A stretch of DNA of 57,031 nucleotides, the filler included, from Bipalium vagum (Eukaryota), in the NCBI GenBank assembly GCA_037834085.1. It is 3 parts of 3 records of this genome, joined end to end, with 100 filler letters (N's around TTAATTAATTAA, not from the genome) between each part and the next. Parts side by side here need not be neighbours in the genome. Positions count along the whole stretch, not along the records: positions 32,862 to 57,031 come from JBBMKC010202494.1; 2 more parts are not named here. One strand, written 5' to 3'. The notes beneath the pieces are model-generated. The model was given only the letters and a program-made list of their open reading frames with translations, had not been told where the DNA came from and did no database searches. Made by a program: the position numbers and the translations under genes. Shown here piece after piece: positions 1-57,031 of this stretch. Each line of letters opens with the position of its first letter. Within the stretch, counting starts at the first letter, position 1.

Positions 1-1239
1 AATTCTTGTGGTCTTCATTTCCTGAGTTTTCCAAAAATAAGTTCATATATTTTTGAAAATATTTAGTTTGATCTTTAAGGCTACATCATACTTCTAGATT
101 AATTGCTGTCCATTATATTAAATTTATTTTTCAATATTTTTTTCAATATTTTAGAAATTAAGTAATCGTACGAATACTTTTTGTAGGTACTGTATATCTA
201 GCTTGTTTCTTTCGAGGAAAATTAGGACAAACTTATTGCCAACTTTTTTGCTCTTGCCCTTGACCAAGATAATAAATCGCTGTTTAATCATTACATATTA
301 AAATATTAACAGAAATTTCTAACTGTTTTCATATTTTCATAGAGGAATTTGGAAGTCATAATTAAAATTAAATTTTGTTTAAATTAAAAAAATTCCATAT
401 ATACAAAATGTTTAATTTTCAAAATCACAATATTTAATTATATTTTTATATATTTATAAATATAAAAAAATAGTTTAAATATTTTGTATATTATTTTTAA
501 ACAATCGATTATATATTCGTAAATTAATTGATTTTGATTTTATTTTGTAAAAAATTAATTGCTATTATTGAAAAAAAACTTCAATTTTTTTAAAAAATTA
601 AAACAAAGTTTTCTCAAGAATTAACTTTAAGATGAATTTTATTTATTTACTATATTATAATAAGTCTACAAATTGAAATGGTGCCTATTTTTAATAATAA
701 TAGATATCAAAAGTTTGATAAAATAATTATATATTTCTACAGTCTATAGCTACAAATTATTCTGTGAAATAATCTCCATTATTGTCTATGCATTTTAACC
801 ATTTTACAGATAGCTGGCGAATACCTGTCCTGAAAAAACATGGCGATTTTGATTCAATGTAATTTAAAATGGATTTTTTGACATATTCAAACTTTTTGAA
901 CTGAGAATCAACCAGATGGTGTTGATACTTATTCTGAGAGAAGAATAGAAAAATATTTAATAACTTAGAAAGAAGTACTAATTAAAAATTACTTTTGATT
1001 AATTACATTTCTTTTAAAGACATATTCTGTAGACATTACATTCTCAGGATTGCATAATCCATGCCCTCTATGGCTTGTAACATAATTTTTGTGATTTATT
1101 ATTTTATGGTTTTGTTTTTCATATTTATTTAATACCAAATGCATTTATGTGAAAGATCGTTTTCTTCTCTGCAAAAGTACAGTTAAGTTTTTTATACCAT
1201 TTCATTTTATTTAAATTTGACATATTTTAACTGCAGTGC

Positions 1240-2195
1240 TAAATTGATCAAAAGACACCAAGTAATCGAAGTCGGAAAGTTGCAGAAGCAGTCCATGAAA
1301 ATTGTAATATCTACGGACAACTAAAAATTGGTACAAGAAATTTGAAAATGGCACATTTAACAATCAAGACACACACATACCGGTAACCCATCAATTTAAG
1401 ATTACGGCCGTCAAACATAGAGATTTGTCTCAGAAGATGAATCCCAATCCAGTAACATTATTCCGCTACCTAAAATCAAATGGGTATAGTCAAAAACTAG
1501 GTGCTTGTGTGCCATATCAGTTGAACTAAAAAATCAAAGGAAGTCATCTAAGAGTTACACCTCAAAGTGTTATCAAACACGAGCAACACGAGGTCACAAG
1601 AAAAAGTTGCTTCATTGAATCATCACGGTGGATGAGAAATTTTGTTTGCATGCAAAGTGAAGCACATACAAGGAGTTGTTTGCTCCTGTTTGCAAATCAG
1701 TGCTCAGAATTAAATAAGATTTGCATTCCTAGAAAAATAATGCTCTCTGTTTGGTGGAATTTGGTCGGTCTCATACAGTGAAAAATGATCTAGTAAAACC
1801 AGACAGTTGACATCCACCTTTACATTAATCATATGCGTTGACTAAGCGACATTATGAATGAGAAAAGACAGGGTAAACGAGTCAAAGTAATTTTTATTAA
1901 TGACAACGCAAAACCACGCACAGCAAATATCTTCAAAACCACCCTCCAAGAGCTCAGTTGGGAGGTTCTTTTACGGCCTCCTTATTTTTCAGACCCTTCA
2001 CTAACAGATTGCTATCTTTTCTGCTCACTTTCTAACCAAGTAAAGAACATTACTTTTGAGAAGAAGGAGGGTCTTTAAAGTGGTTGACCTTCTTTTTCTG
2101 AATAGATTTAGCGATTTCTGGAATAAAGGTTCCGACAAACTGATGAATTAATTGGAAACTATTCTAAATAATAACCGAAAATACATTACCAAATG
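1240..2195 (+). mobile_element. Decayed mariner (DD34D) transposase remnant
   Basis: ORF 1854-2078 contains DNAKP...LQELSWEVLLRPPYFSDP...YLFCSLSNQ, a degenerate form of the HDNARPH and HPPYSPDLAPSDYHLF motifs. Upstream frameshifted pieces read RATRGHKKKLLH-IITVDEK. Looks like the same family as 11386-12674. Ends approximate. Confidence 0.8.
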
Positions 2196-3349
2196 ATTTT
2201 TCATTATTATCTATAAAAAAATTTCTTACTGCTTATAAAAAGTTATTCAAAATCACGAAAAAGTATGTTAAACGTAATTTATTGTTTATTCACATTTCTT
2301 TTCTTTTAAAGATTTTTCTTCTGTCTGTCATTCCTCAGAATTGATCTTTAGTTTATTAATTATCTTTTTTATTAAAATAAATAAAAACCAAATCAGTTCA
2401 GCTGTCACAAAAGGATAAAAGTAATCCAAATAGATTTTGAAAGGGAAAATAAAAATATGAAGTCATAAATTTAAGATGAATAGGAGCTTTTGTAGTTTGC
2501 CTGTGAAATTCTCATCAATCTTAAGCACTACGAACAGAGGAGTAATTATTCTTTAAGTCTTTACCACAAGATTCCTTGGTAAATGGTGGGGATTTATCAA
2601 GACTATTAATTTTGTTTGATATACAATTATTGATATCTGCTCGAGAGCCGACTTCACTCTCTGTCGGAATATCGACAAGTCTAATCAAACCATTAAATGG
2701 ATATCCGAAATCATTGATCAATCAAAGGAATTAAGTTTCCTCATATCAGAAAGAAATAGTAAATATTAAGCTAGAAACAAACGGTGGAAATTTATTTTCA
2801 ATAATTTCTAAGAAATACTATGGAATAGTACTTCAATGATCCCAATAATACTGTTGCATATAAAACTGATAAACTAATAATGTCTGCAGGTAATTTTATG
2901 TGCAATTTGAAGGGGTTACAATTTTTATTGTTGAAATGATTTAGTTTTTTACGGAATTCTTAATTTGACTCCCCTAACCTAAAATAAAACTGTAATTCTC
3001 AAAAAGTATTTCAGTTGACCATCTTTATTTTAGGTTCTTAAGATATTTAAGTCCTTCAGTTATTTCAAAGAGTGTATATTGAATACTTAAAATATATATA
3101 TTTAAATAAAATTATGTGAAAGGGAACTGTATTACCCCAGATTAACTTTAAGATGAATTTAAGTCTCCTAACTTTTTTTCAGAAATGATACGTAATTAAT
3201 TTTAGCCCGTTGATATTAAAGAGCGGTATTTATCAATTAATATATTCTTGAAAGGTGACATTTAAAGTAAGTTATATATTTATCATAATTAATTAAAACT
3301 TAAAAATAAATTGGAATTTAAAATGTAATTTAATCACATTTTAGTTAAA

Positions 3350-4170
3350 ATATATGGAACGCGATAAACAATTTTTCGACATGATAAAAAAGGTAATATT
3401 TCTATATGAATGACTGAAGCCTGTCGAATATTCTTGGTGACTTATGGTAATTCTTCTAAATCAGAAAGAGCATGAAGAGAATGGTTTCAGAGATTCAAAA
3501 GTACCTATCATAATGTTGCTCATAAGACACGCTCATGTCAGCCTAGAAAGTTAAACAATACTGATTTGGAAGCATTATTGGAGATTGACTCGACTCTGAC
3601 TATGTAAGAATGCGGAAAATTGTTAAATTTCTATCCTACAGCTATTTCAAATCGTTTGCATGAGATGGGTAAGATTTAAAAGGAAGAAAGGAAAGAGTTC
3701 CATATGATTTGAAAAAAAGTGCAATTGAAACCCATTTTCACATTGTTTCATCTCTTCCAAACACCAAAAGAAGAGTTTTCTGTGGAGAATAATAACTGAA
3801 GATGAAAAATGGATTCACCTCGAAAATTTAAAATGTAAAAGATAATAAATTGATTGTAATACATATACCTTTTTGTCAACAGATGAGTGCTTATGTCAGT
3901 TAACTAAATATCATTTGCTGAACGTTTCAACTTTTCTGTATCTTTTAAAAAGAATTACCGTATTATTGTGAAAATTTATGATGACAAAGCTCTATGTCAA
4001 AAAACATCTTTAAATAGATTTTAAAATGATTATTTCATTTTTCAAGAAACCAAATTTCGAAGATACAGATTTGCACACATCGCTAGATGAAGACGACGCA
4101 CAAACTCAACAACAATTGCAGATGTTTTACATGTTAGCCAAAAGCAACTTCTGATCGAGTTTTGTCAAGA
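3350..4170 (+). mobile_element. Two adjacent 5' fragments of mariner transposases, heavily decayed
   Basis: Degenerate N-terminal HTH motifs (EWFQRFKS...RSCQPRK; RLHEMGKI) and ITEDEKWIH near 3790-3820. A second fragment near 3950-4160 reads KFEDTDLHTSLDEDDAQTQQQL. Confidence 0.65.
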
Positions 4171-4929
4171 GATTTTTCTGAATATTTTATTGTGATAGTT
4201 CCATTATTCTTAGTACCTGTCAATTTTTTTCGAAGACTCAGATCATTCAGATTTTTATTTTTGAAGTTAAGAATTCCTTTTTCTCCAGTAAGGTTTATAA
4301 AAAAATTTTGAATCTTATTCTTGCTTTCAGAAAAAAATCTATTACTTTTTCTTCATTATTTATAAACTTGATAATATATAATTTTTATATATAACCTACA
4401 ATTCTCAAAAAATACTCATTTATAACTCGACGATTTGATTAAGAACTGGCAGTAGTGCAAAAGTAACTAAAAGTAAAGTAATAAGGCCACATGCTGCTAA
4501 AGAAAATAAAATAAAAATTAAATAATACCATTAATTTTAAAAGAGTGTTGATGGATATTAAGTTAAGTGGTCCTTTTTTTAATTTTCTAGATCCAAAAAG
4601 TCAATTAATCAATTAATCCTTATTATATAAATAGTATTATAATGATTTTAATAAAATATGTTTTAGATAATCAATATTTGGGTTCAATTTGGAATATTTT
4701 GAACAATTTTTATAAAAGCTTTTCTCTTCTTTTTTTATTTATTTCATTTATTTTCTTCAACTAATTATGTCTCAAATAAAATAAGAATATTTAAATTTTT
4801 TTAATATTTTCTATCATTTTTTGAATGACTCTCATTAGATCAATTATTTTTTCCCAAGATAATTAAAGCATTAAATTCTAATCAAAATATTTATTATAAT
4901 TATCAAAAGTGTTCATGAAATTGAATGAA

Positions 4930-5250
4930 TATGTAGGGTCGCGAAACTTACAACCAAGTTATGTGAATTGTTCCCAAGTCGTGTAACTTAATCAACTGGA
5001 CTTTTTGTGATTATCTTAACTATAAAGCATATGCAAACAAATCCCAACTCATTGATAATCTACATAAAATAAATTAGAATTTATTAAAAAATATTTCAAC
5101 ATTTCATAAAATTTTATTAAGTGTCACCTTGCTGACAAGCCCATGGCAAGCAAGTACAGATGTTTTTTTAACAAATAACCTTAACGCGTGCAATTTCAAC
5201 CAAAGGAGAACATTTCAATGTTTTAAAAATGAAAGTTTTATTGATATTAA
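4930..5250 (+). mobile_element. 3' fragment of a Tc1/mariner DD41D (rosa-like) transposase
   Basis: Degenerate match to WPPRSCDLTPLDFFLWGYLKSKVYANKP (…PKSCNLNQLDF…YLNYKAYANKSQLIDNL). Confidence 0.5.
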
Positions 5251-6943
5251 ATTTTTCGGAAAGTTACTTCCGTCTTTAGTAAAAGTCAAGATCAATTCTG
5301 TATTAATATAAACATTTTCAATCAGTAACTTATTATCCATTTTAATAAACCATTTGCTACCACATGCAAGATAATTTTAAGATTCCAAGATGGCTTCAGT
5401 AATCAATCATTTTGATAAATAAATCAAGGCAAGCATTTTAGTAATTATTTTTTCATTCAAGGTTACTAAGGAATTAATTACAAAGGAATTTCCTAATAAT
5501 TTTTGAATGCTTTATGACACCCATATCCAGAGGTTCAATGATTGTGATTAGTTTATGTAGGTATAAATATAATTTATTTATTGTTTAATTTCATTTTTTA
5601 TGTGATTTACCGTTATCACTCATTAACAAAAGTTTTGTACTTTGAGGAAGTACAGTATTTTGATTTGTTCCGTTGCTCAACAACTTCTTCTATTATTGAA
5701 ATTGATTCCATTCATTGTTTCCGTGCTTGTATTGTATTCTAAAACATTTTTTTCTTTCTGAAATACATTTGATTAATTTTGCTATTTCATATCTCTGGTT
5801 TTCAGTTAACTTTATCGACATAATTGGAAGTTTGAAATACTAATTTGAAATCCTGATTATTCAATAAAAAAATGGGGCATACAAGATTAGTTTTTTGTAA
5901 AATTTTCAACAGTTAAATTGAAAATTTTTAAAATAATTTACATTTTGGGGAATTTGAGGTGAACACTTATCTATTAGACTATTATAGTTTATATTGAAAA
6001 ATCGAAATTTAAGGTTTTCCTCAAAAAGTGAATTTAGTCCGAATAATGAGGTGCGCATTTCTCGAGAGCATGTCCCATAACGAGGTTAGACCTTATTTAG
6101 AATTTTTATTGGAATTTATATTTTTTTCTAATTATTCTTAACAAAGTGATGATATTTTTTTGTGTATATTGAAATTTAGTTTTCGAAAAGAATAATCCAG
6201 TTTCAGATATCTTAATATGATATTATCTTTAAAACAATATCTTTGGTAAGTTAAAAGTTAAGTAAACAATGAAATCGTTTATTGGAAGGGGTCTCGTGTC
6301 TTGAAAATTTCTAAGATTTGATATAAATTAAATCGGACATTTCCCACCATTTCAAACAGAAAAATCCTTCACTCCGCTTCATTTAATGTCAATTAATCAA
6401 TATAATTCTTAACAATATTTCTAGAAAAATAATCACAAGCAAAAAAAAGAATTATATTTTGAATCGCATATGAAAACTCTAAGGTAATTTTGATAATCTT
6501 TTTATTTCCTCTTACATCGAATCTCGTTCAAAATACAGAACAAGAATCAAAATAAAACATGAATATGTTTGAAAAAAAATTAATTAAAAGATAAATTATC
6601 TCTTGATAATTAAAGTTATATTTAACTGAAAATTTGATGAAATAATTTATGTTACATGTTCGGTATAAGCTTATATTATCGCCCTGTAATATGAAAAAAC
6701 AAAAATATCAGCTTACTTAATTAAAAGAAAGATTTATCTCTAGAAAATAAAGAATTAAAAATATTTATCCAATCAAAAGATTCAAGAATGACAAAAGTAA
6801 AACAAAATAATGAATGCGAAAAAAGATAATAATTTGAAACACATTTCATAATAAAATTAAATATTTAAATTATAATATAAAGGGTGATACCCATTTTGGT
6901 AAAAAAATGTGAAACAAAAATTTTTCATAAACTTAGATTTTTA

Positions 6944-7800
6944 TTAAATAAAAAATTCCTTGAGGATTCTTCTTTTGAATGTTCTGCCTCCACATCCATT
7001 CGTACATGTGTGATTGTAGACATCCTTCATCGTGACTATTTTATTCTTCAGTTGTCCCCATATGGATTCTATTGTCTGCGTATGAGCACCAGTCTCATTG
7101 TTCACAAAATTCATCTTATGATTCACCATTAGATGTGAATATTTTTGACTTGAGCCAATTGTGAGTATGCTCACCATTCATCACTTATCATAAATGAACT
7201 ATACTGAACAATAGCTCTTACAAGGATAATAATGTCGTAGATTTTCGATCTTCTACTAACTGTAAAAATATTTTTGCTTTATTTAAGTCATTTATCATGC
7301 CAAACACCTACAGCTCTTGGAAGGAGCACGACCTTTATGATTTTTGGGTTTGCATCTTAAAAAGGATCATAAGTAATTATTATAATTAATAATAAAAATT
7401 ACCTAAATAAAGATTCATTTATTTGAACGACTCGGTTCGGCCTAGTCAGTCTTAGAGTTTTTCGAAAAATATATTTGACATTGTTGTCTCATTTGAGCAT
7501 AAAACTGATCAAAGGCCGAACCCGAGACTCCTGCCTCTTCAGTGAGACTTTTGAGATTTGCCAAGGGCCCACGCATATATTAAATGAATACATTTGTTCA
7601 GAGAAATCTTAAATTTCTCGAAAAAAGATTTTCTTCGTATTGAAAAATATTTCCCAATATTTGTTTACATCACCATGAAACCCCATCGCTGTATCATTTT
7701 GTTGAGGATTCCTTATAAGATCAATAGTCAAATCATTTTCTGTCAAAAAAATCCACATAACTTGATGGTCAAATAAAAAAGATGATACTCATTTTGGTCA
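6944..7800 (-). mobile_element. Merlin (IS1595/ISXO2-like DDE) transposase pseudogene with a 47-nt intron
   Basis: [30 protein letters not shown] matches the Merlin VNHxxxFV...HTQxIExxW signature. Upstream pieces read FSIRRKSFFEKFKISL and GPNRVVQINESLF. Frameshifts and stops are present; TIRs not identified. Confidence 0.8.
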
Positions 7801-8655
7801 GAAAAAAATGTTCCAAATTTTCAAATAATTTTTTATCTTACATGAAAAGTTTTTACAGATAAAACTTCATTTTCAGAAATCATTATGCTTTTTTTAAATT
7901 TCAGGAAAAATATTTACACAGGTCCTCTTTTATAAGTCATTGGATGTTTAGGAATCAATCACCAACAAGGAAAATCGTTACTAAACGAGCAAACTAAAAG
8001 GGAATCTTAAAAATAATTATATTATCTTTAAAGTTACTCACTTATATTAATTAATAATGTTTGAATTTAAGAGTATTTTCTAAATTTAGAATGACATTAA
8101 ATCCCATGGTTTAGTAAAATTTGTTTGAAAATTAAGATAATTTGTTATTCAAAAAATCATTAAAATGTCTTTTCTGATTGATTGAAAACCAACAATGTTT
8201 ATACAATAAAATCTTGAAATAAAAATTGTACTTAAATTGTTTTTTAAAATGTGCCCTTTGACTGAAACATTTTCCTAGGTGTCTTCTAACTTGTATCGAC
8301 TCAAGCCGAAGAAATTTTTAAAAAATATTTTTTAATAAAATTTTTTGGTTTTATTTTATTCTTTATAATAATCAAAAAAATTGTTTCGCTGAATAAAGTT
8401 TTCTTCAGTTTTCTAACTTTTATCAAATTTTTCATTTCTTTTAAAGTGATAAGAAATATTTTTATTACGAACAGTCGAACTTAATAAGCTCAAATACTAA
8501 TTATGAAAAAATTGAAAAAAATAAAATCAATTTGAATTTATTTTTATAAAGCTAATTAAAGATTTTATGAAACCAGAGATATTTTCTGAAAAGTGAAGAT
8601 GAATTAAAATGAGACAAATTACAGTAGTTTAATTATAAAATCAACACAGGAAATA

Positions 8656-9912
8656 CGAAGGGCAATCGAAAAGCTTCAGGAATGGAGCATATGGAAAGGT
8701 TTTGTAAAAAATATAAAATTTAATTATAAAATAAGTGATTTTAATATTATATTACTTTTATCTAATAATAAAGATCGTATTTTTGTTTAAATAAATATTT
8801 ACATTTGAATATGGCGTGTAAAGCGGAAAATATGAATTTATCTATGGAAAACTTTAGAGCAATGATTTTATATTGTTTCCGATCCGGATTGACACAGTAG
8901 CAATGTCTCGATCGCCTAAATTTGGCATTTCTTGTTGATGATCAATCGAAAGCTACAGTGTATCTATGGTTTCATGAATTTAAGTCTGGACGCGTCTCTT
9001 TGGTTGATTATTTCAGAGAAGGTCGTCCAAAAAATAAGTGTGTTCAATGAAAATATTAAAGTTTTTTGGAAATTAATTGAAGATAGTCGGACAACATATG
9101 ATGAAATTCAAACATCATTGAATATATCTAGGAATATATATGAACACTTGAGTGTCATAAACCTGTTTTCGACGGATACTGCATATCCTTACAATTGATC
9201 AAAAACGAGATCACGTTAAGTCGTCCAAAGTTATGGTCGATAAATCTAAACAGAGAACCTCAAATTATGTTTATGACATTGTCAGTGGTGATTAATCATG
9301 GATATACTCATATGAACCAGAAACAAAGCAGGAGTCAACTGTTTGGGTGTTTCAGTTAGAAAAATTATCAACAAAAATTGTTAGAACCCTGAACACCTCT
9401 AAACAAATGGTTGCCTGTTTCGTAACAAATCTGTCATGTCGCTACCATTCCTTTAGATGATCGTCGCACAGTTACTTCGAATTTGTATACCATCCTAAAG
9501 TCCTCAAAGAATGAAGAAAAAACAACTTGAAACGCTTCATTATGATAATGCCACTTCCCATATACCCCATAAAACAATCTATTTTTTGAGGACTCAAAAC
9601 TTTGAATTATTAAACCATCCATCTCATAGTCCAGATTTGGCCTCAAATTACTTTATATTTGGTTCCTTCAAAAAATTGCATGGGCAGCGGTTTTTATGTC
9701 AGGTTTTTCATGAACAGGCTGTAGAAACATTTAAATCATATGCTTTTTACATACCGACTTCTGATTGGAATAAATGTTTCAATGATTGGTATGACAGATT
9801 GCAAAAGTGTATAGATTGTGACGGCGAATACTTCGAAAAACTATAATGTTAATTATTATAATAAATATAAGATGTTTGTGTGTCATTCTCGAAACTTTTC
9901 CGCTGACCTACA
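8656..9912 (+). mobile_element. Near full-length decayed mariner element (about 1.26 kb)
   Basis: TA flanks at 8654-55 and 9913-14. Degenerate TIRs: CGAAGGGCAATCGAAAAGCTTCAGGAATG versus reverse complement TGTAGGTCAGCGGAAAAGTTTCGAGAATG. Transposase runs from MNLSMENFRAMILY (about 8832) through LHYDNATSH and HPSHSPDLASNYF to GEYFEKL-stop (9846), with stops and frameshifts. Confidence 0.85.
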
Positions 9913-11385
9913 TATATATAGGTAAATGTGGGAAATTGTGATAATTTTACTAGTTCATTTTTCTTTGTTTAAATACGTGTAAATGTATTATTTTTTTATT
10001 AATTTCTTATAATTGGATTTTACTTTATTTATTATTATAATTTTATAAATTACATAATTGAAATTATTTTTCGATATCCCCTTATTACTAAACTTTTATT
10101 TTTGATTTTCAATTTTCATTATCATACGTATTTTTAAAGAATATATAAAATCTGCTAATACAAAAAATATTATTGTCTTGTGAGATAACTCTTTCAACAG
10201 ATAATAAAATTTTCAGTTATTATTTTTATGGTAAATTAGAAAAGTTTAATTAGAAAAATTATAACTGAGTAATTAGATAATTTTATAATTTTAAAAGCAA
10301 TCATAACTTTTAGGAGGCTAGAAACGAAGTAATAGATAAGGTCCATATGACAATCATAAGTTTTAAAAGGTTAGTTGTAGTGCATACTTGAAGAAAACTC
10401 TTCTAATTTCTTTTATCTCAATCAGCATTCTTTCTCTGATTATAAAATAGTAATATAATACGTTTTATTAATTTAGATAATATCTCCTATTAAGATTAAT
10501 AACTATAATATCCACTACTTATCTCAATGAGACAAAGTATTCCAATGCTATTTTGTTTCAATCAGTATCTAGAAAGATTTTAATATTTATTAAGGTGTAC
10601 ATCATTAAAGATATCAGATATTGCTATTATTATTGTTTATATATTACTTGATTACCCAAGAGTAAAAAAGTTTTATTTTAAAAAATTAATCTATTTTTTT
10701 GAAAATTGTTTTCTATTTTGACAAATTGATAAAATTAAAAAAATTTTTTTAAGAAACAGAAAAATTTTACTAATTTCTCTTTCCTGTATAATTTGAAGCA
10801 GAAGTTTAATGTTTAAATCTTTCAATATTAAAAATTCTTTATATATTAAATAAATCAAATATCATCATTTTTTTGTTTACATTCATTCTAAATTTTTGTT
10901 TTAATTAATTATCAAAAAAATCGTTTTTAAAACTAAATAAATAATCATTCAATGATTTTGAAACTTTTATTTTGATTATAATATTTTGAAATAATCAGAA
11001 AAAATTGTATAAATTTACAGTAATATCATATATTTTATTATTATAGTTCTTTTAATTGTGAATAAATATAAATTAAAACAATCACAATATTAAAAAATAA
11101 TTTAAAATTTTCTTTTTTTGTAAAATATTTTGAAATCTTAATAAAAATCATTTTCTAAAAAATATAATCGATAATATGCAAAGAATTAAATTTAATAAAG
11201 ATTTCTTCAGATAAAAATATGTTTTTATTTATTTTATATTTAAATAGTTATTGTATTTTAAACAAATATTGTTATATTTGTTGATGTATAATCAGAAATA
11301 AATGATACGATAACAAAATTCCTTATTAATATTTTTTCTCAATAATACATAACTTTTGAGAATTTTAGAGAGATGGATTATTATA

Positions 11386-12674
11386 TTAGGTTGGTACATA
11401 AGTTCTCGCGTTTTTTTATTGAAAAGTTTTTTTGTGAAAACCAACTATTATTATATTAATATTACAAATAATAAATCAATCGGTAATATAGTCTTCGTTA
11501 TTGTTCAAAGCCTGATCCCATCTCTCAACCAATTTTTTTATATTATTTCTCCAGAAATCGCCAGTCCGGGTCTCGAAGAATTTGTTGAGCCAGTTTTTAA
11601 GATCCTCCTCATTCTTGAATGTGACGCTCCTCATTTGATTGGACAATGAACGGTAGAGGTGAAAGTCAGTTGGCGCAAGGTCAGGAGAGTACGGCAGATG
11701 TTGAAGAATCTCCCATTTGAGCTCTTGGAGAGCTATTTTGACTATATTCGTTGTGAAGCAAAATGACATGACTGCGACGATCTGAACTTTTCAGTTGGAT
11801 AGCTTCGTTCACTCTGTGCAACTGGGCTACATGGAGTTCTTTGTTAATAGTTTATTTTTCTAAGTATTTCCCAGTGCACTAAACCCTTCCAGTTCCACCA
11901 TACACATATCATTGTTTTCTTGGAAGAGAAGTTCTTTGTTTACTCTTTGCTTAGGAGTGATTCCTTTAGCTACCCACTCCTTCCTCTGTCTCATATTGAC
12001 GTAGAGACACCATTTCTCGTCTTCCGTGACGATTCTCTGCAAAAATCGTTCCGTGTGGCCGCATGTCGCTCGGTGCCGAGCAAGATGTTGTGCTGCGATT
12101 TGGAGACGATTTTCTTTGTCTTGGTCGCTGAATTTATGAGATAATCAAGCTAAAAATTCTTGCTCAAAGCCGATCGAATGAAGGTGTCTGAGGATTGTCG
12201 GATGAGTGCAGCCAATTTTTTCAGTAAGTTCTCTGGATGTTTGGCTACTATTCTCCTTTAAAAGCTCCTGAAGATGTTCTTCGTCGAATTCGGATGGTCA
12301 ACCAGAGCGAAATTTATCTTCGAGATCAAAATTACCCTTTTTGAATTTGTTGTACTATTCTTGAGCGGACCTCACACTTATTGCATCAGCTCCATAGACA
12401 GCACAAATGTCTCGTCCTGCTTCTGTAGCTTTCTTACCACGGCGAAATGTAAAATATAATAAATGACGAAAATGAATTTTTTTGCTGCCTGGAATATTCA
12501 TTTGTTGAGCTAAAAAATATATATGTATAATTAAGTTATTGAATGACTAATGATCACACGCTTGTAGCTTTAAAAAGGGCTTTCAAAATAATTATTTTTG
12601 CTCAGCAAAACAAAGCTAAAAATAGCAAGAATGACAAAATTTATAAAAACGCGGGGACTTACCTACCAACCTAA
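11386..12674 (-). mobile_element. Full-length mariner element (1289 bp) with a disrupted transposase
   Basis: TA flanks at 11384-85 and 12675-76. TIRs of about 30 bp: TTAGGTTGGTACATAAGTTCTCGCGTTTTT versus TTAGGTTGGTAGGTAAGTCCCCGCGTTTTT. Motifs IVTEDEKWCLYVN and HLPYSPDLAPTDFHLYRSLSN; coding span about 12501 to 11476 with frameshifts. Confidence 0.92.
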
Positions 12675-12739
12675 TAGATAATGTTCGAAATAAGACTTTG
12701 TTAGCACGTATTATGTATGAGAATTAATTCCCATCGTTT

Positions 12740-13170
12740 TTTATAAAAATAAAGTTGTTTTTTTAAAAGTAACGAAAAATTTATTTCAGTCAATTTTATA
12801 TTATTTGGAATTTTTTAAAATATTTTTCGTGGCAGCTTAACTTTTACCAATCCTTTGAAGCAATCCATTGATCCATCCATTTTTGGCATCTTCATAGGAA
12901 TTGAAGGACTTTCCAGTAAGAGATTGCTGCATGGATCGAAACAAGTGGAAGTCAGGTGGCTCTATATTTGGTAAGTACTGCGGGTAAGGTAGAACCTCCA
13001 GTCGGGTCTTTTCAATGTTTCTTTAACTGGTTTTGCAAGATGTGATCTGGCTTTATCGTGTTGCAAAATAATCTGATAATCCGGCCTTTGTCCATGATTT
13101 TCTGTTCTTGGGATTCTTTTACCACACCCATTTTTCATCACCATTTATAATTCGATGCAAAAATGAGTAC
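12740..13170 (-). mobile_element. Mariner transposase 3' fragment with internal deletion
   Basis: IILQHDKARSHLAKPVKETL followed by a frameshifted PPDFHLFRSMQQSL. Confidence 0.7.
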
Positions 13171-13535
13171 CTTGTAAGTAAAATTTCATAAAAGTTCTTG
13201 CTGCTTTCGGTCAAATTATATGGTATTCAATTGTTGAAAGGAAATTATTAAGAATATTTATTTAATATTGAAATCATAATTTTCCACCATCGTTAATAAT
13301 CGCTGCAAAAACACGATTTTACAGAGGAAAATCTCTTTTTATCAGAATTAAATAATTTTTATTTTAATACAAAAATAATGCATATTTTTATTGGTTGAAC
13401 ATGAATAGTTTAATTTAATTTAATTTCATAATTTATTTGATAATCACATTTTACTAAAATCATATTAATAATAATAAATATATTTTTAGAAAAATCAATT
13501 GGAAAACGTTGAATGGAAATTCAGCAAAATTAGAA

Positions 13536-14264
13536 ATGGGAACGGAGAGTGTGATCACGAACTTGACACATGACATCCTTAATGCATCGACCAGGATTCC
13601 CTGGACTTTCAATGAAAAAGTTATAATTATTATATCTTATTCCACCTCGATTGCTCTATCTTCTACTGGTAATGCATTAGTTATAATTGTTTTTTTCGTT
13701 GGATCGTTTAGACCTAATCGCAGTAGTGAAGTGCGTCAGTACCTAACAAATCTGGCTGTTTCTGATTTATTAATTAGTCTATTTTGTTTGCCTTTTACTT
13801 TTACATATATATTGCTATGGGACTGGCCATTCCCCATTGTCTTTTGTCCCATTGTTCTATCAATTCAATTATTGGCTGTAACAGCATCCGCTGTAACCAA
13901 TATTGTCATCGGTATTGACAGATTCTGTGCTGTTATTTATCCAATGAAATCTAGAATAACCAGAAGAAGATCCGGGTGGGTAATTGGATGTATTTGGACA
14001 GGTTCAGCATTATTTTCTTCTGTACAATGCTTTGTCAGTCGTGCACATACGACAAATGAGGGATATACAGAATGTATTGAAAAATGGGATTACAATGTGC
14101 TACAAATCTCATATACTATTTCTGTGTTGTTGATAACTTACATCATCCCACTCTCTGTGCTGACAGTTACGTACTCCATTATAGGAATAAAACTTTGGAA
14201 ACGATTATTGCCAGGAGAAGCTGACGAGAAGAGAGATATTAAACATATGAAGTCAAAAATAAAA
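13536..14264 (+). CDS. Rhodopsin-class (class A) neuropeptide GPCR, exon encoding N-terminus to ICL3 (TM1-TM5), partial; tachykinin/RYamide-luqin/NPY-receptor-like
   Basis: GNxxV in TM1, NLAVSDLL in TM2, W-x-F...C in ECL1/TM3, DRF (DRY motif), TM4 W, CIEKW in ECL2, YIIPL..Y in TM5, and N-glycosylation sequons NLT and NAS. The ATG at 13536 is the first true ATG in frame; an acceptor-like tttttag lies at about 13489. The exon ends at KSKIK|GTACAG (donor 14265). The TM6-TM7 exon was not found before the spacer. Confidence 0.88.
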
Positions 14265-14576
14265 GTACAGTATGGATAATATTATGTAAAAATATAAAAA
14301 ATAATAGTTTCATCATTTTTAAAGAGTAAATAAAAATATTGATCTGTACGATTTTTCAACATTTTTTACTGACCAGACTAAAATCATTTTTCTGTCTCGG
14401 TTGATAAAAGTAAACAAACATCATTTCTCCCATTTTCATAATTTCTTTCATCAATAATAGTAATAACCATTCTTATTTTTAGTTACAAGAAATGATTATC
14501 TCATTTCTTGAAATAATAGTATTTATATAAATAATAATAGTAAATAAAATAGTACGTAACCAAGAAGTTTGGTCTA

Positions 14577-15257
14577 TTGGGTTGTTCGTAAAGTAATTGC
14601 GTTTTTTGAAATAAACCAAACTCAAATTATTTTTTGGTGAACATATTAATAATATATTTTGATCAATTTCATATTGATCGTTTTGGTCACAAACCAATCT
14701 TTGGGGGAGTTGCAAAATTCCAAATTCATAGAAGGTTACATCTTTACTCGTGAAAAACTGATCCAAGTAATTTTTGACCTCATTTGAACTGAAACTTTTA
14801 CCATCTAAAATTGTTGTAAGGACCAAGAGGTAATAAACAGATGGTGCCAGATCTGGTGAATATCACGAATGGGGTAACTTGTGTGAGGTCGGGCATTATC
14901 CTGCTGGAATACCACACCTTTCTGTTAATCAATTTCTTTGCTTCATGGTTTCATTCAATTCGTACAGTTGATTGAAGTACATTATAGAATCTATTGTGGT
15001 ATTGTTCGGTAGAAGATCCTTACCTTTTCGGAAATAAATGATTAATAAATGTCTGAAATGGGTGTGTTTTACATTCATTTCAAATGTGTAACCTAGACAA
15101 ATATGACATTTAAACAAAACTAAAGATATATCATACTCTATTTATATCGTTTATTAAAATCTATAATGCGATAATAATTAGAAATTATTTTTATTGCCTT
15201 AAAATATGAAGAAAATATGTACTTTGGAAAAACGCAATTACTTTCCGAACAATCTAA
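14577..15257 (-). mobile_element. Internally deleted, non-autonomous mariner (681 bp) with Hsmar1/cecropia-type TIRs, downstream of the GPCR exon
   Basis: TA flanks on both sides. TIRs TTGGGTTGTTCGTAAAGTAATTGCGTTTTT and TTAGATTGTTCGGAAAGTAATTGCGTTTTT. N-terminal HFRHLLIIYFRKGK is joined to LLPNNTTIDS; QQDNARPH and SPDLAPS remnants follow. Confidence 0.88.
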
Positions 15258-16023
15258 TATATGATTGAAAAATATTTTTGCTTTAGTCAGTTTAAGAAAA
15301 ATAAAATATCCATTTAAAAAATATTAAATGTTTCATAGAAAACTGAAAAATTATTAATTATTTTATTTCTATATAATTCATAAAATGAGACTCAAAGTTT
15401 GCAATTAAAATAATATGAAAATCGATATGACTTTTAGTAAAAGTCATTATTTTTAATTTAAAATAAATAATATCTTAATTTTTGCAATTTACGTCAGTCT
15501 GTTCACAATCTTATTTGTTTACCTTATTATTTTTAATATTTTTATACCAAGAACTAAAAAGAGCTAAAATCACTACTAAAATGATAAATGTGAAACACTG
15601 TGTAAACAAGTGTTAAAAATCAATGCTATCCGTATGATAATGAGTGAGAAAGGAAAATCGACTCTCAGGTGAGTTTTGTTTGATCTGAAATAAGTCCTTT
15701 CAATTCTCATGGTTTTTCTTTTTTTATTTTCTGAAAAAATTGAAATTCATATTTTTCCGACGATATGAATTTGTGTTTTTGCTGTAATATATGACCCAGT
15801 GTCACTGGTTCTTACTGTAACATATATTAATAGTTGACAGAAACAATTAAGTATAAAATAATAAAATTAAATATATTTTTCATAAATTAAATAAAGAATA
15901 AATATTTTTAAAATAATAATATTATGTTCATTTTTATGGTGAATCGTTTATCAAGAACCGAAAGGTTTAACATTAAAGAACTATCAGTTTAAATTTTTTA
16001 CGATATTATTTCACTATGAACCC

Positions 16024-16545
16024 TGTCGTAACCTTAGCTCGAATCGTTACTGACCCCTTCACTTGTTCCTATACGTGTACGCAATTGAATGAATCAAACA
16101 ACTATAAACAAAACTTTATTGTAAAAATAACAATACAACAAATATTTCAAATAATCAGTAAAATGTCTTTAAAGAAAACTCAAATTTATTACACTGAAAA
16201 ATCAAAAATCTTAAAATCATTCTAATTAAAAAGAGTATATAATCAGTTGATTCTTTCTTTGTCCGCTTAAGAGTCATTTAAACTTCTATATTGGTCCAAA
16301 CTCAAACTTTCGAAAAGGGGCGTATCCAAATAGCACGACCTGGGGCATGTCTGATGGCGTTCGGAGTGAAAATAATAATAATGAAATAATGAAACATCTG
16401 TCTATAAGGATGTTGGAAACAGTGAGATTAAGTCATAAAGGAATTACACCACTTAAAGTAACTATAATAGGACACTGATACGAGAAAGTAAATAGTAAAA
16501 ATTAATATAAATACGCGGCAGAAAATTGTTGGGTTTACCAAGACA
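16024..16545 (-). mobile_element. Putative LTR (522 bp) of an LTR retrotransposon
   Basis: TGT...ACA termini with imperfect short inverted ends. A G7 purine run (16546-16552, minus strand) sits directly 5' of the TGT, as expected for a polypurine tract. AATAAA on the minus strand near 16115-16120. No internal coding sequence seen. Confidence 0.45.
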
Positions 16546-16630
16546 CCCCCCCGGGGGAAAAATAAATAATAAAAATGATAAATAATGCATAAATAATAAT
16601 AATAATAATAATATTAATTAATTAAAAAAT

Positions 16631-16730
16631 NNNNNNNNNNNNNNNNNNNNNNNNNNNNNNNNNNNNNNNNNNNNTTAATTAATTAANNNNNNNNNNNNNN
16701 NNNNNNNNNNNNNNNNNNNNNNNNNNNNNN
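16631..16730. other. Artificial contig spacer N44-TTAATTAATTAA-N44
   Basis: Exactly 100 bp, with a central 12-mer that puts stop codons in all six frames; identical to 32762-32861. Confidence 0.97.
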
Positions 16731-18767
16731 AAAACAATTGTAATTATTGATTTTACTGAATTATAAAGATTACGTAAAATCTTTATAATTCCTTATAATT
16801 ATTATTAAAATATTTTATAATTATTATTATTATTTTATTTAAAAAATTATTTTTATTATTATTTTTCTTACTAATATTATTATTATTTCAAAATAAATAG
16901 AAAATTATTTTAAAAAATTTTTTACTACTATTATTTGTAAAATCCAAAAATGTTTTAAGAAATTTAATTTCTTTGAGATCTTTAAAATTCTTTTTTCAGT
17001 TTTACTTGATTCTGTCCATTTGTTTTACTGAAAGAAAATGGCTTGGGAATTGTTCAATAATGGGGAATTATGTTGAAAAAGCCTATTAAGGCAGATATAG
17101 ACTGTCATTTGCTAATAGAATTAGTCAAGAAAGATGCTCGTTCAGTACCGTTTTTGACACAAAACAATTACTATTTTCAGCTTTTATTAATTATATTTTT
17201 TTTCATAATAATATTAATAATAATAATTTTCCTACCTTGACTATTCAGAGTTCGAATGCCTAAATGGAAAATAAATGTAAAATAAATTGACATTATATTT
17301 ATAAAATAATTATATTAATTTTTGTTTAATTGAATATTATTTTTGTATTATTAATCATCAGTTTTTACCATTGAAAATGGAGAACGTTTTTATTTAATTC
17401 TTTTTTGTCAAATTAAATAAAAATATCAAATGAATTTTATTTATTTTTGAAAATATTTCATAAAATAAAGTAATTAAAGTAAATTGGGTTTTTATTTACT
17501 AATGGAAATTAAATATCAACAATGGAAAAATAATGAAAACATTTTATTTTTAATTAACAATTTTTATTTCTAAAATTTTATAATTCGTTTAATTAAATAT
17601 CGACTTGATCTAAGTGATCCAATTTTTGTTTTATTAAAATGAAAATTTATGTCGCTTTTTGATCTGATTATTATTTTTTGATTCAATCTGTTTGATTTAG
17701 TATTAAAAATTATAATGAAATTTATTTTTCAATTTTTTATCAAAATATTTATATTTTTAAAAATTTATTTATATTTAAATTATAATATAATTATTATATA
17801 TTTTTATATTATTTTTATTATTATTATATATATTTATAAAATTAATTATTGATTTTTTAGTGAAATTTAAACTATAATAATAAATAAATTAAAAAAATTT
17901 TTTGCAATATTCTGTAACGTAATATTGACAATTATTATTAAAAAATTTACAAAAAAATTTAATAAAATGTGGAAAAATAAATATAATTAATCAGTTTAAT
18001 AGGGACAATAAAATAATAAAGATAATAATAATTTAAATATAAAAATCATAATTTTATTTATAATTCAAATATAATATTTTTAGTTATTTAATTTTTAATT
18101 AATTTAATCTATATATTTTTTAATAATTAAATTAAATAATTGGTGGTCACTAATCAATTGGTCACTAATTTTATACTACATTACACGCATTGATCGAGTA
18201 AATCAGAGATGTTGTACAACACATATTACTTAACACGTAGTCATTATTTGTCTCAACCAATTCTGTTCTTATTTTTCAGCGCAAATTTGAATTTTTCAAT
18301 AAATATATGTTAAATTGATAAAACCGTTCAAAAAGGTTTAAATGATTACATTTATTTATTCTCACCTTTTGGTAACCAAAGCTTACGATCTTTAATATAA
18401 AAAATAAATATTAAGGTTCTCTCCTACTTTTCTTGATTTATTTTTTTTCTGATGGATTATTACACTGAAAACATTGTGGTATTCGAATACGTTTCATTTT
18501 CTTTATAACTTGGAGGTAAAGGATTACACAACAACTGTTTAGCGGAATAATTTTTTATTATAAGAGTAAGGTTTAAATATTAACGTTTAAGAACCAAGTC
18601 CAAGAATCTGATTTTATCTTGAATAAGAAAAATAGTGCAGAAATTCGTGTCTTCGCTTTCCTAACATTTTTTTCAACCTTTCAAATTTACCTATTCTTTT
18701 ACATTATTTATTTATTTAATATAGAAAAATTATCATTGATCTGTGCTCTGTTAAAAAGCCTTATTAC

Positions 18768-21700
18768 CATTTGGAGGTCCTGGGTATTTTATTTGTACAT
18801 CTGTACTGTTTTTCCCAACGAGCAAAGAATGGGTATTTTTCAGAAAGCACTTGAATTCCTTGTTCAACTTTATTTCGTCTTGGTGAGCTTGAAAGAACTC
18901 TTTCAGCATTTGTCTTGAATTGACGCTGTCACTTTTGACGTTTAGACTCAGTTTGACAATGACCGGTTCCAAATTGATGTACCGTTCATAATTTGACAAC
19001 ACAGTGGCAAAGATACAACCTATGACGACCTCAACTTGATGTAAAATGGCCAGGTTTGGTGAAAGAATTTCCAAAATTTGAAGAATTAACTTGACATTTT
19101 CTATCATCAGCTGCTGTTGGATGATATTTACGGCAAATGTCGATTGGGCTTTGAGGGCTTCCTGTGAGAGTAACAATAGTTGATCAATGATGATTAATGA
19201 AGGTAAATAGAAGAACCGTCATGAAGGGTACAACTCCGTCCATCAACCATGAAATATACATCTGATCAGGATCTTCAAGATTCCTAATATATATTTAAAG
19301 ATAATTATTTATTAAGATAAATAAAGTATAAAAACTAATGGAAATATTTTAATAATAATAATAATAATAATTTTTATTTTTATTATTAGATAAAAATGTT
19401 TTATCATATGAAATGTCCAATTTCAATGGTTAATTTTTGCAAATGTTCTATCATTTTAAAAAGTAAAGCTGCAGATAGAAATTATATTACATTCAGGAAT
19501 TCTCATGTTAAAATATGATACTTTCGTAGTTGTTTAAATAATCCAAATGAATTATTAGTAAATATCAGGATAATAATAATTAATGAAACCGGTGATATCT
19601 GAAATTTCCGGAAGATGACTAAATCCAATCAAAAACAAATTGTGGTTGGCTCAGAAGTGACATTAGAAATGCAGATTTTCTAACAGATGTACTCCTAGAC
19701 CTTTGCGAGACTCGAAAGATATTTCTATTTCGAAAGAATGCACCAGCTAGTAATAAGTAGCCTTCAGTTGTCAACAGGAAAAGACCAATCTTGATGCTTG
19801 GCAATGCACTATCAGATGAATGCTAAGTCTTTGAAAAATAACTGAACTATGGAAAATATAGGAAATAACTATAACTATTGAAATTATAAAAAGTCTATGG
19901 CACACTGTCTAGACCTGAGACTAAGAATTTACCACTTCTTAAGGCATCTGCGTAATTTTATAACCAAGAAAATCTTTGACAATCGATAAGAAATCGAAAT
20001 AATCCGTCTCTAACACTTCTAGAGAATCAATTTGTTATGTAAATGGTACTCGAAACCTAGTTGGTACTAATACGAGGTAAAGCCAAAATGTATTTAGACT
20101 CTACCAGAAATAATGAAGATAACTGAACAAAATTTTTATTAACAAAACATATATATATCTATACTTCTCATTTCTCGACATGACCGTCGTTTACATCTGC
20201 TCACTTATTCCACCATTCCATTATTGCCCATTTCAAAGAAATTTTGATCCTTCTCCATGAGGAATTTCGTTACATTGTCTTTCATATCATTCTTTATATC
20301 AAATTTTGCCCTCGCATATATTTCTTCAGACGGCCGAACTTGGTGTCAGATCTGGACTGTAAGGAGGATGGTCCAATTGTACAAATCCAACTTTTGCTAA
20401 TTTCTCTTGGGATTTATTTAATGTATTAATAGGAGCGTTTTAATTGAGCAAAAACGGATACGTAAGTGTAATGTAATTATTAAAACCATTTCTTATTAGT
20501 GACTCATTCCTTTTTCTATTTATCATGTAATCGGACAATTCATATGACACAACCTAATATTATAATAAACATATTAATTAATATAAACAAAAGTGTCGTA
20601 GCTCTTTCTCAATAATAAAATAAAAATATTTAACAATGTCAAATCCTTATCGAAAGTCTTACTCTTCATCGCGAATTGCCAAGAGAATGTCGTACTGATA
20701 TTGTGGAGACATTTGTCTTAATTTATCGACCCATTTAACATTTGTCTTCTTGATGGTTTCGATTACATCCCAAAAGAGGCTATTGAAATAATAAATTAGA
20801 GAATGACGAGAGAGATGGAGAAACGGAATGCGTGGATTAATTTCATTAATTAATCATTTTTGAAATATTTTTAATCATTTTTTTTATAAGTCAATCTTAA
20901 AATATTGAAGCAAAAAAAATATTAAATATATAAAAAAATATTGCATAATGCATAACAGTGAATTTTATAAAATATTTTAATTATTGCAACAATAAATATT
21001 ATATTTTTAATATTATTTCTTTGAAAAATTCTTAATTAAAAATTAAATTCTTAGAAAAACTTTTTTATTTCAAAGTTTTTTTTCTCGAACCAAAAATTAT
21101 ATCACATAAATCAATTATTAGTGAATTTTTTAATATTTATTACTCATTATTAAATTTTAATAACACAAATTACTCATATTATTATTATTATTATTATTAT
21201 AAATAATTCAAATACCTTATTTAAAGATTATTTAATTTTGTATAGCATTTACAAAAAAATACTTATTAAAGATATTTTCTAATAAAATTTAATAATTAAA
21301 TATTTTAAAATCCTTCCTCAGTTTTCCTCTGAATTATAAAGAACGAATTCTTCTTTAACCGTTATCTAATAAAGAAATTTAATATAATAATGAAATTTAA
21401 TATTTCGAGAAAACATTAATAAATAATCTAATCTAATTAATCAATTGTTTTATATTATTTTTAAATTAAAAAAAATTATTATAAATTATAAGCAAAAAAA
21501 TATCTCCAATAAAATCTTCATATTGATTTTATCACTTATAATTATTTTAAGTATAAATATTTAACATATTTTTGCCACACTAGTTTTATACTAATTGTCA
21601 ATTAAAACAAATTAATTGCAGAGATTAATGTTTTAATCGATAGACACAGTCTTAGGGACCTGGGATATTTTCCAATATTTATTTGAAGTAAAAATATTTT

Positions 21701-24700
21701 TGAAAAAACAAAAGAAAATGAATTTTTTCATATTTATTATCGAAGTAAATTGGTTAAGGAAAAAGATTTTTCTTCAAGATTTTCTTTCCCACAGATTTGA
21801 TAATATAAAACAAATATTCCTTCATCTAACAGTACTTCATTTAATTAAATTTTTCATTAATTAATATTTATATTTTTAATATTAGAGCCAGTGTAATGAT
21901 AAAAGAAAATAGGTTTTGAATGAATAAAAAATACCATTTAACTGGAAGAGAAAAGGAAAGAAATGAGAGCTTCGTCAGAAACAATATTTTTTTTCTTATT
22001 GTCGTAAATATTGAAAACCGGAAATCGAACAGCTTCATGGAGGAAATTAGAAATAGGTAGAAATATGAATATTGAAATTCGTTCTTCAGAGATGAAGATT
22101 TCAGGGAGAGTATTATTGTGTTTAGATAAACAAAACAGAACGTAAATTGTACGAGGAATTATAACATTTTACGATTAAAAAATAAATGATTAAAAATAAA
22201 TGATTAAAAATAAATGATTAAAAATAAATGATTAAAAATATATGATTAAAAATAAATTATTAAAAATAAATTATTAAAAACAATTAAAATTTTTAAAATT
22301 AATATATTTAAACGCACTTTTCTTTTATTATATTAAATAGTACTTATTATATTAATTAAATTAAATTAACGGGTATCGCCAAATAGTATAAATGATACTA
22401 TTTTTGTATCACTAATGTTTACTGAAATTATATGGGTGATGAGACTAAGTGGTGCTTTTAATTTATAAAAAGAAATTAAAACCTTAATAAATATTTTATT
22501 CAACCAAATATTCAATTTCTTCGTAATGGTCATATTCGACAAGATTAATATCCTTTTTTAACTGAATTTGACCTAGATCATTCTTTACAGACTTTATAGT
22601 AGGTAACACATGAGGCTGTTCCAAAGTTAAAGCACCATCTTTGCCTTTATTATAATCAGTGGCATTACATTTTTACCATTTGTTCAAGAAGAAATAAATG
22701 CTGTCCTTTGCATTGTAGCAAACCACGTGTAATCAATTCCTTAACAGACAAGGTACTCAATGGCAGAGTAAAAAAAAGAGTAAATCCTTTTCTTTTTAAA
22801 AAAAACTAGTGACAATGGTACTATTTAGTAATATCCGTTAAATTAAATTAACCGTTCTTTCCGTTGTAAACTGCTTTTGGATAAATTATTTATTTTTAAT
22901 TAAAACTCGAACAAACCGCTTTTATTTGTTTATTTTTTCAATAATTTCCATTTATATATTTAAAAAGTATTTCAAACATTATATTTTCATTTATATATTA
23001 TATATGTATATTTATATATTATAATTTCGTATTATACTTTTAGTATGATAGTCAATTGTTTACTAAATTTTTTACATTAATATTTAGCAGAAGGTAATTA
23101 AGTCAACGATGGAAAATATCAGAGAAAACTACGCAACTGAATATGAAAATATTAAGTTTGTTTAAACGATTGGGAATAGAAAAACAGTGATCCATTTTGG
23201 AATCAATGAGTCAGCGGAAAGATATTGGATAAAGACAAAGAAGTCATATTCTTCAATTACCAATAAAAACTGTCAGCTGCGATTTCAACAATTTCAGACT
23301 TAAGTTTGTAAAGATTTTTAATACCAATAAAAATAGAATATATAAAATATGATATATAAATATATAATATAAAAAATTTCACAAAATCAATGAATTAATA
23401 TATAACGTCTTTTTGATAATATTTTAAAATGGAAAAAGAATTCAAAATTAGTTTTCAATTCTAAAATTCACCAAGGACCTAAAATATAAAAAACATTGGA
23501 CACCTTATAAAAAATTAAAAATTCTAAAATATGTTTAAATACTCACAAGAATAAAAATAAAAACCGAGATATCTCACTCAATCAGAATGGCATTTTTAGA
23601 AAATCATTAGAGATTTTTGATATTGCCTTTATGATCTTTATCAGTGGTACCATTTAATAAACCACAATGTTTTAATAACCATTTATTTTTTAAATTTGTA
23701 TTATATCGTACATATATATATATTATACTACATAAAAAAACAGCGCTTTTCACTAAAAACTATGTCACAAGGTTTTATAATTCTTAAATTATTATTTTTT
23801 CTATTATTTGTTTGAGAGTTTGACATCAGTTCATATTGTCTTGTGGTTAAAGAAAGAGATAAAGAATTTTATAATTCTATAGTGGCTCCGCTAACCCGGT
23901 AGTGAAGGACAATAGTCGTGAGACATATTTATTTCATTTTTATTAATTTTTGTAAATTGTTAAATCTATTTTTGATTATTTGTTTATTGTCAATTTAATA
24001 ATTGATTGTACATTATTAATTTACATTATTATTATCTTGTTATTCAATTGACAATTTGATGATCGATTTCATTTTTATCTGAACATTGTACTGAAGACTT
24101 GATAATTGATATTGTTATTTTGTTTCTGTTTTTATTATATTTTGATATAAGTAAACATTATTGCTCGACTAATTTTTGTTGATTACAACAACTACTAATC
24201 TACAGGTTCAGGTTGAAAAAAGTCATCAAATAATTTACACTTATAAGTAGTAAAGTAGTGAATAAATTCATCAATTCGATTTTCATTAAAAGTGAATTCA
24301 GAAATGATAAAATAAAAAGTTAAATTATTATGAATTATTAAAAAATATTATGTATTAATATTATAATATTATAAATAATATTATTTAATATTATTATTAT
24401 ATATAATTATTATTATATATATTATTATTATTATTTAAATAATATTATTTATTAATATAAACTTTTCTAAAGCAACTTTAAGTCTGTTCGCTGAAATCTT
24501 CATTTCAAAAGAATATTTCCATAAACAATTACATTATTTTCTTAATGAAGTGACATGTAAGAATTGGATCGATCAGACGGATCCACCAAATACACATTTT
24601 TATTCAATACAATCGTTCGGTTCAGTTCTCAGTTGACCATTTGCGAAATATATAATATTATAAAGGCAGGACTGTGTGATAAAACAATGCAAATCATAAT

Positions 24701-27700
24701 TTGTGATAATAATTCAGCTATAAATATTGATGATGTTGACAAAGCAAAATGTCTTACCGTCCTTTCAAAGTCAAAGTCCTATCAATGAAAAAAAATTTAT
24801 AACATACTGAAATACCATGAGAAATATTTATCCCTACACGTCGGTGACCATATAGTTGGCATGTTTGAAATTGGACTCGGACTTGATGTAGATTTCTGAC
24901 ACAAATTTCAACACTGACCGTTGAACCAAAAGGTCTGGGATCTCACAGATTAGGCTGAGACAGTTATCCAGACTCAGGACAGACTGACCGAACGATTCCA
25001 CAAATTCCAGTCCCATCTAAAAACAAGTACAACATTAAGGAGAACAAGTTTTTCAATGTGACCGAAAATATTTTGTGATTTGTGATTCTAATTTCAACGT
25101 TTCTTAACTTGAAAAAACTGGTCTCATAGACCTGACTTTATCATATTCTGGATAGATGTTTGAAAAATAATAATAAGAATATAATTTTTATAAAAAAATT
25201 AACTGACTGCGTTTCATCTTGTATAATACATCTAGAGATCATTGAGGATTTTAAAATAAGGAAAATGTCAAACTCTGGACTTTGAGAAATATCGTCAAGC
25301 TTGAGCTTTCAAAAGCCAACTGAACCGCTCATCACAAACTGCGACTTGCTTACTTATTTCTTCTACTACTACTACTAATACTAATACTAAAAAAATATCT
25401 TTTACTTATCACCATTAATACATATTTTGATCTACACTATCGAATTGTTGAGGAGTAAAATCTTAGTAGAGCTTAGTAATAAACTCATGACTAAGTATTA
25501 CGAACTCTGATCCCCAATTATCACTTTCATCTGTAGGAATACTTAAAGGCAAGAGATAACCTTTAAAATAATGTATAACCGATAAATTCAACTGTGTCTC
25601 ACCAGCCTTATAGATAAGGTTGACTATTAAGGTAGAAACAAAAGAAGGGAAAATTGACTAAATATGTAATAACGAGAAAGAAAAAAGTTTGCGTGAAATA
25701 TTTTCGGAAAAGAAGAACAGTAAAAACAAATGGGAAATTTGATATTCCGAGCTCTACACTGTGGGCTTCTCAAATATCTTCCAATGTCAATGGTCGTTGT
25801 CAATTATAACGAAAAAATCAATGTCGACCCATTTGAAAGATAAAATTACAGCAAGAATATTTTTTGCTTTTGTAATTACTTTTTTTCCATTTCGTTATAA
25901 AAGAATAAATTCTCTTCTCGCAGACCGGGGAACATTTTCCATTGAAAATTGTAGCAAAACATGAACTCGGTTCTGCCCATTGCAATTTTCCCTAACAGCT
26001 TTGATGGACAGTCCCATATCCTGCAAGAAGAACAAGCTTCGAGCGTATGTTATCTGTCCTCTCTGTCAGTGATGATTGAAAATGTTTCTCCGGGTTCACG
26101 AAACACTGTGGCGATTAACGTTGAATTGATTATTTGCAAATGAAAAATCATTCGTTTCATCTTGCTTTTAAAACAAAAGAAAAGGTTTTCATAGGAACGC
26201 AAACGAAAAAAAGATTAGGGGAAATGTGAATACAAAACGGGGTCTAGACAGCCTGAGGACCAATAATCACCGCGGATTTTATCAATTATAAGATTAAAGG
26301 ATTTGCTCTATAATTTAGTTGTGCACTGAAAATAAATAGGGAGAAAATTATTTTTCAAATGATAAATTAATTAAATTTTAAAAGGATCAAATTTTCAGAA
26401 AACTTCCCATTTGACTCAAATGAATTAATCAACATTTTAATTAAATAAATCAGCCTATAAAATTAAAACAAAATAAATTTACAGTTATAATTAATTCGAA
26501 CTTTTTTTATATGATTTAAAGAAATAAATAATAACAGATATTTTTAATTTATTTTAATTCATTTATTATTATTTGTTTAATTTTAGTTTTTTAGTTTTTT
26601 TTCTTTATTTTTATTTTTTATTATTTTTTTTATTATTATTTATTATTAGTAGTAATAGTAGACATAGTAAAAATTTTCTTTCTTAAAAATATTATTCTTG
26701 GCTATTTTTATATTGCAAAAAGAAAATATTGAATAATTATTAAAATATAAAATTAACAAACCTCTCCAGCTATGCCAATTATATATAGTAAACGAAGGAA
26801 AAACACTTTTTCCGGAACATAGTCTACTTTCAGAAACAAGTCAACCCTTAAAAAAACCCATAAGTTTCTTGATTTCTTTCAAAAGAATCAGACTTTTCCT
26901 CCATTGTCATTTCACAAAACAATCCAAAGTCCGACCAATATTTCATTATCAATTTGGCAATGCACATAAAATTGCTTCGGATCAAATTCTGCGTATTTTG
27001 AACCCGACCGATACATAGGATTATGTTTAAAATGTCTGGAGCATCTTCTTTATTTAGTCGGATCCATTTGAAAAGCCATTCAATGATGTTGTGGGGAACA
27101 TTAACCGCAAGATCTTCTCGATCAGCAAAGATAACTTTTAGCAATGTTAACTTTTTCGATATAGCTTGGTTTTCCAAGGACATAATCAAATCCAAACGTT
27201 TAAAAAGCAAATTTTGGATTCCAATCATTTCTTTGGCCATAACAGCCAGACAGTCCATAGTGGCATTGTACATAACGAAAATCTTTCCCTTAAGATATAA
27301 AGTCGATAGTTAAAATGTTGATACAGCTTATAAGAGCTTACATGATTTTCCTCTCGAATCTTTGATATCCTTCTGAAAACCTGACTCTTCTACGGAAAAA
27401 TTAATAAATGTATTTCAAGGTAATCTATCAAATAATTATTATAATATTTTCATTCGTCAAATATCCTGATAAACCTTGGAAACATTGTAATGGTAATAAT
27501 AATATTTTTACAAGTAAATTTGTTTCGTGAACAAGATATGTTTCACCATGAATCATAAACTTGTAAGAAAGGAAAGGTTTCAAAAGAGGTTTCAACAGAA
27601 AAGAAGGTTTCAAAAAATATGCTAAACAAATGTGGTGAGAGTAAGAGACATATAAAAATATATATCTGATTTCAGTACACTTAAAGAAATAAGAGACATA

Positions 27701-30700
27701 CGAAAGTGAAGCCAATTGGCTTTATTTAAATACTTAAACTTCACTTCATAACAAGTTGTAGCTGTTCTCAATTCTATTTAAATATGAGTAATCGGGAAAT
27801 GATATGACAGCCGCACAAAGCCCCTAAAACCCTATGTATTATATTTTAATTTAACGAAAATATATATCGCTATTATGATTGATTGAACAAAAACAGACAT
27901 TTCTTTTCGGATGATATAATAATGTAAAGGAAACCTTTAAAAATCATTGATCATTTTTTAAAGATACAAGATGATAATCCTATGTTAAATTAAGTCTGAA
28001 ATTCCAATATCAGTTTCAGATATAAACATTTTTACATTAAAAAAATTATTAAAACAAAAACTTTTTTTTATAAGCCCAAAACAAATTCTTTAAGTTCGAA
28101 CCACCAAAAGGATACAAAGAAAAATAAATAAATAATTTGTCAAATTTCTGATTTTCGTGAAAATAAAATAAAAATAAAATAAAATTGTGTATAACCTGAG
28201 ACTAATTCAGTTCTGATGTTTACAACTGAATTACAGAAAAACTGTAAAAACCAGTTCCAATTTTATCTGTCCAAGGAAATGGTTCTACATTTACACTTTG
28301 CAAATTTTTAAAACTCAGCAATAAATTTTTGTGATTAAAAAATAAAAAATAATAATCAGTTATAATTAAAATCAATAATTTAATTTTAATATTCACATAA
28401 AAATGTCATTAAATCCGATCATTAAAACAATACAATGGAATAAATAAAATACTGTAACTGTTATGTGCAATTTTGAAAATATTTTGTTTTATTCTTTAAG
28501 AATTCTATAAATACACAAATTTAACCATTTACTATTTTGATTAGTTTTTCTGAAATAAACGATCATCTAAAACAAATCTCAAACAAATTTATATTATTGT
28601 ATAAAATATTATTATTATATTATAAAATAATATATTATATAATTTAAAGTAACATTTAGAGGCAAAGCCACTAAAAGAATAATAATTCGATTTGGATCAA
28701 CAAATTTCTGAATACTAATTTTAAGTTGAGGATATGTAAAGGATATGCCATGAACAACGAAATCAATTTATTTTATATAAAGATATGATTTGTGAAATTT
28801 TATGTAAGCATTCAATTGTTTTAATAAGTTAATATAATCACATTTAGATACATCTTATTCAATTTAAGATAATGCTATCAATTGAATAACAAGTTGAAAT
28901 GGTAATACTGATGACTCAGGTGAATTCAGCAAAATCAATACGACGGTTAGGAACTTTGAAATGGAAAATTATATTAATACCAACAGTGAGGACCATAATT
29001 TATGCAGATAAGTCTTGCGTTGATGAAATTTTTACCTTTTGGTTTCAGTTGATATTACACTATTTTCAAATGTTATGGAGTATTATATACAACACTAAAC
29101 TTTCATTTTCAAAAAGAGATGTTTTTCATTATAGAAACCAAAAAAAATTCATAGATCTTAGATTTGTGGCATTCTGTTGTAAAGCATTACAGTGGACAGG
29201 AAGTATTATAAGTTAACAAGCTTAGAGAACAGATTAAGTAATAAATGTCTGATTTTCACCAATAGAAATGAAAATAAAATTGATCTTGTAGCAAATACAC
29301 AATCTACGTTGAAGCGTTCTTGGTCGCCTTCCATATTTACATAATCAATCAGATTGCTGTTTCATTCTTTGCAAAAATTATTTTGATCAGAAATCATTCG
29401 TTGACTTAAGTGATGTATTATGTTATTGCAAAAGAATTTGAATTCAAAGACCTTTAGGTGGATAACACAAACAAGTATGAATATATTTTTCTTAAACGAA
29501 GGGAGACTTATTGTTCAAATGTTTTTCAGAGTTTTTTTTCTATTTCCGTCAAAATCAAGTTCTGTAATTCCAAGCACGAAAAGATTAGAAATTCAATTTT
29601 AATATTGTCCCCGTTTTTGAAGGTTTTTCCCTTAAGGAAATTAGATAGATACTTGAAAGAGAAAGTCTAGACATGTATTGTGTGAATAAAATAAGTAAAG
29701 AGATAATTTCATGTCCCAATTAAAAAACTTTTTTTATTTATTATTTATGATCAATTTTAAAAAGTATTTTTTATTTAATAAAATTCATAAAAAATAGTTT
29801 TCAACATTCACCCTTACCTTGGCAGTGAATCCAGTCTTCACACCGCATTCTTTCTCGAAAACCTTCAAAAGGATTTCAACGATATCTGTTTTGGTAAAGA
29901 AATTCAACATTATCTTTTGTTAATTATTATTTTCAGTAAATTTCTTACTGCAGCTATAGAGAATTTTCTGGAAAACAGCATTGGGAATATTTGTGTTGGG
30001 CAGTGTACAATAACTAAGGTGAAACAATAAAACCTTCTAATGATATAAAAAGATCCTCACGCCTTGATGGTGTTCAGTATACTCTTATAATTGGTAACGG
30101 CTGACGGAATCCAGTCTCCACTAATGAGGATATCTAACTGAGGACCATAGTCCTTGACCATCTCAAACCATATGTCAGAATCAGGATGATACGTTATCTT
30201 CAAAGCATAAAAAATATTTTTAATTTTTTTAACAAAGGCTTATATTATCAAAAGCTTACCATCATATCAAGAGACGTTTTGAAAACTGTTTCTTGGCTGC
30301 TGAAGAATTTTGCTATAAGCATCAGACTCTTATGAAGCAAAGAGTCGTATTTATACTGAGTAAGATCCTGGGATTATGATACTATTATTATTATGATCAT
30401 TATTACAGAAATATTATTTTATTTTATTTATTTTGTAAGTGTGGAGAAATAAAAGTAACACGTACTCAGCTGATATTAGACTCTTGAAAAAATTAATAAT
30501 GCCACTTACAAGTAAAACCTCGCGCATCCGTTCGACGCAGAAGTACTGAGTCGAGCTCATTAGTGATTGAAGAGAGTCTTTTATTTCTCTGCATTCTTTC
30601 GAAGTACTTGATGAGAAGCAAGACATTAGTAGCCTAAAGTGGTAATGACTAGATCCACTTACCTCTTGAAATTGTTAATGTCGAAATCCTCTTGAAATAA

Positions 30701-32539
30701 CTTAGCGATAAAGTCAGGCGATTTCCTTTGTTCTGGGGGAGATTGCAGTAATAATCTGATGTCTTTGAACAGCAGCACTAGACCCTACAAATGAAACAAA
30801 TAAAAACTTGATGATTTCATCTGTTCTCATACATATACGACCCACTCGGTAAATTAGATTTTTAATAAAGTTTAAATTTTTTAATATTTCTTTAAAATAT
30901 TTTATATTTTTACTTGTGAAAAATTATTCTTAGAAAATTGCAATTTATATATTATTTTTTTATACTATTGTTTAAAAGAATAAATGTCAGCTTTATGATG
31001 ATGTATTTCAATAGGCTAAAAAGTACTTAGAGTCCATCAGAAGTAATGAAGTCAATTCAACAAAAAGTATTTTTAACAGTGCGTTTACATTTAGAGGTCT
31101 CATTTCACGACATAGCTGCGGCTTACATTGTTGCACTTTTTCCACAGGTTGACCGTTCCTTAAAGTCTATTTAAAAAGAATTTTCATCTTATCATCTTTA
31201 AATCATCCTTTGAAACAAATTTATGTCCTCTCATCTGTTTCTTCAGATACTTGAACAACCAAAAATCATTTCTTGCAAGATCCAGAATACATAAAGGATG
31301 ATATAACTGCAAAACATATCTTTTGTTAATGTCTAGTGTTTTGATGAATACATAGGAGCGTTATCAAGAAGCAAAAAAGTTTCTGGCTGCTTAGTTTACG
31401 ATTGATGCTTCGAGTTTCATGTATGAGATTAACTTAGTAATCCAAGTTTAGATTTTCTTCATTAAAAGCCATTCATTTATTATTTATATTCCAAAAGATT
31501 TTCAACATGACATATTGAAGATTCGAAATCCCAAAACGCAAAATCTTGGGTGGCTTCTCATTTTCAAAAACCATTCCTTTGACTCTCGTTTCGAGTAAGG
31601 AAAAAGGAAACACCCTGTTAAATTCAATATTTTCCAACAGTTTTTTGAATTAATCGAATCTATTTCAAAGAAAAATTAAACCAATCATATATTTCATACT
31701 CATATATGATTATTATTTTACATGCAAAATTTTATTTAAGTATCATCAATATTTCTGTTAGAATCCTTCTAATCTTAATTAATGAAAAATTCATACCATG
31801 AATAAAAGTGTTCTATTTATAACTTAGAAGGTAAATAAAAACAAATTTTTGATAAAAATAATTTTGTAAATGAAAATTAATAATGAATATAATATTCGCT
31901 TATAGCATAATATTAAAGATTAAAGAAATTTGTTTAAATGTAAAAAAAGGTTTGGTTTCCATTGTAAAAAGAAAAATAAATTACTTCAGTTCGGGCATTT
32001 AACTGAAACATCAGGAGAATCTCTAGAACTTCGAGACCAGCATTTTTGGCTTCCACAAGTATATCATTTGTCTTCGATATTTCGAATCTCCCGTGGTGAT
32101 GAAATTCCTGCAACTGATCTCTTTCCACCACTGTATAGCCTTTATTTAGAGAGCCTTGGAATTTTATGTCTTTTTTTCCGTCAAGAACATTTAAGATTGG
32201 CCCGATCAATTCTTGCAACCCCTTTGCATCTTCATAATAACCGTACTTAATCAGATTGAGTAACAAATGGAAAACCTTAACATTTGGTGTTAAGGCAATC
32301 ACAGATATATTGAAACATTACTTCAATAATAAGATGATTGCGCCCTGTGTTCTCGGCTGAAAGACAGGAATTGCTCATTATGAATCTTTTGATCCAGTCT
32401 TGGATTATTGGAAAGGATTCCTGCATTTCTTGAATATGTTTCATATTGTGGCCCGCTTGTCCCCTGATGTTGTTATAGGAGTATGCAGTGATTGGATATT
32501 CCATGACAGTGAAATTGTTTCCGTAATTTAAGAATAATG
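18768..32539 (-). CDS. Divergent inositol 1,4,5-trisphosphate receptor-like protein (central ARM/RIH region), 5'-partial multi-exon CDS
   Basis: In-frame GT-AG exon chain: 32539-32322, 32275-31985, 30784-30663, 30606 (or 30633)-30510, 30367-30260, 30197-30061, 30013-29949, 29885-29818, 27389-27342, 27288-26894, 26846-26762, 25016-24838, 20779-20663, 19283-19217, 19161-18768. Peptides follow the order of ITPR motifs: NHLIIEVFHLLLNLIKYGYY (cf. [20 protein letters not shown]), VEAKNAGLEVLEILLMFQLNAR (cf. [22 protein letters not shown]), DLTQYKYDSLLHKSLMLIAKFFS (cf. [22 protein letters not shown]), IQNLLFKRLDL. Confidence 0.78.
19560..20558. mobile_element. Cluster of decayed mariner fragments in an IP3R-like intron, apparently nested
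   Basis: Plus-strand remnant (YHFLRHLRNF, about 19930) and a TIR-like end CAACCTAATA at 20549-20558. These flank a minus-strand 3' fragment that begins with a TACGAGG-type terminus at about 20070. Confidence 0.5.
22173..22280 (+). repeat. 14-bp tandem repeat (GATTAAAAATAAAT), about 7.5 copies
   Basis: Direct reading; later copies vary (TATTAAAAATAAAT). Confidence 0.9.
22361..22846 (-). mobile_element. Non-autonomous piggyBac-like remnant with TIRs of about 45 bp
   Basis: Left end TTAAATTAACGGGTATCGCCAAATAGTATAAATGATACTA versus reverse complement of the right end TTAATTTAACGGATATTACTAAATAGTACCATTGTCACTA. TTAA at both ends. Internal minus-strand DYNKGKDGA resembles the piggyBac YNxxKGGVD motif. 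Confidence 0.55.
31050..31650 (-). mobile_element. Decayed mariner transposase fragment in an IP3R-like intron
   Basis: Minus-strand remnants ETRVKGM/SKEW, LLLDNAP and LFKYLKKQMRGHKF. Confidence 0.55.
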
Positions 32540-32761
32540 CTGAATAATTAATTAGAAAAATGTATTATTTTAGATTAATAAAAATTAAAATAATAATTTT
32601 CTTAATCCTTGTGCATTTGTCTCACATTAAACCGTTTCTATGAAATTCGAAAACAAAATAATTTAAATATTCTTCAAAATTTTATAATACCGTGTTTAGA
32701 ATTTAATGTTTTTATTTAATGTATCATTTATTATATTATTTATTTAAGTTTTTTTAATGTT

Positions 32762-32861
32762 NNNNNNNNNNNNNNNNNNNNNNNNNNNNNNNNNNNNNNN
32801 NNNNNTTAATTAATTAANNNNNNNNNNNNNNNNNNNNNNNNNNNNNNNNNNNNNNNNNNNN
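32762..32861. other. Artificial contig spacer N44-TTAATTAATTAA-N44
   Basis: Same 100-bp six-frame-stop linker as 16631-16730. Confidence 0.97.
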
Positions 32862-32905
32862 AGCATCAGTCAGTATTTTGCGTCGTTAAATATTTGATCT
32901 CTTTC

Positions 32906-32910
<5 letters not shown>

Positions 32911-32955
<45 letters not shown>

Positions 32956-33085
32956 TCAAGAGTAAACTCTTTATTAACATATTATATAATATATATATAT
33001 TATTTCAAGAGTAAACTCTTTATTATCATATTATATAATATATATATTATTATTTCAAGAGTGAACTCTTTATTAACATATATAA
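32911..33085 (+). repeat. (ATT)n microsatellite followed by a 49-50-bp tandem repeat (about 2.7 copies)
   Basis: Unit TATTTCAAGAGTAAACTCTTTATTAACATATTATATAATATATATA starts at 32952, 33001 and 33051. Confidence 0.9.
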
Positions 33086-33199
33086 TAATAATAATAAATA
33101 ATAATAATAATAATAATAGCCTTATTGTTTTCTGGATTATTGAAAATAACAGAGAAATTATTGATCCTTTATTCTTTAAATATGTTATAAATCATTTAG

Positions 33200-36100
33200 C
33201 CTGCTACTGTCTCGAGATGTGGCATGATATATTTGCAGCCATCATCAATGGGTTGGAGGCCTATGTTTCAGTCATGGTTAGCTGGGCAATCTGAAGTACT
33301 TAAAAAAGATGGAAGCACTGAAATGATGAGTTTATTGTTTGAATGGAGCGTTGATGAATGCCTACGTTATGTAAACAAGCATTGCAAGGGTGTAATTCCT
33401 ACAGGGTCTATACATCTTGTCAGAAACCTGACAAACCTAATTGACATGATAATGACTCCTCACTTGATCAAGGATGATGTTGCGGAAAATAGAAACCTTA
33501 AGATATGGTTTCAATCTGCATGGTTATTTTCCATGCCTTGGTCAATTGGTGGTCTATTAGACTTTGATTCAAGACAAAAATTTGATCTTTTCTTTCGAGA
33601 ACTTGTTTCTGGCAAAAACGAAAAATTTCCAATTCCAAAAGAAGTGAATCGAATGGAAGTCATGTTTCCCGAAACTGGTCTGGTCTATGATTATTATTAT
33701 GAAGTACACACTTTGCTTTATTTCTTTTATAAAATATTTTTGTCCAGCATAAAGCCAGAGGATATTGGCATCACTGGAACGACTTAAACAAGGGTGGTGC
33801 TAAAACAGAAGGTAAAAATATCAGAGAACTACTCATTCCAACAATGGATACTGCTCGTTACAAATTCATTATTGACCTGTGTGTAACACATAGACAATCA
33901 CTTTTATTTGTTGGTCCCACCGGAACAGGCAAATCTGTCTATACCCAAGACAAACTAATGAATGAGTTGGATACCGACAGTTATATGCCTTCGTTTGTCA
34001 ACTTTTCAGCACAAACAAGTGCCAACCAAACTCAGGTTCGAAACATGATTTTTCAAAAGAGAAAATCTTTTATTTATAAGAATTTGAATTTCTTTTTGAA
34101 GTTTTTTTGTTTATCAGAAAGATTTATAAAGGAAGGAGTTTTCTAAAAATATTTTAAAAAGCTCATTAAAAGTACAATTGCTTATAATTCTGATAGAAAA
34201 ATTTATATAAAAATATTAATTATTTATTATTTATTTTTAATAAATTTATTTATTTATTTCAACTTATTTTTTATTCAAGTAATTTTTTTTCTATTTTATT
34301 TATTTTAATTTTATTTATTTAAAATCTTTAAACAATTGATACTGGTTTAGAATGTAGATTAATACTCTTAGTTATTTGAATAAGGATATATATATGTTCT
34401 CACATATTTTTAATTAATCCATTTTTCCGGTGCAAATACTGATTTATTTATCTTTCAAGAATAATACAAAAAAATTAAATTTTAAAGAATTTTAAAATAA
34501 ATGATAACTGATATAAAATTTATTTTAGAAATTTTTCAATTTTTTTGAGTAAAAACGATAAGAAATAAAAACTAATAATAGTATAATGTTCTTCTAATAT
34601 ACATTTATAATTTATATACATTATAATTATATATAATGTATTTATGTATACATTATAATTTAATAAAATGTATTTATATGGTAATAATGGATTGACATAA
34701 TATTTGGATACCAATTAACAAATTTCCTTTTTATTTAATCGAATAGCAAATAATCATGTCCAAGCTAGACAGGCGAAGAAAAGGGGTCTTCGGTCCTCCA
34801 ATGGGAAAATGTGCAGTCATTTTCGTTGATGATCTAAATATGCCTGCAAAAGAAATCTATGGTGCCCAACCTCCCATTGAACTTCTTAGACAGTATTTCG
34901 ATCATGGAAACTGGTTAAATTTCTTCCCGTTTTCGTTGCTTGTAATGATTTTCCTATCGATTTTCAGGTATGATATCAAAGATACTACGAAAATCATTTT
35001 GCAAGATATATACCTGATGGGAGCTATGGGACCCCCGGGAGGTGGTCGAAATGATGTTACTCCTCGATTTCTAAGACACTTTAACGTTGTGAGTATGACA
35101 ACTTTCAGCGACGAAACAATGATTCGAATATTTTCAACCATTATGTCAATATATATGAAAGTTAAACTTCTAACGATAATTAATAACACTTAACATCTTT
35201 CATCTTATCTCCAACAGATCCAAGAATTTACGTCTGATTACCTAGCGGTTGGGCAAATAATGGTCAATGCTACATTGGACGTTTATAAAAATGCAATCGG
35301 CAGTCTGTTACCCACTCCAGCCAAATCACATTATGTTTTCAATTTACGAGATTTTAGTAGAGTCATTTTGGGAATTTGTCTGATCAAGAAAGACCAGATC
35401 GAGGATAAACGTACTTACACACGTCTTTGGGTTCACGAAGTTCTTCGAGTCTTCTATGACCGCCTGATAGAAGATAACGATCGTGAATGGCTTTACAAGT
35501 TTTTTCTTTGGGAAGATATCTTTGTTCTTATCGTAATTTATTATTTTCTTCCAGACTCTTGAAAGAATCGATCAAGAAGCACTTTAAAGACAATTTTGAC
35601 AATGTTTTTGAACATCTGACATCAGAACCGAATGAATTGGTAATGAGAACTTGAATATTATATTTTAACTTTATTTTAATTTTTTAAAATTATTTATTAT
35701 TCATATATTGTAAAGTAAATAAAAATACAACAAAATAATTTTGAAATACTTTTTAATTAATTTTAATCGAAAACTTTGTCCAATCATTTTTACTATACTT
35801 TCCTCGTCACTTAAATTTATTTTTTTTTATATTTTTAAAATTTTTGAAATCATTTGAGACCTAGAATCAGAGCACTCTAAAATTTCAATAACTGAATTAT
35901 CAATATTACATAATACAGGATTTTTCATTTGATTTTGTAATTCAATTTTTTACTTATGTATCATATTATACTATTTAAATGTAAAAGAATATGCGAAAGA
36001 ATTGAAAAACTAAGATATATTTCATACAAGTATACAATAAATAAATGTAGTTACCATCAATAATAGCATTTTTGTTAATACATTGTGACAGGAAAAATTG

Positions 36101-39100
36101 TTGCGTTATAATCCATCACAACCACCGCTTATTATTACATTTTATACATTATCTATCAATTAAAGCAACCGATGTTCGTAGCCCTGTTTAGAGTTTTTTA
36201 TATAAATTTTATATATTGAATTATTACTTTATTTTCAATTAAAGAATCAAATTGTAAAAAGATTATTCAACAAAACTGAATTACAAAATGACAAAATAAC
36301 TTGACAAGCCCTGGAGGTATATTCAGATTTGGATTGAACCATATTCGTAGAATGGTTTCATAATTTTATTGTAAATGTTTGTAGTAAAATGTTATTATTA
36401 TTATTATTATTATTCTATATTGTTATAAAATCAATTTTATAATTTCATTTGAAAACTAATTATAAAGAATTAAATATAAATTTTATGTGAGTACAAAAAT
36501 TTCTTTATTTCCCGATTATTAAAGAGTTCGGTTTTGAAACGATTAAAAGTTACCAAAATTCGGCAATTTTGTATAAATGTGGATAATTTTTATTTAATGT
36601 TTCTCAAAATAATAAATGGATTCTTTGATATTTCTATTCAGTACTTTTCATTATTGTTAGGTCAAAGAAGAACATTTGCGATCCCTCATGTTTGGCGATT
36701 ACATGAATCCTGACGCCTTAACAGAAGAAAGAGTTTACGAAGAAGTGAAAAACATAAATGATTTTTATCCCATAGTAGAGCAGTGCTTGGATGATTATAA
36801 CAATACTCATAAAAACAAAATGAGCCTTGTTATTTTCAGGTACTTTTTACTATTGATTTTGAAAAAAGAAATTTCAACATTCATAGATGGATTTCATAAA
36901 AATTATCCAAAAAATTCTACTTATGACAAAATTGTTTCTTATTCGAAATTAATTTTTTCCAGATATGTTCTTGAGCATTTGTCAAGAATTTGCAGAATAT
37001 TGTTATCCCCAGGAGGAAATGCTTTATTGGTGGGTGTTGGGGGATCAGGAAGACAATCTCTGACCAGACTCGCCGCCGCTATGGCCAATCAAGGGGTTTT
37101 CCAACCAGAAATTTCCAAAAATTACGGAAAGCAAGAGTGGAGAGAGGATTTAAAAGTTTTCATTTCATTTCACTTCTGATTTTGAATTTTATTGATTATA
37201 TTGAAATACCTGATTTTTAATTCATTGATTGATCTTTTCCATATCGATCTTTCTACATTAGATTTCTTTCCTCTTAAAATTAATTCAAGTTAATTTAAAT
37301 ATTAATGAGTTTTACGGTATGAATATCTAAACTTACTCAAAATCAATATTATTGTTAATCTAATGTATCAACAGCGTTTTATAAATAGTTTAACCCAAAC
37401 ATAAAGTATGTTTCACTATTTATCAATAAAACATTTAAATTAAAAAAAACATCAAAAGCTTCATTTTAATACAAGCAGCCACTCATCACAATTACATACG
37501 AAAGATAATTTCGTTCAAATAACTGCCGAAACCTTTTCACAATATAAATTATTCTTTTCTCAAAATTGTGTCCTCAAAAACAAATCGGCTGATTTAAATT
37601 TCTGAAATTTTTTTTCATCACACCAAACAAAATTTTCGTATTTGGTCTTCTGACAATCCTAGATAAATTAAATAACAAATCATGCATTCACAGCGTGTTG
37701 TTATTTGGTGTTGTCTTTCATCTGAATCTTTGATTGGACCGTATTTTTGTCGATGACGGGAAGGTAATTCATGTTGCAAACAGATTTTTTATGGTCTCAT
37801 TTGAAGAACATAAATTTAGATAACCCTTTTTATTAACTCTTTTTTCCTCACTGAAAATTTTATATTATTTCACTCAGATCTTACAGTCAGGGAAAACGTT
37901 AAATTACATAAATTCTAAAATTATTTTTTAAAAAATAATAATACAATCAATTAACAGTGAACGTAAATATTTATTTAAAAATTACTTTAATTATATTTTA
38001 TATCATATATTACAGTACGTTACTTTTTCTCCTGACCAGTTTGATGATTATTTTAGTTAGAAAAATATTGAAAGAGAGAGGTATGATGGTTTGAAAATGA
38101 ATCGAAAAATTATGATAGTGAATTTTAATAATTGCATTAAAGGAAAATATCGTATATAGATGCAAAATGTATCAAAAATTCATCGTGAATCCTTTCTATT
38201 CAGTTTCACTTCTCCAGAAACTCTTTTACCATTCATTTTTTCCAATAATGAAAAATGAATTAACATAGATTTTGTGGTATAGATTTTCAAATATATTTCC
38301 CACAGCATTCTTTATCATTAATGTTACATGTCATATTTGCTAAAAGATATTTTTGTCCATTTCCCCTATATTTCATTCATAGTGAATGTTAAAAATATAT
38401 TTCGATTTTTCTATTTTTATACCAACGTTAGAAGAAAACGCTGTCTCTCAAAGAAAAACCCGACATCGCTCTCTTTATTATCTTTCTAGACCTCCTATTT
38501 TTCATTCCAATTTTCCATTACAAACCTCGCTTATCTTCGAAAATTTCGTGTGAAATGCAATCAAAAGTTTTCTCATTATGTACACCATATAAAGTTTTTA
38601 CAGCACCAAATAACGTTCTTTTCTCCAGAAAGCTTTTATATATTTGATTTATGGATTTGAATTGAAACTGAATACTACTTAGACACTCCTTAAAAAAGCC
38701 GGCGGAGAAGGAAAGGCAACAGTATTTTTGATGACAGATAGTCAGATAAAAGATGAGTCGTTTTTGGAAGACATTGACAACCTTCTCAACACGGGAGAAG
38801 TACCAAATCTTTTCACAGCAGAAGAAAAGGGAGAAGTTATCGAACTTGTAAGACAAGCAGCTCAGGCTGGCAATAAAGATGCCGACTTTAGTCCATTGGC
38901 ACTGTTTGCTTTCTTTGTCAATCGATGCCGAGAAAAGTTGCACGTTGTAATGGCATTTAGTCCAATTGGTTCAGCTTTCAGAACGCGTCTCCGACAGTTT
39001 CCGGCTCTTATCAATTGCTGTACAATTGATTGGTTTCAGGTACGGATATTATTTGATATTTATACAATGGACCTGTAAAAGTGTTCAGGTATTAATGCAT

Positions 39101-42100
39101 CAATTGAGAATGTAAAAATGAAAAAGTATTACCTGCAAAAACGTGTTCTCACTATGAACTTTGAACTTAATAATTACTTTAAAATAGGCTGGTCGGTCTT
39201 TCAAATTTACATCTTGCTTAATTAGAACTAAGGATCTTATTATTTTAAATGTTTAATATTTATAAAAGAATATATCTTACAACCACCAAAAATAATTTGT
39301 GAGGTAAATACTCAATTTTAACTGATACTTGTTTGAATAATACTGATAAAATGGCAGTAACGGATAAAATATTATTTTCACTAGATTGGTCTGTGTGATC
39401 TTGAATGAGGAATCATATCAACTTATATTATCTGTTAATTCTTTAAACCGATTTCAGCTTGATTAAAAAATTGAAAATTCCAAATGTTTAAAGTTTAATA
39501 ATAGTAGTAATAGTAATAATAATAATAATAAATAATAATAATAACAATAAATATAAATGACAATAGACCATAAAAAATTACTATATTTAAAATGTTACCT
39601 CTGCAACTTAAGACTTTGTAGGTGATTTTTTTGCCATATATACTTTAAGCAATATTAGTTCTGCTTTCTAATTATTAAAATTTCCTTTATTTTTATTTTA
39701 TTACTATTTTGACAACTCAGTAATTTTCCTAAAAAATTTTCAATTCTCACAGGCCTGGCCTGAAGATGCTTTGGAGCGTGTGGCACTTAAGGCATTAGAA
39801 GCGGTGGACATGGAAGATAAAATGAGAGATGATACAGTTAAAATTGTCAAATATTTCCACACAAGTGTCATCAACTTATCTGATGATTTTCACAAATCCC
39901 TCGGTCGGAAAAACTACGTCACCCCTACTTCATATTTAGAATTGATAAACAGTTTCAGAAATTTGTTGAACTCCAAGCAAGATAATACAATGAAAGCTAA
40001 GAACAGGTATTTTCTATCTTTATATGCGAAATATTTTTTTATATATCTGTTTTTTATCAGAATTCGGATTGAAGAAAGAAATTGGAAATTTCATTTGAAT
40101 TTTTTAAAAAAATAATATTAGTAAATTAATATAGATAAATAATATTTAAATTACTATATAATAATATCACAACGACAACAATAATAAATAATAATAATAT
40201 TATAATAATAAAATATTAATAATAACCTTTGGAGATAGATAATAATTTAGGGCCTTTTCCTCATTTATTGTTAAAAAATAACTTTCTATCAAGTGGATCT
40301 TTTAGAAAATATACATTGAGAAAGTAACAGATTTATAATCATGAATTATTTTAGCATCATGAAAAAAGAACAATAAACTTAAAATTGATTGTGACATGAG
40401 AGGGTTTTGCAAGGAAGTACGTCTATGAATTCAAGAAGATTACATTATAATATTTGCTCATAGCTTAAACGAATTTAAAACTTTTTATAATGATAATTCT
40501 GGGTCTGTAACAGTCAAAAATCTTGAATAGATTTTATTTTATTTTTATTAAAGAAGAAAAGATCATTTCTTTTTCCCTCATCGAAAAATTTAGAAATTGT
40601 ATTCATTATTCTTTAGATATGTAAACGGATTAGAAAAATTAGCATTTGCTGCCGAGCAAGTTTCTGACATGCAGAAAAAATTGGAGGAATTGCAGCCTCA
40701 GCTCGTTTTGGCAAAAAAGGCTAACGAAGTTCTAATGGTAGACATTTCCAAAGAATCAATACTGGTCGAAGAACAAAGAAAGAAGGTGAAAGCCGAAGAA
40801 GAGATCGTTAATGAAAAAGCAGATGCTTCTAAGGCTTTAAGTGATGAATGTAGAGCTGATTTAGCTGAAGCTATTCCGGCTCTTGAGGCGGCTTTATCAG
40901 CTTTAGATACTTTAAGACCATCTGATATTACAATCGTCAAAGCAATGCAAAACCCACCGGCTGGAGTAAAACTAGTCATGGAAGCTGTTTGCATTATGAG
41001 AGATATAAAACCTGATCGTGTAAATGATCCAAACAATCCAGGCAAAAAAATGCTTGATTTTTGGGGACCATCGAAAAAACTTTTGGGAGACATGGCGTTT
41101 TTGACTTATTTGAGAGAATATGATAAGGATAATATTGCTCCAGCAATAATGTCAAAAATCAGAAAAGATTTCATTACCAATACTGAATTTGATCCGGCAA
41201 AAATATCCAGAGCTTCATCGGCCGCTGAAGGCCTTTGCAAGTGGATTCTGGCTATGGAATCCTATGATCGCGTTGCAAAAGTGGTTGCCCCCAAAAAAAT
41301 CAAGTTAGCTCAAGCCGAAGCCGATCTCAAGGAAAACATGGATAAATTGAACGAAACACAAAGACAGCTGCAGTTGGTGGAGGATAAGCTAACAAATCTG
41401 CAGCAAAAGCTAGAAGACACAGTAACAGAAAAAAAGCGATTGCAAGATGAAGTTGAATTGTGTGCAAAAAAGCTGGACAGAGCAAAGACGCTAATCGGAA
41501 GTTTAGGAGGAGAAAAAGACCGTTGGGCTCAAGCTGCAATCGATCTACAAGCTATATATGATAATTTGATCGGAGACGTTTTGCTATCGGCTGGAGTGAT
41601 CGCTTATTTGGGACCATTTACCTCTATATATCGAGATAAATGCGTTTCTGATTGGGCAGCATTGTGTAAAAATTATAAAATACCTTGTTCCGCAAAGTTT
41701 TCTTTAACGGCCTGTCTCGGTGAGCCTGTGAAAATTCAAGCTTGGAATATTTTTGGACTTCCTAGGGATGCATTTTCCATTGACAACAGTGTCATTGTTG
41801 CTAATGCTCGCAGATGGTGAGTTTTATCTTACAGGTCAAGAAACCATTTCTCATTCAATAATGTTCTTTTTCTGTATAGGCCTCTCATGATCGATCCTCA
41901 AAATCAGGCCAATAAATGGATTAAAAATATGGAAAAGGATGCAGGATTGAACGTCATTAAATTAACTGATTCAGATTTTATGAGGACATTAGAAAATGCT
42001 ATTCAATTTGGTTATCCAGTTCTACTCGAAAATGTCGGAGAGGACTTAGATCCATCCTTAGAACCGTTGTTACTGAAACAGGTTTTTAAGCAAAGTAAAT

Positions 42101-45100
42101 TATTCATGTTTAGTTCATCGCAATAATTGATTTGACTATGTCTCTCTGGCACTGTAAACCAACAGAGAAAAATTGACTGTCGAATTTTTATTTTCCTTTT
42201 TATATGTCAGTTTGAGGATTTAAAATCATAGATCTGTTTCATTTTTACTGCTTTAAGAATGGTCTTTGAGCATGGGGAAAAATTTTAGAATATTTCTAAA
42301 TTTTCATTCATTTATATATGTAATCTTAAATGAAACCTTTAAAAAATTGAACCTATGAATGTTCTTATTATTTTCCTGGAATTTTAAACAACTTGATAAA
42401 TTCCAGAATATTCAAAATAGATTTTATTTATTTATAAATAAAAGGAAAATTAATAAAACTAGTACTGTTGTATATGGTATCAAATAACTTAGTAATAATT
42501 TCGACGATAAATAACTTAGGAACTATGAAAATGATTGATCACATCTTTAAAATTAATCTAATCAATTTAGTTAAAAATTTGATAAACCAAAAAAATTAAC
42601 TTTTGTTTGGTCACTTTTTTATACGGGATACGTACAATACTACAATACCATACAATTTACTTGGGTCTCGGTTTGTTCCATTAACATAATTTGATCCAAA
42701 TTGGATATAATTTATTGTATATTTTCTAAGCTAATCCTTAAAGTTAATAGTTAACTAAACATCAATCAGTTCATATGATAAGAAAACTTGGCTGAAGTAA
42801 ATTTCGACCAATTACCATAGTTGAATTTACTTACTATTATTAGTTTAAAAATTATCCTTTTTGGTTTTTGATTTCTATGAAATTCAACTTCTCATAAAAA
42901 TTACTGTTTTTTATTTAGTTAATATCAGTTTTTTTTTTGTTTTGATTTTTAAATTTGCTTTCTTTCAGGTGGTGTGGATATGATCCGACTAGGAGAATCT
43001 GTTATTGAATATTCTAAAGATTTTCGACTTTATATCACAACAAAATTGAGAAACCCACACTATCTCCCGGAAATAGCCGTCAAAGTTTCTTTACTTAACT
43101 TTATGATTACCATTGAGGGTCTGGAAGATCAGTTATTGGGCATTGTGGTAGCTAAAGAAAAGTGATTAATTACTCGTTCAAGATATCCGTATACTTTTAC
43201 CATTTTCTTTCTTTAAATTCAAGACCCGAACTGGAAGATGCCAGACAAGAATTGATTATTACAAGTGCCAACAATCGTCGAATGTTAAAGGAAACTGAAG
43301 ATAGGATTCTGGCAACTTTGTCAGAAGCAGAAGGAAACATTCTCGAAAATGAAACCGCCATTCAAATTCTAGACAGTTCCAAAGCAATTTCCAATGATAT
43401 TCTTAAAAAGCAAGAGGTTGGAAAAGAATCATGAAAGGAAATTAGTATTGAAAAATTATCTTTTTCTTATAGACGGCTGAGGAGACTCAAAAGAAAATTG
43501 ATGCTGCTCGAATGGATTACGCTCCAATTGCTCGACATTCAGCGATTCTCTTCTTTTCCATCACCGACTTACCGAATATTGATCCTATGTATCAATATTC
43601 TTTGTCGTGGTTTGTAAATCTTTACATTAATTCCATTCATGACAGGTACAATTTTCTAATCATTACTGATTTTGATTTCATAAATCTTTGATAAACAACT
43701 TTGAATCGAAAATTTTCACTGACCTAATTTATTCTTAAAATCATTTTACCCCAAAATATCAATATAAAGCAATATTTCATTTTAAGATAAATAAGAGAAG
43801 ACTGAATAATTTACAAAAAACAATTTTTCAGTTATACATAATAATGAAACTGACATTCTCCTGCTAGAAATCTCTTAAAGGTGTAACATGGGACTTAATG
43901 GCTTAATTTAATTTAGTGTTATTGTATTCTGTTTACATGGTGATGTATAATTCTGGGTGTTTTAAGAAGGATATTCTTCAGAAAAAAACTCATTTTACTT
44001 TTGTTAATGTTTTTCATTTGAACCGTGAGATTTTGGGATTGATTTATTTAACAATTTTTCTAGACCACCTTATCTTCCATTCGATTTCTGTCAATTTTCA
44101 CATTTATTTAAATTTCAATATAAAAAATATTCATACTATTAAAATCCTTTAATATTTTAAAACAAGAAATCTAAAACCAGTAAATCTATAAGGAAATAGA
44201 TTTAGCCTTTTGAAGTCTGTTTGGAAAATGAACTTTTTTGTTATAAATTTTGTTTAAAATAATATAGGTTTTAATTTTTTTAATAAGAATAAAATATATT
44301 TTATGATTCAGCAAAGATGAAGTGTTAATTGCATTATTATGATTTAAATAGGTTTAATAAAATATTCACTTTTGAATTTAAATCTGTTAAATTTCAAATA
44401 AATCTATAATTCGATATCTACCTAAGTACATGTTAACTTCTTTACACTTGGAGTGCAAAATTTAAAATTTCGCGCAGTTATTGGGTAATTATTTAAAAAT
44501 GATTATCAGAAAAGAAGTTCATATAGAATTTTTTATAATTATAATTATTTATAATAATAATTATAATAATTATAATAATTATAATTATAAATGTGTTGGC
44601 TGAATGGGTTTCTTCACATATCAGAGTGAAAATTTGGATCACTGAATTCAAAAACGGTCGTAAATCAACTGAAAATGATTTATGCAGTAATAGTCCCAAA
44701 ATTGTGTCAACAACAATTATTGACTACATCCATATTGTTAGTGGAACACAAGAACTAACGAAATATATCACATAAAGAAAATCTCTAATGAATACATACC
44801 TCTTATTTTGAAACATGAATTATATATAAAAGGATTTTTGGAAAACTAGTTATTGCATTCATTTTAAGACATATGAAAAGATTTTCATAAATAGTGTTAG
44901 AAAAATTTAAAGAAAAATCAAATTGATTTTTTGTCCATTTTCTTACCTACCAACAAGACATGTTTCTAAATTATAACAGGCACTGTTGTAGCGCATAGAA
45001 ATTGAATGTTCAGCTCCGAAGCATCTAAAGAGAGAACGATCAGTGAGAAAGGTTATGGCAACCGTTTTATGGGAAAGGTAAAACAATCAAATTTGATTAT

Positions 45101-48100
45101 TACTTTAAAATATTGGATCAGTTCATAAAAAGATTCGTATAAGAAGATCTAGAGGAATAAATGTCATCAAGAAAATACGCCAGGTCACCAAGTGCATTAG
45201 CAATGGTAAAGCTGAACACACGAAATTACGAAGAAAATAAACATCCCTCATATTCTCTAAACTTTGATCCCAGCAAATTTTATCTTTTCCGAAACCTTAA
45301 GCTTTTTCATCAAATGAAGCTATAGTAGTTTTAGAGTATTCTTATGGATATCTTCCAGAAATGTTTTTTAGACGTGGATTTGAATTAATGGAGAAGCATT
45401 GGACTAAGTCTGAAGAATTTTCAGGAAATTATTTTTATGAATAAATGTACTTTCGAGATATCCTTTCATTTCTTGGCCAAAGACTTTTCGCGTAATTTAT
45501 ATGTTAAAATTTAACACTGAATTTAAGAAGTGAGACAATGAAAAGTCAGTCAAAATAATAATTCCGTTTGTTTTTCATTTATAATTCTAAAGGAATACAG
45601 GGAAATATTAAAAACTGAAATTTTCAACTTGGGAAAATAATTTTAAAATGTGTCTGTGAGAAAGATTTTATTTTCGATTCAAAGTGATTTCCAGAGAAAT
45701 GTTCCCCCAATCACCATTATTCCTATTTAGCAATAAATCTAAAATCCTCGAGAGGAGATCTAGATATTTAAAAGACCATTTCCAATATAACATTTATGAG
45801 AATGTCTGCAGATCACTTTTTGCCAAAGATAAATTATTGTTTTCCTTCAAGTTATGTGTCGACCTTATGATGTGAGTAGAAGCAAAATGGTCATAGAGAC
45901 CAATTGATCGCTATCACTGTTATTATAGTCCGGCTTCATTGATTGTGTAATTATACGATATGCATATATTCAATTTTTCAAAACTTAGTTTTATATATTG
46001 ATTTATTTTCACATTTATTATTGATTTTCGATAATTGAATAATATCCATTTATCATTAGTCTCAACATTTGATGGTCAATTTTTTTTCATTTGCAGCAAC
46101 AAATCGAAAATATTGGAAAAAAGATTGCGATATCTGAGTGACCATTTTACCTTTAGTCTTTACTCTAATGTTTGTCGATCCTTATTTGAAAAGGACAAGC
46201 TTTTGTTCTCGTTTATTTTGTGCAGTAAAATCTTAATGTTAGTTTTTTTAACAGTACTCATGCGGTGTCTAACGTTTTACTCAAGTTTCGTTTGCCTTTC
46301 GTTTCCCTTGTTCATGCTTTTATTTGCTTAGCGTTTTTTATTAGTCTTAATAATTTTAATGTAACAATATTTACCATTTCAGGTTCCAGGTATTTTTTTA
46401 ACTTTATTAACCTAAGAATGAGAGATGAATAAATAATGGATTGAAAAATATTTATCTTGAAATATCAAATACATTATTTTGAAACTTGTACCGTCGTTTA
46501 TGTTTCCAAAAATAGTTTATGAGCATTCTTTATCCCAGCATTCAATTTGCACACTTAACAAAAAAAGAATTATGGCGATGCCATTCTCAGTATGTGCGGT
46601 TTAATTTATTTTGAAGTGGTCAAAAGGTAACCCATCATGTATCCTAAGTATCGAACAAGTGTGAAAAACCTAATACAATACATCAAAGAGTTATTTTAGT
46701 TATTTTTATAACTAATTGTCAGTACTAAAAGTAAACTAAGTCTCTTTATGTCTATTAATTTTAAAAATTTTATAAATCAGAATTTTTAATGAAAATCTGG
46801 AACATATTTGTTTAGAGACTTGAATATTTTTTTATTCTCCTTTGATAGTTTGATGAAGATAATTTATATTTCAAAAAATATATATAAATACATGAATATT
46901 ATCATTAAGCATAAAATTTATCTCTCATTCTTACAGTCCTTTTATTGATTTACTTAAACAAAATCATTGACCGGTGCAATTTTTGAAAAAATGATTCTCT
47001 CTTTCATTTTATATGTTGATAATTTCTGCTTATTTTTCAAAATATCGATTAATATTACTAACTTGTTTTTTAATTGAATTGAGCTATGAGAATTAATAAA
47101 AATCCAAATTTGATTTCATTTTAAGAAAGTCTAGAAATTTAGTATATTATATTTTATATTTGTTATAAATCGTAATATTCCAGAGATTTGTAATTTTTTC
47201 TCTTAAAATTTCCTTTAAAATAAATTTTCAACAGATTGACTGCCGGGCGAATTTAATTTTCCATTGAAACTAACCACGTGTGCATTCGCTAGACGACAGC
47301 ATATAACTATTGTTGTCTGAGGTCAAAATATTTTTCTCAATTTAGAATATAACGCTATACAGATAGGAACGTGGGTGTTCATCCCTATGGCAAAACGTTG
47401 ATTAACACGGCTCGCTTAGATTTACTTTAGATCATTGAACATATTAGTTAGGAGATCTGAGTATTGAAATGTTTAAAGTCAAATTAAAAAGTATAAATAA
47501 TTAATATTTATTTAATAAATTTAACCTTAAAATAATAATATAAAATATTATTTTAAAATTAAATTAATTTATAAATAAGTAAATAACACACGAAAGTGGT
47601 CGATTGTAAAATAATAATAAAATATTAATTTAAAAAACTTTCTTTAGTTTGCCGGTCGATGGTTCCTTGGTTTATTTATTAATTCATCAAAAATATTCCA
47701 AGTCTATAATAATTTGAAAATAGAAATCTTATACAGGTCTAAAGGCGAGCTGGATAATACTGAATATCTATTTCTTCTCACTGGAGGGATTGGTCTGGAG
47801 AACAAATTACCTAATCCAGCTCCGAGTTGGTTGTCAGACAAGTCGTGGGACGAAATTTGTCGACTGAGTGATTTGAAAGAATTCAAAGGTCTTAAAGAAA
47901 GTTTCAGCGATCATATCAACGACTGGAGGAACTATTACGACAGTAAAGAACCACACGATGTTAAGATGCCCGACCCATGGGGTATAAAATTGGACTCTTT
48001 CAAAAGTTTGATTGTTCTGCGTTGCATAAGACCGGACAAGGTAACGATTTCAAGGAATTTAAAATAAAGTAATTTTTACACCAGATTGTGCCGGCCATCA

Positions 48101-50009
48101 CAAATTACGTGAAAGAAAAATTGGGGAAAAAATTTATTGAACCACCTCCATTTGATTTGGCTAGAAGCTATCAAGATTCGCATTGCTGCGCACCTTTAAT
48201 TTTTGTGCTTTCTCCTGGTGCAGATCCAACAATGGCATTGTTGAAATTTGCCGAAGACAAAGGATTTGGTGGTGCAAAGTTTAATTCCATCTCGCTGGGT
48301 CAAGGTCAGGGTCCTATTGCTACCCAAATGATTATAGAAGCCAAAAAGGAAGGCTCTTGGGTAATGCTTCAGAACTGTCATTTGGCTGTCAGCTGGATGA
48401 CTGCTATGGAAAAGCTATGCGAGGAACTGACTCCAGAAAATACAAATTCAGACTTCAGACTCTGGCTGACAAGTTATCCATCTCCAAAGGTTATTATTTT
48501 TATTATTATTATTATTTTATTTTTATTATTATTATTATTACTATTTGTATTATTATTATGAATTTTAGTTAATTTTAATTTTAATTTTGAATGTCACAGT
48601 TTCCTGTGACAGTTTTGCAAAATGGAGTAAAGATGACCAATGAGCCTCCGACCGGACTTCGTCAGAACCTGTTGCAGTCGTTTACGAACGATTTGATATC
48701 GTCACCAGAATTTTTCAATGGTTGTGTTGGAAAGGAATCGGTAGATAAATATCAGTAAAAATGGGTTTTGTTTAATATTTCCTTTTCTTTTTCGTCAAGA
48801 CCTTTGAAAAACTGCTTTACGGTCTCTGTTTCTTTCACGCCTTAGTGCAAGAAAGAAGAAAATTCGGCCCAATGGGTTGGAATATACCGTATGGTTTTAA
48901 CGATTCCGATCTCCGAATATCGGCCCGACAACTTCAAATGTTCGTCAATGAGTACGACCAAGTGCCTTTTGATGCCATCACATATTTGACTGGAGAATGC
49001 AATTATGGAGGTCGGGTAACCGACGACTGGGACCGTAGGTGTCTTATGACCATCTTGGATGACTTTTACAATGAACGTGTGATTATGGATGCCAAATATA
49101 AATTTTCCCCAAGTGGTCTTTATGTTGTGCCCCCAAAGATGGAATATAACGAATATATTGAATTTATTAAGGTAATATTGAATTTTTATTTTTTTAAAAA
49201 ACCTAAAAAGAGGATTTACAGATATTATCTGTAATAATCAATTGCTATTACAAAATTTATCTTGAAGAGTTATTTTAGTCTATTTTGATTTATTCTTGAC
49301 TTCTTTTATATTTGTATCAAAACTTTTTAAAAAAACTCAATCAAACCTTAATCAAAACAACCTGAAACTTCATCTCAAACTTCATCAAAATGAAATTACT
49401 AATTTATAATTTTCTCATTCATCCAATATCAAATGTTAAATTTGTGCTCTTTCCACTTTGATTCTATCTTCTAAACGGCTTAATTAGTTTTCAGTTCCAT
49501 CCATTCTTCGGCTTTTCAATATAACATTTGACATCGTATCATAAATGTCAAATATTTATCCATTGTGGACGTTGTGAACTGGAATACGAATTGATTATTT
49601 AACCTTTTTCTCAAAACAATTTTGTAGCTTATAATTATACATGTAAAGTAAAGATCAGTTTTAATTCCGATGTTTTGTGTTTTGTTCCAGGCTCTTCCAA
49701 CTGTCAAAAATCCTGAAGTATTCGGAATGCATGAGAATGTCGATATAACTCGGGAATTGCAAGACTCCAAATTGTTATTGGATTCTGTTCTGATCACTCA
49801 AGGACAGCTGTCTGGGGGAAGCGGAGCCAGTTCAGAAACTCAGTTATCTGACATTGCCAATGATATTTTGGGAAAATTGCCGCTCAGTTTTGATTTGGAA
49901 GTCGCAGAGAAAAATTACCCTGTGATCTATAATGAGAGCATGAACACGGTTTTGGTTCAAGAAATGGAAAGATTTAATAAGTTAGTGTCTTTTTATATTA
50001 TTAATAATA

Positions 50010-50041
<32 letters not shown>

Positions 50042-53000
50042 AAGACTATTCTTTTTATAAAATTAATAACTGTCTTCTCTCTCAGATTGTCAAACTCTAT
50101 TCGAGACAGTCTCCTTAATTTGATTAAAGCTATCAAAGGTCTCGTAGTTATGTCCGGAGAATTAGAATCCATGGCAGGCTCACTATTGGTTGGTAAAATA
50201 CCTGCAATGTGGGCTAAGCATTCTTATCCTAGTCTCAAACCTCTGGGCTCTTACGTAAATGATTTAATAGAACGATTGAAATTCTTGCAAGTATTGATGA
50301 TTTTATGTTTTTTACTGTCAAACAAAATTCCAATCAGAAATGGTTCGATGAAGGCAAGCCTCCGGTATTCTGGGTATCGGGTTTTTATTTCACCCAAGCT
50401 TTTCTAACTGGAGTTATGCAAAATTTTGCCAGAAAATATACCATTCCCATTGATTTACTGGCATTTGATTTTGAGGTCATTATTATTCTCTATATTTTGT
50501 TATTTTCTATAATTGATTGTTTTTTGTTATTATTATTAGTGTTTTATAATTTTGTTAATATTTAATGAATATTAATTCATTTCTCCCCAATGAATTATTC
50601 TTCTCGGTTTTGATTTTTAGATAGAAATTGATTTTACTTTCCAAATTGATAACTCCTTTTAAACATAATTTTGAATATTTATCATCCTTTTGTCCAAGAT
50701 TTTTGGCTCGCGGGCTACCAGTATAAATAAATATCATGCCGTTTATTTATAAATATCAAGTCCTCAAAAAAAATTGTTTGTAATAGTAATGAAATACATT
50801 TATCAAACTGAGCAACATCAGTGCTACATCGAAAAATCTAACCGAGATCATTGAACGGCAAGTAAATAGATGTCAATGTGAGATTGATTGTGAGAATTGA
50901 TATTCATTTATATTATATATCATGGCGTCATTTTTCATTGCTTATTTTTTTCTAAGTAGACATTCGGATTTTGAACTGCACTAATATTCATTCATCAGAT
51001 TTTCTCAGAGGTCGATCCTGTTACTAGCCATAATTGATATGTTTTGCTCTCATACGTGTGAAGAGCATTTTCGATAACCGCTGACCACTAATTGCTGACT
51101 CCGATAGTTCTTTAGATATAATTTGGCCAGGTTTAGTTAATATTTCTCACTTTTTTGAAAACAACGGGTCACGAAAAAATAGTTCCCTGTCCGTACTTTT
51201 GTTAAAACTAGTATCCATTAATTATGGTCTTTATGATTTGGTATGATCATATAACGATTTACAAAAATTCTTTCATGTTTCAAATCATGATTCGTTGGTC
51301 AGTAAAATAACTGAGAAAATGTCCGAGAGAGACTTTAATTTACACTGTAAAATTCTTTTGGTTCTCTAAAGATATCGATAATTTCAGGTCCTGAAATTGA
51401 GTACAATGAACAATCACCCGGCGGACGGTGCCTATATAATTGGATTATTTCTTGATGGAGCAAGATGGGATGCCGACAAGTATTTTCTCAATTTTATTAT
51501 TATGCTTATTTATTATTGCTTGCTTTATTAATAACATTAAGGATTATATTTATATTTATAAAATATTACGTTTTGCTAAATTCAAATTTTTATTTCCGCC
51601 ATAGAATTTCTAATTATTTGGTTTGCAAGGAAATAATTGCCGATACATAGACATTTAACTTCGATTTAATTATATTTTAAATAAAATAATCGTTGTTCAA
51701 ATAATATTAGATATTCGATGAATTTAAATTTTAATCAGTAAGTTAAAATCATAGATTATCTCGGTTTTTATTTGTCAGCTTTAGTATAGAAAATCGGAAC
51801 ACACATTTGAGACATTTTGACTTTCTAATATTGGAAGGGAAAACGCATTAAAAGTTTACAGAAGAATGTGAAGTGTAAGTGCAAAAAAAGAATGCTAAAG
51901 TCGGAATTAGTTTTAAAAATTCCAAATTTTTTCTCAAAAATAACCAACAATCTGGCCGTCCAATAGTTGTCAATAGGGACGATATCAAGAGGATCATCAC
52001 AAAATAACTCGTGAAATTTCAAGGAAGCTCAGTATATCACATATAGCCATCGATAGTTAAATCAAGCATATTGGCTAGGTGAAAAAACTTGATATGTGCG
52101 TTAAGTAAACTTAAAGTCATGTTAGACAATGATTTGAAAATTACTTTTTGATTATAAATCGAAACAAAATAGCCCATATTAGAAAAAATGGATAACGGGC
52201 GATGGAAAATTATTTTCAACCATAATATCACCGGAAAAGATCATGCTGACAGAGAAAGCAGAGCAGACGTTTGCCAGGACTGATAGTTACAAGCAGAAAG
52301 TTATGCTATTCATTTGGTTTGATTATCAAGGAAAGTTATACTTTTTCAAAAACACAATGAACTAATACTGATATTTATACCGGTTGATTCGAAGGGTTTT
52401 AAAAATGAAACATTTATTTATTATTTAAAAATCACATTATTTTTTTATAAAATTTCCTTTTAGCTCAACAAATGATTAAATAATTTTTTCCAAAAAATTC
52501 TTTTCTGAACAATTTTATCTATAAAGAAATTACAGTTCTACTTGTTTAAATAATTATTCTAAATAGCTAATTTTTAAAATATATTAATAAATGTCAAAAT
52601 ATAGTAGAACTGTAAGTTAATTTTAAAAGAAATATGTTGACTTTACATGTAGATATTTGAAATTAAGATACACCCTAACAAAAAGAAATGTGTCCCTAAT
52701 TAAAAAAAATTTAATTTTTACAATATTTTAACTACTTCTAATTGTAAGTAGTGTTTTAGTATTAATTAATATTTTTAAAAGTATTTTAGTATTATGTGCA
52801 TGATTCTGTATCAGTTAGTGTAAAATTTAATTTAAAATAAATCAAACGAAATTTGTAAACAACTTCAAACAAACTATTCTCTACTATATTTTAAAAATTA
52901 TTGTAAAACAATATTATACTGCTTACAATTAAAAAAAACTAAATTAAATTTTAAACTGTAACCGATACAGAAATACTAAAATACTTTTTAAAAATATTAA

Positions 53001-55241
53001 TTAATACTAAAACACTACTTACAATTAGAAGTAGTTAAAATATTTTAAAAATTATAATTTTTTTTAATTAGGGGCCTAAACTGCAGGATTACCTCCTTTT
53101 GTTATATATGTCGAATTTTTATGATTTCAAAGCAGAGAAAACATGTTACTTTTTCAGTCAATTTTCTTTATTTTGTATGTTCAAAGTGCATTTTTCAATG
53201 AAAAAAATTGAGAAAAGATTAAAATGACAAGATTACCATTGAGATTCCGATGATGAGAATTCAGAAAACTCTATCAGCGAGATTGCAGATGTTGGAGACA
53301 TCCTTGGTGAAGATGACCAGTTTATACGATAAGGAGAAAACCTGCCAAAATTATTTAACCAAATGACATAGAGATTTAAATTTATCCAAGGAAAGCGATC
53401 AGGTTTTGGTTTTACGACTAAAGCAAAAAAACTTGCTAGCAAATTTCAAAACCTTTTCATGGTATAAACATAAAGAAAATCAGTACCTGAAACATTTTTG
53501 CAAAATGGAAGTGGCTTCTGTTCTATAACTGTGGCTTACTTATATAGGCTGAAGGAAAATTGTGAAAACTTTAAATATATTTTGATAGTCCTAAAGTGCA
53601 ACATGTATAATTTTTTAATATGCAGAGATTTCAAGGTAAGATGGATTATGCTAGGATAACAAGGTGAAAACACAAAATATCCGTGGTTTCTGTGTGAATA
53701 GGACATTTCATTGGGAGAAAGCGAATGGACACCCAGAAATAATCATATGTCGAAAAATATTTTAAATGAAATTTTAGTAGCATCATCAAATGTATTATTG
53801 CTGTCTCTGCAATTTATAAAAGCTTTAGATAAAACCTACCCTTGCTTCGTATATATCTACGAAGTTTTTCAAAACCTTTCTAAAAAAAAAGAAGCTGGTA
53901 TTTTCACAAGAAGAGATATAAATGATTTCAATTTCATTAAAACGATGTCCACCTCTGAAAATAATGCTTGGATAACTTTCAAAAATATTTCCGAAAATTT
54001 TTACCAATTAAAAAGAATTGATGAGAATATTGTTGCGAAATATTTCCTGAACAATTTTGGTGACTATAGTGAAGAACAAGGCGAAAAGTTTCACCAAGAC
54101 ATTATGGATTTTGGGAAAAGATACCAAGGGAAGTGTGACATAACCATGCTATCCGATTATTTCTAGTGTTTAAAAAGAGATATGGGCACTGACAGGACAA
54201 ATAGTTTCATAATCCCTTGATATCCAAATTTTTCCTTTTTATATCAAAGACATCAAGTCAAATTAAAATATACGTAATTTAAACAAATGAATTCTTAATA
54301 TTTCATCCTTAATGTTTTTCATCGGGATACTTTTTTCATTGCCACACATTTCTTGAACCACTAGGCAAAAACTATTGAACCTTGGTTGAGACGTATTACC
54401 ACATTTACCATGTAAACCAGACCTCTCTCCTTCCGAATGCCATTTGCTTTACTCTGTGCAAAACTTCTTCAATGACAAACCTTTAATATGATGACGTTTA
54501 ACCAAATTTAAACCCAAAGGGGTTTTATAAACTATGAATTTTTTATTCTTCCTGGAAGATGAAAGCAGACCCTTGATAAACATAGGCAATTCATAATTTT
54601 ATAAAAATATATTCTTTCATATAGTTTCATATCTTTTGTTTCTTCAAAGAAATCGGTATTTACTTGCAAACTCAATATCAGTTTTCACAATAATTGATTT
54701 TCAAAGATGCTTGTAACGAAAAGATTGGATTTTCGAGATTCAGTACTATTTTATAAAACCTTTATTTTATTTTAAAAACATTAATTATAATTCACATTAG
54801 TTTGAATTCCATGAATTTTGGATCTATATTTATCGACTTATCACTGTAATTTTAAAAATGTTAAATAATTCAGTTAGTTAATTTTCTGATTTTAATCAAT
54901 TATCAACGTAACGGGAAAACATGATGTACCGATTTTAATTCTTTCTTCAACGTCATTGAGAATGATAAATAAATTTCAGAATGAAATTGGGTGAGCAAAA
55001 GCCAAAGGTATTGTATGAGGCTGTTCCTATAATCTGGTTAAAGCCTGCCAAAAGGGACGACATTGACATTTCGGATAACCGCTACAGATGTCCCGTATAT
55101 AAAACTAGCGAAAGAAAGGGAGTTTTATCCACTACGGGTCACTCAACAAACTTCGTTTTGCCAATCTATCTACCAACAAATGAACCAGTCAGCCATTGGG
55201 TCAAGCGTGGAACTGCACTCTTATGTCAATTAGATGATTAA
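33200..55241 (+). CDS. DNAH12: Axonemal inner-arm dynein heavy chain, DNAH12-like, 5'-partial (end of AAA2 to C-terminus)
   Basis: In-frame GT-AG exons: 33200-33703, 33748-34035, 34747-34913, 34968-35160, 35218-35498, 35555-35639, 36661-36839, 36963-37155, 38683-39039, 39753-40006, 40617-41816, 41880-42094, 42969-43161, 43224-43416, 43473-43645, [45731-45871 or 46097-46237], 47737-48040, 48085-48489, 48600-48740, 48800-49171, 49691-49980, 50086-50290, 50338-50475, 51388-51479, 54980-55241 (TAA). Motifs: [14 protein letters not shown]3 P-loop [11 protein letters not shown]4 GVGGSGRQS, stalk/MTBD, AAA5 RWPLMIDPQ, AAA6 [22 protein letters not shown], terminal [10 protein letters not shown]...[21 protein letters not shown] and the LCQLDD terminus recall DNAH12 rather than DNAH3/7; the paralog call is from memory. 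Confidence 0.93.
37560..37790 (+). mobile_element. DD41D (rosa-like) transposase fragment in a dynein intron
   Basis: [14 protein letters not shown]...[10 protein letters not shown]...LIGPYF matches the NKQNxRIW...LHPQKVTVWC...IIGPYFF signature. Confidence 0.65.
44440..45500 (+). mobile_element. Decayed mariner (Himar1/irritans-like) in the dynein intron just upstream of the duplicated exons
   Basis: [54 protein letters not shown] and EKHWTK...GNY remnants, with many stops and an inserted (ATA)n tract. Confidence 0.72.
45731..45871 (+). CDS. DNAH12: Dynein alternative exon A (141 nt, phase 2-2)
   Basis: Acceptor tcctatttag, donor GTGAGT; encodes (S)[46 protein letters not shown](M). Confidence 0.85.
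46097..46237 (+). CDS. DNAH12: Dynein alternative exon B (141 nt, phase 2-2)
   Basis: Acceptor ttcatttgcag, donor GTTAGT; encodes (S)[46 protein letters not shown](M). Confidence 0.9.
47264..47410 (+). ncRNA. Candidate intronic box H/ACA-like structured RNA
   Basis: Hairpin, then AGAATA (ANANNA, 47344-47349), then hairpin, then ACA (47405-47407), over about 147 nt on the sense strand of a dynein intron. Folded by eye only. Confidence 0.3.
52030..52400 (+). mobile_element. Mariner transposase fragment in the last dynein intron
   Basis: ITGDGK-like segment near 52190 followed by [13 protein letters not shown]. Confidence 0.55.
52660..54185 (+). mobile_element. Decayed Sola2-like DNA transposase, interrupted by the MITE
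   Basis: N-terminal KRNV/C...SFCYIC split by the MITE, then ICRDFKV...[28 protein letters not shown] and [17 protein letters not shown]...RYQGKCD..MLSDY. The family label is from remembered motifs. Confidence 0.65.
52694..53073. mobile_element. MITE/foldback element (380 bp) with long terminal inverted repeats
   Basis: CCCTAATTAAAAAAAA...AATATTTTAACTACTTCTAATTGTAAGTAGTGTTTTAGTATTAATTAATATTTTTAAAA at the left is mirrored by its reverse complement ending ...TTTTTTAATTAGGG. Arms are about 130-150 bp; no clear TSD. Confidence 0.85.
54320..54600 (+). mobile_element. Mariner transposase 3' fragment
   Basis: [31 protein letters not shown], a degenerate HPPYSPDLAPSDYHLF. Confidence 0.6.
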
Positions 55242-57031
55242 ATTATTTTTTTGATTTGTTATATAATACGGGAAAATATAAGGCTGATTTACTTTGGTTA
55301 TTATCTTTGATTATTTTATACACAAACTTCGGTTCCGGAAATATTTTGTTTATGCATAATGTGCGATTGATCCAAACTTTTTTTTAATTTTTGTGATATG
55401 GATGATTCTAACAAGTCTGATCATAATTATCTTCAAGATTTCAAGAATAATCTTAATTTGATATTACCAATCAAAAATACTTTACTTGAAATAATATTAA
55501 TTTTTCATAATATACTGCTTTATAATGAATTCAAAGAATATATTTAGATAGAAAAGACCCGTTTTAGGTTTGTTAAAATAAATAAAATTCAAAAAATTTT
55601 TTATTTATTACTTTATTACAAATTTTTTTATGTAAAAGTCATTTTCTAAATTATGAAGAATAAAATAATCGATCAAATTGACTAATAAACGATATTTTAT
55701 TTAATTAAAACACATGCATCGAATTTTTACTTAAGAAGAATATTCAGATTTTCAATACATGTTCATATTGATAAGAGAAAAACTTCATTCATTTCTTTTG
55801 CAAAATTGTTTATTTTTGGCTTTCAAACTTCTCAACCAATCGAAATAATTACCAAAGACAATTTACAGTTAAAGAAAAATATTATAATTACCAATTAATT
55901 TTTGTAAAAAAAAAACAAAAAAACAAAAGATGAATAGCTTCATACCGGGTCGTTCACTAAGTCATTTTCAGGTTACCTATGGATTCTGAAACTAGCTGTG
56001 TTCCCTTGATAAATCCTTTTCCTTATCTATCATAACCGGAAAAAATAATTTCTTGAATATTGTTGACTTTTTTAAACGAATAATTCTCTTGAATATCTCT
56101 GAGTTGTCCAATCGAATAATAATTATAAAACACTTCTTGTGTCGCTTTATTTTTTCTGGAAAATATCTGGGAATAGCCGTCTTTTTATATAATCGAGGGA
56201 TTTTATACGCTCGAGAAAAAGTTCATGGTGAAAAACATCTCTCGCTACTGTTTCTATGGTAGGAAAAAAAGCTCCCTCTTTTGATAAATGGAAAATGCAG
56301 AAATCCAAAATGCTTCAAAATATAACACATCTTCTAGATTACTATTCAAATAAAAGCTCTCGGATGACATCTTCAATTTTAACTAAATAATTGAATAATT
56401 TAGATTTATTATTTGGCCGGAAAAATAGAAAAATTGCTCTCATCTTCAAAATAATAAATTTTATTTTTGGTCTCCAAATACAGCATCTAGAATTCAGCCA
56501 TTAGATGCAGGAGTTATTCATTCTTTAAAATGCACATATAAGAAAAAGTTAATTCTGTGACTTTAAGCATGTTATGAAACTGAAATTGGTTTTAATTTTA
56601 ATTTACTTGATTCAATGAATTTTTTTAAATATTCATGGAATATTTTGTCGACAGGAATAATTATAAATTCCTTTTTCCCATGTTTGTTTTTACATAATGT
56701 AGAGGAAAGTGAAACATCTCAAACCAATAAATTCGAGGATCTTTTAATTAATTGAATGAGACCAAAAAATTATTTTAAAATTAAAGACTGTTGAAATTGA
56801 TGAGGATTTGCAAACTAGTGCTGAACAATAAATTTCGGATATTGTGGATTTATTTTTCAGTAATCCAAGTGAAGAAGTCAACAAATAAAGAGGGTTTAGT
56901 GACTTTAGGTATCATTCAAAAATATTTATAATTGTTTTTTATTGTTTTTTATTTACTCCAAAAATCTTAGGTGGTGCAAAATCAAAACAATCAGTAAAGC
57001 AACACTTGTATTTATACCACACCAAAATAAA

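Follow-up and report, generated by a model that had tools for sequence, protein, structure and literature searches.

Results

A DNAH12-like dynein gene with a pair of paralogous exons

The window analysed here is a stretch of 57,031 nucleotides of Bipalium vagum DNA, filler included (assembly GCA_037834085.1), joined from three parts. On the plus strand of its last part (positions 32862-57031, JBBMKC010202494.1), a dynein heavy chain gene is represented by its 3′ half; the gene ends at 55241, and its N-terminal half is not contained in the piece. Along the plus strand, Pfam recognises first AAA_9 (AAA5), then the Dynein_heavy D6 P-loop domain and then Dynein_C. For the stalk exon, matches were to PF12777 clusters. 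For all four exons tested, the top solved match was human or mammalian DNAH12 (8j07_g1, 9fqr_PW), with DNAH7 and DNAH3 ranking lower. Similarity ranking, rather than a class-wide phylogeny, thus identifies the gene as the orthologue of DNAH12, a single-headed inner-arm dynein heavy chain of Kollmar's DHC7 class, in line with an earlier note on this DNA that had called it DNAH12-like.

Between two constitutive exons of this gene lie two neighbouring exons of equal length, designated A and B (Table 1). Each consists of one nucleotide, 46 codons and two further nucleotides and can be translated without a stop, so that the flanking introns are both of phase 2. The junctions fit this arrangement, as the upstream exon (..GAC AG/gtacaa) ends with two codon bases and the downstream exon (cag/G TCT AAA) opens with one. 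The coordinates, the length of 141 nt, the equal phase, the AG/GT sites and the open frames given in the earlier note were all reproduced from the sequence, and either copy alone indeed joins 43645 to 47737 in frame. The earlier note did not state that 141 is divisible by three. As 141 equals 3 x 47, co-inclusion or double skipping of A and B would likewise keep the frame. As to the remark of the earlier note that donors of this gene are mostly weak, the hexamers beside five alignment ends, as opposed to mapped exon ends, were GTACAC, GTTTTC, GTACGG, GTACAA and GTTATT.

Table 1. Position of the exon pair, its constitutive neighbours and the arms of a candidate RNA stem in the window
Feature	Position	Strand	Description
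Constitutive upstream exon	43473..43645 (start approximate)	+	End of strut/buttress and start of AAA5 small domain; donor AG/GTACAA, intron phase 2
Candidate stem, left arm	43688..43722	+	43-77 nt past the upstream donor; 16-nt perfect complement
Candidate stem, right arm	45647..45691	+	40-84 nt ahead of the exon A acceptor; single-copy depth, like the left arm
Exon A (derived, A-type alternative exon)	45731..45871	+	141 nt, 47 residues; AG at 45729-30, donor GTGAGT
A-B intron	45872..46096	+	225 nt
Exon B (ancestral-like, B-type)	46097..46237	+	141 nt; AG at 46095-96, donor GTTAGT, U-rich acceptor tract
Constitutive downstream exon	47737..48040	+	End of AAA5 small domain into AAA6; donor AAG/GTAACG

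The two exons are clearly related. Of their 46 codons, 32 specify an identical residue, 23 of them by a different codon, which reproduces the counts reported before. Overall, nucleotide identity is 60% and amino-acid identity 70%, and the flanking 60 nt of intron are identical at a background level of 32-33%. Among the 259 stop-to-stop segments on the plus strand of the piece, A and B form the only paralogous pair (blastp E=3e-22). Neighbouring position between constitutive exons, similar length, equal phase, intact splice sites and homology are among the criteria of Pillmann, Hatje and Kollmar for a cluster of mutually exclusive exons (MXEs), and A and B show all of these features.

Alignment to solved human DNAH12 leaves space for only one of the two copies. 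Residue 3177 is the last one matched by the upstream exon; residues 3178-3225 fall to the alternative exon, and from 3226 onwards the downstream exon takes over. Exons A and B both align to residues 3179-3224, B with 71 bits. The second residue of the downstream exon aligns to human residue 3227; its first residue hence corresponds to 3226 and abuts the 47-residue unit. In terms of Pfam, the unit is located between AAA_9 and the D6 P-loop domain. We take this position, from general dynein architecture, to be the AAA5 small domain directly past the strut/buttress hairpin, where it would form part of a packed helical lid.

Both copies are present in an independent assembly

In an independent assembly of run X1, a single contig of 3,960 nt spans positions 44600-48500 with 0 differences and a single-copy depth of about 23. 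As this separately assembled contig carries both A and B, the pair is real DNA and not an assembly artefact, a concern raised in the earlier note. Run X1 is the only public run with the locus; it is not on record as RNA, and its contigs are genomic in form. Several 'joints' listed for these contigs were rejected as splice junctions, being short repeat-driven matches with sides of 20-26 nt.

The exon cluster is conserved in DNAH12-like genes of other lineages

The reading frame of exon A was searched against a protein collection and led to short genomic ORFs from other organisms, some of which share residues with A, namely Q18, E/D23 and A31 in place of the glutamate of the LFEKDK motif. A profile built from six A-type exons (alignment A1) was run against 1.84 billion representatives and yielded more A-types. 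The copies at each related locus were then mapped by tblastn on the contigs.

In this way, the paired cluster was recovered in DNAH12-like orthologues of at least six other lineages. On all contigs that are long enough, the A-type exon comes first and is followed by one or two B-type exons. Loci L003, L011 and L015 contain A and B, with B of L011 running past the contig end; L001/L002 and L012 contain A, B1 and B2; and L009/L010 contain A, a divergent middle copy C, and B. All copies not cut off by a contig end are 141 nt long, have the same phase and are bordered by an AG acceptor and a GT[AG]AGT donor. Further species with an A-type exon, on short contigs, are represented by L004-6, L007, L008, P0016, P0017, P0039 and P0159.

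The flanking constitutive exons are orthologous throughout, with 58-90% protein identity and identical boundaries. For the upstream exon, protein identity amounts to 72-80% with L001, L003, L007, L009, L012, L015 and L016 and to 61% with L013/L014, and its end point is the same in all of them. Two lineages, L016 and L013/L014, have a single copy. In L016, no trace of an A exon was detected within the 1,163-nt intron, even at E<=1, and L013/L014 is a compact GC-rich gene. Short of RNA, the conservation of the cluster across lineages is the strongest evidence that A is likely a used alternative exon.

The duplication is old and exon A has been under purifying selection

Phylogenetic analysis of 55 exon peptides by maximum likelihood placed all 11 A-types in a single clade (UFboot 88, SH-aLRT 90), a moderate support obtained from 46 columns. 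The B-types, exon B included, grouped with the single-copy orthologues. The peptide of P0021 was kept out of the tree, being identical to the human DNAH12 segment and possibly derived from a human or primate contig. First position in the cluster, which is defined without the tree, agreed with membership of the A clade for all six first-position copies in the tree. The first-position exon of L015, found after the tree had been built, carries Q18 and A31. As judged from these sequences, the duplication predates the split of at least seven sequence lineages, with B as the ancestral, family-consensus form and A as a derived form that has long been fixed.

Comparison between lineages shows saturation at synonymous sites (pS at least 0.57, and at least 0.7 in most pairs), with pN ranging from 0.10 to 0.29. 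Selection was measured on L001 and L012, two sibling genomes with a dS of 0.23-0.33. Between them, exon A differs by 8 synonymous and 3 non-synonymous changes, corresponding to an omega of 0.086 (binomial p=4e-4), far from the value near 1 of a dead copy; omega is 0.08 for B1 and 0 for B2. Global alignment of the same two genomes gave identities of 92% (exon A), 91% (upstream exon), 93% (B1) and 96% (B2), against 42-50% for the long introns. The low omega and the contrast with the introns indicate that exon A is a long-selected coding exon and not a dead duplicate, as the earlier note had proposed in describing an old duplication with both copies under purifying selection. Intron stretches adjoining the alternative exons are conserved between L001 and L012 as well, which is usual for regulated exons.

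There is consequently a vanishingly small probability that faulty assembly or collapse created the pair, or that the duplication is very recent and without function: the independent contig holds both copies without a difference at single-copy depth, the copies have only 60% of their nucleotides in common and are saturated at synonymous sites, and the pair recurs in other lineages.

A residue signature distinguishes the A-type exons

Exon B differs little from the DNAH12, DNAH7 and DNAH3 consensus, consistent with the earlier description of B as near the family consensus. The A-type exons share a small set of substitutions. Without exception, the A-type copies have alanine at position 31 (A31), in place of the acidic residue in the LFEKDK motif. 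Q18, replacing a threonine, is common to all of them except L011, and an acidic residue (E/D) at position 23 to all except L009 and L015. A basic residue is usual at position 14. As predicted from these residues, the A-type changes amount to a relocated charge on the helices.

Three non-conservative changes had been attributed to exon A in the earlier note. E>A at position 31 holds as a feature of the A-type, whereas L>S at position 10 and I>K at position 40 are peculiar to the copy of this genome. At these two sites, nearly every other A- or B-type copy has a hydrophobic residue, and S10 and K40 could reflect an adaptation of this lineage or hint at relaxed constraint within it. The latter would fit a recent silencing of exon A in Bipalium vagum, with the exon conserved elsewhere and the mRNA of this species carrying B only; complete loss of the pair does have precedents in the single-copy lineages L016 and L013/L014. 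Nevertheless, the ORF, the length, the AG acceptor and the consensus GTGAGT donor of exon A are all intact, and the terminal branch of this A copy (0.14) is near those of other A-types (0.09-0.11). Moreover, the strongest long-range RNA pairing of the piece targets the acceptor region of exon A (see below). We regard silencing of exon A in this genome as unlikely, and a small probability is retained for it because of the two residues at otherwise hydrophobic positions.

A candidate intron-bridging stem upstream of exon A

Sequences just past the upstream donor and shortly ahead of the exon A acceptor are predicted to form a duplex of -24.7 kcal/mol (Table 1). Of the 4,802 windows scanned across the 24-kb piece (mean -6.8, sd 2.6), this one ranked first, with the next unrelated window at -17.8 kcal/mol. 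Formation of such a stem would place about 1.9 kb of the 2,085-nt intron in a loop. Pairing of the docking candidate with the region upstream of exon B reached -10.5 kcal/mol (rank 401 of 4,802), which is background. A 9-mer, ATTTTCGAT, is located at 46024, which is 73 nt ahead of exon B; exon B itself contains the complement of this 9-mer.

Competition between a docking site and selector sequences was rejected as it stands, since only exon A has a significant partner and pairing upstream of exon B is at background level. Crude duplex scans at L001, L012, L009, L003, L011 and L007 gave nothing above shuffles. The stem, seen in this species only, may favour exon A, or it may be a simple looping stem or a relic inverted repeat. 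An origin from terminal repeats of a transposable element was not supported, both arms being at single-copy depth. RBFOX-type GCATG motifs were absent from the Bipalium vagum cluster and are thus not a general feature of these clusters.

Other means by which exclusivity can be enforced were considered for A and B. A frameshift was ruled out by the length of 3 x 47 nt, steric hindrance by the A-B intron of 225 nt, which is too long, and U2/U12 incompatibility by the donors, which are U2-type. Most human MXE clusters are without a known mechanism (PMC5740500). The missing enforcing mechanism is a gap in the evidence and not a contradiction.

Discussion

Probable use of one copy per transcript

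There is good support for reading the pair described here as a conserved alternative-exon cluster in the DNAH12 orthologue of Bipalium vagum. Its exons are most probably mutually exclusive, and the gene very probably makes two predicted motor variants, each with one version of the 47-residue unit. Of the reading as mutually exclusive exons proposed in the earlier note, the old paralogous pair and its selection were borne out, and conservation of the cluster in orthologues was added; the splicing itself is a prediction from sequence.

Exclusive use is suggested by the space available in the protein. DNAH12 leaves room for one unit in the packed lid, which makes constitutive inclusion of two or three copies unlikely and the choice of one out of several natural. 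Likewise, the copy number in orthologues varies from one to three while the flanks are colinear throughout, which is hard to reconcile with inclusion of all copies. These considerations bear on the possibility that A and B are included in tandem, or that A is spliced in as a cassette exon in addition to B, so that AAA5 would contain the 47-residue unit twice. The frame would be preserved by such an arrangement (141 = 3 x 47), the A-B intron of 225 nt is ordinary and splicable, and no enforcing mechanism was found. However, length divisible by three is also a property of about 40% of human MXE clusters (PMC5740500), the solved DNAH12 and every other heavy chain matched hold exactly one unit between the flanking exons, and orthologues with one, two or three copies keep those flanks unchanged. 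Furthermore, the unit is a conserved core helix pair of the AAA+ lid domain, and among the 150 profile matches listed, two matched stretches occurred in no long protein but only in a 140-aa fragment. Tandem inclusion therefore appears highly improbable.

Searches in protein data returned A-type sequences as genomic ORFs flanked by intron read-through. No A-type spliced to its neighbour exons was found with the exon A ORF among proteins of 35-110 aa or with P0018 among those of 76-241 aa; both searches gave genomic fragments only. Likewise, the A-type profile retrieved no spliced A-type from the 1.84 billion representatives. Since clustering at 50% or 90% conceals long proteins in these searches, their negative outcome does not speak against spliced A-types.

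Comparison with known mutually exclusive exons

A mutually exclusive exon in the motor domain has been reported for the cytoplasmic dynein DHC1 of Schistosoma mansoni (Pillmann et al. 2011, PMC3228551), a case also cited by Kollmar (2016), according to whom alternative splicing affects the motor domain of some DHC genes (PMC5100056). Like A and B, the Schistosoma exons form a homologous pair of equal length within the motor domain of a dynein, and each exon begins and ends within a codon. In both cases, exclusivity is argued from colinearity with other dyneins, thousands of sequences in the Schistosoma study (PMC3228551), and not from the frame. In contrast to the cytoplasmic DHC1, A and B belong to an axonemal, single-headed inner-arm dynein (DNAH12/DHC7), and their cluster is conserved across many lineages with two to three copies.

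The resemblance to the myosin heavy chain gene (Mhc) of arthropods lies in swapped versions of short structural elements inside a motor domain. Alternative exons of Mhc tune motor kinetics for different tissues. Mhc represents another motor family with several exon clusters instead of the one found here, and the use and effects of its isoforms are proven, whereas those of A and B are inferred.

With respect to RNA structure, competing docking-site and selector pairings were reportedly described by Graveley in 2005 for exon 6 of Dscam. Docking/selector systems also exist in 14-3-3zeta and Mhc. As in these systems, a sequence past the constitutive donor is predicted to pair strongly with a region 40-84 nt upstream of a variable exon, here exon A. 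The difference is that exon A alone has a significant partner and exon B remains at background.

In 9% of human MXE clusters, the distance from donor to branch point is below 50 nt (PMC5740500). Exons 2/3 of alpha-tropomyosin represent this steric type. The B1-B2 gaps of L001 and L012 (70 and 68 nt) come close to this limit. Steric hindrance does not apply to the A-B gap, which is 225 nt here and 157-1590 nt at the other loci.

A model for two motor isoforms

In the model that we propose, each mRNA would take up one 47-residue version of the helices behind the strut/buttress in the AAA5 small domain, giving rise to two motor isoforms. The surface and charge changes of the A-form could tune coupling of the AAA ring via the strut to the stalk, or a contact with a partner, and such tuning might serve different cilia or different axonemal positions. 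More speculatively, the intron-bridging stem would bring the upstream donor beside the exon A acceptor and thereby favour A.

No description of alternative-exon clusters in axonemal or DNAH12-type dyneins was found in the literature searched. Motor-domain MXEs are already known in myosin and cytoplasmic dynein; the new aspect would be an MXE-type cluster, as predicted here, in an axonemal dynein. Gene models of DNAH12 orthologues may silently drop the A/B exons or wrongly concatenate them, which calls for care in annotation.

The 47-residue element beside the strut, with its defined residue signature, is a candidate for a natural tuning site, and function of the isoforms is testable. Diversity of axonemal dyneins is usually explained by gene number. 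To this diversity, splicing of a conserved cluster within the motor ring of an inner-arm dynein would contribute a second layer. Tentatively, and with considerable reservation, one may picture the A/B(/C) cluster as an ancient animal route to extra DNAH12-type isoforms that predates several splits of animal lineages and was later lost in some of them, including the human one. The isoforms might then be placed at different positions of the 96-nm repeat or in different cilia (sperm versus epithelial or sensory), with E31A and the acidic residue at position 23 acting as the switch. Kollmar points out that the number of DHC7 genes in metazoans is too small to account for the single-headed positions (PMC5100056). 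If this picture is true, isoforms generated by splicing would answer that shortfall.

Candidate regulatory elements in the introns

The strongest long-range RNA complementarity of the 24-kb piece carrying the DNAH12-like gene lies within the 2,085-nt intron that precedes exon A, the derived member of the exon pair. It joins a segment at the start of the intron (43688-43722) to one lying shortly before the acceptor of exon A (45647-45691), with a 16-nt perfect core and a free energy of −24.7 kcal/mol, and each arm is single-copy. The 9-mer ATTTTCGAT or its complement is found five times in the window (43705, 45670, 46024, 46103 and 51067), where about one occurrence would be expected. All sites except the one at 51067 fall inside the alternative-exon region; they lie at comparable spacing upstream of exon A and of the ancestral-like exon B, and also within the first codons of exon B.

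Comparison of orthologous contigs from two sibling genomes, L001 and L012, revealed further conserved intronic elements. TGCATG, an RBFOX-type motif, is conserved 10-11 nt downstream of the exon A donor (L001 10229; L012 10195) and recurs in a conserved island of the intron between exon A and the first B-type copy, B1 (L001 10889; L012 10807). GCATG does not occur in the exon cluster of the window. The same A-B1 intron contains a conserved hairpin of 15-16 bp (L001 ~10650-10665 with 10845-10861; also in L012), in which the sole difference between the two contigs changes a G-C pair to G-U.

Repeats are present in the introns of the window at 44288-44471, 44529-44599 and 47416-47783, with contig depths of up to 238x and 355x versus ~23x elsewhere. 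An AT-rich simple repeat of this set is the point at which independent contigs break. The 151-aa open frame in the last intron has no Pfam match, and its tail may resemble transposon-derived proteins.

Copy number of the exon in relatives

In L001 (11809-12160) and L012 (11734-12083) the B-type exon has been duplicated again, giving B1 and B2 in a younger event (dS ~1.2). The intron separating them measures just 70 nt and 68 nt, respectively, a length near the steric limit on B1-to-B2 splicing. Its 3′ half shows 83-97% conservation from one genome to the other. In the orthologous contigs L009 and L010 there are three copies of the exon, and the middle one, C, is strongly diverged; it has nevertheless kept its length of 141 nt, is free of stops and is bounded by AG/GTAAGT splice sites.

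Location of additional exon copies and of the intronic open frame
Feature	Location	Strand	Remark
Single exon copy	L013 1048-1188; L014 890-1030		GC-rich, compact orthologue
Middle copy C	L009 6756-6896; same in L010		assembly GCA_013332975.1 (NCBI)
151-aa open frame	53711-54166	+	last intron

Among the protein fragments, P0116 (448 aa) looks spliced and has recognisable flanks, between which the 46 residues of the exon are present in highly divergent form; this fragment may represent a distinct, rapidly evolving paralogue. The exon peptide of P0021 matches residues 3179-3224 of human DNAH12 without a difference. Its contig may therefore be of human or primate origin, and P0021 was excluded from the exon peptide tree.

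The single exon of L013 and L014 is B-like overall, yet has the A-type alanine at position 31, reflecting either two independent origins of this residue or a leftover of a lost pair. Some relatives lack the intron between the B-type exon and one of its neighbours, so that the two form a single exon, either with the upstream neighbour (P0012) or with the downstream one (P0023, P0036), and thus there is no space for an alternative copy on the fused side.
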